DNA of 64,000 nucleotides from Bacteroidota bacterium (GTDB taxonomy: Bacteria; Bacteroidota; Bacteroidia; Bacteroidales; Cfx3-03), in contig JACAUB010000001.1 of NCBI GenBank assembly GCA_013390605.1, positions 1,148,233 to 1,212,232 on the forward strand, in the 5' to 3' direction. Below are positions 1-64,000 of the stretch, in pieces; position 1 is the first letter of the stretch, and every line of letters starts with the position of its first letter. Under the pieces are notes generated by a model. It was not told the DNA's origin and ran no database searches. It saw only the letters and a list, made by a program, of their open reading frames with translations. The translations under genes were made by a program, and so were the position numbers.

Positions 1-1699
1 TAAGATCGAGTTCAAGGTTTACCTTGTCGAAAGCTTCTTTTCCTTCTAATGGTGCTTTTACGCCAAAGTAGAATTTAATTTTAGGTTCCGTTCCAGAAGG
101 TCGAACCGTAATTTTGCTTCCATCTTCAAGGAAAAACTGTATTACATCAGATTTTGGTTGATTGATCTTTTGGAATGTATCCTCTTTTAAGTTATGGATC
201 TTTTGGATGAGATAATCTCTGATTTCAACTACGGCCTGACCAGCAATTTCTTTTGGAGGATTTGTTCTGTAACCAACCATCATGGCATGGATCTCTTCTG
301 CTCCGGCTTTGCCCTTCATTGTAACTGATTTGAGTTTCTCCTTGTATAGACCAAACTCAGTATACATTTCAACCAGAAGTTCAAAGAACGAGTTACCCTT
401 GTCTGCAGCCCATGCAGCAGCTTCAGCTATCATACAACAAGCAATAACAGCATCTTTGTCGCGAACAAAATCACCTACCAGATAACCATAACTCTCTTCA
501 CCACCTCCGATAAATGTTTTAGTGCTCTCATGGCTATGGATTGTTTCGGCAATATATTTAAAGCCAGTCAATACATCATAACAGCCAACCCCATTTTTCA
601 AGGCTATATCTTTTAATAGCTCTGATGTCACAATGGTTTTAACAATATACTCTTTCCCTTTCAGTTTTCCGTTTTCTTTCCATTTGGTGATGAGGTAATA
701 GATTAGAACAGAAGCTGTTTGATTTCCATTGAGCAGGATGAAATTTCCATGTGGATCTTTCACAGCAACACCTACGCGGTCTGCATCAGGATCTGTAGCC
801 AGTACTAAATCAGCATCTATTTCCTTAGCCTGTTGAAGAGCCAGACTCATAGCATTGGGTTCTTCAGGATTTGGAGAAATTACAGTAGGAAAGTTTCCAT
901 CGGGTACTGCTTGTGCTTCAACAATAGAAACATTCTCAAATCCAAATTCTTTCAAACAACGTGGAACAAGTGTAATACCCGTGCCATGAATAGGGGTATA
1001 GACAATCTTCATTTTCTTTTGACGTTGAATGGCATCAGGACTAAGCGTTAATGCCTTAACGCGATCAATATAAGCTGTGTCGACACTTTCGCTAACTAAG
1101 TTAATCAACGCTCTGTCGCCTTTCCACTTGACATCGTTAACTGTTGCTATTTGTTGAACCTCTGTAATAACATTGGTATCGTGCGGCGAAACTAATTGAC
1201 CACCATCTTTCCAATAGACCTTATATCCATTATATTCTTTTGGATTGTGGGACGCTGTAATAACAATACCGCTATGGCAATGTAATTCGCGTACTGCGAA
1301 TGACAGAACAGGTGTTGGACGAAGATCCTCAAAAAGAAAAACTCTGATATGATTTGCTGAAAGAACATCAGCAGCAGTTTTAGCAAAGAATTTACTATTA
1401 TTACGCGAATCATAAGCGATTGCTATGCGGAGTTCTTTTTCCCTGGGATAACTTTTATGTAAATAATTTGCTAATCCTTGTGTTGCCATACCTACCGTAT
1501 ATTTGTTCATACGGTTGGTACCTGCCCCCATTATCCCTCTTAATCCTCCTGTACCAAACTCCAGGTCGCGATAAAATGCATCGGTAAGTTCGGTTGCATC
1601 ATTATCAATAAGGTCTTGTACCTGTTTCTTAGTTTCGTCATCAAAATTTCCTTCCAGCCATTTCTTAGCTCGGTTTAGAATTTGTTCATCGATTTCCAT
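1..1699 (-). CDS. alpha-D-phosphohexomutase (phosphoglucomutase/phosphomannomutase family); 3' end runs off the window
   Basis: Absent from the ORF track because it is open at the window edge. My reverse-strand translation from the ATG at 1699 reads MEIDEQILNRAKKWLEGNFDDETKKQV. It contains the phosphoserine loop TASHNPKEYNGYK, then TGFKYIAE and GGGEESYGY, and RPSGTEPKIKFYF close to position 1. Confidence 0.9.
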   Translation of the reverse strand, partial: MEIDEQILNRAKKWLEGNFDDETKKQVQDLIDNDATELTDAFYRDLEFGTGGLRGIMGAGTNRMNKYTVGMATQGLANYLHKSYPREKELRIAIAYDSRNNSKFFAKTAADVLSANHIRVFLFEDLRPTPVLSFAVRELHCHSGIVITASHNPKEYNGYKVYWKDGGQLVSPHDTNVITEVQQIATVNDVKWKGDRALINLVSESVDTAYIDRVKALTLSPDAIQRQKKMKIVYTPIHGTGITLVPRCLKEFGFENVSIVEAQAVPDGNFPTVISPNPEEPNAMSLALQQAKEIDADLVLATDPDADRVGVAVKDPHGNFILLNGNQTASVLIYYLITKWKENGKLKGKEYIVKTIVTSELLKDIALKNGVGCYDVLTGFKYIAETIHSHESTKTFIGGGEESYGYLVGDFVRDKDAVIACCMIAEAAAWAADKGNSFFELLVEMYTEFGLYKEKLKSVTMKGKAGAEEIHAMMVGYRTNPPKEIAGQAVVEIRDYLIQKIHNLKEDTFQKINQPKSDVIQFFLEDGSKITVRPSGTEPKIKFYFGVKAPLEGKEAFDKVNLELDL

Positions 1700-1711
1700 C
1701 TTCACTGAATT

Positions 1712-2581
1712 TTAAAGAGACATTGTTTCAATTTCCAATAAGCATTTCGATAAACTCTCTTTCCAATAAGGAATTAAGAGTTTGAAATCTTGTTTTATTT
1801 TGGATTTATTTAATACACTATAATATGGACGAGTGGTAGGTGAGGGGTAATCTTTTGTTTCGATAGGTTCTACCTTGCAGGGGATGCCTGATTTTTCAAG
1901 TATTTCTATTGCAAAATCATACCAACTGCAAACACCTTCATTTGAGTAATGATAAATTCCACAACTTTCTGGTTTCGTTTGAGGAATGATATCAAGAATC
2001 GCTTTAGCCAAATCTCCTGCCCAGGTCGGGGTTCCAATCTGATCAAATATGACCTTAAGAAACCCTCTTTCAGCACCATATTTACGCATGGTTTTAATAA
2101 AGTTATTTCCAAAAGCAGAATACAACCAGGAGGTTCTGATGATAACAGCTTTGCAGTTACTATTGATAACAGCTTCTTCGCCTTTTAGTTTTGTTAATCC
2201 ATAGGCAGATTGAGGTGCGCATGGCTCATCTTCTTTATACGGTTGGAATCCTTGACCTGAAAAAACATAATCAGTTGAGATATGAACCAGTAATGCATTA
2301 AATTTCTTGGCTGCCTCAGCTAAAAACTGTGGTGCCTTAGCGTTAATGCGCATTGCCATTTCAACATCACTCTCCGCTTTATCAACAGCAGTATATGCAG
2401 CACAATTGATAATAGTCTGAACCTGATGAGATGACACCATATCATCGATAGCCAAAGGGTTTGTGATATCTAATTCTGCTATGTCAGTAAAAATAAATTG
2501 AAAATCAGTATAATCCTTTGCTAATTTCCGAAGTTCGTTACCCAGTTGTCCATTACTACCTGTTACTAGAATGGTATTCAT
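1712..2581 (-). CDS. rfbD: dTDP-4-dehydrorhamnose reductase
   Basis: 289 aa with an N-terminal Rossmann motif VTGSNGQLG and ISTDYVF. Length and layout are typical of RmlD, and it sits in a nucleotide-sugar gene block. Confidence 0.85.
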   Translation of the reverse strand: MNTILVTGSNGQLGNELRKLAKDYTDFQFIFTDIAELDITNPLAIDDMVSSHQVQTIINCAAYTAVDKAESDVEMAMRINAKAPQFLAEAAKKFNALLVHISTDYVFSGQGFQPYKEDEPCAPQSAYGLTKLKGEEAVINSNCKAVIIRTSWLYSAFGNNFIKTMRKYGAERGFLKVIFDQIGTPTWAGDLAKAILDIIPQTKPESCGIYHYSNEGVCSWYDFAIEILEKSGIPCKVEPIETKDYPSPTTRPYYSVLNKSKIKQDFKLLIPYWKESLSKCLLEIETMSL

Positions 2582-2587
2582 ATTGTT

Positions 2588-3523
2588 TTATATAACTGAT
2601 TTGAAAAATTCAATCGTCTTAATTAATCCCTCTTCTAAATGGATTTTAGGTTCCCAACCCAATTCTTTTTGAGCCAATGTAATATCTGGCTTACGTTGCA
2701 TTGGATCATCAGAAGGAAGAGGTTGATAAATAATCTTTGAAGACGAGTTTGTGAGTTGTATAACTTTTTCAGCAAGCTCGCGAATTGTGAATTCGCCGGG
2801 ATTTCCAATGTTTACTGGTCCAGTAAAACTATCACGACTGTTCATCATTCGTATCATTCCATCGATTAAATCGTCAACATAACAGAAGCTCCGTGTTTGA
2901 TTTCCATCACCATATATGGAAATATTCTCTCCTTTAAGCGCCTGGACAATAAAGTTCGAGACAACACGTCCATCATTTGGATGCATTCTTGGACCGTATG
3001 TATTAAAGATACGGATGATTTTAATTCTGACATTGTTTTGCTTGTGGTAATTTACGAAAAGTGTTTCTGCAGCTCTTTTGCCCTCATCGTAACATGCACG
3101 TTCGCCAATAGGATTTACATTTCCCCAATAGGATTCTGTTTGCGGATGTATCTTTGGATCTCCATATACTTCACTTGTAGAAGCTTGTAATACTTTTGCC
3201 TTGATACGTTTTGCTAACCCCAACATATTGATAGCTCCCATGACAGAAGTTTTCATTGTTTTGATAGGGTTATATTGATAATGAATTGGCGATGCAGGAC
3301 AGGCTAAATTAAAGATTTCGTCTACTTCAATGAAAAAAGGAGTGGTTACATCATGACGGATAATCTCAAAGTATGGATTTTTTAGAAGATGCACCACATT
3401 TTGTTTTTGTCCTGTAAAATAGTTGTCCAGACATACAACATCATGACCTTCATTTAATAGCCGTTCGCATAAATGCGAGCCCAGAAAGCCTGCCCCACCG
3501 GTAACCAATATTTTTTTCTTCAT
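2588..3523 (-). CDS. UDP-glucuronate decarboxylase (UDP-xylose synthase-type extended SDR)
   Basis: 311 aa with [12 protein letters not shown] and the catalytic YDEGKR (Y-x3-K). It lies next to ugd, which makes its substrate. Confidence 0.85.
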
Positions 3524-3606
3524 CTTATTATCTGTAAATGTTATACAAAAATAATAAGCCTGACTGAAAAAGCAATCAGTCAGGCTTTATTTAACATAAT
3601 AATGAT

Positions 3607-4932
3607 TTATTTTCGTTGTTTTATCCCGATCCCGATATACTCAATGCCGAAGTGTTCTAAATCTGTATGGTCGAAAATGTTACGTCCATCAAAAATAACT
3701 GGTGATTTGAGTAGTTTCTTAACAACCCCCCAACTGGGGAAACGAAATTCGGTCCATTCAGTTACAACAAAGAGACAATCTGCTTCATCCAAGGTATCAT
3801 AGGTGTCTTTACCATAATAGATCGTATCTCCAATTCGTCTTTTCGTTTCGTGCATAGCTACAGGGTCGTAAGCTCTTACATGACATCCAGCTTCTAGAAG
3901 TTTTTTTATCAGTACTAGTGCTGGTGCTTCGCGCATGTCATCCGTTTGGGGTTTAAATGAAAGTCCCCACATAGCCACGGTTTTACCTTTAATGTCACCA
4001 TTAAAGTATTCTGAAAATTTGTTGAACAATACTGATTTTTGATTATCGTTTACTTCCTCAACAGCTTTTAACACCCGCATAGGATATCCCACACTTTCTG
4101 CTGTCTTGATAAGAGCTTTTACGTCTTTTGGAAAACAAGAACCGCCATAACCAATACCAGGATAAATAAACTTATGACCTATACGGCTATCTGATCCAAT
4201 TCCTTTGCGAACCATGTTTACATCGGCTCCAATAATCTCGCAAAGATTGGCGATATCATTCATGAAGCTGATTTTGGTGGCAAGCATTGAGTTTGCAGCA
4301 TATTTAGTCATCTCAGCCGAAGGCACATCCATGAAAATAACAGGATGTCCATTGAGTGTAAAAGGTTTGTATAGTTTGCTGATGATGGCTTCAGCTTTTT
4401 CTGATTCAACACCCACAACTATCCGATCTGGTTTCATAAAGTCGCTGATTGCATCACCCTCTTTCAAAAATTCAGGATTTGAGGCTACATCAAACTCTAT
4501 GGCCACACCTCGTTTATCAAGTTCGTCCTGAATCGCTTCTCTTACTTTTTTTGCAGTTCCAACAGGGACAGTACTTTTTGTGACAATCAGTATATATTTG
4601 TTCATGGTTTTGCCTACCGTACGGGCTACATCCAAAACATATTTCAGATCAGCACTACCATCCTCATCGGGAGGGGTTCCTACGGCACTGAATATTACCT
4701 CTGTGTCATCCATGCATGATGAGAGGTCTGTTGTAAAGGAAAGGCGACCTTTAGATACATTGCGTTCGATTATCGCATCGAGCCCTGGTTCGTAAATTGG
4801 AGAAATCCCCTTATTGAGATTCTCAATTTTCTGTTGATCAATATCTACGCAGGTTACATCTATGCCCACTTCTGCAAAGCAAGTGCCGGTAACTAAACCA
4901 ACATATCCTGTACCAACAATCGTGATTTTCAT
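3607..4932 (-). CDS. ugd: UDP-glucose 6-dehydrogenase
   Basis: 441 aa with the N-terminal NAD motif VGTGYVGL and the catalytic-Cys motif GYGGSCFPKD. Confidence 0.9.
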   Translation of the reverse strand: MKITIVGTGYVGLVTGTCFAEVGIDVTCVDIDQQKIENLNKGISPIYEPGLDAIIERNVSKGRLSFTTDLSSCMDDTEVIFSAVGTPPDEDGSADLKYVLDVARTVGKTMNKYILIVTKSTVPVGTAKKVREAIQDELDKRGVAIEFDVASNPEFLKEGDAISDFMKPDRIVVGVESEKAEAIISKLYKPFTLNGHPVIFMDVPSAEMTKYAANSMLATKISFMNDIANLCEIIGADVNMVRKGIGSDSRIGHKFIYPGIGYGGSCFPKDVKALIKTAESVGYPMRVLKAVEEVNDNQKSVLFNKFSEYFNGDIKGKTVAMWGLSFKPQTDDMREAPALVLIKKLLEAGCHVRAYDPVAMHETKRRIGDTIYYGKDTYDTLDEADCLFVVTEWTEFRFPSWGVVKKLLKSPVIFDGRNIFDHTDLEHFGIEYIGIGIKQRK

Positions 4933-5334
4933 AATATTGCGGTTTTTGACAGTATTCTGATTCTAATTATCGCAAATATAATGATTTAAAAAATGGATAA
5001 CTCTGTTTTTTTGATATTTTTTGTTAACAAATTAATGTAGATTGATAAATCAAGCTGAGGGTAGTTAGCGTAAAAATGTTAATAACTACAATGCTATTAA
5101 AGCGATTTAATATTTTGAAAATTAAAATCGTTGATTTTTAAGAAAATATAACCTCTACCTAAAATTGAGCAAGTATTTAATGAGAAATGCAAATGTTTAA
5201 ATTTATTTTCTTAACTAAATTAACTTAAAAGTTATATTTCATTGTAACCGTAAAAAAACAACATTTATCTTGAATTGGAATTTAAAATTGTTATAGCTTT
5301 GTTAGTCTTAAATTATAACCCAACACCTAATATC

Positions 5335-6057
5335 ATGAAAAAATTATTGCCGCTTTTATTAGTTTTTTGTTTTTCGGCTCTTTTTGCTCAAAAACAGAAA
5401 GAATTATCATCGAATACCCTATCTCCAAAAGAAAAACAGCAAGGATGGGTGTTATTATTTGATGGAACAACCCTAAATGGTTGGAAAGGATTTAATCTTA
5501 CAGATGTCCCTAAAAATTGGTCAGTTGAACAAAATGAATTAACCTGCTATGGTAGAGGAGGGGACATGGGCGGAGATATTCTGACAGCACAGAAGTACGA
5601 CAACTTTGAATTGTTAGTCGACTGGAAGATTTCTGCACAAGGTAACAGTGGAATTTTCTATCATGTGGTTGAAGGATCACAATATCATAGTCCTTACGAA
5701 ACAGGCCCTGAGTATCAGTTGATAGACGATTTGGGATGGCCTGACAAACTAGCTGAATGGCAAAAAACAGGTGCTGATTATGCAATGCATCTGGCAGATA
5801 CTACAAAGAAAATACTTCATCCGGTAGGTCAATGGAACAGTACAAAGATTGTTGTTAATCGTGGGCATGTTCAACATTGGTTAAACGGCAAGAAAATTGT
5901 AGACTTTCAAGCTTGGACTCCTGATTGGTATGCAAAAGTTAAAGCTTGTAAATTTAACGAACTGCCTGATTACGGAAAAGCAAAAACAGGTTATATTGGA
6001 CTTCAAAATCATGGAAGTAAAATCTGTTTTAAAAATATCAAGTTAAAAAAGTTGTAG
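5335..6057 (+). CDS. secreted DUF1080 (3-keto-disaccharide hydrolase-like) protein
   Basis: The track ORF starts at 5275. The ATG at 5335 gives a clean signal peptide (MKKLLPLLLVFCFSALFAQ). GWVLLFDGTTLNGWKGF and the C-terminal GYIGLQNHGSKICFKNIKL are the DUF1080 hallmarks. Confidence 0.8.
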   Translation: MKKLLPLLLVFCFSALFAQKQKELSSNTLSPKEKQQGWVLLFDGTTLNGWKGFNLTDVPKNWSVEQNELTCYGRGGDMGGDILTAQKYDNFELLVDWKISAQGNSGIFYHVVEGSQYHSPYETGPEYQLIDDLGWPDKLAEWQKTGADYAMHLADTTKKILHPVGQWNSTKIVVNRGHVQHWLNGKKIVDFQAWTPDWYAKVKACKFNELPDYGKAKTGYIGLQNHGSKICFKNIKLKKL

Positions 6058-6325
6058 GTTAAAGTATTGAAATACAAACTTTAAAATTTGTTTAAGCTTG
6101 AGTAGAAAATAACAGAGTTATCGATTTTTGATAATTAAGGATGTTTTCTTGACTTTTTTGATATTTCATGTCCATACAAGAACTTTTTTACTAGCTTTAG
6201 CAGTTCAATGCAATCATTTTATTAATATGTAAATGGTTGAATAGCAAAAGTTTGTGTTTTGAATTTTATTATATAATACTAAAAAAATCACATTTATTAA
6301 CATATAAATTTATCACTACACTACC

Positions 6326-6808
6326 ATGCAGTTAAAACAATCTTCACAGACACTCCTTATCATCCTAAGGATTGCAATTGGTTGGCACTTTTTACACGAA
6401 GGAGTTACCAAAGTATTGAAACCAGGTTGGTCATGTGTTCTCTATTTATTAGATTCTCAAGGACCCGTTTCTGGTATCTTTCATGCAATGGCTAAAAACC
6501 CGGCTATTGTTTCAGGTTCAGATTGGCTGAACATGCTCGGACTTACACTTGTAGGTCTTTGTTTAGTTATTGGTCTTTTTGAGCGTCCGGCATTAATAGG
6601 CGGTGTCATCTTATTGGCATTTTATTATCTCTCTCACCCCCCATTTATTGGTATGTCGTTTGCAATGCCTACTGAAGGAAACTATCTTTTTGTAGATAAG
6701 AACCTGATCGAACTCATTGCAATGCTTCTATTATATACGCTTCCAACGAGTCAATACTTTGGTTTAAAGAGGCTTCTTCCAGAGTCCCTTTGGAAATTTG
6801 GTATTTAA
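6326..6808 (+). CDS. DoxX family membrane protein
   Basis: 160 aa with four hydrophobic segments. The start LLIILRIAIGWHFLHEGVTK is typical of DoxX. Confidence 0.7.
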   Translation: MQLKQSSQTLLIILRIAIGWHFLHEGVTKVLKPGWSCVLYLLDSQGPVSGIFHAMAKNPAIVSGSDWLNMLGLTLVGLCLVIGLFERPALIGGVILLAFYYLSHPPFIGMSFAMPTEGNYLFVDKNLIELIAMLLLYTLPTSQYFGLKRLLPESLWKFGI

Positions 6809-6853
6809 TTGTTCAATTTTGAAATTATTAATTCATCTATTAAACAGAATAAA

Positions 6854-8410
6854 ATGAATCGAAGGGATCTTGTTAAAGGATTAGCAACATTACCCATATT
6901 GGGCTCATATATATTGGCAGTTAGCTTAAAGCAGAAGAATGAAAATGAAAAAGTTGTCTTTAATTTTCTAAAAGAATTTGAAAAAGAGCATCCTGTTATA
7001 AATGTCAAATCAACTCCTGTTCCGGTTGCTAAGGCAGGAAATAATAAAACATTACGTTTAGGATTTATCGGTTATGGTGGACGTGGATCAGACCTTGGCC
7101 GCGCTGCTGGATTTGCACATCCTGATATGATTTCAGAACTGAAGGCTGCTGCTGAAAAAGATTCAAATGACAAACGCTATGAAACTTTTATTGGGCAAGA
7201 AGATTTGAATATCGTATTTACAGGTATTTGTGACCTCTATACTCCTCGTGCTGAAAAAGGAATGATCGCTTTATCTAATAGAGAAAAGAAAGCCAAAGAC
7301 GAGTTCAAAGGACAACCCATAAAACGGTTTAATAACTTTAGAGAACTGATTCATAGTCCTGAAGTTGATGCCGTAATTATTGCTACGCCTGACTTCTGGC
7401 ATGCCGAGATGATTATTGAAGCAGCTAATGCCGGTAAACATGTTTATTGCGAGAAATGTATGACAAACGAACTGGATGAAGCTTATTTAGTTCGTGATGC
7501 AGTAAAGAAGAATGGTGTTGTTTTTCAGTTAGGACATCAGAACAGACAGTCTGCCAGTTATATTAAAGCCGCTGAGCTTTTAGAACAAGATAAAAATCTT
7601 TTGGGTAGAATTTCATTGGTCGAAACCAGTACAAATCGAAGTTCCCCTGGTGGTGCATGGGAATATGATATTCCTGAGGAAGCTAACGAAAGTAATGTTG
7701 ATTGGAAACAGTTTATTAAACCAGGAATGAAAAACCCATTTAATAAAGCTCATTTCTTCAGATGGCGTTGTTGGTGGGATTATGGTAGTGGTTTAACAGG
7801 CGATTTACTGTCTCATGAGTATGATTGCATCAATCAGGTTCTAAAGCTGGGTATTCCTGAAAGAGTATCTTCATCAGGAGGAATCTATTATTGGAAAGAC
7901 GGTAGAACTGTTCCAGATATATTTAATTCGGTAATGGAGTATCCTGATAGAGATTTATCACTGATCTATTCAGCTACATTAGGAAACTCTCGTGAAAGAA
8001 AACGTTTGATTATGGGCGGTGATGCTACTATGGAACTGGGTGGAAACATTCAGTTGTATGTTGATGGTAGTTCAAAAAAATACGAAAAATATCTCAAATC
8101 AGGACAGATTAATTCCGAGGTTCCTTTCCTCGATTGGCAACCAGCCGGTACAACTATTGATGCAATGACTTCGGCTACCCACAAATATTTCGCTTCACGT
8201 GGATTGATGTATACCATGTTAAATGGTAAGTTGACCGATGCTACGTTCTTGCATATTAAAGAGTGGCTAGAGTGCATTCGAACCAACCAGATGCCAAGTT
8301 GTAATATAGACCAAGGTTTCCAGGAAGCTATTACTTGTCATATGGGTACGAAAGCTTTCAAGGAAAAGCGAATGGTGATCTGGGATAAAGAAAAGGAAAA
8401 AGTGATCTAA
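6854..8410 (+). CDS. Tat-exported Gfo/Idh/MocA family oxidoreductase
   Basis: The track ORF starts at 6809. The ATG at 6854 gives MNRRDLVKGLATLPILGS, a twin-arginine signal. Rossmann segment LRLGFIGYGGRG; AVIIATPDFWHAEM and EKCM are typical of the family. Confidence 0.85.
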   Translation: MNRRDLVKGLATLPILGSYILAVSLKQKNENEKVVFNFLKEFEKEHPVINVKSTPVPVAKAGNNKTLRLGFIGYGGRGSDLGRAAGFAHPDMISELKAAAEKDSNDKRYETFIGQEDLNIVFTGICDLYTPRAEKGMIALSNREKKAKDEFKGQPIKRFNNFRELIHSPEVDAVIIATPDFWHAEMIIEAANAGKHVYCEKCMTNELDEAYLVRDAVKKNGVVFQLGHQNRQSASYIKAAELLEQDKNLLGRISLVETSTNRSSPGGAWEYDIPEEANESNVDWKQFIKPGMKNPFNKAHFFRWRCWWDYGSGLTGDLLSHEYDCINQVLKLGIPERVSSSGGIYYWKDGRTVPDIFNSVMEYPDRDLSLIYSATLGNSRERKRLIMGGDATMELGGNIQLYVDGSSKKYEKYLKSGQINSEVPFLDWQPAGTTIDAMTSATHKYFASRGLMYTMLNGKLTDATFLHIKEWLECIRTNQMPSCNIDQGFQEAITCHMGTKAFKEKRMVIWDKEKEKVI

Positions 8411-8446
8411 TAACATTACTTTAGAAATCCTTGATCTCTAAATAAT

Positions 8447-8498
8447 ACTCCTGTTTACAATACAGAATAATGTATTTGTAGACAGGAGTTTTTTCTTT
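8447..8498 (+). terminator. rho-independent terminator after the Gfo/Idh/MocA gene
   Basis: ACTCCTGTTTACAATACA pairs with TGTATTTGTAGACAGGAGT (about 18 bp with one bulge and one mismatch) and is followed by TTTTTTCTTT. Confidence 0.75.
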
Positions 8499-8740
8499 GG
8501 CATTAATAATGTCGATCACTTCGCTAATATATTTTGCGTTTATCCTATTTCTTTTTTAATGATACAAATTACATAAGAAGGTTACATTAAGTATTAAATA
8601 AACGATTTGGTAAATAATTCATTTAAGTCGATGTAGCATAATCGTTTATTTCTATTGGTTTCTGTGAAATGAAATGTAAATTTGCTATTTGGTTTTAAAA
8701 TAGCAAATCTATAATCACATCTCACTTTTTTAAAAAAAAC

Positions 8741-10579
8741 ATGAAGGGACTATTTCTCACCGTATTTTCTCTATGGCTAGGCTTTTCGGGTATTGCCCAA
8801 ACCTTGTCATCCCCTTCTATAAATTATGATTTTGATTTTTTACGATTAGAGAGGGGGGCCTCTTCTTGGAAATTAAATGGGCGCAATTATACTTTTTCCA
8901 TCGACCAGGCAGAGAAGCAAAAAGGAGTAAGAGCACTTAAGATATCAGGTTATGTTTCCGGTCTTTTAAATTCGGACGTGATCTCATTCGATTGTAAAAT
9001 ATCTCAACTCATCCCACTTCCTAAAACGGCTTTAAAAGGAGTTTTTACTATAGATACGAAAATGCAAAATGTTGATCTATCATGGATCAAAATATATGGC
9101 TTAGATTATAACGAACAAGTCATCAGAAAAGACTCTATCAATTTAATCTATTCTGAAATCTGGAAAAATCATCGAGCCATCTTTAATTTAAAGGGAATAC
9201 ATTCTATTTATATTGAAGTAGGCGTAAGTAGTTCAATCGCACATTTTAAAGAACATAGAGAAAATACTGATTTCAGCTTAAGTCGGCTTTCATTAATAAT
9301 AGATGGCAAGGATATTTATTCACTTGCAACTCCTGTCAAAAGTGTTTCAGATCAACAACTTGTAGATATCAAGCAAAATACGCAACTAGACAATCATGAC
9401 GCGCAAAGTTATGCTGCAATCAACGATTTGAAAACACATCGTTTCGTAGCTCTTGGTGAAACAGTTCCGGGAAGCGTTTCTAGTCAGGAGAGTGCTTATA
9501 ATTTGATGAAAGAGATGATCCAGCATCAGAATTGCCGTCTGGTACTTTTAGACTATCCCTTATCATCCACACTACAATGGAATCAATATGTTCATGGCGA
9601 TTTAAAGACAAAATATCAGGAGTTTTTATCTCCGCTAGTCTATGGTTCAAAAAGTCCTACACTGTTTGAATCCTTTCTGGAATGGGTAAAGCAGTATAAT
9701 CAACTCAGCGATCAAAAAGTGACGATTGCCGGATTTGATACTCAGGGGGTGATCTATTATAATTATCTTGCCGATTATTTAATAAGCTTGAATAAAAGCT
9801 CTCTATTTTTTGATTCGTTGTTATTGAAAGTTTGTAAACAACAATTTAAGGAAGCCTTTCGATTTGCCTCAAACCATGATAGTTTGAATAACTATTTAAA
9901 ACCAGCTGAGGCCAATCTGTTTTTAAGTGCTTTAAAAAATCTAACCCGTGCCTACTTAAATGAAGGAAAACCGGAAATTGATAAATCTTTTCTTCGGTTT
10001 AATAATATCAAAGAAATTATCACGTCGCAACTCAAGAAAGATGAAAAAGCTGTAATCTTTGCAGATTTTTCTTCAGTTAATAAATTAAATGTAAATCCCT
10101 CAGCAATCTTTTCACATTCTATTGGATATTGGCTTAATCGAGAATATGGTAATGAATTTTATTCCATAGCCATTTTACTGGGTAACGGTTTATATACGTA
10201 TGCAAACACTGTAGAAATTACGGCGATAAATGAACTTGATCAGCCTCTATCTGGTTCCTTAGAAGATTTATGTATGAAGAGTAATCAATCTGTTTTTTAT
10301 AAGAGCTTATCTTCTGATCTCTATAATCGGATAGGTTATATGTATTGGGTGGATCGGTCAATGACGATGTCACAATTTGAAAGGTGCAACTATAAAAAGA
10401 GGATGGATGCTATTATTTTTATTAGAAACAGTAAAGGTTTTGATATTCCACAAGATTGGCCAAAAAATGATAAAGGTTTTTATGATTTTAATGCTGCGTT
10501 GATGCAAAAAGATTTTGAACGTCATTATAATAAGAAGTTTTACCATCCTACGCGGAGATATAGAGTGTATTTTAAATAA
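8741..10579 (+). CDS. secreted hypothetical protein; C-terminal part resembles the erythromycin-esterase fold family but lacks its His motifs
   Basis: 612 aa with a signal peptide (MKGLFLTVFSLWLGFSGIAQ). FVALGETVPGSVSSQE sits where Ere-family proteins have GEATHGT. VIFADFSSVN sits where they have AHN-x-H. The assignment comes from memory of the family and is not verified. Confidence 0.4.
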   Translation: MKGLFLTVFSLWLGFSGIAQTLSSPSINYDFDFLRLERGASSWKLNGRNYTFSIDQAEKQKGVRALKISGYVSGLLNSDVISFDCKISQLIPLPKTALKGVFTIDTKMQNVDLSWIKIYGLDYNEQVIRKDSINLIYSEIWKNHRAIFNLKGIHSIYIEVGVSSSIAHFKEHRENTDFSLSRLSLIIDGKDIYSLATPVKSVSDQQLVDIKQNTQLDNHDAQSYAAINDLKTHRFVALGETVPGSVSSQESAYNLMKEMIQHQNCRLVLLDYPLSSTLQWNQYVHGDLKTKYQEFLSPLVYGSKSPTLFESFLEWVKQYNQLSDQKVTIAGFDTQGVIYYNYLADYLISLNKSSLFFDSLLLKVCKQQFKEAFRFASNHDSLNNYLKPAEANLFLSALKNLTRAYLNEGKPEIDKSFLRFNNIKEIITSQLKKDEKAVIFADFSSVNKLNVNPSAIFSHSIGYWLNREYGNEFYSIAILLGNGLYTYANTVEITAINELDQPLSGSLEDLCMKSNQSVFYKSLSSDLYNRIGYMYWVDRSMTMSQFERCNYKKRMDAIIFIRNSKGFDIPQDWPKNDKGFYDFNAALMQKDFERHYNKKFYHPTRRYRVYFK

Positions 10580-10832
10580 GATACTATTTAAAAAAAAATT
10601 GTACTTTCGATTTAAGCAAAAACTAAAAGATACTTGCTTAATTTACGAACCGGTTGTTTAAAATTCTATTGAGAATTTGATTCGAATCAGAAAAACAGGA
10701 TCGTTGAATCTCAGAAGGGGATAGTCTCACCCATTCGATAGACTAATTCATTTCTTTTCTATTATCAATTTATCCTGAATCTAAAAGACGCTTACGGTTT
10801 ACCCATGACTATGTTTTTCACCCTGCTTTTGT

Positions 10833-10892
10833 CGTATTTTTACCGTATCTTAACCGTATCAATATATACGGAGTAAATACGGTTCAGATACA
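10833..10892. repeat. 11-bp phased array: CGTAT x3, then inverted ATACG x2 plus ATACa
   Basis: CGTAT starts at 10833, 10844 and 10855. ATACG starts at 10866 and 10877, and ATAC at 10888. All six lie on one 11-nt grid, with the dyad centre near 10862. Confidence 0.8.
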
Positions 10893-10920
10893 GCATTGGT
10901 ATGGTGACGACATTCAACCA

Positions 10921-10973
10921 TATAAAACAAAAGAATCTGGTGTTGCAACAAACCCTAATTCTTTTGTTTTATA
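10921..10973. terminator. perfect 16-bp hairpin between convergent genes (probable bidirectional terminator)
   Basis: TATAAAACAAAAGAAT (10921-10936) is the exact reverse complement of ATTCTTTTGTTTTATA (10958-10973). It lies 23 nt past the stop of the GH29 gene. Confidence 0.55.
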
Positions 10974-10995
10974 AAGCATGATTCCAGTAATCAAA

Positions 10996-12807
10996 TTATT
11001 TCATCCATAGCCATTGAAACTTTACTTCATCATTTTGTTCAGTGACTATTTGCAACTCAATGTCGTAATAACCTGCTGCCGGAAAGTTGAGCGAACCCAT
11101 ACGGTTAGACTTGAAGTTGTCGATAACCCAATTAGAGAGCGGTTCACCAACCGTTTTTCCAGTAGGCGAAACTTTATGGATAACGATTTGGTTTGCAACT
11201 TTTAGTACTATATGACTTTTATCTGTTATTCCTTGATAGCTGTATGAAACATCGAATGTCTTTTGTCCGGGTTTATCTACATAGACCTTCCAATTGAATT
11301 CGGTATTTTCTTTTATCATAACATATGATGGAATGGTTCCTTCACGTTGTTCAGCTTCAATTTTAAGATCTTTAACAGGAGTGAAAAGATTTGATGATGT
11401 GAAAGAGTAACCACCATCTCTTGTTTTTGCAACTAAACCTCTAAAGATTTCAGGTTTCTGCGAATATTCTATAACTACAACCGTAACATAAGGGTCGGGT
11501 TGTGTCGAGGGTAGATTAATTGTGGTCAATACAGTGTCAAACGTAAACGATAGTGGCGTTTTCTTTTTGTCGGCAAGCAAATAAATCCTTTTCGGTTTAG
11601 TAATTATGCCAGAGAGGTTAAGTTTGTTATTTAGCGGATAATTGAAGATGTGGAGGTATAAATTGGTGCCTGTTTGTGTTTTTCTGCAGGTTATTTTACC
11701 CCAGTCGTGTTGATCTTTGGGTAGGTCGAATGCACTACATCCATAAATTGATTCACCATTCACTTTTAACCATTTTCCCATTTCCAGCATCCGTTGTGAT
11801 ATCTCGAAAGGAACATTTCCATTGGCTTTAGGACCAATGTTTAATATAAAGTTACCATTGAGACTCACATTATTAATTAATGAATGAAGTAACGTAGTGG
11901 TTGATTTATATTCAGAATCGAGTGTATTGAAACCCCATGAGTGTGCAACAGTAGCAGGTGATTGCCATGGAAAATCCTTCTTTTGACTTCCGAGTTGATT
12001 ATCACCCAGTTCTTGAATGTCTACATCACTATCTTCTTCCACAGAAAGTCCAAGACGAGAGTTGACAAGGCAATTGGGTTGTAGTTCGCGAATCAGTTTT
12101 TTTAATTGTAACAATTGTGCTTTTGTTACTACCGTCTGTGAGTGGTCAATCCACATATCGAACCAAATCATACTGATAGGGCCGTAATTTGTGAGTAGTT
12201 CGCGCATCTGGGGAATTACTTTTTCCTGCCAGTAACGGTCGTAGTTCTCAGAAGAAATGCCTGTAACCTCTTTGGTATGATCCCACCCGTATGGATGCTC
12301 CCAGTCGAGCCAATGTGAATAATAGAAACCTAGTTTTAACCCATGTTTTTTACAGGCTACAGCGAGTTCCTTTAATATATCTCTTTTTGGATTAGTATAT
12401 TCTGCAACATTGTAATTGCTAGCTTTGCTATTCCACAGTGCAAAGCCATCATGGTGTTTGGCCGTGATTACAACATATTTCATTCCTGATTCCTTGGCAA
12501 GTATAACCCACTTTTCAGGGTCAATATTTTCCCAGCTGAAACTGTCGAGCAGTTTTAGATATTCTGGTTTATCTATCCGATTTCGGTACTGAATCCATTC
12601 AGCATAATTATTATCGTTTCGAAGTTTCTCAGCTTTCCAGATACCTTCTGCGCCACTGTAGATTCCCCAGTGGATGAACATGCCAAACCGGGCGTCAATA
12701 AACCACTTCGCTCGTTCATTATAATGATCCTGACAGTTTGCAGAGATAGAAGTTAATAAGAGAAGAGCAATGAGTGTAGCTGATCTAAAAGAGAAAATTG
12801 TTTGCAT
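10996..12807 (-). CDS. GH29 alpha-L-fucosidase with a C-terminal beta-sandwich domain
   Basis: 603 aa with a signal peptide. Typical GH29 segments are FGMFIHWGIYSGAEG, KYVVITAKHHDGFALWNS and IWFDMW. Confidence 0.9.
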   Translation of the reverse strand: MQTIFSFRSATLIALLLLTSISANCQDHYNERAKWFIDARFGMFIHWGIYSGAEGIWKAEKLRNDNNYAEWIQYRNRIDKPEYLKLLDSFSWENIDPEKWVILAKESGMKYVVITAKHHDGFALWNSKASNYNVAEYTNPKRDILKELAVACKKHGLKLGFYYSHWLDWEHPYGWDHTKEVTGISSENYDRYWQEKVIPQMRELLTNYGPISMIWFDMWIDHSQTVVTKAQLLQLKKLIRELQPNCLVNSRLGLSVEEDSDVDIQELGDNQLGSQKKDFPWQSPATVAHSWGFNTLDSEYKSTTTLLHSLINNVSLNGNFILNIGPKANGNVPFEISQRMLEMGKWLKVNGESIYGCSAFDLPKDQHDWGKITCRKTQTGTNLYLHIFNYPLNNKLNLSGIITKPKRIYLLADKKKTPLSFTFDTVLTTINLPSTQPDPYVTVVVIEYSQKPEIFRGLVAKTRDGGYSFTSSNLFTPVKDLKIEAEQREGTIPSYVMIKENTEFNWKVYVDKPGQKTFDVSYSYQGITDKSHIVLKVANQIVIHKVSPTGKTVGEPLSNWVIDNFKSNRMGSLNFPAAGYYDIELQIVTEQNDEVKFQWLWMK

Positions 12808-13369
12808 TCGCTTATTTTATTAGAATTGTGTGATTGTTGAGTTTTATAAGGTTGTTTTTGATAACGGACTTTAATAATTATCAAAATTAAAACTTTAGAA
12901 TCGGATTCAAATAAAAAACAACAACAAGTTCTCCTAAAGGTATCATCATTTTGAACATAGGGCGAAGTCTGTTGAATATCTGTTTATAAATAGATTTCTC
13001 CCAGTTGGTCGAAATAATGTGAAGCTAAAAAAGAGATCTGTTACTTCATTCGAGATGACTGGAAGTTCTATCGGAATGAAGAACTTTGCTGATGCAGACT
13101 GCAGGTCTGCATCAGTTGGATCAATAAAAATCATCTGGTTAGAGAATTTATTTCTTTGTGGGAAATTAGTAAATAGATATTAGTGTATTGATAAATAGAA
13201 TATTGTTTTTTATCTACAATCTATTTTATACCTGTCTTAACAGATTAAAAAGAATAAAACACAATTCCTAAACAGAACTTTAAACTCAACTGAGTTAAAT
13301 TTCTTAACGCTCTGCTTCCTGAAAAAATGATTTCACGTAATATCTCGTCTGCTTTGTTTGCGAGGTTAT

Positions 13370-13921
13370 TTAATTTTCATCAATGAAGTATAACTTGTTA
13401 TCTTCAACCCGGTAATATAATGGTGCAATTGTTATTTTTGGATAACGAAGTCGAAGTCTTCTGGTTTCGCTCAATGTAAAATCTGTCTCACTTCCAATTT
13501 CAAACATAGGCGCAAAGTGCATAAAGTGTTCTTCTGCTTTCTCTTTTTTCCATCCGGCTGTTTCTACTAAACCGTTTATGAATTCGGTTTTACGTGCAAC
13601 CAGATTCACCATCCCGCAGTGATTATGCGCAATGAGTGCTATATAACTGACATTTCCAACCGCAATGGCATAAGATACTTTAAACTCACTATATCTTAAA
13701 TTAGCCCCTCCTGCCCGAATGATAAAAGCGAAGTTGTCAGGTATATTGAGATGCTTTCGGTTATCCATGCACATTCCAACTAATAGCTGAGCTGTTTCAT
13801 AAGGTTCAAGAGATCTGTTTAAATTGTGATACTCTAACAGTAATCCGATAGGGGTATTTCTATAGACGGGTAGAATATCTTCTATTGAATTGATGGATAT
13901 GAGTTTATCGATATTTTTCAT
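13370..13921 (-). CDS. beta-carbonic-anhydrase-fold protein
   Basis: 183 aa. It carries the two beta-CA zinc-ligand motifs C-x-D-x-R (GMCMDNR) and H-x-x-C-G (AHNHCGM). Confidence 0.65.
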   Translation of the reverse strand: MKNIDKLISINSIEDILPVYRNTPIGLLLEYHNLNRSLEPYETAQLLVGMCMDNRKHLNIPDNFAFIIRAGGANLRYSEFKVSYAIAVGNVSYIALIAHNHCGMVNLVARKTEFINGLVETAGWKKEKAEEHFMHFAPMFEIGSETDFTLSETRRLRLRYPKITIAPLYYRVEDNKLYFIDEN

Positions 13922-13991
13922 GGTGATTTAACCTGAGTTTATCATGTGTCAGATAATTGTAAACAATTCAAAAGTAAAAATGATGGGCTAT

Positions 13992-15092
13992 CTATGCAAG
14001 ACTATTTGCATTTAGTCTTCCGAGCTCTTTTAGTTTACGAACATGTGAACGTAGTGCATTTAAGAACGTTGGTTTCAGATTATAGGTAAAGCCAAATTCT
14101 TTCGCTGTTTTCTCTACGATTGGTGCTATTTTACGATAGTGAATATGACAAATGTTTGGAAACAGATGATGTTCGATCTGAAAATTTAAACCTCCAATGT
14201 ACCAATTGAGTAAGAAATTATTTCGCGCAAAGTCGGCGGTAGTATTCAATTCATGAACAGCCCATTCCTGCTCAATAACACCTTGCGCATTAGGCATTGG
14301 CTGTTCGGCTATCTCTACTATATGAGCCATTTGAAAAATCGTACTCATAATAAATCCTGCAGTCCAGTGCATGATAAAGAAACCAAGTAGTATCTGCCAC
14401 CAGCTAAATGCAGTGAATAATAAAGGAAAACCAATGAAAACAACTAGATAGACTACTTTAACAAATACCATTCTCCAATATTCAAACCTGGGGTTTGGAT
14501 TTCTCTTCTTGGTAATTTCTGCTTTATTAAATGACCTTAATTGCGGAAAGTCGTTAATAAGCTTGGATATGGTCATAAATCCATAAAAGAAGAATGCGTG
14601 AATATACTGATACCGATGGAATTTTTTAAGTGGCGCGTGTTGAGATAATCGTAACGGGCCTTTTGATGAAATATCCTGATCTGATCCATCAATATTTGTA
14701 AACGCATGGTGTAGAAAGTTATGTTGAATTTTCCAGTTGAAGACATTACTACCTAATAAGTACATGGTTCCCCCAAATACTTTATTTACCCATTCTTTGC
14801 TGGAATATGATCCGTGAACAGCATCATGCATTACACACATTCCAATACCTGCCATACCGATGCCTATTACGATAGCCAGAATCATTGCTATCCAAGCACT
14901 CATTGAAACAGTGAGGATTAATACAAGCGGCACAATATAAATGGAAAGCATTACAAACGACTGTACTACTAATGAAAAATTTCCTTTAGTGGATATTCCT
15001 TTCTCATTGAAGTAATCGGTCACATTTTGTCGGACTGCATCTGCGAAATTTTGTTGTTTAGAATCGCTGGAGATGAATTTTATTTTTTTCAT
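13992..15092 (-). CDS. membrane fatty-acid desaturase
   Basis: 366 aa with the three histidine boxes HDAVHG, HNFLHH and QIEHHLFP, plus multiple transmembrane segments. Confidence 0.85.
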   Translation of the reverse strand: MKKIKFISSDSKQQNFADAVRQNVTDYFNEKGISTKGNFSLVVQSFVMLSIYIVPLVLILTVSMSAWIAMILAIVIGIGMAGIGMCVMHDAVHGSYSSKEWVNKVFGGTMYLLGSNVFNWKIQHNFLHHAFTNIDGSDQDISSKGPLRLSQHAPLKKFHRYQYIHAFFFYGFMTISKLINDFPQLRSFNKAEITKKRNPNPRFEYWRMVFVKVVYLVVFIGFPLLFTAFSWWQILLGFFIMHWTAGFIMSTIFQMAHIVEIAEQPMPNAQGVIEQEWAVHELNTTADFARNNFLLNWYIGGLNFQIEHHLFPNICHIHYRKIAPIVEKTAKEFGFTYNLKPTFLNALRSHVRKLKELGRLNANSLA

Positions 15093-15406
15093 GCCTGTGA
15101 TGATGTTGAAATATTAAATAACAGGCGGTACAGCGTTTTTAAATGTAATATTTAAATTGAATTAACTGATATTAAATTAAATGCAAAACCGATAGATATT
15201 ACACTTAACATATGCGTTATGGCTTATGTTATTGAATTGTTATTATTTATGGTTGCCGGATATCATGTAATCACAATATTATTTTAATTTATTAACTGTA
15301 TTTTATCACATTGTCTCAAATAGTTTTCATCAAGACAATATTTACCGCATCTTCTATTGAACAGATCAGTGCAGCATAAGTTAATATAAAAATAGTTTAA
15401 TTATTG

Positions 15407-16834
15407 TTAATGGTGGTGCTTCCCTTTTCTATTAATTTTCCATGTTTTAAAAAATGGATGGGCTTCAGTGTTTAATATGCATTTATCGAGATCGAATGCT
15501 TTTTTAGGAGCAAAGAAGAGGTAACAATATTTCATGGTTTCGGCAAAGAAAAAGCTTTCAAGAGCATCCCACTTTTCCATGGTACGTACATCTTGTATCT
15601 GGACATAACCATTATCAATCTGACAATATTGTTCGATAGATTCGAACATGTTTTTTCCCATCTCATAATATTGCTTGTCTTTTGTGAAATGCCATAAATA
15701 GTACGTTGCTTCAATGGCTTCGGGACGGATCATATAATATGGTGCAACTACTTTCATATTTGAATAGTTAATGCATTCAGGTTCTACTCCATACATGCGC
15801 CACATTTTATCAATTGATTTCTGAAGCTTTTTTGCTCTGACAAAATCTTTGTCAAGACATAATACAGCACCCCAGAAGCAATCTAGCGCACCAAACTGTG
15901 TAAGGGTTCTTTCGCCAGAATTCATGTCGGCCCAACCATACCAAAATCCTGTTTTGGTTTCGTCGGCCAGATAGGTGTTAATTGCATTGCGCGATGTCTC
16001 CCACATTTGTTTTAATTCGGGATCATCGAACAACAACCAGCCCTTTAACAGATATTCATAATAAGCGTCGATCCCACCACTGATATGTGCTTGAGTGTTT
16101 GTCCACTCGCCCGTTTCAATATTTATTTGTGATCCTACTAATCCGGTTTTACCCCTCAGTTTATAAACTGCAACAACTCCTTTTTTACATTTTTCATAAT
16201 AAATTGGATTTTTTGAAAGCTTTGAAAGCATGCCATATTCTAATAACATGGAGCCAATTTCACAAGGGTTTGTTATATTACCTGAGACCTTTCCTGTTTT
16301 TAGATTTACCAATCTATAGGGCATTCCAGAGGGTGAGTTAAATATGGGGAGCATGCGATTACCTAAATCAATGGCCAGATTTAAAAAACGTTTGTCACCA
16401 TCGAGTTGATACGATGAGAGCAGTCCTCCCATAATGCGTATAGCTATTTCAAATTGTTGAATTTCAAAGTTTTTATCAAAATTAAGTCTCTCGAAAATTA
16501 GTTTCTTGGCTTCAGCTTCCTCTTTTTTTAGGCCCATGATATGCATAGTACTAAATGCATCTATTGGAGTCATCAATAAAGATTCAGCATACCAGTTATG
16601 TCCTTTTAGTGAAATGGGATTGACGGCATCCATGTCCCATGCATAAGTTTTATAAGCCTTCCATCCTTTCAAAAACGCTGCTTTTACACGATTCGCATAT
16701 ACTGTTGTTTCTGGATCCTGTTTTTTGTCTATTTGAGTTTTGGCTTGTACTGATGTCGTACACTTTAGTAATACAAGAAATATTAGAATCTTGAAAAGAT
16801 GCTTCATCGTTTTTGATTTTAGGTTCGCCAGCAA
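15407..16834 (-). CDS. GH47 class I alpha-mannosidase family protein (secreted)
   Basis: 475 aa. An alternative start at 16807 (MKHLFKILIFLVLL) gives a cleaner signal peptide. GH47-like segments are SLLMTPIDAFSTMHIMGL, IRIMGGLLSSYQL, RPEAIEATYYLW and FFAETMKYCYLFF. Confidence 0.75.
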   Translation of the reverse strand: MLANLKSKTMKHLFKILIFLVLLKCTTSVQAKTQIDKKQDPETTVYANRVKAAFLKGWKAYKTYAWDMDAVNPISLKGHNWYAESLLMTPIDAFSTMHIMGLKKEEAEAKKLIFERLNFDKNFEIQQFEIAIRIMGGLLSSYQLDGDKRFLNLAIDLGNRMLPIFNSPSGMPYRLVNLKTGKVSGNITNPCEIGSMLLEYGMLSKLSKNPIYYEKCKKGVVAVYKLRGKTGLVGSQINIETGEWTNTQAHISGGIDAYYEYLLKGWLLFDDPELKQMWETSRNAINTYLADETKTGFWYGWADMNSGERTLTQFGALDCFWGAVLCLDKDFVRAKKLQKSIDKMWRMYGVEPECINYSNMKVVAPYYMIRPEAIEATYYLWHFTKDKQYYEMGKNMFESIEQYCQIDNGYVQIQDVRTMEKWDALESFFFAETMKYCYLFFAPKKAFDLDKCILNTEAHPFFKTWKINRKGKHHH

Positions 16835-17030
16835 GCTGGTTTTTTTGTAAAAAAGTACAAATATAATCCGTTGGATGAGTTAATTTGGAATTTGATCAAA
16901 ACTAATTGATTAGGATTTTAAACTCGTAGAGATTTAAAATGATAACTATTTGATAATCTATAAGTCGAAATCTAATTCATCCAACGCGGAAAATATAATA
17001 TTTGGTTATATCTGCTCTGTAGATAAGATG

Positions 17031-18449
17031 TTAGGATGCAATTTCTTTCAACATATTTCTAAAAATGAATCCATGAAAGGGTAGGACTGAATACCAATAC
17101 ATTCTTCCCCATAATCCTAAAGGTCGAAAAGTAGCTGTTTGATAAAGTGTATTTCCAACTATTTTAAATTCCAACCAAGCCTCGCCGGGTAATTTCATCT
17201 CTGCGAATAATAATAATCTTTTATCATCTTTACTGGCGTAAAGAACTCTCCAAAAGTCAAGTGAGTCGCCTGTATATATCATTGTGCTGTTTTTTCTACC
17301 TCGCCGTAAGCCAACACCTCCTGAAAGCTTATCTAAGAAACCTCTTACTTCCCATAGCCAGTTTGCATAATACCAACCATTTTCGCCACCAATAGACCAG
17401 ATTTTATTTAATGCTTTGTCTACGTTAGTGAGTTCAGCTTTTCGACTATCTACATAACAACCAAATGTTGGGACATTAAGTAGTTTTGAAAATCCTTCCT
17501 GAATCGCATTACTCGTGAGTGCATCAGTCCAACTTGCAACCACGCTATCATGTTGAATTCGATCGAAAGCGAGTAGTATTGCCTCTTTAAATGATAAAAG
17601 CCTGATTCCAAGCATCTCTCTTAGATTATTATTTCTGCAAATTACCTCAACACTCATGCTTTTTACAAGATTAGCCGCTAATGTGAATGATATTGAGGTC
17701 ACAAAATAAAGCCAGTAGGATGATATTTTTGGAGTCATGACAGGGACCGTAATAATAACTCTTTTCAAATTTCGGACTTTTGCAAATCCTAATAACATCG
17801 CTTTATAGGTCAGGATTTCAGGACCCCCAATGTCAAAACTTTTGTCGAAAGCGTATTCAAATAACAATACTCCTTTTAAATATTCGATAACATTTCTGAT
17901 GGCAATAGGCTGTGATTTTGTGTTTAACCATCTTGGCGTAATCATAAAAGGTAGTTTTTCAACAAGATCGCGCATAATTTCAAAAGATGCACTGCCTGAA
18001 CCTAAAATGATTCCTGCCCTTAGGGTTGTTAGGTGGAAAGATGTGGACGACAGAATTTCTTCTACTGCTTTTCTTGAATTAAGATGCTTTGATAATTTGG
18101 CATCATTGATGATGCCACTTAGGTAAATAACTTGTTTAGTTTTGGTCTTTTGAATTCGATCTTTGAAATTATTTGCAGAGATACTTTCAAGCTTTTCAAA
18201 ATCTTGATTTACTGCCGACATTGAATGAATTAGATAGTAAGCAACATCAATATCATCAGGAATGGCATGAAGTGAGTTTATATCTAAAAAGTTAACTTCT
18301 ATAACACTTAATTTATCGGATTGATATTTTGTGACATCAAACCTGTTTATGTCTCTTACACAACAGATTACTTCATGCCCATCTTTTAATAGCGAGGGGA
18401 GTAGACTTTGACCGATATAGCCGGTCGTTCCAGTGAGTAAGATTTTCAT
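17031..18449 (-). CDS. NAD(P)-binding SDR/NmrA-like domain fused to a DUF2867-like C-terminal domain
   Basis: 472 aa with N-terminal MKILLTGTTGYIGQSL. The C-terminal half (WYYANWLWEVRGFLDKL..GLRRGR) matches my memory of DUF2867 proteins. Confidence 0.75.
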   Translation of the reverse strand: MKILLTGTTGYIGQSLLPSLLKDGHEVICCVRDINRFDVTKYQSDKLSVIEVNFLDINSLHAIPDDIDVAYYLIHSMSAVNQDFEKLESISANNFKDRIQKTKTKQVIYLSGIINDAKLSKHLNSRKAVEEILSSTSFHLTTLRAGIILGSGSASFEIMRDLVEKLPFMITPRWLNTKSQPIAIRNVIEYLKGVLLFEYAFDKSFDIGGPEILTYKAMLLGFAKVRNLKRVIITVPVMTPKISSYWLYFVTSISFTLAANLVKSMSVEVICRNNNLREMLGIRLLSFKEAILLAFDRIQHDSVVASWTDALTSNAIQEGFSKLLNVPTFGCYVDSRKAELTNVDKALNKIWSIGGENGWYYANWLWEVRGFLDKLSGGVGLRRGRKNSTMIYTGDSLDFWRVLYASKDDKRLLLFAEMKLPGEAWLEFKIVGNTLYQTATFRPLGLWGRMYWYSVLPFHGFIFRNMLKEIAS

Positions 18450-18963
18450 AATTTATTTTTTATGTAGTTTGAATCAAATTGTTTCAAAGTAAGGTATTAA
18501 CAATATTTTTCTTGAACTGTTTCTTTTTTTATGAGAACTAAGCTGAAATTTTAGAGACCAACGAAATAATTATATTTTACTAGTCCTTACTTTTCTCAAA
18601 ATCAGGTTTTAAATAGAGTTATTAACAATTTCATTGCTGGAGATTAAAATAGCCGGGTTATTTATTTTGGATATTCTTGATAACTTTTTTGATAAAGGGC
18701 AATGATTTTATAGGTTATCGTATTATCTTTAGATAGTTATTCTATATTGGGAATTGAATGCATTTTTTTACTATTTCTCTTTAATTGTGAAAAGGAATTT
18801 TGGTTATATTTTTATTATTTAGAATTTAATTTTGACCACACCAAGAAAGGACAATATGTCCTATTTTGGGATTATCAGATGATTGTTTATTTATTAATGT
18901 ATTGATATGATGATGATTAATTATTGGCACAGCTATTGTATACGCGTACACAACGTAATTTCA

Positions 18964-19350
18964 ATGATCATGAGAAAGTTAAGAATATTTTTAGTTATGT
19001 TAGTCGGATTGTTTGTTTTTGGGTCATGCCAGAAAGATAATCCTATACCTTCACCTGGTACACCAAGTGCAGCAACAAAGACAATGGATGCTATGGTTGT
19101 TAAACCAACCTTTGATTGGAAGACTTCGGTGCAATACAAGCTTACCTTGAAATCAAAATCAGATAACTCGGTGATCTTGGTAACACCATCGGGAAGCGTA
19201 AATCAGAAGTTTTATCTGATAGCAAACAGTCCGTTAACAGCAGTCCTTTCTGCACCATCATACGAGAAAACAATTCACCTTCTGTTTAATAAACACGATG
19301 TTGAAATATCATTAAGTGGACCAACCTTATCCTATACATTTAATTATTAG
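18964..19350 (+). CDS. small hypothetical lipoprotein upstream of the LruC gene
   Basis: The track ORF starts at 18907. The ATG at 18964 gives MIMRKLRIFLVMLVGLFVFGSC (signal peptide plus Cys). Its stop is 4 nt before the next start, so co-transcription is likely. Confidence 0.5.
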   Translation: MIMRKLRIFLVMLVGLFVFGSCQKDNPIPSPGTPSAATKTMDAMVVKPTFDWKTSVQYKLTLKSKSDNSVILVTPSGSVNQKFYLIANSPLTAVLSAPSYEKTIHLLFNKHDVEISLSGPTLSYTFNY

Positions 19351-19354
19351 AACC

Positions 19355-22300
19355 ATGAAAAAACAGATATTTAATTTTATCAATAAAACCATTGCTGTAA
19401 TAGTGGTTTTATTATTTTCTTTTCATGCGGTTGCTATTGCTGATGATGGATGCACAATAAGAAAAGATAATGGGGATGGATATAAAACAACCATAACATC
19501 GGTTACTAAAGTTGGCGGAGGTTATCAGATTGTTATGACTGTTAATTATGACGGATCGAGTGGAAAGGGGCTTCACCGTTTTGGCGTTGAAGCAAATACA
19601 GGCACTTTTTCTAATGTTCGTTTTGATGTTGTGTCCGGTGATAATGTTACCGGAACTGTTAATTTAGGCCCACAGGTCTCCGGATTTCCTTTTTCTACAG
19701 GTTTTTATATAGATAACATCACCAATTTTGGAATAAAAGGCACTTCTGGAAGTTTTACCGTTACATATACGATTACTTCTTTGCAAGATCAAACTGTGGA
19801 TGCTGAGGTATGGCAGGATAACGGTAATACAAAAACAAAAGATGATGATGCAGATTTTGGTTCAGAAGATTTTCAATCCGTATATAATTGTCAGGTTGGT
19901 TGTGCAATGCCGGTGTTAACTCCTGCCGGCGGAACATATGCTGTTGCACAGACCGTTTCGATGAGTTCGACTACAACTGGCGCCACTATTTATTATACGA
20001 CCGATGGCTCAACCCCAACAACAAGTAGTAAAAAATATAGTGCTTCAATTACTGTCAATGCTAATCAAACTATAAATGCAATAGCAGTAAAAAGTGGTTT
20101 ATCAAATAGCGATGTTGCATCTGAGAGTTATATTATTGCTCCCGTACTTCCTACTCCAACCATGTCTCCTTCTGCAGGAAATTATACTACAGCACAGAAT
20201 GTTACATTAAGTTGTTCTACATCAGGGGTCTCTATACGTTATACAATTGATGGTAGTACACCTGATTTAACCAGTCCTATTTATTCGTCATCTATTAATA
20301 TTACTTCGCCAACTACAATTAATGCAATTGCAGTGAAGTCGGGGTATACGAATAGTGCAGTTGCTACTGGCTTTTATAATGTATTGTTACCGGTTGCTGC
20401 TCCCGTATTCTCGCCACAAGCCGGAAATTATAATACCACGCAAAGTGTTTCGATTACTTCATCTACGGCCGGTGCTTCAATTTATTACACAACTGATGGT
20501 ACAACTCCTACCACCAGCAGTACCCTTTATACTGGCCAAGTGAGTGTTGATGTAAGCAAAACAATCAATGCGATAGCAGTTAAAACCGGAATGGCAAACA
20601 GTAGTGTAAGCTCAAGTAGCTATATTATCAAATGTGCAAATCCTACATTTTCGCCGGTATCGGGTACCTATAATGCATTTCAGTCTGTTGCTTTAAGTAG
20701 TATTACTCCTGGTGTTTCTATACGTTATACGACTGATGGAAGTGATCCAAGTGCAACAAGTGGAACGATTTATTCCACTCCAATTTCGGTAACCTCAACC
20801 AGCTTAATAAAAGCAATAGCTTATAAGACAGGTGCAACTAGTAGTGATGTTGCCTCAAGTAATTATGTGATTTCACTTTTGAAAATTTCTAATCCTGTTT
20901 TATCACCAGCCCAGGGTACTTATAACTCATATCAGAGTGTTACTATTACATGTCCAACAGATGGTGTTACCATTAAATATACGACCGATAATAGTGATGC
21001 AAGTCCAACTAACGGTATTGTTTATACGCAAGCTATTCCTGTAAATGCCTCAACGGTGATTAAAACCATCGCTTATAAGACCGGGATGGCTAATAGTGAC
21101 CTGGTGACAGGTAGCTATGTTATTCAGTTACTTGCTGTTGATGCACCGTCATTTACACCTCAGCCTGGATCATACAATACAGCTCAAAGTGTAGCAGTGG
21201 CATCAACAACATCGGGAGCTGCCATTTATTATACGACCAATGGAACCACACCAACTACTTCTAGCTCATTATATAATGGCGTAATCGCAGTTTCTCAAAA
21301 TACTACTTTGAATGCGATAGCAGTAAAAGCAGGCATGTTAAATAGTTCGGTTACTACTGGGGTTTACAATATAAAATGTGCAATCCCCAGTTTCTCAATT
21401 ACCCCTGGCAGCTACGCAACTACACAGAGTGTGTCTTTATCTACGACAACCAGTGGTGCAACCATCAAATATACAACCGATGGAAGTCAACCCAGCTCTA
21501 CCAATGGAACGATTTATAATTCTGCTATATCCATCAGTGCTACTGGTACATTAAAAGCGGTTGCTTACAAAGCCGGAATGAATGATAGTAATATCGCATC
21601 GGGTGATTATATTATCCTATTACCAACAGCTGCTCCACAGTTCTCACCTCTTCCCGGCACTTATAATGCAACTCAGAATGTAACTATAACATCTTCTGTT
21701 TCAGATGCTACTATATATTACACAACTAACGGAACGGATCCAACTAGCTCAAGTCCAAGGTATTCTATTCCCGTATCTATAAGTGCAACAACTACATTAA
21801 AGGCATATGCAGAGAAAGCTGGCATGACTCCAAGTACAATAACTTCAGGTCTTTATACTATTCTTGCACCGGCAAATGATCCAACTTTTACTCCTGCTGC
21901 AGGTACATACATCGGAAGTCAGAGTGTAGCGATTACAACAACAAGCTCTGGTGCTAAAATTCGATATACAACAGATGATTCAACACCAACCGAGACAACG
22001 GGTATCGAGTATACAGGTCCTATAACGATTAGTGCTAATACAACGATTAGAGCTATTGCTTATGGAACAAATTATTCAAAGAGTAATGTCGTATCGAATC
22101 AATACAATATAAAGGTGTCAACACCCGAACTCAGTGTATTAGCTGGTACCTACAATTTACCACAGTCGTTGACCATAACCTGCTCTACTGCAAATGCTAA
22201 GATTTATTATACGACCGACGGTACAGATCCTTCAGCGACTAATGGTACACTTTATACAGGTGCTATATCAATTCCTGTTAGTACAAACATTAAAGTAATT

Positions 22301-24001
22301 GCTATCAATACAGGCATGACTAACAGTGATCCTAAAAGTGCAAATTATGTGATCAGTTTAGACAAACTGGCTGCACCTATATTCACTCCGGTTGCAGGAA
22401 CCTATGCAGGAAGTCAATCCGTAACAATTGCTAGCGCAATATCTGGCGTTTCAATTGTTTATACATTGGATGGAACAACACCAAGCAAAACAAATGGAAC
22501 AGTTTATACCGTTCCAGTGATCGTTGATGCAAATAAAACGCTAAAAGCATATGCATACAAAGCCAATATGCTTGATAGTGATGTAGCTTTGGGTGATTAT
22601 AAGATTAAACCGACTGTTACTTTTACTCCTGCTCCAGGTAGTTATACATCATTACAATCCGTCGTCCTGACCTGTTCTGCATCAGATGTCATTATCAGAT
22701 ATACTACTGATGGCACTATTCCAAGCAAAACTATTGGTACGATCTATACTGCAGCAATAGCGCTTACTGGCAACACAACGTTGAAAGCAATTGCCTATAA
22801 GACCGGGGTGGAAGATGGCGATGTAGTTTCTGGTGATTATACATTTCAACTGACGAAGGCTGCAAGTCCTGAATTTAATCCTGTATCCGGAACATATACC
22901 GATCCTCAGTCTGTTGTATTGAGTTCAACTACAGCAAATGCAGTCATTCGTTATACTACAGACGGCACAGTCCCAACTAAAACAACAGGTACTGTTTATA
23001 AAGATCCGATAGCTGTATCGACTACTACTACAATCAACGCCATTACTTATGCACCAGGATTTAGTGATAGTGATGTATCGCAGGGTAAGTATCTAATTAA
23101 TCTTGGGGGCTTGGATACCGATGGTGATGGTGTTCCTGATAATCAGGATGATTATCCTTTGGATCCGACACGCGCCTATAATAACTTCTATCCAGGTGTT
23201 GGTTATGGGAGTTTAGCTTACGAAGATAACTGGCCTTATAAAGCTGACTATGACATGAACGACATGGTTATTGATTATCGATTTAATCAGATTACTAATT
23301 CGGATAATCAGGTAGTTCAAATTAAAGCTAAATTAGTTTTACGTGCCATGGGGGCAACCTACCATAATGGATTTGGAATTGAGTTACCAGTACTTCCTTC
23401 ACAGGTGAGTAGTTGTGTTGCAACACTGAAAAATGGGAATCCGGTTCCGGTTGGAAAACTATCTTCTATTGACCCTGTAAATGGTCTGGAAAAGAATCAG
23501 GCAAAAGCAGTGGTTATTTTATTTGACGACGGTTATGATGTCCTTCCACAGATTCATCCAGGTATTGGCGTAAATACAGATCCAACAGTTCCTTTTGTTA
23601 TTCCGGATACTATTAATTTAGTGATTACATTTGCGGAACCTGTAAACAGTAGTGTCTTTACAAGTGCTGTTTATAATCCATTTATGTTTATTAATAAGAC
23701 AAGGAATATGGAAGTTCACTTGCCGAATTATCCTCCTACATCATTAGCAAATACTGGTTTGTTTAATACAGGTGAGGATACCAGTAGCCCTTCAACACAG
23801 CGATATTATAAGACATCCAACAATTTGCCCTGGGCTATTAATATCTATGAAGGTTATAGCTATCCGGTTGAGAAAGTTGCAATTGTTACCGCCTTCTTAC
23901 ATTTTGCCGAGTGGGCACAAAGTGGAGGTGTTTCATATCCAGATTGGTACAAAGATCTTTCAGGGTATAGAGTTGCATCAAATATTTACACAAATAAATA
24001 A
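19355..24001 (+). CDS. giant cell-surface protein: unknown N-domain, 13 chitobiase/hexosaminidase-C-like (Fn3-associated) repeats, Ca-binding linker, C-terminal LruC domain
   Basis: Start moved to 19355 (MKKQIFNFINKTIAVIVVLLFSFHAVA). The repeat consensus is P.AGTY...QSV.L.....A.I.YTTDG..P...S..Y...I.....T.I.AIA.K.G...S.V....Y.I. It is followed by DTDGDGVPDNQDDYPLDP and then YGSLAYEDNWPYKADYDMNDMVIDYRF, which is typical of LruC domains. Confidence 0.85.
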   Translation: MKKQIFNFINKTIAVIVVLLFSFHAVAIADDGCTIRKDNGDGYKTTITSVTKVGGGYQIVMTVNYDGSSGKGLHRFGVEANTGTFSNVRFDVVSGDNVTGTVNLGPQVSGFPFSTGFYIDNITNFGIKGTSGSFTVTYTITSLQDQTVDAEVWQDNGNTKTKDDDADFGSEDFQSVYNCQVGCAMPVLTPAGGTYAVAQTVSMSSTTTGATIYYTTDGSTPTTSSKKYSASITVNANQTINAIAVKSGLSNSDVASESYIIAPVLPTPTMSPSAGNYTTAQNVTLSCSTSGVSIRYTIDGSTPDLTSPIYSSSINITSPTTINAIAVKSGYTNSAVATGFYNVLLPVAAPVFSPQAGNYNTTQSVSITSSTAGASIYYTTDGTTPTTSSTLYTGQVSVDVSKTINAIAVKTGMANSSVSSSSYIIKCANPTFSPVSGTYNAFQSVALSSITPGVSIRYTTDGSDPSATSGTIYSTPISVTSTSLIKAIAYKTGATSSDVASSNYVISLLKISNPVLSPAQGTYNSYQSVTITCPTDGVTIKYTTDNSDASPTNGIVYTQAIPVNASTVIKTIAYKTGMANSDLVTGSYVIQLLAVDAPSFTPQPGSYNTAQSVAVASTTSGAAIYYTTNGTTPTTSSSLYNGVIAVSQNTTLNAIAVKAGMLNSSVTTGVYNIKCAIPSFSITPGSYATTQSVSLSTTTSGATIKYTTDGSQPSSTNGTIYNSAISISATGTLKAVAYKAGMNDSNIASGDYIILLPTAAPQFSPLPGTYNATQNVTITSSVSDATIYYTTNGTDPTSSSPRYSIPVSISATTTLKAYAEKAGMTPSTITSGLYTILAPANDPTFTPAAGTYIGSQSVAITTTSSGAKIRYTTDDSTPTETTGIEYTGPITISANTTIRAIAYGTNYSKSNVVSNQYNIKVSTPELSVLAGTYNLPQSLTITCSTANAKIYYTTDGTDPSATNGTLYTGAISIPVSTNIKVIAINTGMTNSDPKSANYVISLDKLAAPIFTPVAGTYAGSQSVTIASAISGVSIVYTLDGTTPSKTNGTVYTVPVIVDANKTLKAYAYKANMLDSDVALGDYKIKPTVTFTPAPGSYTSLQSVVLTCSASDVIIRYTTDGTIPSKTIGTIYTAAIALTGNTTLKAIAYKTGVEDGDVVSGDYTFQLTKAASPEFNPVSGTYTDPQSVVLSSTTANAVIRYTTDGTVPTKTTGTVYKDPIAVSTTTTINAITYAPGFSDSDVSQGKYLINLGGLDTDGDGVPDNQDDYPLDPTRAYNNFYPGVGYGSLAYEDNWPYKADYDMNDMVIDYRFNQITNSDNQVVQIKAKLVLRAMGATYHNGFGIELPVLPSQVSSCVATLKNGNPVPVGKLSSIDPVNGLEKNQAKAVVILFDDGYDVLPQIHPGIGVNTDPTVPFVIPDTINLVITFAEPVNSSVFTSAVYNPFMFINKTRNMEVHLPNYPPTSLANTGLFNTGEDTSSPSTQRYYKTSNNLPWAINIYEGYSYPVEKVAIVTAFLHFAEWAQSGGVSYPDWYKDLSGYRVASNIYTNK
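19901..23100 (+). repeat. 13 tandem coding repeats, about 246 nt (about 82 aa) each
   Basis: Counted in the translation from CAMPVLTPAGGTYAVAQ to SDSDVSQGKYLI. The copies are well diverged at the DNA level. Confidence 0.85.
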
Positions 24002-24018
24002 TACAATTTAAAAGGGAA

Positions 24019-24056
24019 AGAGGGTGTCCTATTTTTGGGCACCCTCTTTTTGTTTT
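24019..24056. terminator. rho-independent terminator between convergent genes
   Basis: AGAGGGTG (24019-24026) pairs with CACCCTCT (24040-24047) and is followed by TTTTTGTTTT. Confidence 0.8.
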
Positions 24057-24069
24057 ATAAAAAAAGATA

Positions 24070-25293
24070 CTAAACGTTTTGAGCTGCTAATACCCCCGAT
24101 GATATCGCGAATTGGATATTATATCCCCCTGTGTCTCCGTCAATATCTAGAACCTCTCCGGCAAAGAAAAGACCTTTAACTAGTTTCGATTCCATTGTTT
24201 TTTGATTTACTTCGGCTAATGCAACTCCTCCATTTGTAGACATTGCTTCTTTAAAACTACCTAGTCTATCTATTTTAAATTCTAATTCAGTGATATTCTT
24301 TACCAATGCTTTTCTCTTTGTCTTTTCCAGATCGGCGGCTTTACTTAAAGGGTCTATCTGGCTTAGCTCGAGAATAGCCAGTAACAACCTTTCAGGAATT
24401 TCATAAATGGATAGGCAATTTTTAATTGATTTCTTACCATTAATAGAAATTTGTTCTAATAAGTGCTTCTCAAACTCGTCACTGTTTGCCATTTCTATTA
24501 AAGAAAGTCTGATGGTATCATCAGAATCAAGGAAGCGACTAAAATCAAGTATGCCGGGTCCAGAAATGCCCTTATGGGTAAATAGAATATCTCCTTGTGT
24601 TTGCCTGATCTTTTTTGAATCTCTATAAAGTTGAATAACCGAATCAGTGATAGAAATTCCTGCGCATATTTGAAATGGGAAGTTGTCTATTATAATGGAG
24701 GTAAGGGCTGGTTTTATTTGAGTGATGGTATGTCCAAGTTGAGAGGCGAAACGATATCCTTCTCCTGTTGAGCCTGTTTTAGGATATGATTTTCCGCCGG
24801 TACAAATAATGATATTCTTTGTGATGTATAAACACGTATGCGTCTGTACCTTGAATAAATTATCACTTTGGGTTATGCAAGAAATAGAGGTTTCATATTT
24901 TATACTGACTCTGTTTTTTATACATTCAGAAAGTAAAATGTTTAATATGTCTCTGCTTTTTAAAGTTTCAGGAAATATTTTTCCATTATTGACTTCAGTT
25001 AGTTTAAGTCCTCTTTCCTGGAAAAAAGAGATTACATTTTCATTGGAGAAATTATATAATGCAGTTCTCACAAACCGACTATTATCACCATAATGAGTGA
25101 GAAAATCGCTTATCTTTCCCGCGTGTGTAACGTTACATTGACCCGTTCCTGAGATGAGTAGCTTTAATCCAGCTGATTTATTCTTTTCGAGGAGACAGGT
25201 TTTCAATCCTTTTGCCCCACAAACTTGTGCAGCGAATAATCCGGCCGGTCCTGCACCAATAACAATAACATCAATTATTTCGTCTTCCGTCAA
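24070..25293 (-). CDS. HI0933/BaiN-like NAD(P)/FAD-dependent oxidoreductase
   Basis: 407 aa with VIVIGAGPAGLFAA. LLISGTGQCNVTH and the C-terminal GLFFAGEVLDIDGDTGGYN are typical of this family. Confidence 0.8.
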   Translation of the reverse strand: MTEDEIIDVIVIGAGPAGLFAAQVCGAKGLKTCLLEKNKSAGLKLLISGTGQCNVTHAGKISDFLTHYGDNSRFVRTALYNFSNENVISFFQERGLKLTEVNNGKIFPETLKSRDILNILLSECIKNRVSIKYETSISCITQSDNLFKVQTHTCLYITKNIIICTGGKSYPKTGSTGEGYRFASQLGHTITQIKPALTSIIIDNFPFQICAGISITDSVIQLYRDSKKIRQTQGDILFTHKGISGPGILDFSRFLDSDDTIRLSLIEMANSDEFEKHLLEQISINGKKSIKNCLSIYEIPERLLLAILELSQIDPLSKAADLEKTKRKALVKNITELEFKIDRLGSFKEAMSTNGGVALAEVNQKTMESKLVKGLFFAGEVLDIDGDTGGYNIQFAISSGVLAAQNV

Positions 25294-25404
25294 TTTCTGT
25301 TCTGCGTTATTATAAAATGAAAAGAGGTATTTTTTTTATAACCTATTAGCGAATTATTATGCTTATCGATTATTGTTTACAAAGATACCTCCTTTTATAA
25401 TTCT

Positions 25405-26427
25405 TTATGCAGGCATTCTGCCGGTGGCTTGTCTTTCAACCATCCATCCGGGATATTCAGGTGAAAGAGCAGATATTTTATCCAGGCTTTCTAGTTCTTC
25501 AGAAGATAATTTCAGTTGAGTAGCTGCGATGTTATCTAATAATTGATCGTTTCTTTTTGCACCGACAATAATGCTTGTGACATATTGCTTTGAAAGCATC
25601 CATGCTAACGCAACCCTGGCTGCTGATACCTCATGCGCGTTTCCAATTTCTGTCATTAAATCAATAATATCGTAAGCTTTGTCTTTATTGATAGGAGGGA
25701 AGTCAAAATTATCACGTCGACTATCTCCTGCCTTTTCATTGTGGCGGGTATATTTGCCAGATAGAAATCCACCGGCTAAAGGGCTCCATGGCATTAATCC
25801 TAAACCCTCACTTATCGCCATCGGAACTATTTCACGTTCTATGTCACGACTTGCAATGGTATAGTAATTTTGGAGAGCACTAAATTTAGTCCATCCCATT
25901 TTGTCTGCATAGCTATTAGCTTTTACTACCATCCATGCCGGATGATTACTGATTCCGATATAGCGAACTTTTCCAGCTCTCACAACATCTTCAAGGCCTC
26001 TCATGGTCTCTTCCAGAGGCGTGAGTGGGTCAACACCGTGGATATACAGGAGGTCAATGTGTGACATGTTTAAACGGGTTAAACTGTCGTTTACAGAATC
26101 AGCAATATGTAATCGGGATAAGCCAACCTGATTGGCTCCTTCGCCCATTCTGATACGAAGTTTTGTAGCAATTACAACCTGTTGGCGATTGATTCCAAGT
26201 TCAGATATTGACTTTCCCAGCATAATTTCTGATAATCCTTCCGAATAAGCATTTGCTGTATCAATGAAGTTGATCTTGTTGTCAATAGCTGTTTTAACTA
26301 ATTGGTTTACCTCATTTTGTGGAAGTTCTCCAATTGCTTGCCAGTAACCCTTTCCTCCAAATGTCATTGTCCCTAAACAGAGTTCTGAGACTAATACTCC
26401 AGTTTTTCCTAATTGATTGTATTTCAT
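25405..26427 (-). CDS. aldo/keto reductase
   Basis: 340 aa with LGTMTFGG, FIDTANAYSEG, IDLLYIHGVD and RYIGISN. Confidence 0.9.
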   Translation of the reverse strand: MKYNQLGKTGVLVSELCLGTMTFGGKGYWQAIGELPQNEVNQLVKTAIDNKINFIDTANAYSEGLSEIMLGKSISELGINRQQVVIATKLRIRMGEGANQVGLSRLHIADSVNDSLTRLNMSHIDLLYIHGVDPLTPLEETMRGLEDVVRAGKVRYIGISNHPAWMVVKANSYADKMGWTKFSALQNYYTIASRDIEREIVPMAISEGLGLMPWSPLAGGFLSGKYTRHNEKAGDSRRDNFDFPPINKDKAYDIIDLMTEIGNAHEVSAARVALAWMLSKQYVTSIIVGAKRNDQLLDNIAATQLKLSSEELESLDKISALSPEYPGWMVERQATGRMPA

Positions 26428-26631
26428 TGTTTTTTTCTTTAGTGTCTTTGATTATTTACTGATTTAGCCAGAATAAAATAGTTTTAATTAAATAAAGAAT
26501 AAGGTGTGTCAGAAAAGGATTTCTGATAAATTCACTCCTATTACCCAACAACCTATTTACAATATTGTTGATGACAAATTAAAGCCGAATTTATTCTAGT
26601 CACTAAAGGGTTGTTTATTATTTTCTTTTGG

Positions 26632-27765
26632 CTAATACTGTCTGATTTTAATGCAAGATGGACTAGTAGGTACCTTAATATCTGTTCCTACTTTTGTTAA
26701 CAGACCTGTTATGCTGTTTCTTTTAAAAACAACGATATCACCACTATTCATATTAGCAACAATCAGAAACTTTCCAGTTGGATCGAGTGCAAAGTTTCTA
26801 GGATGATTACCTAATGTAGATTGATAACCAATCGTCTTTAATTTCCCATCTTTTTGGATTGAGAATATAGCGATATTATTTTCTCCGCCACGATTCGAAG
26901 CATAAAGAAACTTGCCATCGGGCGAAATGTGAATATCTGCACTCCCAAAATTATCTTTATATTGATCAGAATGAGTTACAATATCTTGTATATGATCAAG
27001 TCTCCCTTTTTTGTATTTGTATACACTGATGGTTCCCGCCATTTCCTCAATACAATAAGCAAACATTCCATTCGGATGAAAAGTAAAATGTCGTGGGCCA
27101 CTACCTGCTGCAGTTTTTACAAACGGAATCTTAGCAAGTTGAAGAGGCTGATCTTTTGAACTATCAAATTGATAAATTCTTATTTTATCAGCACCTAAAT
27201 CAGGAAGGAAAAGGTAATTATTGTCCGGAGAAAACACCGACGAGTGGATGTGCGAATGATCTTGTCGGGCTTTGTTAACACTACTATCCGAATAGGTTAT
27301 GACCTGCTTAGCTGGTTCTATCGATCCATCTTTAGCTAAAGGATATACCGTAACACTCCCTCCTGAATAATTAGCATTCGCGATCCATTTCTCACTTTTA
27401 TGGATGGAAACATAAACCGGATTATCACCACCACTTTTCTGTGTATTTATGAAAGACAATGTTTGGTTTTGTGGATTAAAGGCAAAGCAGCTGATTGAAC
27501 CTGCATTGACAGTTTTTGTCTCAGTACAGGCATATAGGCGTTTCCCATCTGTAGATAATGTCAGAAAAGAGGGATTCAGAATATTCTTAACAGACGAAAG
27601 CTTGTGCAATACTCCACTTAGTGTGTCCAGTTCATAGATATAAATCCCCTCTTTATTCTTGTCATCGTTATAGGAACCTACAAAAACATAGCATTTCTGT
27701 GCTTGTAGATTTAAGCAAAACAGAAGGAGGGTTACGAAGAAAAAAAGTTGTTTTGTCAATTTCAT
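26632..27765 (-). CDS. secreted lactonase, 7-bladed beta-propeller (6-phosphogluconolactonase-like)
   Basis: 377 aa with a signal peptide. Recurrent blade motifs include GSGPRHFTFHPNGMFAY and GNHPRNFALDPTGKFLIV. Confidence 0.8.
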   Translation of the reverse strand: MKLTKQLFFFVTLLLFCLNLQAQKCYVFVGSYNDDKNKEGIYIYELDTLSGVLHKLSSVKNILNPSFLTLSTDGKRLYACTETKTVNAGSISCFAFNPQNQTLSFINTQKSGGDNPVYVSIHKSEKWIANANYSGGSVTVYPLAKDGSIEPAKQVITYSDSSVNKARQDHSHIHSSVFSPDNNYLFLPDLGADKIRIYQFDSSKDQPLQLAKIPFVKTAAGSGPRHFTFHPNGMFAYCIEEMAGTISVYKYKKGRLDHIQDIVTHSDQYKDNFGSADIHISPDGKFLYASNRGGENNIAIFSIQKDGKLKTIGYQSTLGNHPRNFALDPTGKFLIVANMNSGDIVVFKRNSITGLLTKVGTDIKVPTSPSCIKIRQY

Positions 27766-27836
27766 ATTCCGTTGTTAATTAGTTGTGTTGGTATGATTGA
27801 TAATAGCTTCGGTTATTAGGAGGCATCAAAATCAAC

Positions 27837-28124
27837 CTAAAACAAAAGTAAACTAAGACGATGATTTTGCAAAATATATTTACAGGTTCTCGTAAACGCT
27901 GCAGCTACTTTTCTAAACTCCCATTTTTGAGTGCCCTTATACCATATCTTTTTCACTGCCTCATATCCAATAGATTTATTAGCTTCTATGGTGCAAGTAA
28001 TCGTGTCAGTAATATCTTTATTTAATTGTACCAAAACAGTATCAGGTGATAAGAATACACAAAGTTCGTATTGTTCTAATGAATCATTTTTAATGATCCT
28101 AAAGTCATTCTGATAATCCATCAT
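27837..28124 (-). CDS. hypothetical protein (95 aa)
   Basis: ORF only. It starts 7 nt after the stop of the GIY-YIG gene, so it may be the last gene of the TetR-led operon. No motif recognised. Confidence 0.35.
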   Translation of the reverse strand: MMDYQNDFRIIKNDSLEQYELCVFLSPDTVLVQLNKDITDTITCTIEANKSIGYEAVKKIWYKGTQKWEFRKVAAAFTRTCKYILQNHRLSLLLF

Positions 28125-28131
28125 TGGTTTA

Positions 28132-28473
28132 TTAGTATCTTAATTCTTCTGGGGTATTCATTTCTTCGATCATCATTTGTTGTAGTAAACGCAATTCTTT
28201 TGGATAGTCAACTTTTCTTTCATCATCTTGTTTTAATTCTGATAAAATCTCAAAAACAAAATTGTCCTCTCCTTTTTCGTTCCAATCTTTTTGCAATTCT
28301 CTATTTCTATGTGTACCAAATTTTAACTCAAATTTATGCCTGTTCCATGTAGAAGTCATATCAACGCTATTGTCTACAAATATTTTGTTATTTGATATGT
28401 TTTTTATTTGAAAAACTCCCATTCGAAATTTCATCTGCTTGTATTCCTCTTTAATATCCTTCTTCGTTTTCAT
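28132..28473 (-). CDS. small stand-alone GIY-YIG domain protein
   Basis: 113 aa. MGVFQIKN...KIFVDNS...WNRHKFELKFGTHRNRELQKDWNEKGEDNFVFEIL follows the GIY / YIG / R / E-N layout of short GIY-YIG proteins. Confidence 0.65.
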   Translation of the reverse strand: MKTKKDIKEEYKQMKFRMGVFQIKNISNNKIFVDNSVDMTSTWNRHKFELKFGTHRNRELQKDWNEKGEDNFVFEILSELKQDDERKVDYPKELRLLQQMMIEEMNTPEELRY

Positions 28474-28719
28474 TATTTTATAAATCCTAATTGTTTAGCA
28501 GCTGTATATCTGTCAAAAACTTGTGTATGCCCACTAATTAAATGAATATTTTAATCGTTTCTTATATTCCAGGTGTGATAAAGTTTTCCCTTCCCACGGA
28601 TCAGCAGTATCAAGATAAATATTGTATTCGTTATGAATATATTTCTCAACTTTATCGAAACCTTGCTTGTTCCATACTTCAGTCATAAATTCTCGCAAAA
28701 AAGAATCGTTATTCATCAT
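28473..28719 (-). pseudogene. SnoaL-like ester cyclase with an internal deletion
   Basis: The 61-aa ORF (..FMTEVWNKQGFDKVEKYIHNEY..) is only the N-terminal half of a roughly 130-aa family. Directly after its TAG, in another frame, I read ISGHTQVFDRYTAAKQLGFIK-stop, which looks like that family's C-terminus. The final TAA overlaps the GIY-YIG ATG (TAATG). Confidence 0.6.
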
Positions 28720-28752
28720 TTTCTGTTTGATTGGTGCTAACTTCCTTGCAAT

Positions 28753-29349
28753 TTAGTTGTGTTGCTTTAATAAATTGGTGATTTGCTTATCTCTTAGTGT
28801 GATGAACTCTTTATAATCAGATGGTTGACGTCTATTCAGATAGAAAAGTAATAGCCCGGTTATGAAAAATTGCAATTGAACTTTTGCGTCTTCTGTTTCT
28901 TCTTTGGTGAATAGTTTCTTCTCTAAGCAATAATTCCAATCTTCTTCACAAAGCCTGTCTAAAAAATTATAGATCAGTTGTGTTGTAGATTGTTGTGAAT
29001 TTAGATCTGGAATTTTTTCAACATAGAATAGTTCGAATATGCCTGGATATTGAATAAAGTAATTTGAAAAAGCAATCATCTTCGACTTTATCGCATCAGT
29101 TCCGGTTTGATCTTTTTTTACCTGTTCTGATATAAACTGTGTACATTCATCCTGAAAATCTTTTACACATACAAAGATCAGATCTTTCATGTCTTTGAAA
29201 TAATTATACAAGGTAGTGTAGGAATAGCCTGCTCTCTCTGCAATGTTTCGCACACTGATTGCTTTAAAACCCTCACCGCGAATAATTTCCTTGGCTGCCT
29301 CAATAAAGTAGCTTCGCATTCTTTGTTCTTGAATCTCTTTCTTGTCCAT
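28753..29349 (-). CDS. TetR/AcrR family transcriptional regulator
   Basis: 198 aa with the N-terminal HTH segment FKAISVRNIAERAGYSYTTLYNYFKD. Confidence 0.9.
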   Translation of the reverse strand: MDKKEIQEQRMRSYFIEAAKEIIRGEGFKAISVRNIAERAGYSYTTLYNYFKDMKDLIFVCVKDFQDECTQFISEQVKKDQTGTDAIKSKMIAFSNYFIQYPGIFELFYVEKIPDLNSQQSTTQLIYNFLDRLCEEDWNYCLEKKLFTKEETEDAKVQLQFFITGLLLFYLNRRQPSDYKEFITLRDKQITNLLKQHN

Positions 29350-29370
29350 TTCGAAGTAGTATTATTTAAT

Positions 29371-29416
29371 TAACATTGCAAATATAATGAACAATGTTAA
29401 TATAAATAACATTGTT
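29371..29416. promoter_or_regulatory. probable TetR operator
   Basis: AACAATGTTA (29390-29399) and TAACATTGTT (29407-29416) form a perfect 10-bp inverted repeat. A third half-site, TAACATTG, is at 29371-29378. All lie 22-67 nt upstream of the tetR start. Confidence 0.55.
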
Positions 29417-29561
29417 TAACTATTTATTTTCTTTTAACTAAAACACGATTAAAGAGCTGGTAAATAAGCGCTAGAGATCGCCTTTTGTTTTTATACTTAT
29501 ATTCAATAGTCTGGCATTAGTTTTGTACACAATAGTTTATAAACTTTAAAATACCTTAAAG

Positions 29562-29783
29562 ATGAAAAAGTTAATTATAATACTCGTTGTTGCATTTCTG
29601 GCAGGATTCCTTACTTCATGTTTTCCATTATTCTATGGGGATAGTAACTACCCTAATGGAAGAAGATACCACCAAAATGAACGCCATCAAAGCAGAAGAT
29701 CTTCACATAGACATGACGGTGACTATGGATATATTGGACATAGCAAATTAGACCGTCAATATAATAGCAGAGAACTGAACTAA
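29562..29783 (+). CDS. small His/Arg-rich hypothetical lipoprotein
   Basis: 73 aa. MKKLIIILVVAFLAGFLTSC is a signal peptide with a lipobox Cys, and a terminator follows. Confidence 0.5.
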   Translation: MKKLIIILVVAFLAGFLTSCFPLFYGDSNYPNGRRYHQNERHQSRRSSHRHDGDYGYIGHSKLDRQYNSRELN

Positions 29784-29802
29784 TTTTCAACTTCTATAAC
29801 CA

Positions 29803-32625
29803 CTATTTTATTAATATTTTAGCAGTAAATTGAGGGATCTTATTTTGAGATCCCTTTTTTAGTGTAATTTTTTTGTCGTCATCTGTATCTTTTCCAGCCT
29901 CTTTGGCAGGGTATCGGACATTGCCCTTTGCGTTGAACCACAGAATTCGATTAAAGACATCATCATCTCCAGAATCTATGCCTTCAAATTCGGGTTTAGA
30001 GGATAGCTTTGCATAATACAGCGCCTTACCTTTTAATGCAGATAATGGTTGGTTTAATTCATCTAAAGGAATGCGATTGGGTAGGGTTGTATATCTGAAA
30101 GTAAAATCAGATTTCTTTGAAAAACATTCAAACATAGGGGTTGCTGTAGCATCGAATGAATTCATCGGTGGAATACCTAAAATCTGTTCAATGGTTCTCA
30201 CCATGGATGTTTGGTTATAATTTGTCGATATCGTTTTTTGTAGTCGGGAATAGGGGCTAACTACAAAGCAAGTGGTTCTATATGCTGATACGTGATCCCA
30301 TCCACTTTGCGAATCGTCTTCAGTTACAAAAATGACAGTAGAGTCCCAGAATCGACTTTTATTTACCGCTTCAATAATTTTACCAAGGGCTAAATCATTA
30401 TCGGCTACCATCGCTTTCGGAGTGGGGTATCCTGGATTAGTTCCAACAGTATGGTCGCATGGTAAGGCAAGAATCATCAGTTGTGGTAGTTGATCTCCGG
30501 GCTTCTGTTCAAACTCGTTTAATTCTTTTATGAAGGCACGGGCTCTCAATTGGTCGTTGATCTTAGGATTATCAAATCCGGGATATTCTTGCGAGAGTAT
30601 TGGGCGAACTCTGGAAATAGTAGTAATATTTTGAATCTTAATGGGTTGATTATTGATTGTTTTTTGATAAATGGATGTCCAGTTTTCAGATGGATCAGTC
30701 TTAGGAACACAGGCTTCTCCATAGATGCGTACTGTCTTTCCATGATCAAGTGCATTATTCCAAATAAATCCCTCTTTATTATAAACCATAGCATCTGTTT
30801 GAACATGCGGATAGCTGCGAAACCAGGCCCTCACATTTTTCTCTACATAATCAGTAACAATAGCTGCATCAGTCCATTGGTGCCCCTCTGCAGAACATTT
30901 TCCTGAAGCAAAGTAGTTGTCCATTAAGAGAAAGTCTTTTGATAATTGATGTTGATTAGGGGTGAAGTTTTCTCCAAAGATGCACAATGACGCTTTTCCG
31001 CTTCCCTCTTTCATATCACCTAAGACCTGGTCGTAAGTTCTGTTTTCTTTGATGATATAGATGACATGTTTAAAAAGAGAAGGCTCTCCAATTCGCTCAG
31101 GGATAGGTTGTGGGGCTATTCCTTTTCGAGGTAACCGGCGTGATAAAATATTTTGATAAACCAGATTCAATTTCTTTACCTTTTCAGTGTAAAGATCTAG
31201 TTGTTTCTGATTAGGCATGGGTATAAAAGAGACAGATGCAAGTTGTTTGTGTGCATTGAATGCTCCTTCAACTGTTATTGGAATATCCGTTTTCTTGGTT
31301 ATTGTTGAGTCTTTTAAGATTGTATTACTATTTACTCTTGCACCCGTGGCCTCAAGATTAGTGACAAAGATTTTATTATCTAATAAAATAATGCCTGATG
31401 GATAAGCTTCTGTTGGAATAAAACCACGTATATGTGGATTTATTAGTTTGTACTGGTTTTCTGTAACACCTGTTTCTATAATGGCTAACGCATTATTCAT
31501 CCCATTGGCAACGTATAGTGTTTTACCATTTGGGTCAATCGCCATAGCATTAGGTGTGCTTCCTTCGTAATATTTTTTTGCTTTGTACAGACTAACCGGA
31601 ATAGTATCAATAACTTTTGACGTTTTAATATTTATTACTGAAATATAATCACTGTTACCATTCGCAACATAGATCAGGTGATTGTCAGGTGAATGAATAA
31701 TGGCGTTGGGATGAAGTCCAACAGCTATTTCATTATTTTTTTCTCCTGTTATTTTATTGAAAACTGAAACGGTTCCAAATTTTGTAGCTCCGGTTTTAGG
31801 GTCTATATAGGTACTTCCCCATGGTACACCGGCTGTTTCTTGATGAATAGTATCGGTAGGGATAGGACCTCCCCAATTTGTTACATAAACTGAATTGCTT
31901 ACGATCGTAATTCCATAAGGAGCAACACCTGTGCTGGCAGTCCATATTATTTGTTGGTCACGAACCCTAATCTTTGAAATCTGGTTATTCCCATTGAGTA
32001 CTACGTATAGATAAAATTCACCATTTTCATTTAAAACTTCAAGTTCGTTAGGTAGTGCAGTAGGTGATGGTAATAATGGTTTAAGTATAAATGCCTGAAC
32101 AATTGAGATATTTTTTCCATTCCATTTTGCTTGTAATACACATGCATTTGGTGTCCCATTTCCAGCAACACTCCAGAAAATGAAAGTCTCGCCATCTTTT
32201 TCAATTGCTTTGATTCCTGAAAAGGTGCTCATTAAGGATTTATATTTTTTGTCGCCAGGGAGTGAATAACGGGCAAGAATTTTTTGTGTAGCCACATCTA
32301 ATATGATGATTCCATAGCGATCTTCGACAACGATTTGTTTTTTCCCGGGGAGTAGTGTTGCATCAAGACTATGGTTTTCCAGATTAGGATCACCAAATCG
32401 AACCACTGTACCAACAGGATCAATTAATCTGTTGTAAGGCATTGCAATTGGATTATGTTTTAGTGTATCAGCTTGATTTGAAGAACTGTTATAGGATGTT
32501 TTTTTTTGCAGAATATAGTTATTCGCAATAACACCATTTGAAATATGAAAAAGAAATATAAATAAAGGGATGAACAATCCAATCTTGAAATATTTATTGT
32601 GGAGAAGGGCTAATAGAATTCTCAT
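29803..32625 (-). CDS. YncE-like beta-propeller fused to a phosphoesterase (PLC/AcpA-type) domain
   Basis: 940 aa. The N-terminal half has repeated propeller blades (YVANGNSDYISVI, LYVANGMNNALAI). The C-terminal half has the phosphoesterase motif VIYIIKENRTYDQVLGD and VIFVTEDDSQSGWDHV. Confidence 0.8.
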   Translation of the reverse strand: MRILLALLHNKYFKIGLFIPLFIFLFHISNGVIANNYILQKKTSYNSSSNQADTLKHNPIAMPYNRLIDPVGTVVRFGDPNLENHSLDATLLPGKKQIVVEDRYGIIILDVATQKILARYSLPGDKKYKSLMSTFSGIKAIEKDGETFIFWSVAGNGTPNACVLQAKWNGKNISIVQAFILKPLLPSPTALPNELEVLNENGEFYLYVVLNGNNQISKIRVRDQQIIWTASTGVAPYGITIVSNSVYVTNWGGPIPTDTIHQETAGVPWGSTYIDPKTGATKFGTVSVFNKITGEKNNEIAVGLHPNAIIHSPDNHLIYVANGNSDYISVINIKTSKVIDTIPVSLYKAKKYYEGSTPNAMAIDPNGKTLYVANGMNNALAIIETGVTENQYKLINPHIRGFIPTEAYPSGIILLDNKIFVTNLEATGARVNSNTILKDSTITKKTDIPITVEGAFNAHKQLASVSFIPMPNQKQLDLYTEKVKKLNLVYQNILSRRLPRKGIAPQPIPERIGEPSLFKHVIYIIKENRTYDQVLGDMKEGSGKASLCIFGENFTPNQHQLSKDFLLMDNYFASGKCSAEGHQWTDAAIVTDYVEKNVRAWFRSYPHVQTDAMVYNKEGFIWNNALDHGKTVRIYGEACVPKTDPSENWTSIYQKTINNQPIKIQNITTISRVRPILSQEYPGFDNPKINDQLRARAFIKELNEFEQKPGDQLPQLMILALPCDHTVGTNPGYPTPKAMVADNDLALGKIIEAVNKSRFWDSTVIFVTEDDSQSGWDHVSAYRTTCFVVSPYSRLQKTISTNYNQTSMVRTIEQILGIPPMNSFDATATPMFECFSKKSDFTFRYTTLPNRIPLDELNQPLSALKGKALYYAKLSSKPEFEGIDSGDDDVFNRILWFNAKGNVRYPAKEAGKDTDDDKKITLKKGSQNKIPQFTAKILIK
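29833..29860 (+). terminator. rho-independent terminator of the small lipoprotein gene
   Basis: AGGGATCT (29833-29840) pairs with AGATCCCT (29848-29855) and is followed by TTTTT. It lies inside the last codons of the convergent 940-aa gene. Confidence 0.7.
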
Positions 32626-32786
32626 AATGTTTCTTTATAGTGTAAAACAGTTCCGTTCATTAAAATTTGAAAGAAAATAGAAGATATGTATATACTTTGA
32701 TTTCAAAAAAGACCAATCTTTTTCGGAAATCAAAATAACATCCACTCTAATATTAACCAGTCAAAGATAATTAAAGTTGAAACAGA

Positions 32787-33500
32787 CTAAAGAAAATTTC
32801 TATCCAGAAATTCCTGAAAGCTATCTTTATATTGTTCGCTAATCGGAATATATTCTTTTCCGAATACAATTCGGCTTCGTTCAATGGTGTCTATTTTGTT
32901 CAGATTAACAATAAACGACCGATGTACACGCATAAAATATTTTGCAGGAAGTTTAGATTCAACCATTTTCAGCGTACTGATAGACAAGATGGGTTTGTCT
33001 TCGTTTTTAACAAATACCTTGATATAGTCTTTTAAGCCCTCAATATATAAAATATCATTAAAATTTATCCTACGGATTTTATATTCGGATTTTAAAAAGA
33101 GAAATTCGTTATTCGCTTCAATCTGGGGTAACGCCTTTTGTTCAAGCTCTATTAATTTCATTGCTTTTTGCGATGCAATTAAAAACTCTTCGTAACTAAA
33201 AGGTTTTAATAGATAATCTACCGCATTTAATTTGAATCCCTCTATTGCATACCGTTCATAAGCCGTTGTGAAAATGACTTTAGGGCCTTGATCCATTATA
33301 CGTACAAATTCAGTGCCCGATAAATCAGGCATCTGAATATCAGCAAATATTAAATCGACAGATTCCTTTTCAAGGTATTCCAGCGTACTTAATGGATTAT
33401 CAAAAGTGTTTGCCAGTTCCAGAAACGGTGTTTTTGTAATGTAGCCTGAAATAAGTTTAAGTGCTAATGGTTCATCATCAATTGCAATAGCTCGTATCAT
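32787..33500 (-). CDS. LytTR-family response regulator
   Basis: 237 aa. The receiver domain has DLIFADIQMPDLSG and the C-terminal LytTR domain has YFMRVHRSFIVNLNKI. Confidence 0.9.
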   Translation of the reverse strand: MIRAIAIDDEPLALKLISGYITKTPFLELANTFDNPLSTLEYLEKESVDLIFADIQMPDLSGTEFVRIMDQGPKVIFTTAYERYAIEGFKLNAVDYLLKPFSYEEFLIASQKAMKLIELEQKALPQIEANNEFLFLKSEYKIRRINFNDILYIEGLKDYIKVFVKNEDKPILSISTLKMVESKLPAKYFMRVHRSFIVNLNKIDTIERSRIVFGKEYIPISEQYKDSFQEFLDRNFL

Positions 33501-33511
33501 AATTCAAATGA

Positions 33512-34594
33512 TTAGGAATTATTAATCTGTAGCGTTATGTAATGAATGTTATTGGTATTGGTAATGGTAAGATTGTATTTGTCGTTGAAAAGAAGTTTCA
33601 ACCTCTTTTTTACATTCTCTAACCCAATACCTGTTTTTACTTCCGTTTCATTAAAAACAAATCCTGAAATACTATTTTTGACCCTGAAATCAATATTTTG
33701 ATTCTCAATCGTCATCGAGATATCGATAAAGGAATGATCTCTATTGCTTATACCATGTTTAAAAGCGTTTTCAATAAAAGGAATAAATAGGAGTGGAGGA
33801 ATAAAAAAGTCATCCGTTATTTCAGGGAAGGAGATGTTTAATACAACTTTATCTGTTAATCGTAATCGCATTAAATCAATATAGTTGGTCATAAAAGCTA
33901 TTTCTGTGCTGATACGTGCTTTCTCCGGTTCAGTTTCATATAGGAGATAACGCATCATTTTGGATAACTTTAGCACTGCTGTTTGTGCATCTTTTGTATC
34001 TATTTCAATTAATGAATAGATGTTATTTAACGTGTTAAAGAAAAAATGAGGACTTACCTGATATTTAAGAAATATCAATTCAGATTGCAATTTCTCTTTT
34101 TCTAATTCTTTACGTATTTTCTCATTTTCAGAAAATTTCTCAACTACTCTTATTCCCAACGATGCCCCGGTAAGAAAAATGGATGTGAGGAGAAAGTCGT
34201 AAATATGCATCCGTTTAAAGGGAGGGGTCGGTATTTTAGATTTCTTTAATAGTATGGAAATTTCTTGTCTGAAAACGGCATCTTTTTGTGTATCAGGGAA
34301 GAATGTATTGTGTCCCAGGTCCTCGAGAAAATACAAACCTGTCATAAGAAGAATGGAGATAATAACGAAGGTGTATTTTTTTTGTTTAAAAAAGAATTTG
34401 GGAACTACCCATAGATAGAGTATGTAAAAGTAGATTCCATAAATGAAGATTTTATAGTAATACTTTCCAATCTCATTCATGTTTTGATCCCATTTTTGGT
34501 TAAAGAAAAACCATGGAACTAGGAACAGGAATAGCCATACCAATATATGTGATAATATATTTAACTTTTGCTTATTGAAAAATGAAATTTTCAT
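33512..34594 (-). CDS. LytS/YehU-type sensor histidine kinase
   Basis: 360 aa with an N-terminal membrane region, the His-kinase motif QVSPHFFFNTLNNI and an ATPase region (GIGLENVKKRL). Confidence 0.85.
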   Translation of the reverse strand: MKISFFNKQKLNILSHILVWLFLFLVPWFFFNQKWDQNMNEIGKYYYKIFIYGIYFYILYLWVVPKFFFKQKKYTFVIISILLMTGLYFLEDLGHNTFFPDTQKDAVFRQEISILLKKSKIPTPPFKRMHIYDFLLTSIFLTGASLGIRVVEKFSENEKIRKELEKEKLQSELIFLKYQVSPHFFFNTLNNIYSLIEIDTKDAQTAVLKLSKMMRYLLYETEPEKARISTEIAFMTNYIDLMRLRLTDKVVLNISFPEITDDFFIPPLLFIPFIENAFKHGISNRDHSFIDISMTIENQNIDFRVKNSISGFVFNETEVKTGIGLENVKKRLKLLFNDKYNLTITNTNNIHYITLQINNS

Positions 34595-34701
34595 GAGAGT
34601 GGTTTAATTTAGTCAAAAGTATTAAATATTAAGCGGATTTAAAATGAGAACCTTCATCAGAATTATCGTTCTGATGAAGGTTGAATCTGACCGCCATCAG
34701 A

Positions 34702-35922
34702 TTATTCAAATCGAAGCGCATCAATTGGATTTAAACTTGCGGCTTTACGGGCCGGGTACCATCCGAAGAAAACACCTATTACTGTACAAACAAAGAAAGC
34801 AAGTACAACGGAAGTTGGCAATACTACAACTGGCCATTTCATTATTGTTCCAATGAGACTTGATGCCCCGACACCTAAAAGAATCCCAATAACTCCTCCA
34901 AGCACACTTAATAAAATCGATTCGATCAAGAACTGCATTAGAATATCTTTACCTCTACCACCAACGGCCATACGCAGCCCGATTTCTCTGGTTCTTTCAG
35001 TAACAGATACATACATGATATTCATGATGCCTATTCCACCTACAAGTAACGAAATACTGGCAATGGCTCCCAATAATATGGTTAAAACATTACTAATCGA
35101 ACTAAAAGTACTTACCAACTCATCTTGCGATCTGATGGTGAAATCGTTTTCAGCTCCTTCTTTGATTTTATGCGATTTTCTCAATGCCTGTTCCATTTCT
35201 TTAGCTGCATCTTTTGTTTTTGTTTCGCTTGCAGCTGAGGATTGGATGCTTTGGAAATAGGTGATAGCCAAAACTCTTTTTTGAACCGTAGTGTAGGGCG
35301 CCAGTAAAAGGTCGTCCTGATCTTGCCCAAAAGTGTTTGTGCCTTTTGGTTTTAAAATACCAATGATCTTAAAAGGGATCTTTTTATATCGGACAGTAAG
35401 TCCAATAGGATTAGCATTTTTACCAAAAAGGTTCTCTACCACAGTTTCGCCAATTAAACAGACTTTTGCTGCACTTTTTACCTCTTTATCTGTGAAGCAA
35501 CGTCCATCTCCTACTTCTATTTTCTTGATTTTAAAGTATTCAGCATTACTTCCAAATAGACTGGTAGGCCAGTTTTTATTACCATATACCGCTTGACCGT
35601 TTGCTCTTACTTCGGGCGAAATATCACTTATTGAAGGACATTCTGCTCTGATAACATCCATATCTTTTACGGTAATGTTTATAGCACCAGAATTCCCCAT
35701 TTGAATTCCACCTCTTTGTTGTGATCCTGGCATCACAAAAACAAGATTTGTTCCCATAGTGGAGATTTGATCCTGAATACTTTTTTTAGATCCCTGCCCA
35801 ATGGCTAACATTGCAATAACCGATGCCACACCAATGATGATGCCCAGCATTGTTAATAATGCTCTCAGCTTATTTCGCTTTAAAGCATATATTGCTACTT
35901 TCAGAAGATTCGAGATATTCAT
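34702..35922 (-). CDS. MacB-type ABC transporter permease (MacB_PCD + FtsX)
   Basis: 406 aa with LRALLTMLGIIIGVASV at the N-terminus, and TERTREIGLRMAVGGR plus four transmembrane segments in the C-terminal part. Confidence 0.9.
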   Translation of the reverse strand: MNISNLLKVAIYALKRNKLRALLTMLGIIIGVASVIAMLAIGQGSKKSIQDQISTMGTNLVFVMPGSQQRGGIQMGNSGAINITVKDMDVIRAECPSISDISPEVRANGQAVYGNKNWPTSLFGSNAEYFKIKKIEVGDGRCFTDKEVKSAAKVCLIGETVVENLFGKNANPIGLTVRYKKIPFKIIGILKPKGTNTFGQDQDDLLLAPYTTVQKRVLAITYFQSIQSSAASETKTKDAAKEMEQALRKSHKIKEGAENDFTIRSQDELVSTFSSISNVLTILLGAIASISLLVGGIGIMNIMYVSVTERTREIGLRMAVGGRGKDILMQFLIESILLSVLGGVIGILLGVGASSLIGTIMKWPVVVLPTSVVLAFFVCTVIGVFFGWYPARKAASLNPIDALRFE

Positions 35923-35933
35923 AGTCTTTTTCT

Positions 35934-36689
35934 TTAGGCGGTTTCAATATCATCAGTTACAGGCAGATTCTTCAGCATTTCAATCGCACTAAATCTGTCA
36001 GTAACATTTTCAGATCGAAGAATGTGTCCATCGCGAAATACAATGTTTCGTGATGTAAAACGAGCGATATCAGCTTCATGGGTAACGAATACAATTGTTT
36101 TTCCTTTTGCATTTAACTCTTGAAATAGTGCCATGATTTCAAAAGATGTTCTTGTATCCAGGTTTCCGGTTGCTTCGTCAGCCAATATAACTACAGGATC
36201 GTTTACCAATGAGCGTGCAATTGCTACTCTTTGCTGTTGCCCTCCCGATAACTGGTTGGGCATGTGATCCATTCTATCCGAAAGCCCGACGGCTACCAAT
36301 GCTTCTTGTGCTCTTTCTCTTCTCTCTTTTGCTTTTACTTTATTGTTATAGAAAAGAGGGAGCTCAACATTCTCCAGTGCTGATGTACGGGGGAGAAGAT
36401 TATATGATTGAAAGACGAAACCCAGTTTTTGATTACGTAAAGCTGCTAACTGGTCTTTGCTAAGTTTTGCCATATCCACACCATCAAGAATATAATCTCC
36501 AGCGTTTGGTTTCTCAAGGCATCCCAGAATATTCAGCATGGTTGATTTTCCAGATCCGCTTGCTCCCATTATGGCAACAAACTCTCCCTCTGATATTGAA
36601 AGGTCAACACCTTTCAGGGCTCGTACTGTTACCTCGCCGACGTGAAAATCTTTCTTTAGATTTCTCACTTCTATGATTGTTTTATTCAT
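35934..36689 (-). CDS. ABC transporter ATP-binding protein (MacB/LolD-like)
   Basis: Start moved to the ATG at 36689 ([11 protein letters not shown]), which removes the overlap with the adaptor gene. Walker [10 protein letters not shown], signature [13 protein letters not shown], Walker [10 protein letters not shown]. Confidence 0.9.
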
Positions 36690-36693
36690 GGCT

Positions 36694-37938
36694 CTATTTC
36701 TTAGGCCCACCACCTGGACGTTTTGGCATAAATGGACTACTTACAGTCTCTTTTTTTGCAGTATCAGAATTAGTAGTAGATGATTGCATAGCAAAAATTA
36801 CTTCATCTCCATCAGAAACACCTGATTTGATTTCCATTTTTGTTCCATCGCTAAGCCCGGTAACTACTTTTACAGGTTCAATTTCGTTTCCTTTTTTCAG
36901 CCAAAGTGTTGAAGATTGATTGTTGACTCCTTTTGCACCTTTTGTTTTGCTGCTTAGCTCCTGATTGATTTTTGTTTTAGCAGCTTGAGGAAATTTCTTC
37001 ATATATTCTCCCATTAGTTTGCTATCTGGCATAAAACGCAATGCTTTACTATCCACAATCAAAAGGTCTTTTGCTTCGTCCACATAAATACTTGCATTTG
37101 CAGTCATACCTGGCATCAGCTTCTTATCAGGATTGGGTGCTTCAATAATTACAGTATAGGTTACTACATTTGAAGTTACTACCGGCTGTAATCTGACTTG
37201 GGTAACGGTACCGGTAAATTTAATATCCTGATAAGCATCTACATTAAATTCAACACGTTGTCCTAATTTAACCTGGCCTATATCAGCTTCATCGATGTTG
37301 GCTTCTACTCTCATTTGGGTTAGGTCGTTGGCAATAGAAAACAGTGTAGGTGTATTGAAGCTGGCTGCAACAGTCTGTCCTTCGTCGACTGCTCTGTTTA
37401 AAACCACCCCGTCAATAGGAGAATAGATTGTAGCATACTCAAGATTGATCTTGTTTCTGTCGTAGTTAGATTTTGCACTTGAGAGATTTGCTTTCGATTG
37501 ATCGTAATTCAAAACAGCCTGATCATAATCAGCTTTTGCAATCAACTTTTTTTCAAACAGTGCCTTTGTACGATCATAAGTGGCTTTCTTAAATTGAAGA
37601 TCTGCTTCAGCCGATATAACTGCTGATTTGCTTTGATCGAGGGTTGCCAAAAGTGGGGTTTCATCAATCCGGGCTAGTATCTGGCCTTTCTTAACCACCG
37701 AGTTAAAATCAACATATATCTTTTTGATAACACCCGAAACCTGTGTGCCAACTGCTACTGTCTTGATAGCTTGAATTGTTCCTGTTGCCGTAACCGTATT
37801 ACTGATGCTTCCTTTTGAAACAAGTGTGGTTTCAAACTTTATCTCACTTTTTGTGGATTGGCAAGCTTTTAGAACAATGGTAACAATCGAAATAATAATG
37901 ACGACTGATACGATTTGAATGATTGTTTTCCTTTTCAT
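36694..37938 (-). CDS. efflux periplasmic adaptor (HlyD/MacA family)
   Basis: 414 aa with an N-terminal anchor, a coiled-coil hairpin region and a beta-barrel (SPIDGVVLNRAVDEGQTV). Confidence 0.9.
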   Translation of the reverse strand: MKRKTIIQIVSVVIIISIVTIVLKACQSTKSEIKFETTLVSKGSISNTVTATGTIQAIKTVAVGTQVSGVIKKIYVDFNSVVKKGQILARIDETPLLATLDQSKSAVISAEADLQFKKATYDRTKALFEKKLIAKADYDQAVLNYDQSKANLSSAKSNYDRNKINLEYATIYSPIDGVVLNRAVDEGQTVAASFNTPTLFSIANDLTQMRVEANIDEADIGQVKLGQRVEFNVDAYQDIKFTGTVTQVRLQPVVTSNVVTYTVIIEAPNPDKKLMPGMTANASIYVDEAKDLLIVDSKALRFMPDSKLMGEYMKKFPQAAKTKINQELSSKTKGAKGVNNQSSTLWLKKGNEIEPVKVVTGLSDGTKMEIKSGVSDGDEVIFAMQSSTTNSDTAKKETVSSPFMPKRPGGGPKK

Positions 37939-37961
37939 TGTGAATTATTTTAAGCTGTTCT

Positions 37962-39296
37962 TTAAAAGTTAAATGGGATACCTAAATAGAAATCGAGCGT
38001 TTTATAGCTGAAGATCAAATTGTATTTAGCTTGTAAGTAATTACTTTCTGATGTGATCAAATTTGTCTTTTGAACCAGAAAGTCAACTGAGTTCATCAGC
38101 TCTTGTGTATACTTTTCTGAAGCTACTGCAAACGACTCCTGATTAGCCTGGTATTGCTCTTTGCTGGCATCATATTCATTCTGAGCAGTGATTACATTGG
38201 TGCAAGCGTTTTCAATTGATTTTCTTAACTGATTTTTTGTGTTCAGTTCGTCTAGTTGTGCACTTTGTGTGCTGATCTTTGCCAGTTCAATCTTCGATTT
38301 AATCTGATCATTGTGGTAGATTGGAATAGAAATTCCTAATCCAATAGTAGGACTGAAATTATGTGAAAGCTGGAACGAATAGCTCGAACCTTTCAGTGCA
38401 CTCATATAATCAGAACTAAAGCCTGCATCCAGTGATACACGTGGCATGTAGTCTGCTTTGGCAATGGCTACATCTAGTGCACTGCTTTCGCTACGTAATG
38501 TAGCACTCTTAATTTGTGGTTTTAAAGCAAGTGCTATCTGATATACACTATCGGGTAACGATTTCCTTGATTTGTTAATTAGGTTAGTAAGATCGGGGTG
38601 TTCTATTTCGAAATCATTGGTGATGGGCAATTCCATCAATTGCATTAAGTTAACCCTGTTTGTTGACAGAAGTCCCTGTGCATTGGCCAGATTCTGTTTC
38701 TCAGTGGCCAGTTGAGATTTCACCTGGAGGTAATCAGAATTAGAAATAGCACTCAGTTTTAATCGCTCACTAGCCAGATTCAATTCTTTTTCCGTTAAAT
38801 CGACCTGGTTTTTATAGTTTTTAACTTGTTCTTCAGCATACAATATCTGGAGGAAAGCATCCATTATATTTAGGCTAATGGTTTCTTTCATTGTTTCAGA
38901 GTCATAAACTCCTGCCTTGTAGTTGATGTCGGATTGCTTTATACTTTGTTGGAGTTTTAAACCAGCATAAAGCGTAACACTAGAGCTAATAGAATAAGTT
39001 GAACTGTTTGATCCGCTGAAAGTGTAGCTGTTCGATCCTGTTGATTGTTTATCTGCCCATCCAAAACTCTGACGTGCTGATGCATCTACAATCGGAAACC
39101 GACTAGCTTTTGTAGCATTGAAATTGATTTTATTCGATTCAGTGCTAAGAAGGGTTTTCTGAACCTGGATATTCTTTTGTTGTGCATAATCGATGCACTT
39201 CTGAATAGTCCATTTGCTGTTCTGACCATAAGTGGGATTGACCAACCACTGTAGAAAGAAGCAAATTACTGTTGCGATTATAATTCTAGTTTTCAT
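37962..39296 (-). CDS. TolC family outer-membrane efflux protein
   Basis: 444 aa with a signal peptide and a duplicated alpha/beta-barrel repeat organisation. It is the first gene of the efflux operon. Confidence 0.9.
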   Translation of the reverse strand: MKTRIIIATVICFFLQWLVNPTYGQNSKWTIQKCIDYAQQKNIQVQKTLLSTESNKINFNATKASRFPIVDASARQSFGWADKQSTGSNSYTFSGSNSSTYSISSSVTLYAGLKLQQSIKQSDINYKAGVYDSETMKETISLNIMDAFLQILYAEEQVKNYKNQVDLTEKELNLASERLKLSAISNSDYLQVKSQLATEKQNLANAQGLLSTNRVNLMQLMELPITNDFEIEHPDLTNLINKSRKSLPDSVYQIALALKPQIKSATLRSESSALDVAIAKADYMPRVSLDAGFSSDYMSALKGSSYSFQLSHNFSPTIGLGISIPIYHNDQIKSKIELAKISTQSAQLDELNTKNQLRKSIENACTNVITAQNEYDASKEQYQANQESFAVASEKYTQELMNSVDFLVQKTNLITSESNYLQAKYNLIFSYKTLDFYLGIPFNF

Positions 39297-40042
39297 GCCT
39301 CATTAATTTTGATTCAAAAGTATATAGAGGTGAGGCCTGTAACAAAAGTAATAGACCAATGGTCGGTTTTTATCGACTGAATAGGACTTTTTGAAGGTCG
39401 GCTTTTTTAAAAAAAGAGGCTGTAAGAGAAATTTGAAAGAATGAAACGAGGATGTTTTATAAACTGAAACACTTATGTAGATTTTATAAGTGAATTCCAT
39501 CAGATTTTAATCTGAAAATTATTTACGAATAAAATAGAATGTTTTAATTCTATATTGCACACTCACAGTAAATTGCTAAGAAAGAAAAAGTATTGCATTT
39601 CAAGTAAAATCAATTGTTTTCTAGTTATAAACGAACTAATTTTAGAACTGAAGATCTACTCAATAATCTCTTGAAAAAGTTGTTAATTTCAACCGAATGG
39701 CCCTTTTGATTTCTGTTTTAATTCCAATTTAGGGATGGGTTTGTAAAGCTGGGTGAAGAATCCTTTTACACAATATGATCCTAACCATCGTTCTGATCAC
39801 TTTGCGAAATCTCATATTTAATACAAATATCTAAAAGCAGATTTTTTTCAGAAGTTCGAAAGGCTGGAGTTGTTTTTTAAGATTAACTTATCTTTAGGAT
39901 GATTTATACTCTCCAAGTTTATCGACTATTCCCAATTTTATATTCTTTAATTACTACCGGATGAAGATGCGATTATGGAGGGAAACTGTTCGTCGAATTT
40001 TAAAATCGTTCTTTTATTTTTCTTTTCTGGTCCAAACCAAAG

Positions 40043-40108
40043 CCTAATACAGCATTAGAATAAGATTAGGGTTAGATTAGGATATGATTAGAGTCAGATT
40101 AGGATTAG
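40043..40108. repeat. 11-bp phased (G)ATTAG array
   Basis: ATTAG starts at 40054, 40065, 40076, 40087 and 40098, an exact 11-nt period, with an extra copy at 40104. The inverted CTAAT at 40044 sits in the preceding slot of the grid. Confidence 0.8.
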
Positions 40109-40301
40109 ACCATCAGTATCGATTGATTATCCGTATTTTATCGGGTATCTTTTATACTAGAAATGAATCTGGTTTGAAAACATGTTCTATTCATTCATTA
40201 CAAAAGTAAAATATTTTATATTGTGATGAAACATTTTCTCCATTATAGAAACGGTCGTACAAAAGAAATAGGTTATTTGTAAATATTTGTTATTTAATGT
40301 G

Positions 40302-41201
40302 CTATTGACTTTCTCGTTCTTCAAATTTTGCATTTATTGATTTACAAAAACTAGCCGGAGTCATACCGGTCTTTTCTTTAAAGAGCTTACTAAAGTAGTA
40401 TATAGAGCAAAAGCCCATACTGAATGCTGTTTCCTTGATCGACATGTTGCTATTAGAAAGTAGATATTTTGCCTGTTGTATTCTTAATGATAGATGATAT
40501 TGAGCAGGAGAAAGACCCATATATTTCTTGAAGACTTTTCTGAAAAGTGAGTAGCTGATATTTAAATCAGAGGCAAGGTCTTCAATGTTTAAATTAGTAG
40601 TCAGGTTATTTCTAATAATGATGCAAGCATTCTGAATGATGCTTTCGATAGATTTATTGTTGAAATCTTCTTTTTTCTTAATAGAAAGAATTTTTCCAAG
40701 TATATAAATTACTAAACCCGAACACATTTCGTGGTAGCCTGGTTTCTCATCTCTGATTAAGTTAATCAGTTCAAGAAATACTTCAATGATACTCTCGTGA
40801 TATCCAACCTGAATAACCGGTGGCTCGGTAGAGAAAAATGAATGATTAAAAATGGAATTAGCAAAAGTTCCATTAAATCCAATATAGCTTTCATGCCATC
40901 CTGTTTTTTTCAGGGGTTTATATCTATGCCACATCTCAGGTCGAATGATGACAATAGATCCCTTTTTTATCGGAATAGTTTCATCTTTGGTTTCTATAAT
41001 TCCTTCCCCTTCGGTAATATACAGAATCTGATATTCATGAAGCACGCGCCCTTTTTCCCACGAAAACTCATAACCAAATGGATGACCCTTTGGAGGGTAT
41101 GTGCTTCCAATCGGAATTGACGCATAACCTGCAACATTTATAAATAATCCCCAATCCTCATTTTCCTGATTATGGGTTAAATATTTAAAATAGTTGGCCA
41201 T
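40302..41201 (-). CDS. AraC family regulator with a cupin sensor domain (probable rhamnose-locus regulator)
   Basis: 299 aa. It has an N-terminal cupin and a C-terminal double HTH (SYSLFRKVFKKYMGLSPAQY, IYYFSKLFKEKTGMTPASF). It is divergent from rhaA. Confidence 0.85.
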   Translation of the reverse strand: MANYFKYLTHNQENEDWGLFINVAGYASIPIGSTYPPKGHPFGYEFSWEKGRVLHEYQILYITEGEGIIETKDETIPIKKGSIVIIRPEMWHRYKPLKKTGWHESYIGFNGTFANSIFNHSFFSTEPPVIQVGYHESIIEVFLELINLIRDEKPGYHEMCSGLVIYILGKILSIKKKEDFNNKSIESIIQNACIIIRNNLTTNLNIEDLASDLNISYSLFRKVFKKYMGLSPAQYHLSLRIQQAKYLLSNSNMSIKETAFSMGFCSIYYFSKLFKEKTGMTPASFCKSINAKFEERESQ

Positions 41202-41467
41202 AATGATAATTGTGTCACTTTATGTAAAAAATAGTCCAAATCGCATATTGATATCACAACCTTTTTACGATTATTTTGAACTTTAAATGAATAAGATTTT
41301 AATGGACTTTCCAAAAGTAATAATATTTGGTAAGGTCTAACAAATAATTTATTAGATCATGAGATTCGTACAGATATTTTGTAATCAGATTCGATGACTG
41401 ATAAGTTTTAAAACGGAAAATATTAAAGTAATTAATCTAATAATTGTTGTGTCAATTTATTAAAGAA
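41202..41467. promoter_or_regulatory. divergent control region between the AraC regulator and rhaA
   Basis: Assigned by position only. AGATTCG occurs twice (41362 and 41387, 25 nt apart) and could be a regulator half-site pair. Confidence 0.35.
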
Positions 41468-42736
41468 ATGAAAGATAGCAAGACAATCAAAATCGCGTAT
41501 CAAAATGCCAAAGAGCAATACGCTGAAATGGGAATCAATACCGATGAGGTAATTGCCCAAATGGCCAAAGTAAACATTAGTTTACATTGTTGGCAAGCCG
41601 ATGATGTTAGCGGATTTGAAACACCAGATGCTGAATTAGGCGGTGGTGGTATTCAGGTTACCGGTAATTATCCAGGAAAAGCAAAAACAATTGAACAGTT
41701 AAAAGCTGATATTGAAAAAGTGATGTCTCTTCTACCAGGGAGCCAACGTTTAAATCTTCATGCTATCTACGGCGATTTTAAAGGTCAGAAAGTAGATCGT
41801 GATCAGATTGAACCTGCTCATTATCAAAGCTGGATCGATTGGGCTAAGAAGATGAAAATAGGACTTGATTTTAATGCAACCTGTTTCTCTCATCCATTGG
41901 CAGATGATGGGTTTACTTTGTCCAGTAAAAATGAGGCCACACGTAGGTTCTGGATTGAGCATGTTAAGCGTTGTCGTTTGATCGGTGCAGAAATGGGAAA
42001 GCAATTAGGTACTCCATGTGTTCATAATCTATGGATTCCTGATGGATCTAAAGATATTCCTGTTGATCGTTATACTTATCGTAAATTGTTGAAAGAATCG
42101 CTTGACGAGATTTTAAGTGTTGAATACCCAAAAGAGTATCTTAAAGACTCGATTGAATGTAAACTATTCGGTATTGGTTCAGAAGCAATGGTGGTTGGCT
42201 CACATGAATTCTATCTGGGTTATGCTATCAAAAATAATACATTGATTACGCTTGATAATGGACACTTCCATCCAACAGAGCAAGTCGGGGATAAAATTTC
42301 ATCATGTCTGCTTTATCTGGATGAAATTTTATTACATGTTACCAGAGGTGTACGTTGGGATAGCGACCATGTTGTTATTTTAAATGACGAATTATCATTG
42401 ATAGCTCAGGAAATTGTCAGAGCAAAAGCATTAGATCGTGTTAATATCGGATTAGATTATTTCGATGCTACACTTAATCGTATTGGTGCTTATGTTATTG
42501 GCGTAAGAGCTGCTCAACAAGCATTTTTGTGTGCGCTTCTCGAACCAACTAAAGCCTTGGTTGAAGCTGAAGAAGCTGGCAATTTCTTTAGAAGATTGGC
42601 CATGCTAGAAGTGATGAAGTCAAAACCTTTTGGTGCAGTTTACGATTACTATTGTTTAATCAACAATGTATTAATTGGAGAAGATTATATTGCAGAAATA
42701 GAAAAATACGAGGCCGAAGTTTTGGTAAAAAGATAA
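41468..42736 (+). CDS. rhaA: L-rhamnose isomerase
   Basis: Start moved to 41468 (MKDSKTIK). It matches E. coli RhaA as I remember it: SLHCWQADDVSGFE, GNYPGKA, RLNLHAIY, DNGHFHPTE and VRWDSDHVV. Confidence 0.9.
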   Translation: MKDSKTIKIAYQNAKEQYAEMGINTDEVIAQMAKVNISLHCWQADDVSGFETPDAELGGGGIQVTGNYPGKAKTIEQLKADIEKVMSLLPGSQRLNLHAIYGDFKGQKVDRDQIEPAHYQSWIDWAKKMKIGLDFNATCFSHPLADDGFTLSSKNEATRRFWIEHVKRCRLIGAEMGKQLGTPCVHNLWIPDGSKDIPVDRYTYRKLLKESLDEILSVEYPKEYLKDSIECKLFGIGSEAMVVGSHEFYLGYAIKNNTLITLDNGHFHPTEQVGDKISSCLLYLDEILLHVTRGVRWDSDHVVILNDELSLIAQEIVRAKALDRVNIGLDYFDATLNRIGAYVIGVRAAQQAFLCALLEPTKALVEAEEAGNFFRRLAMLEVMKSKPFGAVYDYYCLINNVLIGEDYIAEIEKYEAEVLVKR

Positions 42737-42753
42737 ACAACAAGTCGTTATCT

Positions 42754-44127
42754 ATGCTTAAAAATGTAATTGCTATCTTTGATATTGGTAAATCAAATAA
42801 AAAGATCTTATTATTTGATACAAAATATCATGTTGTTTTTGAAGAAGACCAAAGGTTTGAAGAGATAACTGACGATGATGGTTTCGCCTGCGATAATATT
42901 GACCGGATTGAGAAATGGATGACAGCAACGCTGTCGTCCATTATTTCATTAGGCGAATATAAGCTGGCAGCTGTCAATTTTGCAACCTATGGTGCGACAC
43001 TCATGTATCTGGATGATAATTTAAACCGATTGACACCAGCCTATAATTATCTTAAGCCCATGCCGGATGGCGTGCTTGAAGGGTTTTATGAAAAATATGG
43101 GGGCGTTCAGGAGTTTAGTCGCGTTACCGCTTCTCCGGCTTTGGGTATGTTGAATTCAGGTTTGCAGGCACTTTGGTTGAAAAGAACCAAACCAGATGTG
43201 TATAAACATGTTAAACACGTTGTTCACTTTCCACAATACCTCAGTTCGTTTTATACCGGCGAAGTGGTTTCAGAATATACTTCTATCGGATGTCATACTG
43301 CCTTGTGGAATTTTGATAATCAAGTCTATCATCAATGGGTATTAGATGAAAAACTAAACTTTCCGGCACCTTCACAAAATTCTCTTGTGTTAAAAGTACC
43401 CTTTGAGGGCGAAACGATTCCTTTCGGAATAGGCATTCATGATAGTTCTGCCTCTTTGGTCCCTTATCTGATGAGTAGTACGGAAAAGTTTATCCTTATT
43501 TCGACCGGGACATGGTGCGTTTTTATGAATCCATTTAATGATGAGCCCTTAACCAACGATCAACTCATTAAAGATACACTATGTTATCTTAGTGCTGATC
43601 AGAAGCAGGTTAAATCGTCGCGTCTTTTTCTGGGTCATATTCATGAAGTAAACGCATTACGTCTTTCTAATCATTTTAATGTTTCTGAAGACAGTTATAA
43701 ATCGGTTAAGATTAATGAATCCCTGCTTCAACAGTTTACAAAAAAGAATCAGGACTTACCGGTCTTCTTTAAACATGGTGTTCCCGACGATTATGTTGAT
43801 CTTACTGTGGATTTATCACGGTTTTCTTCTTATGATGAAGCCTATCATCAATTGATGATTGATTTGGTTAATCTTAGTTGTCAGGCAATTCAATTGATTC
43901 AAACAGAGAGTGATGATACGGCTGCTCTGTATATCTCAGGTGGATTTGCAAAAAACGAAATTTATGTTCGCCTTATTGCAAGTCGTTTTCCTGATAAAAA
44001 AGTGTATACATCTGAAATCAGTAATTCTACAGCTTTAGGAGCTGCTTTAGTTGTAGGCAAATCTGTGTTTGAAGGCAAACTCCCTGAAATTGATCTTGGG
44101 CTTAGCGAAATAAAGGGATGTCTTTAA
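42754..44127 (+). CDS. FGGY-family carbohydrate kinase (probable rhamnulokinase)
   Basis: Start moved to 42754 (MLKNVIAIFDIGKSNKK), which removes the overlap with rhaA. FGGY features are ISTGTWCV and YISGGFAKN. Function is inferred from its position in the rhamnose locus. Confidence 0.7.
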   Translation: MLKNVIAIFDIGKSNKKILLFDTKYHVVFEEDQRFEEITDDDGFACDNIDRIEKWMTATLSSIISLGEYKLAAVNFATYGATLMYLDDNLNRLTPAYNYLKPMPDGVLEGFYEKYGGVQEFSRVTASPALGMLNSGLQALWLKRTKPDVYKHVKHVVHFPQYLSSFYTGEVVSEYTSIGCHTALWNFDNQVYHQWVLDEKLNFPAPSQNSLVLKVPFEGETIPFGIGIHDSSASLVPYLMSSTEKFILISTGTWCVFMNPFNDEPLTNDQLIKDTLCYLSADQKQVKSSRLFLGHIHEVNALRLSNHFNVSEDSYKSVKINESLLQQFTKKNQDLPVFFKHGVPDDYVDLTVDLSRFSSYDEAYHQLMIDLVNLSCQAIQLIQTESDDTAALYISGGFAKNEIYVRLIASRFPDKKVYTSEISNSTALGAALVVGKSVFEGKLPEIDLGLSEIKGCL

Positions 44128-44172
44128 TCGTTAGGCCAATTTAATATCTAATGTAAAGTAAAATTTAAAGGA

Positions 44173-45468
44173 ATGAATGAAATTCTAAATTGTCGTCTGA
44201 TGCATCCTCGTGATCAGATTGCATTAATTATTAGCAGAATTTATCGAAGAGGAATGACTACCACTTCAGGGGGAAATATTTCAGTGATCGATGAGTATGG
44301 AGATATCTGGATAACACCTTCAGGTATTGATAAGGGAACGTTAACTCCTGCTGATATTAACTGCGTTAAAAAAGACGGTACCATTATTGGAAAACACAAA
44401 CCTTCATCTGAATTTCCTTTTCATCAGGCAATCTATAAAAACCGTCCTGATCTGAAAGCCATTATTCATGCACATCCACCTGCATTAGTGTCGTTCAGTA
44501 TCGTACGTCAAATTCCGAATACCAACGTGATCTCGCAGGCAAAACATGTTTGTGGATCAATTGGCTATGCTGATTATGCATTACCGGGTAGTGTAGAACT
44601 TGGTGAAAAGATTGCTGAAGAATTTAAAAAAGACTATAAGGCAATCATCATGGAAAATCATGGAACTGTTTTAGGTGGTTCGGATTTGAATGATGCTTAT
44701 GAACGGTTTGAAACATTTGAATTTTGTTCGCGTGCTATTTTATTCAGTAAGTCTTTAGGTAATACTAATTATCTTACAGATGACCAAATTAATGAATTCG
44801 AAGAACACCTTCCCGATCTTCTTCCCGAACAAGAAACAGTAACTTATCCTCCTGATGAGAAGGAAAAGCGTACTGAGATTTGCAATATTGTAAGTCGTGC
44901 CTGTCGTCAGGGATTAATGATCAGTTCTTATGGTACGGTTTCAGTTCGATGGAAGGATAATGATTTTCTGATTACACCTAAGAATCTTTCGAGGTGGGAT
45001 ATCCAATTAGATGATATTGTTCAGATTAAAGATGGGAAACGTGAAACAGGGAAGATCCCCAGTCGGTCAGTACATCTACATCAGCAAATCTATGAACAGA
45101 ATCCACATATCAATTCAATCATTATCACCCAGTCACCTTATCTGATGGCATTTGGTATTGCTCAGATGAAATTTGATGTTCGGACAATACCCGAAAGTTG
45201 GATCTTTTTGCAGGATGTTCCACTCTTACCTTTTGAAAAAGCATTTTCAAATGATGAGGTTATTCCAGATCTATTATCACATACACCAGCTGTAATCATT
45301 CAGAATGATTCCGTTATCGTTACTGGAGATAAATTGCTTCAGACATTTGATAAGCTTGAAGTAGCTGAGTTTAGTGCCAAATCGTTAGTATTAGCAGCTC
45401 CACTTGGTGAGCTGGTACCTATTAATGATGATCAGGTTGAAGATCTCAGAAAACGTTTTCTTAGCTAA
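44173..45468 (+). CDS. tandem class II aldolase/adducin-domain protein (probable rhamnulose-1-phosphate aldolase)
   Basis: 431 aa. Domain 1 has GGNISV, SSEFPFH, IIHAHPP and ENHGTV. Domain 2 repeats the fold but reads IIITQSP and IQNDSVIV at the metal-ligand positions. Confidence 0.8.
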   Translation: MNEILNCRLMHPRDQIALIISRIYRRGMTTTSGGNISVIDEYGDIWITPSGIDKGTLTPADINCVKKDGTIIGKHKPSSEFPFHQAIYKNRPDLKAIIHAHPPALVSFSIVRQIPNTNVISQAKHVCGSIGYADYALPGSVELGEKIAEEFKKDYKAIIMENHGTVLGGSDLNDAYERFETFEFCSRAILFSKSLGNTNYLTDDQINEFEEHLPDLLPEQETVTYPPDEKEKRTEICNIVSRACRQGLMISSYGTVSVRWKDNDFLITPKNLSRWDIQLDDIVQIKDGKRETGKIPSRSVHLHQQIYEQNPHINSIIITQSPYLMAFGIAQMKFDVRTIPESWIFLQDVPLLPFEKAFSNDEVIPDLLSHTPAVIIQNDSVIVTGDKLLQTFDKLEVAEFSAKSLVLAAPLGELVPINDDQVEDLRKRFLS

Positions 45469-45481
45469 AACAAAATGATTT

Positions 45482-45535
45482 AAACCAGTGAGGGTATTTG
45501 TCAATAAAAACGAATGTATTCTCACTGGTTTTTTA
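45482..45535 (+). terminator. hairpin plus T-tract after the aldolase gene
   Basis: AAACCAGTGAG (45482-45492) pairs with CTCACTGGTTT (45521-45531) and is followed by TTTT. The loop is long (28 nt). Confidence 0.5.
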
Positions 45536-45686
45536 TAGTCCAGCTTAAAAATCAGTTCTTTTAAAAAATCCACTAACTAAACAGCATTGATTTAAAATTA
45601 CAGTATTAAGTATCTTTTTTCTTTTAGGAACTTACATTTATCACATTTAAACATTAAAAAACCACTCGTTTAAACCAAAGCATAAA

Positions 45687-48458
45687 ATGAAAAAACTATT
45701 TATCTTATTATTTTGTCTTTTTCTGTCATTCACCACAAGCTTTGGACAGAAAAATCAATCTGTAGCTTCAATTTTACCCGGTGATCTTCGTTGCGAACGA
45801 ATGATTAATCCGTTAGGAATTGATGTTGTTTCACCAAGACTTAGTTGGATTTCGAAATCAGATCAGCGCGGACAAATTCAAACGGCCTATCAGATTATCG
45901 TGGCCAGTTCTTTAAAAAATCTACAAGCCAATAAAGGTGATATCTGGGACTCAAAGAAAGTAGTTTCAGACGAAAATTTGAATGTATTGTATGCTGGTAA
46001 ATCTTTAAAATCGGGCGTTGCTTGTTTTTGGAAGGTTAAAGTCTGGGATAAAAGTGGTGTAGCTTCATCGTGGAGCCAACCAGCCCAATGGTCAATGGGT
46101 TTGCTCAATGATGCTGATTGGAAAGGAAAGTGGATCGGATTAGATAAAGCTGTTGGCGCAGATGATATACACTCAGAAGCGTCTCGTCTTTCAGCTCGAA
46201 TGTTGAGAAAAGAGTTTGCTACAACCAAGAAGATTAAACGTGCTACTGCTTATGTTTGCGGACTTGGTCTTTTTGAATTTTATGTCAATGGACAGAAAAT
46301 AGGCGATCAGGTTTTGGCTCCGGCTCTTTCCGAATATGGTAAAAGGGCTTATTACAATACTTTTGATGTTACCAAACAAATAAAAGGTGGCCAAAATGCA
46401 ATAGGTGTTCTTCTTGGAAATGGACGATATTTTGCTCCCAGAGCAAAAGTACCCACAACCATGGTGTCATACGGTTTTCCAAAAGCAATTATCCAGCTTG
46501 CTATAGAATTTGAAGATGGTTCTCAAAAAACAATTGTAAGCGATGGTAGCTGGAAAGTATCTGCATCAGGTCCGATCATCTCTAATAATGAGTATGATGG
46601 TGAAGAGTATGATGCTACAAAAGAGATCTTAGGATGGAATAAAACAAATTTTAATGATTCAAAATGGTTAAATGCTGAATTAGTAAAACCGGGAAGTCCA
46701 AAACTTTCAGCTCAAATGACCGAACCCATCAAGGTTAAAGAGACCGTAAAGCCAATTTCTATAACGGAAGTATCTCCTGGGAAATTCATTTTCGATATGG
46801 GGCAGAATTTAGTTGGTTGGTCACGTCTAACCGTTAAAGGAGCTAAAGGAACAACGGTGGCCCTTCGTTTTGCTGAAACACTTTTGCCTGATGGTCAATT
46901 ATATCTTGCTAATATTAGAAGTGCTAAAGTGACTGATAAATATACGCTTAAAGGAAATGGTGTAGAAGTATATGAACCTCGTTTTACCTATCATGGATAT
47001 CGTTTTGTCGAAGTAACCGGATTTCCCGGGAAGCCTGATCTATCCGCATTAGAGGGAAAAGTTGTGTATGATGATATGGCTACTACCGGTTCTTTTGCAA
47101 CTTCCAATAAAACCATCAATACAATTTATAAAAATGCATATTGGGGTATTCGCGGTAATTATCGTAGTATTCCAACTGACTGTCCACAAAGAGACGAAAG
47201 ACAAGGTTGGTTAGGTGACCGTGCTATGGGATCAAAAGGAGAAAGTTTTGTTTTTGATAACTCAAAGCTTTATGCTAAATGGATGCAGGATATTGAAGAT
47301 GCACAGCGTATTGATGGAAGTGTACCTGATGTAGCTCCTACATATTGGCAGATTTATAGTGATAATATCACCTGGCCGGGAGCTTATCTGATTATTTCAA
47401 ACATGTTGTATGATCAATTTGGTAATGTTGAACCCATTCGCAAGCACTATGATTCATTTAGAAAGTGGGTGCTTTATATGAAAGGCAAATATCTTGTAAA
47501 TGGTATTTTAGTTAAAGACACTTATGGCGATTGGTGTATGCCTCCTGAAACGCCTAGCTTAATTCATTCAGTAGATCCTTCACGTAAAACTAGTGGGGCA
47601 GTATTAAGTACCACTTATTATTACGAAATGTTAACTCTGATGCAACGATTTGCAACATTGTTGAATAAACCGGCAGATGCAAAAGAGTATAGTGATCTGG
47701 CAGCAGTTGTTTACAAAGCATATAACAATAAATTCTACGATACATTTTACAATTGCTATGGAAATAATACAGCAACAGCAAATCTTCTTTCTTTAGCTTA
47801 TGGTCTGGTTCCCGATGATAAAAAGACAGCTGTTTTCAACAACATCGTTACTAAAACGGAAAAAGACTTTAACGGACATATCAGTACCGGATTAGTTGGT
47901 GCTCAACAAACCATGCGTTTATTAACACAATATGGTCGTCCGGATGTTGCTTATAAGCTGACTACCAATACGGATTATCCAAGTTGGGGTTACATGGCAG
48001 AACATGGAGCTACTACAATTTGGGAGCTTTGGAATGGAAATACTGCCGATCCTTCAATGAACTCAGGTAACCACGTAATGTTATTAGGTGATTTAGTGAT
48101 TTGGTATTATGAAAACTTAGCCGGTATTAAGGGCGATCCAGATCAACCTGCCTTTAAGCATATCATCATGAATCCATTAATGGTTGGAGATTTAAAGTTT
48201 GTAAATGCTTCCTTTAAGTCGCCCTATGGTTTAATTGTAAGTGAATGGAAGAAAGAGGACAATAATTTTGAAATGAAGATAGAAGTGCCGGTAAATAGCA
48301 AGGCGACTGTCTATTTCCCAACAACAAATCTTTCATCCATTACAGAAAGTGGAAATCCTATTCAGTCAATCAAAGAGATTAAATTTGAGAAAACAGAAAA
48401 TAATCAATCTGTATTTCAAGTTGGTTCAGGGATTTATACTTTTAAAATGAGCTTATAA
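45687..48458 (+). CDS. GH78 alpha-L-rhamnosidase (secreted)
   Basis: 923 aa with a signal peptide. GH78 hallmarks are LRCE...NPLGID, TAYQI and RSIPTDCPQRDERQGWLGD. Confidence 0.9.
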   Translation: MKKLFILLFCLFLSFTTSFGQKNQSVASILPGDLRCERMINPLGIDVVSPRLSWISKSDQRGQIQTAYQIIVASSLKNLQANKGDIWDSKKVVSDENLNVLYAGKSLKSGVACFWKVKVWDKSGVASSWSQPAQWSMGLLNDADWKGKWIGLDKAVGADDIHSEASRLSARMLRKEFATTKKIKRATAYVCGLGLFEFYVNGQKIGDQVLAPALSEYGKRAYYNTFDVTKQIKGGQNAIGVLLGNGRYFAPRAKVPTTMVSYGFPKAIIQLAIEFEDGSQKTIVSDGSWKVSASGPIISNNEYDGEEYDATKEILGWNKTNFNDSKWLNAELVKPGSPKLSAQMTEPIKVKETVKPISITEVSPGKFIFDMGQNLVGWSRLTVKGAKGTTVALRFAETLLPDGQLYLANIRSAKVTDKYTLKGNGVEVYEPRFTYHGYRFVEVTGFPGKPDLSALEGKVVYDDMATTGSFATSNKTINTIYKNAYWGIRGNYRSIPTDCPQRDERQGWLGDRAMGSKGESFVFDNSKLYAKWMQDIEDAQRIDGSVPDVAPTYWQIYSDNITWPGAYLIISNMLYDQFGNVEPIRKHYDSFRKWVLYMKGKYLVNGILVKDTYGDWCMPPETPSLIHSVDPSRKTSGAVLSTTYYYEMLTLMQRFATLLNKPADAKEYSDLAAVVYKAYNNKFYDTFYNCYGNNTATANLLSLAYGLVPDDKKTAVFNNIVTKTEKDFNGHISTGLVGAQQTMRLLTQYGRPDVAYKLTTNTDYPSWGYMAEHGATTIWELWNGNTADPSMNSGNHVMLLGDLVIWYYENLAGIKGDPDQPAFKHIIMNPLMVGDLKFVNASFKSPYGLIVSEWKKEDNNFEMKIEVPVNSKATVYFPTTNLSSITESGNPIQSIKEIKFEKTENNQSVFQVGSGIYTFKMSL

Positions 48459-48507
48459 GCCATTTAAATAAAGTGCTAAATATTAAAGAATTAAAGTAGT
48501 AAAGCAA

Positions 48508-49920
48508 ATGACAAAAGTTGGATTATTTGGAATAGGCCTCGATACTTACTGGGCACAATTTGAAGGACTTCTTGATAATCTGTTGGGTTATCAAAATAGT
48601 ATAAAGCATAAGATTGAACAGTATGGTATTGAGGTTGTTGATGCAGGAATGGTGGATAACCCTTTAAAAGCGCAGGTTGCTGCTGATTTTTTAAAGAAGA
48701 ATGATGTCGAAATTGTATTTCTTTATGTGTCAACCTATGCACTCTCTTCAACAGTTTTGCCAGTTGCTCAGAAAGTCAAAGTTCCTGTTATTATTCTTAA
48801 TCTTCAACCTGTTCCGGTATTGGATTATGCCGCTTTCAATGCGTTGGGCGATAGAGGAAAAATGACCGGCATCTGGTTGGAACATTGTCAGGCTTGTTCG
48901 GTCCCCGAAATAGCTTGTGTATTTAACAGAGCTGGAATTCAATATGATTTTGTAACAGGGTATCTTGAAGATAAACAGGCCTGGGACGAAATCGGGAGCT
49001 GGGTGGCGGCAGCTAAAGTTGCAGCATCTATGCGTACAAACAGATTAGGTATTTTAGGCCACTATTATGGCGGAATGCTTGATGTATATACGGATACTAC
49101 ACTACAGTCTACTGTCTTTGGTACACACATCGAACTATTGGAGATGTGTGAGCTGAAAAAACTGAGAGATGAGGTTACGATTGAAGATATTCAAATCAAA
49201 ATTCAGGAGTTCTATTCTACTTTTGAAGTTGTTGATGAGTGCGATCAGGATGAAATAGAACGTGCGGCACACACATCCGTTGCTTTGGATAAACTCATTA
49301 CAGCTCATAATCTTGGTGCTATGGCCTACTATTATGAAGGTATGGCAGGTAATGATTATGAAAATATTGTAACCTCAGTTATTGCCGGAAATACACTGCT
49401 GACCGGTAAGAATATTCCAGTAGCTGGTGAGTGTGAAGTTAAAAATGCACAAGCCATGAAGATTATGGCAGAACTTGGAGCTGGTGGGTCGTTTAGCGAA
49501 TTCTATCTGATGGACTTTAACGATGATATCGTGATGCTCGGTCATGATGGCCCTGCTCATTTTGCGATAGCAGAGGGAAGAGTTAAACTGGTTCCATTAC
49601 CCTTATTTCATGGAAAACCCGGGAAAGGGTTATCTATTCAGATGAGTGTAAAACATGGCCCGGTGACGTTACTTTCTGTCGTTGAAGGAAAAGATGGACT
49701 CTTCTTATTGACTGCTGAGGGTGCTTCTGTTGAAGGACCTGTTCTAAATATCGGGAATACTAATAGTCGCTATCGTTTTTCTATTGGGGCCCGTGAATTT
49801 ATGAACAAATGGTCCAAAAAAGGACCTGCCCATCACTGCGCCATTGGTGTTGGTCATGTAGCCGATAAAATTGATAAACTGGGTAAGATTCTGGGGATTG
49901 AGGTCGTGAAAATTTGTTGA
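48508..49920 (+). CDS. L-arabinose-isomerase-family sugar isomerase, specificity unknown
   Basis: 470 aa. DKQAWDEIGSWVAAAKV parallels E. coli AraA DKQAHERIGSWMRQAV. Acid and His ligand positions appear retained (AGECEVK, SFSEFY, LGHDGP, PAHHCAIG). Confidence 0.75.
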   Translation: MTKVGLFGIGLDTYWAQFEGLLDNLLGYQNSIKHKIEQYGIEVVDAGMVDNPLKAQVAADFLKKNDVEIVFLYVSTYALSSTVLPVAQKVKVPVIILNLQPVPVLDYAAFNALGDRGKMTGIWLEHCQACSVPEIACVFNRAGIQYDFVTGYLEDKQAWDEIGSWVAAAKVAASMRTNRLGILGHYYGGMLDVYTDTTLQSTVFGTHIELLEMCELKKLRDEVTIEDIQIKIQEFYSTFEVVDECDQDEIERAAHTSVALDKLITAHNLGAMAYYYEGMAGNDYENIVTSVIAGNTLLTGKNIPVAGECEVKNAQAMKIMAELGAGGSFSEFYLMDFNDDIVMLGHDGPAHFAIAEGRVKLVPLPLFHGKPGKGLSIQMSVKHGPVTLLSVVEGKDGLFLLTAEGASVEGPVLNIGNTNSRYRFSIGAREFMNKWSKKGPAHHCAIGVGHVADKIDKLGKILGIEVVKIC

Positions 49921-49941
49921 CCTTGATTCATGCGTAAAATA

Positions 49942-49982
49942 ACAAAGGCTGTTTCTGATTAGGAGACAGCCTTTGTCGTTTT
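49942..49982 (+). terminator. rho-independent terminator ending the rhamnose locus
   Basis: ACAAAGGCTGTTTC pairs with GAGACAGCCTTTGT (one G-T pair) and is followed by CGTTTT. Confidence 0.7.
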
Positions 49983-50118
49983 AGATGGTTCTGTTTTAAA
50001 ATAATATAGGTGATACAATAAACCAGTTTAGGGTGTGATGAAGAGGTGCAGATTACTGATCTTTACAAACCGATTCTTACAACAATATAAAACAGGACTT
50101 TTTAGATTAATGAATAAA

Positions 50119-51159
50119 CTAGTTGCTTTTTTTTGCAGCCTGTCTGCTTTTATCTAAAGCCTGACGTAGTTTCTCTTCATCCCAGTTAAGTAATTCAGCA
50201 ACCTGATTATTTGATAGATATTTCAATTCCGTTATATCAGGTAGGGTAGGGCATAACAATACTAAACACTCTAGTTGTGCCTCAACACTTTCAGAACAGT
50301 TAGGGCCTAATACAACCCCCATGCCTTCTACAATTGCACAAAATGGTGTGGTAGATAATGCATTTGCAAGAGCATCCAAATCAGAAGGTGCGACAGCCGA
50401 GAAAGATGGTCCAATAAATACCACATTATCAGGATAGAGCGATCCGGTAATCGCTAACTCCATAAACCTGAGATCTTGTCCTAATAAATTTACCATTGGA
50501 TTCGCAGGAAGACGGCATCCATGTGGTAATAATTTTGCCAATTGATCTATCTTGGCCTGTTCTAGCTTTTTAGAAGATTGTGCTGGTGGCAACAGTCTTC
50601 TTTCAACTTCAGCAAGTAGATCACTGGCTGCTGATGCTGTCTCAGCAGCAACAAAAACACCATGATTTGCAAGCAGTAAAATATTTGTTTCCGGTTTCTC
50701 TTTCAAGATAGCTTGAATTACACGTGTTAGGGGTAATCCAGGTCTAACGTATTCAACCCAGGCCCAGTTTAATCCATCTAATCTTTCTGCAACTTGTTCT
50801 TTGCCTTTGGTTCTAACAACCCATGATAATGAATGAATAGAATGAACATGAACGACTACTGCTTGTGGTAAAATGGCGTGAAGCGATGTTTCAATAGAAG
50901 GGCGTAGACCAATATTTTCAATTATCGCTGGTGTAAAATCATTTGTACCTGCTTCAACACCTTCATGAACCTTTTTCAGATCAAGATGAACAAAAATGGC
51001 ACTTCGATTTGCATCTGCCAACCATGTACCTGATGCTTTTATCCAGAAATCGTTTTCTTGCTTAAAAGAAACGTTACCACCGGCACCCTGTACCAATGTA
51101 ATGTCGGCACCGAGATTGGTGCAAAGATCTTTGACAGCGTCAAAGGCTAGGTTTTTCAT
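50119..51159 (-). CDS. class II aldolase/adducin-domain protein
   Basis: 346 aa. VQGAGGNVSFK, PSIETSLHAILP and VVHVHSIHS resemble the aldolase N-domain of bifunctional rhamnulose-1-phosphate aldolase/dehydrogenases. Its Ala/Leu-rich composition is unlike its neighbours. Confidence 0.65.
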   Translation of the reverse strand: MKNLAFDAVKDLCTNLGADITLVQGAGGNVSFKQENDFWIKASGTWLADANRSAIFVHLDLKKVHEGVEAGTNDFTPAIIENIGLRPSIETSLHAILPQAVVVHVHSIHSLSWVVRTKGKEQVAERLDGLNWAWVEYVRPGLPLTRVIQAILKEKPETNILLLANHGVFVAAETASAASDLLAEVERRLLPPAQSSKKLEQAKIDQLAKLLPHGCRLPANPMVNLLGQDLRFMELAITGSLYPDNVVFIGPSFSAVAPSDLDALANALSTTPFCAIVEGMGVVLGPNCSESVEAQLECLVLLCPTLPDITELKYLSNNQVAELLNWDEEKLRQALDKSRQAAKKSN

Positions 51160-51505
51160 TGTGAAGATAAATTAAATAATAAATTTATATTAATTTCGAT
51201 AAGCTTTTGGTGCTGATTTTAGATTTATTTTTGTTGGTAATATGCTGTAATTAAGTATTATGATTTTTTTAACTTGTAATAACAAGTGATTGTATAAAGA
51301 TAATTAAATTTATTTAATACAATACTTTTTTTGCTCAAAATGATTTGTGATTATTAGTGAATACTTCTTAATAGTTAGTTACAAAGAAATTTATTTATCT
51401 AACCATAACCCTTTTTTTGTACTTTTATAAAGGGTATTCGTTCTACGTAACGGTGAAAGAATCTCATCAATACTTTTTTATCGTTTAATTAATTTATTTT
51501 GTTTT

Positions 51506-51751
51506 ATGGACATACAACAACCCAACAATCCGCTTCATGGTGTCACGCTTGAAATGATATTGAATGACCTTGTAGCTTATTTTGGATGGGAAAAGTTGGG
51601 CGATATGATCACGATTAAGTGTTTCAGATCAAATCCTAGTGTCAGCTCTAGTCTGAAATTCTTGCGTAAAACGCCATGGGCCAGAAGCGAAGTTGAGGAA
51701 TTGTATATTAGAAATTTTAATAAAATTCAAAAATCAAAAGGTCGTGAATAA
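51506..51751 (+). CDS. VF530/DUF2132 family small DNA-binding protein
   Basis: 81 aa. NPLHGVTLEMILNDLVAYFGWEKLG and LKFLRKTPWARSEVEELY match my memory of DUF2132. Confidence 0.75.
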   Translation: MDIQQPNNPLHGVTLEMILNDLVAYFGWEKLGDMITIKCFRSNPSVSSSLKFLRKTPWARSEVEELYIRNFNKIQKSKGRE

Positions 51752-53225
51752 AAAGGTAGTTATCATTGGTGGAGGTGTATCGGGTCTTTCAGCTGGTATT
51801 TATTGTCAACTAAATGGTTTTGATACTGAGATTTTTGAGATGAATAATCTTCCGGGGGGACAGTGTACGGCATGGGATCGGAAAGGTTATCGTTTTGATT
51901 ATTGTTTGCATTGGTTGGTTGGAACAGCATCCGGGCCTTTTCATTCTATCTGGAAAACTACGGGTGTTCTTAATGAAAATATTAAAGTAATTAATCAGGC
52001 TATCCACACCAAAATAGTTGATGAAAAGGAGGGCGAGTTTATCATATATTCTGATATCATCCGTTGGGAGAAGTATCTGATCGAGATGGCTCCTGAAGAT
52101 TCAGTTGCTATCAAAAAGATGTGCAGTGATATGCAAAAAACATCAAGACTACAGCCTTTTGCTAATCCTGCCGAATTGCGAAGTGTAAGTGATTATCTCA
52201 CATCCTTTTTGAAAATAATTCCAACGCTAAGTATATTGATTAAATATGGTAAGAAAACATGTAATGAATACTTTAAAGGTTTAAAGCTTACTAATAAACG
52301 TCTTATTTTTTTTCTTCAATCTATTTTTGGTGAAAATGATTTCTCTGCTTTAGTTTTTTTGATGATGCTGGGATGGTTTCATCAAAAGAACGCAGGTTAT
52401 CTTTTAGGCGGATCGTTACCCTTGTCTATTAGAATGGCTGAAAAGTTTAAGTCGTTGGGCGGAACATTATATTTGGTCAAGAAAGTTGACAAAATTATTG
52501 TGAATAACGGTATTGCTAAGGGTGTTCTACTCCATGACGGAGAAATAATCGATGCAGACTATGTTATCAGTGCTGCTGATGGTTATGCGACTATTTTTAA
52601 GATGCTTGAAGGTAAATATCAATCCGAGCAGATTAAAACGGCCTATTCAACATGGCCTCTGTTTACTCCTATCGTACAGGTCTCTTTTGGTATAGATAAA
52701 GAGATTAACAGTGGTGTTGCAAACCAGACTATTCTTTCTAATGGATTGCGAATAGGCAAAACCGTGCTAAAAAATGGTTATTCGTTAATGAACTATTCTT
52801 TCGATGCTACAATGGCTCCAAAGGGTAAGACTGTTCTCGTTATTCGGTTCGAAAGTCCCTGGAGCCTTTGGGAGGATCTAATTGGTGAAGATTACAAGGC
52901 TGAGAAAAGGCAAATTGAAAATGATGCTTTGGCATTGCTTGAAGAGAAATATCCTGGTGTGTCAGCGTTTGTAGAGAAAATTGATGTAGCCACACCTAAA
53001 ACAACAGTGCGCTACACCGGTGTTTGGAAAGGAGCATATGAAGGTTTTCTGCCTTCATCTACTAATATCAGCAAAACGATTAAGATGACTTTGCCGGGGT
53101 TAGATAATTTCTATATGTGTGGACAATGGTTGTTTCCGGGTGGAGGTTTGCCCCCTGCTGCCCAGTCGGGTAAATGGGCTGCTCAGCTTATTTGTAAAAA
53201 AGAGAGAAAAGAATTTGTGGAGTAA
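51693..53225 (+). CDS. phytoene-desaturase-family NAD(P)/FAD-dependent oxidoreductase
   Basis: Dinucleotide motif KVVIIGGGVSGLSAG. The ATG at 51693 overlaps the upstream gene by 59 nt. An in-frame GTG at 51744 (VNKKVVIIGGG) would reduce the overlap to 8 nt and may be the real start. Confidence 0.8.
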   Translation: MRNCILEILIKFKNQKVVNKKVVIIGGGVSGLSAGIYCQLNGFDTEIFEMNNLPGGQCTAWDRKGYRFDYCLHWLVGTASGPFHSIWKTTGVLNENIKVINQAIHTKIVDEKEGEFIIYSDIIRWEKYLIEMAPEDSVAIKKMCSDMQKTSRLQPFANPAELRSVSDYLTSFLKIIPTLSILIKYGKKTCNEYFKGLKLTNKRLIFFLQSIFGENDFSALVFLMMLGWFHQKNAGYLLGGSLPLSIRMAEKFKSLGGTLYLVKKVDKIIVNNGIAKGVLLHDGEIIDADYVISAADGYATIFKMLEGKYQSEQIKTAYSTWPLFTPIVQVSFGIDKEINSGVANQTILSNGLRIGKTVLKNGYSLMNYSFDATMAPKGKTVLVIRFESPWSLWEDLIGEDYKAEKRQIENDALALLEEKYPGVSAFVEKIDVATPKTTVRYTGVWKGAYEGFLPSSTNISKTIKMTLPGLDNFYMCGQWLFPGGGLPPAAQSGKWAAQLICKKERKEFVE

Positions 53226-53355
53226 GAGAGAAAATTCAATATTAAATCTGCCAGAATTCTTTTAAATCATTCAAAGTTAAACTAACCTTTTTAGTTTAAA
53301 GAAAAATGCTTGTCAAAAATATAATCATATTATCTAAATTATAAAACGATTCATA

Positions 53356-55452
53356 ATGAAAAAAGAATGCCTATTTGTATTGAGTCTCCTGTTTTTAAGC
53401 CTGGTAGGTAGATCACAGGAAAGACCAAAATTTAATCCGCCCGTTAGTTACGAAGTAGCAGATAAAAGAGCTGATGTGGTATTATCAAAGATGAATATTG
53501 AAGAGAAACTACAACTTATTAGTGGGGATAACTCGTTTTACATCAAAGGATTTGAAAAGTATGGGATTCCTGAACTGTATCTTTCTGATGCAACACAAGG
53601 CGTACACATCCGAAAGAATTTGAGTAATCAGATGGATAAATCAACCGCCTTCCCTTGTCCGCTGGCACTATCATCAACATGGAATCCCGCTTTGGCACAG
53701 AAATTTGCAAGCAGTATTGGTGAGGAATGTAGAGCCGGAAATGTTGCTGTATTGTTAGGTCCCGGAATGAATATCTATCGTGTTTCACAAAATGGACGCA
53801 ACTTTGAATATTTCGGAGAAGATCCATTCTTATCGGCGCGTATGATTGAAAACTATGTAGTAGGTGTGCAAAGTACTGGTACAATGGCTACTTTGAAGCA
53901 TTTCGTATGTAATAATACTGATTTCCATCGTAGGAATTCTAATTCAATTGTAGACGAACGTACCCTTCACGAAATCTATCTACCAGCATTCAAGGCAGGT
54001 GTCGATGCCGGTGTTATGGATGTAATGACATCATATAATCAGTTGAATGGTGAATGGTGTGGACAAAGTAGTTATGCTATTAATCAATTGTTGCGGAAAG
54101 ATCTTGGTTTCAAGGGGCTTGTTATGACAGATTGGTGGTCGGTTTGGGATACTAAAAAGATCATCACTTCAGGACAAGATCTTGAAATGCCTGGTAAACA
54201 ATATATAGAAAAGAATGCACTCACTCTTCTTAAAAATGGAGAAATACAAGAAGCTGATATTAACAGAATGGCAAAAGCAATCCTTCGTACCGAGATAGCT
54301 ATGGGCTTATTTGACCGTCCTGTTAAAGATGAAAAATATCTGAGCAAATATCCGATACATGAAAAAGTAGCACTACAGACTGCTCGCGAAGCCATCGTTC
54401 TATTGAAAAATACGAACAATATTCTTCCACTAAAGGGACAAGGAATCAAACATATACTACTAACCGGTGATTATATAGAAACCTTGGCTCGTGGAGGTGG
54501 TTCTGCAGAAGTTGAAGGATACGACATCGTAACTATGTTAAAAGCATTGAAGGATGAATTTGGCGATCGGTTAGTATATGAAAAGAACCCAACAGATGAA
54601 CAAATAAAGGCTGCTGATGTCGTTTTGATGAGTATTGGAACCTCTGACTGTGAAGGATACGACAGATCATTTAGTCTCCCAGCAGAGAAAGATAAGCAGA
54701 TCCTTGATTTGGCATCTAAGAACCCAAAGATTGTTGTTATTGTGAATTCAGGTAGCGGAATTCAAATGACAAACTGGAATGATAAAGTTCAGGCTATACT
54801 TTATGCATGGTATTTAGGCCAGAATGGAAATATAGCACTTGCTGAAGTCTTGTCAGGTAAAACAAATCCTTCGGGAAAACTTCCTATTACTATCGAAAAG
54901 AAGTTTGAAGATTCTCCGGGTTACGGATATATCCCCCAAGGACAAGAACTTTACAAAGGATGGGGTGGTGATGGTTTGATGAAGGGAGTAATGAACGACA
55001 TTACTTATAAAGAGGGTGTGTTTGTTGGTTACCGTTGGTATGAATCAAAGAAAATAGAACCATTGTATCATTTTGGACATGGACTCTCTTATACGAGCTT
55101 TGAATATGGAAAAATATCCTTATCAACAGCAAAACTGAAAAAAGGAGATCGTTTAATCGTTGAATTTACAGTGAAGAATAGTGGTAAAGTTGCCGGATCA
55201 GAAACTGCGCAACTTTATTTGCAAGATGTTAAATCATCTGTTCCCCGGCCTATAAAGGAATTAAAAGGTTTCTCCAAGGTAACCCTACAACCCGGTGAAT
55301 CTAAAGTAGTAAAGATTGTTTTATCAGATCTTGACTTTTCATTCTGGGATGTTAACATAAAAGGATGGAATGCAGAACCGGGAGACTTCAATATTCTGGT
55401 TGGTGCTGCATCCGATGATATCCGCAAGACTACTAAAGTTACAATTCTCTAA
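53356..55452 (+). CDS. GH3 beta-glucosidase (secreted)
   Basis: 698 aa with a signal peptide. GH3 segments are GPGMNIYR, KHFVCNN and FKGLVMTDWW (nucleophile Asp), plus a C-terminal Fn3-like domain. Confidence 0.9.
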   Translation: MKKECLFVLSLLFLSLVGRSQERPKFNPPVSYEVADKRADVVLSKMNIEEKLQLISGDNSFYIKGFEKYGIPELYLSDATQGVHIRKNLSNQMDKSTAFPCPLALSSTWNPALAQKFASSIGEECRAGNVAVLLGPGMNIYRVSQNGRNFEYFGEDPFLSARMIENYVVGVQSTGTMATLKHFVCNNTDFHRRNSNSIVDERTLHEIYLPAFKAGVDAGVMDVMTSYNQLNGEWCGQSSYAINQLLRKDLGFKGLVMTDWWSVWDTKKIITSGQDLEMPGKQYIEKNALTLLKNGEIQEADINRMAKAILRTEIAMGLFDRPVKDEKYLSKYPIHEKVALQTAREAIVLLKNTNNILPLKGQGIKHILLTGDYIETLARGGGSAEVEGYDIVTMLKALKDEFGDRLVYEKNPTDEQIKAADVVLMSIGTSDCEGYDRSFSLPAEKDKQILDLASKNPKIVVIVNSGSGIQMTNWNDKVQAILYAWYLGQNGNIALAEVLSGKTNPSGKLPITIEKKFEDSPGYGYIPQGQELYKGWGGDGLMKGVMNDITYKEGVFVGYRWYESKKIEPLYHFGHGLSYTSFEYGKISLSTAKLKKGDRLIVEFTVKNSGKVAGSETAQLYLQDVKSSVPRPIKELKGFSKVTLQPGESKVVKIVLSDLDFSFWDVNIKGWNAEPGDFNILVGAASDDIRKTTKVTIL

Positions 55453-55892
55453 TTGTCTGTAAAAGTAGGTTGTCCTCTGGTCATTTGTGCTTAATGTTGT
55501 GATGCAATATTAAAGTATAGATTATCAGGGGATATTTATTGTTTACTTCTGAATATCCTGGGATCAGACAAGAGCGTTAGAGAATATTTATCGCTCCAAA
55601 ATAAATAGATTAGATAAGGCATTGTTATTCTGTCCACTTGCGAGAAATCTTATTTTTCGTTGTGAATAATTATAAGCAAATCTCGCTCAAGAGATCAAAA
55701 GGGAAAAGATGTTTTATACGAACAACTTATTTTCGGTTGATTAATGTGACACAACTTTTCTACAAGAACCCCTATTTCTCAGTCGATATAGATTTATAAT
55801 CCGTATCGGCTGATCTTTTTACCGAATAAGAACATATATCATTTCAGCATCAGTCCTATAACTAATCCCAAAAGCAGGAGATCTATGGCTTT

Positions 55893-55985
55893 ACTGTATG
55901 GGATCTGTACCCGTTCTCTACCCCTTAGGGGTAGAGAACGGGTACAGATCCCATACAGTACGGGTAGAGAACGGGTACAGATCCC
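55893..55985. repeat. perfect 32-bp palindrome plus an extra direct half-copy
   Basis: ACTGTATGGGATCTGTACCCGTTCTCTACCCC (55893-55924), then TTA, then its exact reverse complement (55928-55959). GGGTAGAGAACGGGTACAGATCCC recurs at 55962-55985. GGGTA starts at 55929, 55940, 55962 and 55973 (11-nt grid), and TACCC starts at 55908 and 55919. Confidence 0.85.
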
Positions 55986-56727
55986 CCTGTTTTTATGAGT
56001 GTATTGGAATATTTTTATCTTCAGCGTAAAAGAGAAGAATCCTTCGGAAAGTTCAGGGGATGACCATGATAAGGCGACCACATAAAGCTCCGTCATTTTG
56101 ATCATTTGAAAAAATTGTCCTTAAAATGTTCACATTTAAATTGAAGCTCTTTTTACGTGGTCGGAATGACTACTTCAGTAGAAAAGAGGAAGTGGACTAT
56201 TCCCACAGTTTGTCGGACAGATCCAGCTTTCTAGAATATGCATAGAAGAGAATTTACACCAGGTTATGGCGAAAAATGGTTTTCGATATGCTAATTTCCA
56301 ATACCGATGACCATTAAAAAAAAACATGGATTCATCATTACATCCGGGGGGATGACGTTTATCTCCGGCTTTTGATACCAATCCTTCAATCGATGATGTT
56401 GGATTGGCATTAAATATTGATATGGATGTTTGTAGACATCAAAGACAAAAAAAATATTGACTACTACTCGAAAATTTAATTGCGGGGTAACTGAACTATA
56501 CAGACAATAACAACGAACCGCTAACAAGGGTTGCTGCAAGCGGAGCTGACATGCTACTATTGAACATTTTGCTATCTTTGAACATTAGTACTTCTATTGA
56601 GTGTTAGTGCTTTATTACCCCGTCTGACAGCAAGTCCCGAACCGTTAGGAGTCATAGTATTGCGATACTCAACGCTCAGGCATTTGGAATAAGAAACAAA
56701 GAAAAAATAATTAAAAAAATATAAATT

Positions 56728-57165
56728 ATGGCACTTATCAATCCACACATTAACTTCAACGGAAATGCCGAAGAGGCATTCAATTTTTACAAATCAGTAT
56801 TTGGCGGAGAGTTCGCAAAGATTATACGCCTCAGAGATATATCAAGCCCTGAATATCCGGTAGCAGAAGATGATGCAAATAAGATAATGCACATTGCTTT
56901 GCCAATTGGCAAAAACATTTTAATGGCCAATGACGTTCCAGAAAGTATGGGACCAGTAAATGAAAATGAAAACAGGTCTAAGATATCTATTAGTGCAGAA
57001 AGTCGTGAAGAAGCCGACAAATTATTTAGCGGACTTTCAGCAGGCGGAAATATTGAAGTACCTATTGGCGACAGTCCTTGGGGGGCATATTTTGGAATGT
57101 TTAGAGACAAATTCGGCATTGAATGGATGGTAGATTTTGACCCAAAATATAACGGAAAAGTATAA
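56728..57165 (+). CDS. VOC (glyoxalase/PhnB-like) family protein
   Basis: 145 aa. MALINPHINFNGNAEEAFNFYKSVFGGEF and the C-terminal FGIEWMV are typical of PhnB-like VOC proteins. Confidence 0.8.
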   Translation: MALINPHINFNGNAEEAFNFYKSVFGGEFAKIIRLRDISSPEYPVAEDDANKIMHIALPIGKNILMANDVPESMGPVNENENRSKISISAESREEADKLFSGLSAGGNIEVPIGDSPWGAYFGMFRDKFGIEWMVDFDPKYNGKV

Positions 57166-57270
57166 GCGAAAAACAACGAACGCATAACAGCAGTTTGGCA
57201 AAAAAGTGGGTGACATGCTTCTATGACACTTTTGTTGTTAAGCACATTTGTGCATCTAATGAACTTTAGT

Positions 57271-57550
57271 GCTAATATTCCGCAATGCTTACTTCAAAGG
57301 GGAAGGACATACTTTGATGACCGCAATAGAAGAATGCGCCAGAAACAATCCCAATAAAATTTTTGAAATTCAGAGAGCATTGGAAGATGCCGATTTAGTT
57401 GCGGTTCATTCCCGTGTGCAATAGATAAAAAACGACTTAGAGATAGCGGTAATTCATATTTTTCGATTAGACAAAGACAAAATTGTTGAACTTTGGGACT
57501 TTGGACAGGCTGTTCCGACTGACACAGTAAACGAAAATGGAATGTTTTGA
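57271..57550 (+). pseudogene. NTF2/SnoaL-like protein gene, N-terminally truncated with an in-frame TAG
   Basis: My translation reads FKGEGHTLMTAIEECARNNPNKIFEIQRALEDADLVAVHSRVQ, then TAG (57422-57424), then IKNDLEIAVIHIFRLDKDKIVELWDFGQAVPTDTVNENGMF and a stop at 57548-57550. The upstream part is cut by a TGA, and NIPQ lies in another frame. Confidence 0.6.
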
Positions 57551-57715
57551 GTGGTAAATTGATAAGAATAATGAATAAAAGTTCTGTGGACTTACCCGAA
57601 ATGCAAACTTTATTTTAGCAATTGTGTTACCCAATAACCAAACTGTTTTTAACGAGTAGAGAAAATGCGACATGTTTTCAAACCCAACTTCAGAATAAAC
57701 GTCTTTTACATTTAG

Positions 57716-57808
57716 TTAAATGATCTGCTGAAGTCTTGGGGTGAAATATTCGTTTTTTACCTTAAACAACTTGCTGAATGACTGTGAATGTTCAAAAATT
57801 CTGTCTCT
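57716..57808 (-). pseudogene. remnant of the last ~30 codons of an AraC-family gene
   Basis: Reverse translation reads RDRIFEHSQSFSKLFKVKNEYFTPRLQQII-stop, directly preceded by TAG. It begins 24 nt after the stop of the 496-aa gene. Confidence 0.55.
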
Positions 57809-57831
57809 CTAGCACTTTCATTGTATTAGAA

Positions 57832-59322
57832 TTACATTAATAAATTCTTCATTTTATTGATGTTACTTATGATTTCCTGTTTTTTATCAAGATCAATTTT
57901 TGTTTGGTCAATCATAGAGAGGATACCATCAATCTGAGCTAATGTTTTATTGTTTGATAATTTCATCTTCTCCTGCTCCAAGTTATATCTAAAGCTTACA
58001 GACTCAGTATTTATCTTTAATAATCCAGGAAGTAGTTTTAATAATTTTAGAGATTTATTAATCTCAATCAACGGGTTGGACTTAACCAACGCATGAAACA
58101 ATGTAACGATATTATCTCTTTTTTGATATCTATAATGAACACTACATTCTCTTAACTGCTTATTATTAATTCCATTATCAGAAGCTAATTCTTTTAACTC
58201 TCTCTCTATTTTAGCTAATGAATCTAATAGATTTGTATTTGTTGAATCGTTTAAAACTGAAGTGATATTTCTATGCCAAAATGATCTTAGATGATCACTT
58301 TCTGTATATCCATAGAGATGCTTAAATCCTTCATATACGACAACATTAATTCGTCTAAGATTTAATTGCTTTTCAAAATAATATTCTGAACTTAAATACG
58401 CTCTTAAAGCACACGCCAAGTCCAAATAGATAAAGAATATATGAATACCAGGAAAAGTTGATAAAATCAATGGTTGAAGTCTTTCGACAATCGTCATATC
58501 AAGTTGAAGCTTTTCTTGAATAACTTCCGGCATTTTACAATGTACAACAACGTTTTCTAATTGCTCTGCAAAATAAACTAATTTCTTGTCTAGCTCATTG
58601 AATAGATTATTGTTATTGTCAGGGAAATGATTGAATATCTTCCACACATCTATACCATAATCATTAATCGAATAAATAAGAGGTATTTGGTACTTTCGAA
58701 TATACTTATTTATAAAAAGCGTTATATCATCCAAGACCTTTAAAAAGCCACCTGCTCTTATTGTCTCATATTCTTCACTTATTTGCGACAAAAGGTTGTG
58801 AATTTTTATTGGGTTTGAATCATAATGAATGGATAAATTCCTTTTGTCTCTGTCTTTTTGCTGTGCATAGGCAATCTCAAATTCCTTTGCCCGCTGTTCA
58901 ATATCAACAATATCTTTGATTAATTCTGCATCATTTATTTGTTCTGCTAATTTTTTGACTATTTCCCATAGTGCATTAGTCTTATCTATCCCAAAACCAA
59001 ATAAATAGCTATATCCTTCAATTGATATTACATTAACGTATTTTAGATTACAGCGCTTTTCTGGATTTGAAGAAGATCTAAAGTTAGCTCTAAGAAATGT
59101 ACTTAAATCCAAATTTGTGATCAAAGAAAATTGATGTAGTTTCAGAAGTATTTTCCATAATCTAAGAATTTTGGGATATTTAGACTTTTCTTCATTTAAT
59201 GATTCTAAGCTTTCCAAAGAGTTATTACAATTGCAAAGTTGAGGAACAAACGATGAAAAGTTAACTCCCATGTTTTCATACAATTTTTGTATAGTTTCTT
59301 TTGATGCAGGCTTCTGAGTCAT
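57832..59322 (-). CDS. orphan 496-aa protein, internally duplicated, with two R-x4-H motifs (candidate tandem HEPN-like protein)
   Basis: Long intact ORF in very AT-rich DNA. Residues 71-111 and 300-340 align without gaps (17/41 identical by hand count). RNLSIHY is at 161-167 and RECSVHY at 391-397. The CDS call is firm; the functional label is a hypothesis. Confidence 0.8.
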   Translation of the reverse strand: MTQKPASKETIQKLYENMGVNFSSFVPQLCNCNNSLESLESLNEEKSKYPKILRLWKILLKLHQFSLITNLDLSTFLRANFRSSSNPEKRCNLKYVNVISIEGYSYLFGFGIDKTNALWEIVKKLAEQINDAELIKDIVDIEQRAKEFEIAYAQQKDRDKRNLSIHYDSNPIKIHNLLSQISEEYETIRAGGFLKVLDDITLFINKYIRKYQIPLIYSINDYGIDVWKIFNHFPDNNNNLFNELDKKLVYFAEQLENVVVHCKMPEVIQEKLQLDMTIVERLQPLILSTFPGIHIFFIYLDLACALRAYLSSEYYFEKQLNLRRINVVVYEGFKHLYGYTESDHLRSFWHRNITSVLNDSTNTNLLDSLAKIERELKELASDNGINNKQLRECSVHYRYQKRDNIVTLFHALVKSNPLIEINKSLKLLKLLPGLLKINTESVSFRYNLEQEKMKLSNNKTLAQIDGILSMIDQTKIDLDKKQEIISNINKMKNLLM

Positions 59323-59459
59323 TTTTTCTGTTGATTTTGATAAATGTAACTATTATTCTACATATACACCTCAACCTTTCATCAATATTGTCTGCCTGTC
59401 AAATTTTTTTTTAGCTTTAAATGTGATATTTATGTGAATATTTCCTCTGATCGCTACAT

Positions 59460-59831
59460 TTAGCTTTTTTGCAATGCTTTTTCATAGCATTCAATCAGGT
59501 CACGCAGTTTATTCTTAATTAATTCAATCGGAATATCTTCCAACGGGTTTATTTCGAGTGTTGAAACTCCATCTTTTTGTCGCTTCATATTTTCTTGCGG
59601 CATAGCCTTCTTGTCAACAACAAAGCCCAACAATATTTTCTTCTTGTTTATCCATAAAAAACTAATACTGAAATTTTTGTATCTAAAAAACGGAATTTGG
59701 TATTTTCTGAAATGCACAATTTGCGGATCAACCGACATGATGATTGATTTCAGGGCAAGTAAACAAGCTTTTGTTTCGTCGTTTTGCTTGTCGTAATAGT
59801 GTTCCAACGGATTTACCAATCGTGCGTCCAT
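59460..59831 (-). CDS. DUF1801 (YdhG-like) domain protein
   Basis: 123 aa. ACLLALKSIIMSVDPQIVHFRKYQIPFFRY fits the DUF1801 pattern. Its start abuts the tag stop. Confidence 0.7.
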   Translation of the reverse strand: MDARLVNPLEHYYDKQNDETKACLLALKSIIMSVDPQIVHFRKYQIPFFRYKNFSISFLWINKKKILLGFVVDKKAMPQENMKRQKDGVSTLEINPLEDIPIELIKNKLRDLIECYEKALQKS

Positions 59832-60380
59832 TTACTTTGTCAGCCACATAGGTTGGGTTTTAATAATTTTTTGGTGAACAGGGCAGTTTTCGTCGTGTGC
59901 TCCTTTCAAATAGCCGATGCTCATCAAAAATTCGTTGACAATTTCTCCACCGGTAAATTTGAAGGTCTTTTTTAAAAGTTTTACCCATTCTTCCTTCGTT
60001 TTAGGGTGGTGATGTTCTAGCCATTTTTCAAAACTACCATATTCTTTTTGAAACTGAAGAATCGTTTTTGCGTTTTCGATGGCTGCATTCACTTTCAGCT
60101 TATTGCGGATGATTCCAGCATCGTTAAGTAGGCGTTCGCGATCGCTTTCAGTATAGGCAGCGATTTTCTTGATATTAAAATTGTCGTAAGCCCGACGAAA
60201 GTTTTCTTCCTTTTTCAGGATGGTTTCCCAGCTTAGTCCCGCCTGATTGATCTCGAGAATCAACCGCCCGAACAGCTCATTATCATCGTGAATTGGGAAC
60301 CCGTAGTGGTTGTCGTGATAATTGGCGTGTAGACTTCGGCTCGGCTCAGTCATTAACGGAATGTAGGTGCAATAACTCAT
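59832..60380 (-). CDS. tag: DNA-3-methyladenine glycosylase I
   Basis: 182 aa with YHDNHYGFP, LFGRLILEINQAGLSWETILKK and a C-terminal Cys/His cluster (HDENCPVH). Confidence 0.9.
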   Translation of the reverse strand: MSYCTYIPLMTEPSRSLHANYHDNHYGFPIHDDNELFGRLILEINQAGLSWETILKKEENFRRAYDNFNIKKIAAYTESDRERLLNDAGIIRNKLKVNAAIENAKTILQFQKEYGSFEKWLEHHHPKTKEEWVKLLKKTFKFTGGEIVNEFLMSIGYLKGAHDENCPVHQKIIKTQPMWLTK

Positions 60381-60733
60381 ATCTTAGGTGTTAATTTGTT
60401 TTGTTTACAACTCGAATTTCTAATACAAAAGCATTGATGTTCAGTAAATCAAGATGTTTATCCGCGATGCGGAAAAGGAGAATTTATAAATATTGACCTA
60501 CAATACTTTATCTGCTAAGCGGAAAATTCTCCGTAGGAGATTTAGTGTTGTAGAAAATCAAGCCCCAAACATTACTTACCTCGTAGAGGTAAAATGATAA
60601 GCCTCAACATGAAAATTTTGAAGTATTAACTGGACACCAATGATACAAAAATAGGTAATTCTAACAAGACGGCTTTCTTGTTGGAACTGCATAAAACAGA
60701 AATATAAATTTTAGATTTTATTTCGGTGATTTT

Positions 60734-61123
60734 TCAATGCGGTATTGGCTCTACAAGAATTTCTTTTCCGGCTTTGTCGTAATAAGTACAAGTCAATACT
60801 TCGAGGCAAACTACCCATTTTTCGATGCCCGTTTCGGCACAATGGGCGCAAAACGTGAAATAATTGGTTTCGCCTTGTTGGTGTATTTTAAGATAATGGG
60901 CAAACTTTTCGTTGTCGCTTTGGTCGGCAATGGTCAGCTTTTCGTACTGCGGTTGCGAAGTTGTACTGAAATTGTTTTCGCCAAAATAAACAGTGTGGCT
61001 GTCGTTCACCCAGGTTTCAAAGGCGGTAACACCCATCTGCTTGATCTCCTGAATATACATTGGAAAGTCGGCTCCCGATTTTACCGCTTCGTGCGCTTTC
61101 TCAATTTGTTCTACTGTAAACAT
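60734..61123 (-). CDS. DUF1398 family protein
   Basis: 129 aa. MFTVEQIEKAHEAVKSGADFPMYIQEIKQMGV and YLKIHQQGETNYFTFCAHCAETGIEKWVV match DUF1398 as I remember it. Confidence 0.75.
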   Translation of the reverse strand: MFTVEQIEKAHEAVKSGADFPMYIQEIKQMGVTAFETWVNDSHTVYFGENNFSTTSQPQYEKLTIADQSDNEKFAHYLKIHQQGETNYFTFCAHCAETGIEKWVVCLEVLTCTYYDKAGKEILVEPIPH

Positions 61124-61216
61124 ACGTTTGAAATTTTAATGATTAATTGTTTCAGAATAGATTATATTGCAAAGATGCGAAGCGAAAAGCTCTTACGATT
61201 GTAAAAAATCGTTTTT

Positions 61217-61990
61217 CTACAAGAACCTCTTAAAGTTTTCAGGGGTATCGCTGGTGTATTGCTTGAAATCCTTGATAAAATGTGCCTGATCGAAAAAGTT
61301 ATTTTCGTAGCATCTCTCGGTGAGCGATTTGTTGTTGCCGAGGCTATTCAATACCGTATTAAACCGAACAATAGATGCAAACTTTTTTGGCGAGGTTCCT
61401 GCAATTTTCCGGAAACGTTTTTCAAATGGACTCTGACTGATGAAAAGCTTTTCGTTCAGCTCTTTTATCCGAATGGCTCCTTTGCTTTGGTAAATAAGTT
61501 TTACGGCTTCAACTATTAGTCTGTCTGATTCAATCTCCCTAAGTTGCGATATTAAAAAATGTTCGATGATTTTGATACGTTGCCCATCAGTATTGGTAAA
61601 CGAGAGTTTCTCTTCTACATCACGAATACAATATTTGTCAAAAACTTCTTCAAGCGAAATGCTTAAATTGAATAATTCATAGGAGGGAAGCGTGGCAAAA
61701 CTGGTGAACCCGGTTTCAGTAAAATAAACCAAAATAGTTCCGATATTTACAGAATTCCTGAACGTTTTGTAACCGTCAGTAATTCCGGTAATTCCGGCAG
61801 CGTGAAGGTTGGTGCTTGATTCATTGGTTATTGAGGTAAGCGAACCTTTATACTGAAAGCCAATAACGAGTCCGGTTGATGGAAAAACCTTGTATTGGTT
61901 TTCCAACATACTTTCTGACACAATATACTGTTTGATGTATGGTTTTAACCGTTCAGTAGGATAATATGTTTCGAATTTTACAGTCGTCAT
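61217..61990 (-). CDS. AraC family transcriptional regulator
   Basis: 257 aa. The N-terminal effector-type domain has KPYIKQYIVSES and the C-terminal HTH region has SQSPFEKRFRKIAGTSPKKF and FFDQAHFIKDFKQYTSDTPENF. Confidence 0.85.
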   Translation of the reverse strand: MTTVKFETYYPTERLKPYIKQYIVSESMLENQYKVFPSTGLVIGFQYKGSLTSITNESSTNLHAAGITGITDGYKTFRNSVNIGTILVYFTETGFTSFATLPSYELFNLSISLEEVFDKYCIRDVEEKLSFTNTDGQRIKIIEHFLISQLREIESDRLIVEAVKLIYQSKGAIRIKELNEKLFISQSPFEKRFRKIAGTSPKKFASIVRFNTVLNSLGNNKSLTERCYENNFFDQAHFIKDFKQYTSDTPENFKRFL

Positions 61991-62042
61991 TTCAGAAACT
62001 TGATTAAACCCCGCCCGAAATTCAAGCGGACTCTTATTGCTT

Positions 62043-62279
62043 TTACCTTAAACAACTACTGAACGATTGCGAGTGTTCAAAGCTCAGTTTATAAGCAATT
62101 TCGCTGAAGGATAAATCGCTGGTTGAGCGTTTTTCTTTGGCTTTTTCGATGGGCTTATTGTGAATATGTTGCTGGGAACTTTTGCCGATAAGCATTTTGA
62201 GTAAACTACTCAAGTAGTTGGCCGATATATTCAATTCATCGGCAATGTTTTGTACAGATGGTATGCCAATTCTTGCCAA
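62043..62279 (-). pseudogene. AraC-family HTH fragment, N-terminally truncated at the tRNA and frameshifted
   Basis: The ORF starts at a TTG and encodes only HTH helices (IADELNISANYLSSLLK...IAYKLSFEHSQSFS). The expected tail GKSNKSPLEFRAGFNQVSE is in another frame (62047..61991). No sensor domain is left between it and the tRNA. Confidence 0.6.
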
Positions 62280-62333
62280 ATCTCCAGAGAGGAGAAATGG
62301 TCTTCAAGAAGAGTTTCACGTCGTTCAAGTATT

Positions 62334-62409
62334 TGGTGATCCGCCTGGGATTCGAACCCAGGACCCCATCCTTAAAAGGGATGTGCTCTACCTGCTGAGC
62401 TAGCGAATC
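62334..62409 (-). tRNA. tRNA-Lys (anticodon UUU), CCA encoded
   Basis: Folded by hand. Acceptor GATTCGC/GCGGATC (one G-U pair), D arm GCTC-AGCAGGTA-GAGC, anticodon arm CATCC-CTTTTAA-GGATG, variable loop GGGTC, T arm CTGGG-TTCGAAT-CCCAG, discriminator A, then CCA. Total 76 nt. Confidence 0.9.
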
Positions 62410-62709
62410 ATCTCATTTGAGGGTGCAAAGGTACAAATTAAAAGGATATCTCAAAGAGAATGGATGATAATTTTTGGTTTTCTTTAATTTTTTATCAAAC
62501 TTGAAGAAATTAGAGTCTATATATGAGAAAAATTAATGTGATCAATATGTTGATTATTAAATTTATAAGTGTTTATAATTACTACTTTTGAATATTTTTT
62601 ATGCTACCTATTCGGTTTTCACTTTAAGCTTAGTAGATTATCCTGTAATATAAAATATATCAGTATGATAAATGAATCAGCATTTTTTTCAAAGATTATG
62701 GCATCGAAC

Positions 62710-64000
62710 TTATTTTAAATATAGAACAGCAGTAGCACTTTTTATTTTTTCAATACTCCTGTATATTAAACGGGTAAAGGTATTTTTATACATCAAATCT
62801 AGAGCCTCATTTATTTGAACTTGTAATTTTTTGAACGAACTCATACTTTGGTCAAGACTACTCAATTTATTACGGTGTTTCCATAACCGTTCATGTTCTG
62901 ACATTATTGTTGAGCAAAGCAATTTCATTTCTAATAATAAATGTTTATTCTCTTTATCTGATTGTTGAAGGTGATAATTGTTGTATTGTTTAAGCTCTGC
63001 TCCCAGACGGATCATCCGTATTGCATTCTTATATTCGGCAAGGATTAATGCGTTATCCTGTCTATGCATATCTGTTTGTAGGAGTTCTTTTTCGAGATTA
63101 TCTACAAAATGGATGATCGCTTTAGCATTATAAACTTTAGGATTGTTAAATCTATTGATTAATGTTGTTTTAAGTTCATCTTCAAACGGAAGTAATTCAA
63201 AAATACCACGTTGCATTTTTTTATTAATGGCATCGAGTATCGTTTTATCCATTATTCCGAATAGATAAGACATGCTTGTAGTTGTCATAGATAGCATTGG
63301 ATACTCTTCGAATTGATTGTAACGCCCCAACTCCATTATCAGGTTGCCCATCATTCCTTTGCTATCGTTAAAAACGGCCTTACTCAAATAATTGCCCAGT
63401 GCCAACCGCCTTTTACTGTCAAAGTTCCAGCTTAGCGCAGCTGCATATGCAAAACCTGCATAACTTACGGTGAGATATTGCAAATGTGGTGTATCACCCC
63501 AGTCAGTCATTAGGATTCCCGCTGCACCAAATTGAATACCACTACTAATAGCATTTTCAACATTACGCATCATATTATCAGTGCGGCCAGTAAAACTTGA
63601 CCAGGAACTGGTTCCAGGGCAAACCATATAGTGCAATCCCGCATTTTGATATTTAGCACAGATTTTATTAAAAGGTTGATCTGCTTCATATCTCCATTCT
63701 AGTAATGTTATGTTTTTTGGTATCATTGGAATGATTTCGGGACTCTTAGAAACTACATCGCCCCACATCATCATTTTCTTCCCCTTACTATTTACATAAT
63801 CATTGAGTTGTATAGCATAGTTGATGTAGATTTTTGTTATTTCTTTTGGGTCTTTAATCGGATGGTTTTTGTTTTTTCCCAATTCAAATGGTTCGTCAAG
63901 ATTTACATTAAATTGATTAGATTGAAAATTAGGCAGTAGATCATTGCTCATTTTTTTTACCAGTTCCAGACTTTTCGGATTGGTAGGCGATAGCGTGGTT
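62710..64000 (-). CDS. GH20-like hexosaminidase catalytic-domain protein; 5' end outside the window
   Basis: The track ORF starts at an internal Met (63951). The frame stays open to the window end (TTLSPTNPKSLELVKKMSND). FNVNLDEPFELG sits where GH20 has the catalytic D-E pair. MMMWGDV and ILMTDWGD are also present. The family call is moderately confident only. Confidence 0.6.
   Translation of the reverse strand, partial: TTLSPTNPKSLELVKKMSNDLLPNFQSNQFNVNLDEPFELGKNKNHPIKDPKEITKIYINYAIQLNDYVNSKGKKMMMWGDVVSKSPEIIPMIPKNITLLEWRYEADQPFNKICAKYQNAGLHYMVCPGTSSWSSFTGRTDNMMRNVENAISSGIQFGAAGILMTDWGDTPHLQYLTVSYAGFAYAAALSWNFDSKRRLALGNYLSKAVFNDSKGMMGNLIMELGRYNQFEEYPMLSMTTTSMSYLFGIMDKTILDAINKKMQRGIFELLPFEDELKTTLINRFNNPKVYNAKAIIHFVDNLEKELLQTDMHRQDNALILAEYKNAIRMIRLGAELKQYNNYHLQQSDKENKHLLLEMKLLCSTIMSEHERLWKHRNKLSSLDQSMSSFKKLQVQINEALDLMYKNTFTRLIYRSIEKIKSATAVLYLK

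What the first reader, a model, noticed from the sequence alone, without database searches (positions are those of the whole stretch)
57832..59322. AT-rich orphan gene encoding an internally duplicated protein with paired R-x4-H motifs: candidate single-chain tandem HEPN RNase
Seen in the sequence:
- The 496-aa product has no motif I recognise, but it is clearly two copies of one module.
- LDLSTFLRANFRSSSNPEKRCNLKYVNVISIEGYSYLFGFG (res 71-111) aligns without gaps to LDLACALRAYLSSEYYFEKQLNLRRINVVVYEGFKHLYGYT (res 300-340), with 17/41 identities by hand count.
- Each copy is followed at nearly the same distance (90 and 91 residues) by R-x4-H-Y: RNLSIHY (161-167, nt 58825-58842 for R..H) and RECSVHY (391-397, nt 58135-58152).
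- The gene is much more AT-rich than its surroundings. My hand count is about 26 percent G+C in a 120-nt sample, against about 41 percent in a sample of tag.
- Its stop lies 24 nt from the amputated tail of an AraC gene, so it looks like an insertion that replaced that gene.

Established knowledge: HEPN RNases use an R-x4-6-H catalytic motif, often R-N-x3-H, and work as dimers. Cas13 effectors carry two HEPN domains in one chain. Many abortive-infection and toxin proteins are HEPN.

Inference: this may be a compact pseudo-dimeric HEPN nuclease acting alone as a defence or toxin gene. There is no CRISPR array, cas gene or antitoxin-like partner nearby.

Caveat: R-x4-H is short, and I cannot verify the fold.
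Basis: partly seen in the sequence, partly recalled or inferred. Interest (0 to 1): 0.75.

Follow-up and report, generated by a model that had tools for sequence, protein, structure and literature searches.

The report
Duplicated HEPN-like candidate defence RNase gene
This AT-rich, horizontally acquired gene belongs to a large unannotated Bacteroidota protein family built from two copies of a helical module, each carrying the Arg-x4-His signature of HEPN RNA-cutting toxins; its one-module relatives sit directly behind restriction-modification systems, so it is probably a new anti-phage or toxin RNase, but the fold assignment is unproven.

Summary
The ORF at 57832-59322 (-) encodes 496 aa. Its two halves are homologous (hhalign 99.7%, E 1e-25), and RNLSIH and RECSVH are its only R-x4-6-H motifs.

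It is not an orphan. An exhaustive profile search finds 327 clusters (at 50% identity), nearly all about 500 aa, none annotated. Across 130 diverse members H166 is invariant; R161 occurs in 125, H396 in 129, R391 in 112, and D or N follows R161 in 125.

One-module relatives of 200-290 aa lie directly behind type IIG or type II restriction-modification genes or KAP NTPases. Some two-module relatives do as well.

The window gene stands alone and is consistently AT-poorer than its flanks. Among close relatives it is present, absent or IS-disrupted. Where it is absent, SDR genes and an intact AraC gene occupy the site.

The AlphaFold model is confident (pLDDT 90) and all-helical. However, Foldseek, Pfam, NCBIfam, PADLOC, PHROGs and PDB searches link it to no known family, HEPN included.

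Best reading: a new, internally duplicated HEPN-type RNase acting as a defence or toxin effector (about 0.5). The fold and the juxtaposition of the two motifs could not be tested.

The parts
57832..59322 (-). Gene for the 496-aa two-module protein (stop codon 57832-57834)
   Evidence: ORF list. 68 full-length homologues. 327 clusters at 50% identity. dN/dS 0.18-0.34 against orthologues.
58627..59322 (-). N-terminal module, residues 1-232. Long helices at 8-40, 50-82, 86-108, 132-152 and 183-210; a short helix at 155-165 carries the motif.
   Evidence: AlphaFold models, pLDDT 90 (full length) and 85 (module alone). hhalign against the C-terminal module 99.7%.
57835..58626 (-). C-terminal module, residues 233-496. 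It repeats the N-terminal module and adds a long C-terminal helical tail (417-495).
58825..58842 (-). R161-N-L-S-I-H166, first R-x4-H motif (followed by Y167-D168)
   Evidence: In 130 diverse members: R 125, D or N at 162 in 125, H 130, Y 115 (plus 14 F).
58135..58152 (-). R391-E-C-S-V-H396, second R-x4-H motif
   Evidence: R in 112 of 130 and H in 129 of 130. The residue after R is variable (N, H, A or E).
59017..59019 (-). E102, a nearly invariant acidic residue upstream of motif 1, within E-G-Y-K..Y-G
   Evidence: E in 129 of 130. The equivalent C-module position, E331, is kept in only 62 of 130.
58372..58422 (-). D301 to E317, the conserved acidic residues of the C-terminal module (D-L..A.RAY.S....E-K-Q.NLRR)
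   Evidence: D301 in 120 of 130 and E317 in 125 of 130. The N-module equivalents are weaker: D72 in 60 (plus 46 E) and E88 in 104.
59323..59459 (-). Upstream intergenic region, presumed to hold the promoter. No conserved RNA element was found.
   Evidence: Conserved only among the closest relatives. No Rfam hit, and only one weak two-copy tandem repeat at 59421-59443.
57704..57815 (-). Frameshifted AraC-family C-terminal remnant just downstream of the stop codon
   Evidence: Translations. A 42-nt core is shared with the AraC fragment at 62041-62081. Weak HTH_AraC and HTH_18 hits.
57607..57703 (-). Tail of a second AraC gene (EVGFENMSHF..). Homology to relatives that lack the gene resumes here.
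   Evidence: blastn to L020-L024. In L021 and L022 this is the 3' end of an intact AraC gene of 267-291 aa.
59460..60380 (-). DUF1801 gene and tag (3-methyladenine glycosylase I). This upstream block is conserved in relatives whether or not they carry the gene.
   Evidence: Pfam. Synteny.
62334..62409 (-). tRNA-Lys(TTT), bordering the variable region
   Evidence: In Aquirufa beregesia the tRNA is followed directly by tag, DUF1801 and the gene.

Best explanation
The gene encodes a member of a large, so far unannotated protein family of Bacteroidota.

Anatomy (shown):
- The family's building block is an all-helical module of about 215 aa.
- The module carries an invariant R-[N/D]-x3-H-[Y/F]-D motif and conserved acidic residues further upstream.
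- In this protein the module is duplicated in tandem.

Mechanism (inferred):
- The two copies pack as an intramolecular pseudo-dimer.
- The two Arg/His pairs form one composite, metal-independent RNase site of the HEPN type, as in Cas13 or in homodimeric HEPN toxins.
- The protein acts as a defence or abortive-infection effector, or as a toxin, that cuts cellular and/or phage RNA when triggered. The likeliest targets are tRNA, rRNA or mRNA.

Context (shown):
- One-module relatives, presumed to be homodimers, are the last gene of restriction-modification operons or neighbours of KAP NTPases. This is the classic PrrC/RloC-like 'second line behind R-M' setting of HEPN genes.
- The window's two-module subfamily has no fixed partner. 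It moves as a single AT-rich gene into variable chromosomal sites.

Unknown: how its activity is held in check.
For: Shown:
- The internal duplication is real, with the R and H residues in register.
- The motifs are the conservation peaks of the family. Across 130 members at 17-67% identity to the query, H166 is in 130, H396 in 129, R161 in 125 and R391 in 112. D or N follows R161 in 125, and E102 is in 129. PMC3710099 defines the HEPN signature as R-x4-6-H with a polar N, D or H after the R, plus an upstream acidic residue.
- The models are confident and all-helical: pLDDT 90.1 and pTM 0.87 for the full protein, pLDDT 84.9 for the module. The module's best Foldseek matches are up-down helical bundles.
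- One-module proteins match the N- and C-module profiles about equally (E about 1e-40 each). They keep all of D, E, E, R, H, Y and D. The two-module proteins show complementary decay: E331 survives in 62 of 130 and Y397 in 54, while E102 and Y167 are retained. This is the pattern expected after fusion of a homodimer.
- Defence context in relatives:
  - P0193 starts 4 nt after an HKD-SNF2 helicase plus type IIG REase-MTase pair (PADLOC E 2e-53 and 1e-257), on an element with an integrase and a relaxase.
  - P0266 lies 64 nt after a C5 methylase plus MvaI/BcnI endonuclease, beside GmrSD and HNH genes.
  - P0100 overlaps the end of an Eco57I/TaqI_C methylase.
  - P0188 and P0200 adjoin KAP NTPases.
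- Mobility and dispensability. The gene is 3.5-19 G+C points below its flanks in all 15 loci. It has no conserved neighbour. In syntenic relatives it is present, absent or IS256-disrupted. dN/dS is 0.18-0.34.

Inferred: the RNase chemistry, the pseudo-dimeric active site and the defence role of this particular gene.
Against: - No sequence method links the family to any HEPN family. This covers Pfam, NCBIfam, PADLOC, PHROGs and PDB profile searches, including scans of 95 members and of consensus sequences. The single sub-threshold HEPN_Apea hit, in 1 of 95 members, is compatible with noise.
- Foldseek finds no solved HEPN structure with either model, and nothing in BFVD. This negative is weakened by the report that Foldseek and HMM searches also failed to connect Cas13an to known Cas13 proteins (PMC12165695).
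- hhalign against Cas13an gives 0.8% probability.
- The upstream acidic residue lies in E-x2-K rather than the usual E-x3-[KR].
- In the model, the R-x4-H sits in a short helix between two long helices rather than clearly at the start of the last core helix.
- Proximity of the two motifs was not measured, because no coordinates were available.
- No antitoxin, guide RNA or sensor explains how a constitutively fused RNase would be tolerated.
- No homologue was found on sequenced plasmids or phages.
Confidence: 0.5

Rival explanations
1. A defence- or conflict-associated effector with a new, non-HEPN all-helical fold. The conserved Arg/His/Glu/Asp residues would form a different active site, for example a DNase, a nucleotide or NAD hydrolase, or a nucleotide-binding regulatory site. 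The R-x4-H resemblance would be convergent.
For: - No sequence, profile or Foldseek link to HEPN despite confident models.
- Each module conserves more polar residues (D72, R78, E88, R90, K94, E102, Y106) than a minimal HEPN domain.
- The motif sits in a short inter-helix segment.
- The defence context fits any effector chemistry.
Against: - The extended motif R-[N/D]-x3-H, an upstream acid, an all-helical bundle, an obligate two-module or dimeric organisation and R-M linkage together match the published HEPN definition point by point.
- HEPN families are notoriously undetectable from one another by sequence or Foldseek.
Confidence: 0.25
2. A non-catalytic protein, such as a ligand- or nucleic-acid-binding sensor, scaffold or regulator. 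It would be analogous to inactive HEPN-like substrate-binding domains, and the Arg/His residues would bind a ligand rather than cleave RNA.
For: - The gene is tolerated with no visible antitoxin or regulator in 15 different contexts.
- One-module relatives are third genes of R-M operons and could be specificity or regulatory subunits.
- A long C-terminal helical tail (417-495) suggests protein-protein interaction.
Against: - Near-absolute conservation of R, H and E across members at 17-20% identity is more typical of catalysis.
- According to PMC3710099, HEPN domains that keep R-x4-6-H are predicted to be RNases, whereas the binding-only ones have lost it.
- The gene is repeatedly lost or disrupted, like a costly accessory gene.
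Confidence: 0.15
3. A miniature Cas13-like or AbiF-like RNA-guided or RNA-regulated RNase. Its RNA partner would be encoded nearby or in trans.
For: - Its size (496 aa) and two-HEPN-like layout resemble Cas13an (429-577 aa).
- The first motif, R-N-x3-H-Y-D, resembles the Cas13an HEPN1 motif R-[N/H]-x-L-E-H-Y-[D/E].
Against: - No CRISPR array, repeat, Rfam family (including Abi-associated RNAs) or conserved intergenic sequence was found next to the gene here or in 15 loci.
- hhalign against Cas13an gives 0.8% probability.
- None of the 12 published intramolecular HEPN-dimer clusters is from Bacteroidota, and the three whose sequences I tested did not match.
Confidence: 0.03

Closest known systems
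HEPN superfamily RNases linked to restriction-modification systems (PrrC, RloC, Abi2/Swt1-like, DUF4145 clades; Anantharaman et al. 2013, PMC3710099)
   Same: - The R-[N/D]-x3-H motif with an upstream conserved acid.
- An all-helical bundle.
- A need for two copies of the module.
- One-module relatives encoded right behind type IIG or type II R-M genes and beside P-loop NTPases.
   Different: - No profile or fold-search similarity to any of these families.
- The module is larger (about 215 aa) and has extra conserved motifs (D-L..RA, E-K-R.NLK, E-G-Y-K..Y-G).
- The window gene is fused into a tandem pair and has no R-M neighbour.
Cas13 and Cas13an, and the non-CRISPR 'intramolecular HEPN dimer' clusters of PMC12165695
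   Same: - Two HEPN-type motifs in one chain.
- A compact size close to that of Cas13an.
- Origin by fusion of two closely related modules, as proposed there for the Cas13 ancestor.
   Different: - No CRISPR array or guide RNA.
- No sequence relation (hhalign 0.8%).
- The two halves are still recognisably homologous (99.7%), which implies an independent and simpler duplication.
- The family is Bacteroidota-specific and absent from that paper's list.
AbiD/AbiF (Abi_2) and other single-gene abortive-infection HEPN proteins
   Same: A stand-alone, AT-rich, horizontally mobile single gene with an RN..H motif.
   Different: - No Abi_2 Pfam match.
- No associated non-coding RNA (RF03085 or any other Rfam family).
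- Not found on plasmids.
HepT/MNT (DUF86) type VII toxin-antitoxin HEPN toxins
   Same: The R-x4-H-x-Y-like motif (here R-x4-H-Y) and a dimeric active site.
   Different: No MNT nucleotidyltransferase partner, no DUF86 match, and a much larger module.

Membership tests
HEPN superfamily | Conserved R-x4-6-H motif with a polar residue (N, D or H) right after the Arg | tested here: met
   Motif 1: R161 in 125 of 130, D or N at 162 in 125, H166 in 130. Motif 2: R391 in 112, H396 in 129. Definition from PMC3710099.
HEPN superfamily | A second conserved acidic residue upstream, typically within E-x3-[KR] | tested here: inconclusive
   Conserved acids are present: E102 in 129 of 130, E317 in 125, D301 in 120. 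The local pattern is E-x2-K or E-K-R, not E-x3-[KR].
HEPN superfamily | Four-helix up-down bundle fold superposable on solved HEPN domains | tested here: inconclusive
HEPN superfamily | Profile similarity to a recognised HEPN family | tested here: not met
   hmmscan of the query, of 95 members and of consensus sequences against Pfam found only one sub-threshold HEPN_Apea hit. NCBIfam, PADLOC, PHROGs and PDB gave nothing. HHpred against a full profile library was not available.
HEPN superfamily | Dimerisation that brings two R-x4-H motifs into one composite active site | not testable with these tools
   The tandem duplication and the one-module homologues fit this feature. No coordinates were returned, so no distances could be measured. 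A covariation analysis (mfDCA, effective sequence number about 100-148) gave only noise.
HEPN superfamily | Metal-independent RNase activity | not testable with these tools
   Needs biochemistry.
Cas13 / Cas13an (type VI CRISPR effectors) | An adjacent CRISPR array or guide RNA | tested here: not met
   No repeats or array, and no Rfam hit, in the window or near the gene. There is no conserved flanking DNA across loci.
Cas13 / Cas13an (type VI CRISPR effectors) | Sequence or profile relation to Cas13an | tested here: not met
   hhalign gives 0.8% probability, and hmmsearch scores are about 0 bits.
AbiD/F (Abi_2, PF07751) | A Pfam Abi_2 match and an associated non-coding RNA | tested here: not met
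   No Abi_2 hit. No Rfam hit at E of 1 or better in 57000-60000.
R-M-linked HEPN effectors (PrrC/RloC-like logic) | A conserved gene neighbourhood with restriction-modification genes | tested here: inconclusive
   Met for relatives P0193, P0266 and P0100, and probably P0189. Not met for the window gene or its 15 closest loci.
Toxin-antitoxin module | A conserved small adjacent partner gene | tested here: not met
   All-against-all BLAST of neighbouring ORFs in 19 loci finds no shared neighbour.

The most novel reading that the evidence does not exclude
The family is an independent, evolutionarily recent example of what has been proposed for the Cas13 ancestor: a homodimeric, R-M-linked HEPN-type RNase captured in the act of becoming a single-chain pseudo-dimer.

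One-module and fused forms coexist, and the two active-site halves show complementary decay. The stand-alone fused form would have gained its own trigger, such as direct sensing of a phage RNA or protein. If so, it would be a new single-gene RNA-targeting immune effector, widespread in Bacteroidota including gut Bacteroides.
Probability: 0.2. Interest if true: 0.7.

Novelty: new variant of a known kind. Interest (0 to 1): 0.5.

Why it matters
If the HEPN reading is right, three things follow.

- **A gap in annotation.** This is a large family (327 clusters at 50% identity) that is missing from Pfam, NCBIfam and PADLOC. Defence-system catalogues for Bacteroidota, including human-gut Bacteroides mobile elements, overlook it.
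- **A natural series for study.** The family spans homodimeric R-M-attached forms and fused stand-alone forms. It could show how intramolecular HEPN dimers such as Cas13 arise, and how an always-assembled RNase is kept silent.
- **A compact scaffold.** At 496 aa, a single-chain RNase may also be of practical interest.

If the reading is wrong, the family is a new helical effector fold tied to restriction-modification systems, which would be at least as interesting.

Tried and rejected
- **Family libraries.** Pfam, NCBIfam, PADLOC and PHROGs scans of the query, of distant members and of HMM consensus sequences found nothing recurrent. The HEPN_Apea hit of P0195 (E 0.0014, below the cut-off) occurs in 1 of 95 members, so I do not count it as evidence.
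- **PDB sequence profiles.** Only coiled-coil noise.
- **Foldseek.** The full model against PDB and BFVD, and the N-module model against PDB, gave no hit at E of 0.001 or better.
- **Cas13an and other published dimers.** hhalign and hmmsearch were run against Cas13an sequences, two bacterial 'intramolecular HEPN dimer' proteins (from Bacillus and Clostridium) and one Daphnia Apea-like protein from PMC12165695. All were null.
- **Covariation.** Mean-field DCA, meant to test contact between the two motifs, was dominated by gap artefacts and then by noise. It was unusable.
- **Plasmid and phage collections.** No homologue.
- **RNA partner.** Searches for an associated RNA, repeat or terminator found nothing.
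- **Final profile search.** The A3 profile search added no new architectures.
- **Rejected: Cas13-like RNA-guided effector.** There is no array or RNA.
- **Rejected: classical toxin-antitoxin pair.** There is no conserved neighbour.
- **Rejected: pseudogene or spurious ORF.** The gene is under purifying selection and has hundreds of full-length homologues.
Full report
**1. The observation**

The ORF at 57832..59322 on the minus strand encodes 496 aa.
- 17 of 41 identities between residues 71-111 and 300-340.
- RNLSIHY at 161-167 and RECSVHY at 391-397, which are the only R-x4-6-H matches in the protein.
- Spacings of 90 and 91 residues, and the stated nucleotide coordinates.

The gene has 29.2% G+C, against 35.9% for the window and about 40-42% over tag.

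The duplication is not a chance resemblance. BLASTP of the two halves gives E 4e-10. A profile-profile comparison of residues 1-232 with 233-496, built from 130 diverse family members, gives 99.7% probability and E 1.2e-25 over 200 columns. It places R161 on R391 and H166 on H396.

**2. Not an orphan**

A word-indexed search found 68 homologues down to 37% identity. All are about 495-505 aa, all are 'hypothetical', and all come from Bacteroidota.

An exhaustive HMM search of 1.84 billion representatives found 327 clusters at E of 0.001 or better, and 235 at 1e-10 or better. Most of the 150 listed hits are about 490-510 aa.

Genome hits include Aquirufa beregesia, Bacteroides faecalis, Niabella, and MAGs labelled Prolixibacter, Rikenellaceae and Saccharicrinis.

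**3. Conservation**

In 37 sequences down to about 35% identity, R161, H166, Y167, R391 and H396 are invariant.

Counts in 130 sequences at 17-67% identity to the query:

| Position | N-terminal module | C-terminal module |
|---|---|---|
| His of motif | H166: 130 | H396: 129 |
| Arg of motif | R161: 125 | R391: 112 |
| Residue after Arg | D or N: 125 | variable (N, H, A, E) |
| Residue after His | Y167: 115 (plus 14 F) | Y397: 54 |
| Acid in E-G-Y-K | E102: 129 | E331: 62 |
| Acid in E-K-R/Q | E88: 104 | E317: 125 |
| Acid in D-L | D72: 60 (plus 46 E) | D301: 120 |

The two modules therefore decay in a complementary way.

Proteins of 200-290 aa with a single module exist (P0188, P0189, P0193, P0208, P0212 and a large 200-aa subgroup). 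They match the N- and C-module profiles about equally (E about 1e-40) and keep all of D, E, E, R, H, Y and D. This is the pattern expected if a homodimeric ancestor was fused and the two halves then specialised.

**4. Structure**

AlphaFold2 with the family alignment gives a confident all-helical model: pLDDT 90.1, pTM 0.87. The N-terminal module alone gives pLDDT 84.9.

Each module consists of:
- a long N-terminal helix;
- a helical hairpin (50-82 and 86-108) that carries the D-L..RA and E-K-R..E-G-Y-K motifs;
- short helices;
- a long helix (132-152);
- a short helix ending in R-x4-H (155-165);
- a long closing helix (183-210).

Foldseek found nothing significant. The best E values were 0.25 (PDB, full model), 0.2 (BFVD) and 0.055 (PDB, N-terminal module). 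The module's best matches are designed or natural up-down four- and five-helix bundles, and no HEPN entry is among them.

**5. Sequence-family tests**

No recurrent match was found in Pfam, NCBIfam, PADLOC, PHROGs or PDB sequence profiles. This covers the query, 95 members scanned individually and HMM consensus sequences.

One member (P0195) hits HEPN_Apea at E 0.0014, below the gathering score. I treat this as noise.

hhalign against Cas13an sequences taken from Table S3 of PMC12165695 gives 0.8% probability, although the first motifs look alike (R-N-x3-H-Y-D against R-[N/H]-x-L-E-H-Y-[D/E]). The 12 'intramolecular HEPN dimer' clusters of that paper include no Bacteroidota protein. The three whose sequences I tested (from Bacillus, Clostridium and Daphnia) do not match.

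**6. Genomic context of the window gene**

No neighbour is shared across 15 distinct loci. In every locus the gene is 3.5-19 G+C points below its flanks; in L008, for example, it is 28.8% against 47.9%.

The window's locus lies in a variable region beside tRNA-Lys (62334-62409). Syntenic relatives share tag and DUF1801 and then differ:
- A. beregesia (L020) and one MAG (L024) carry the gene.
- L019 carries it disrupted by an IS256-family transposase at about codon 78 and truncated.
- L021, L022 and L023 lack it. L021 and L022 have one or two SDR genes plus an intact AraC regulator of 267-291 aa in its place.

Homology to those genomes breaks at window position 59515 and resumes at 57703, which is the tail of that AraC gene. 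Directly after the stop codon there is an additional frameshifted AraC tail.

dN/dS against orthologues is 0.18-0.34. No CRISPR array, Rfam RNA, tandem repeat or terminator-like site lies nearby. No homologue occurs on sequenced plasmids or phages.

**7. Context of relatives**

| Relative | Form | Neighbourhood |
|---|---|---|
| P0193 (214 aa; indexed in 424 blocks of the collection) | one module | starts 4 nt after an HKD-SNF2 helicase plus type IIG REase-MTase pair (PADLOC E 2e-53 and 1e-257), on an element with an integrase and a relaxase |
| P0266 (200 aa) | one module | 64 nt after a C5 methylase plus MvaI/BcnI endonuclease, beside GmrSD and HNH genes |
| P0189 | one module | overlaps the end of an ORF whose tail looks to me like a methylase C-terminus (my reading; Pfam did not confirm it) |
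| P0188 | one module | follows a KAP NTPase |
| P0208 | one module | follows a DUF4145/HEPN-like protein that carries RNKLAHN |
| P0100 | two modules | overlaps the end of an Eco57I/TaqI_C methylase |
| P0200 | two modules | precedes a KAP NTPase in two contigs and follows a Schlafen/AlbA_2 gene in one |

Linkage to R-M systems is described as one of the commonest contexts of prokaryotic HEPN genes, interpreted as a PrrC-like second line of defence (PMC3710099).

**8. Interpretation**

Shown:
- a real, widespread, selected, horizontally mobile gene family;
- a tandem duplicate of a helical module;
- an R-[N/D]-x3-H motif and upstream acids as its conservation peaks;
- a defence-island or R-M context in several branches.

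Inferred:
- the module is a divergent HEPN domain;
- the two modules form a pseudo-dimeric, metal-independent RNase site;
- the protein is a defence or toxin effector.

I put about 0.5 on the HEPN-RNase reading and about 0.7 on a conflict or defence role of some kind. The main rival (0.25) is a new, non-HEPN helical effector with a convergent motif. A non-catalytic binding role gets 0.15, and a Cas13-like or AbiF-like RNA-partnered nuclease gets 0.03.

How a permanently fused RNase is kept inactive is unexplained.

**9. Novelty**

HEPN defence RNases and single-chain HEPN dimers (Cas13, Cas13an and a few uncharacterised clusters) are known. This family is not in any library I could search or any paper I found. 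It has its own module architecture, and it shows both the one-module and the fused state.

I class it as a new variant of a known kind, conditional on the fold. Interest is moderate at 0.5. It is not a surprise to a HEPN specialist. It is, however, an unannotated family found on mobile elements in gut metagenomes and a good model for how intramolecular HEPN dimers arise.

Noticed in passing
window 57755-57796 and 62041-62081 (both - strand): Two degenerate AraC C-terminal tails share a 42-nt core that is nearly identical. They are the only two copies in the window and lie in direct orientation 4.29 kb apart. They bracket the block AraC-like, DUF1398, tag, DUF1801 and the gene. They could be the trace of an integration or a recombination between AraC paralogues next to tRNA-Lys. 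This is unexplained.
   Followed up: partly
L019 6435-8382: In a syntenic relative the orthologue is split at about codon 78 by an IS256-family (Transposase_mut, E 6e-100) insertion and is truncated after about residue 132.
   Followed up: yes
L006 / L020 (Aquirufa beregesia 50C-KIRBA): The orthologue (79% identity) appears to carry a premature stop about 33 codons before the normal end: the ORF ends at 9389, whereas the match runs to 9488. This could be decay, a tolerated tail truncation or a sequencing error.
   Followed up: no
L019, L021-L023 against the window and L020: MAGs labelled Prolixibacteraceae share 80-85% nucleotide identity and synteny (tag, DUF1801, AraC, DUF1398) with the window and with Aquirufa beregesia, which belongs to a different order. 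Either the taxonomic labels are doubtful or the whole block is laterally shared.
   Followed up: no
L028 570-1301: The gene just upstream of the one-module homologue P0208 encodes a 243-aa protein with RNKLAHN and weak DUF4145 and HEPN_Swt1 hits. This would pair a recognisable HEPN-like protein with the new module.
   Followed up: partly
P0133 (659 aa): A family member with a C-terminal extension of about 170 aa of unknown type. It has lost the second R-x4-H motif.
   Followed up: no
window 57269-57550 (+): A reading frame interrupted by an in-frame stop at about 57422 (..VAVHSRVQ*IKNDLEIAVIHIFRLDKDKIVELWDFG..). It looks like a decayed small gene. Together with the two AraC remnants and the truncated AraC fragment at 62043-62279, it marks this stretch as a zone of gene decay.
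   Followed up: no
window 55453-56727: About 1.27 kb with only short, implausible ORFs between the GH3 glycosidase gene and the glyoxalase-family gene. No Rfam family reaches its gathering score there.
   Followed up: no
L029-L032: The operon HTH, HKD-SNF2 helicase (1128 aa), type IIG REase-MTase (1099 aa) and one-module protein sits on an integrase- and relaxase-bearing element. It recurs in many metagenome contigs; P0193 is indexed in 424 blocks of the collection. It may be a distinct multi-gene defence system.
   Followed up: partly
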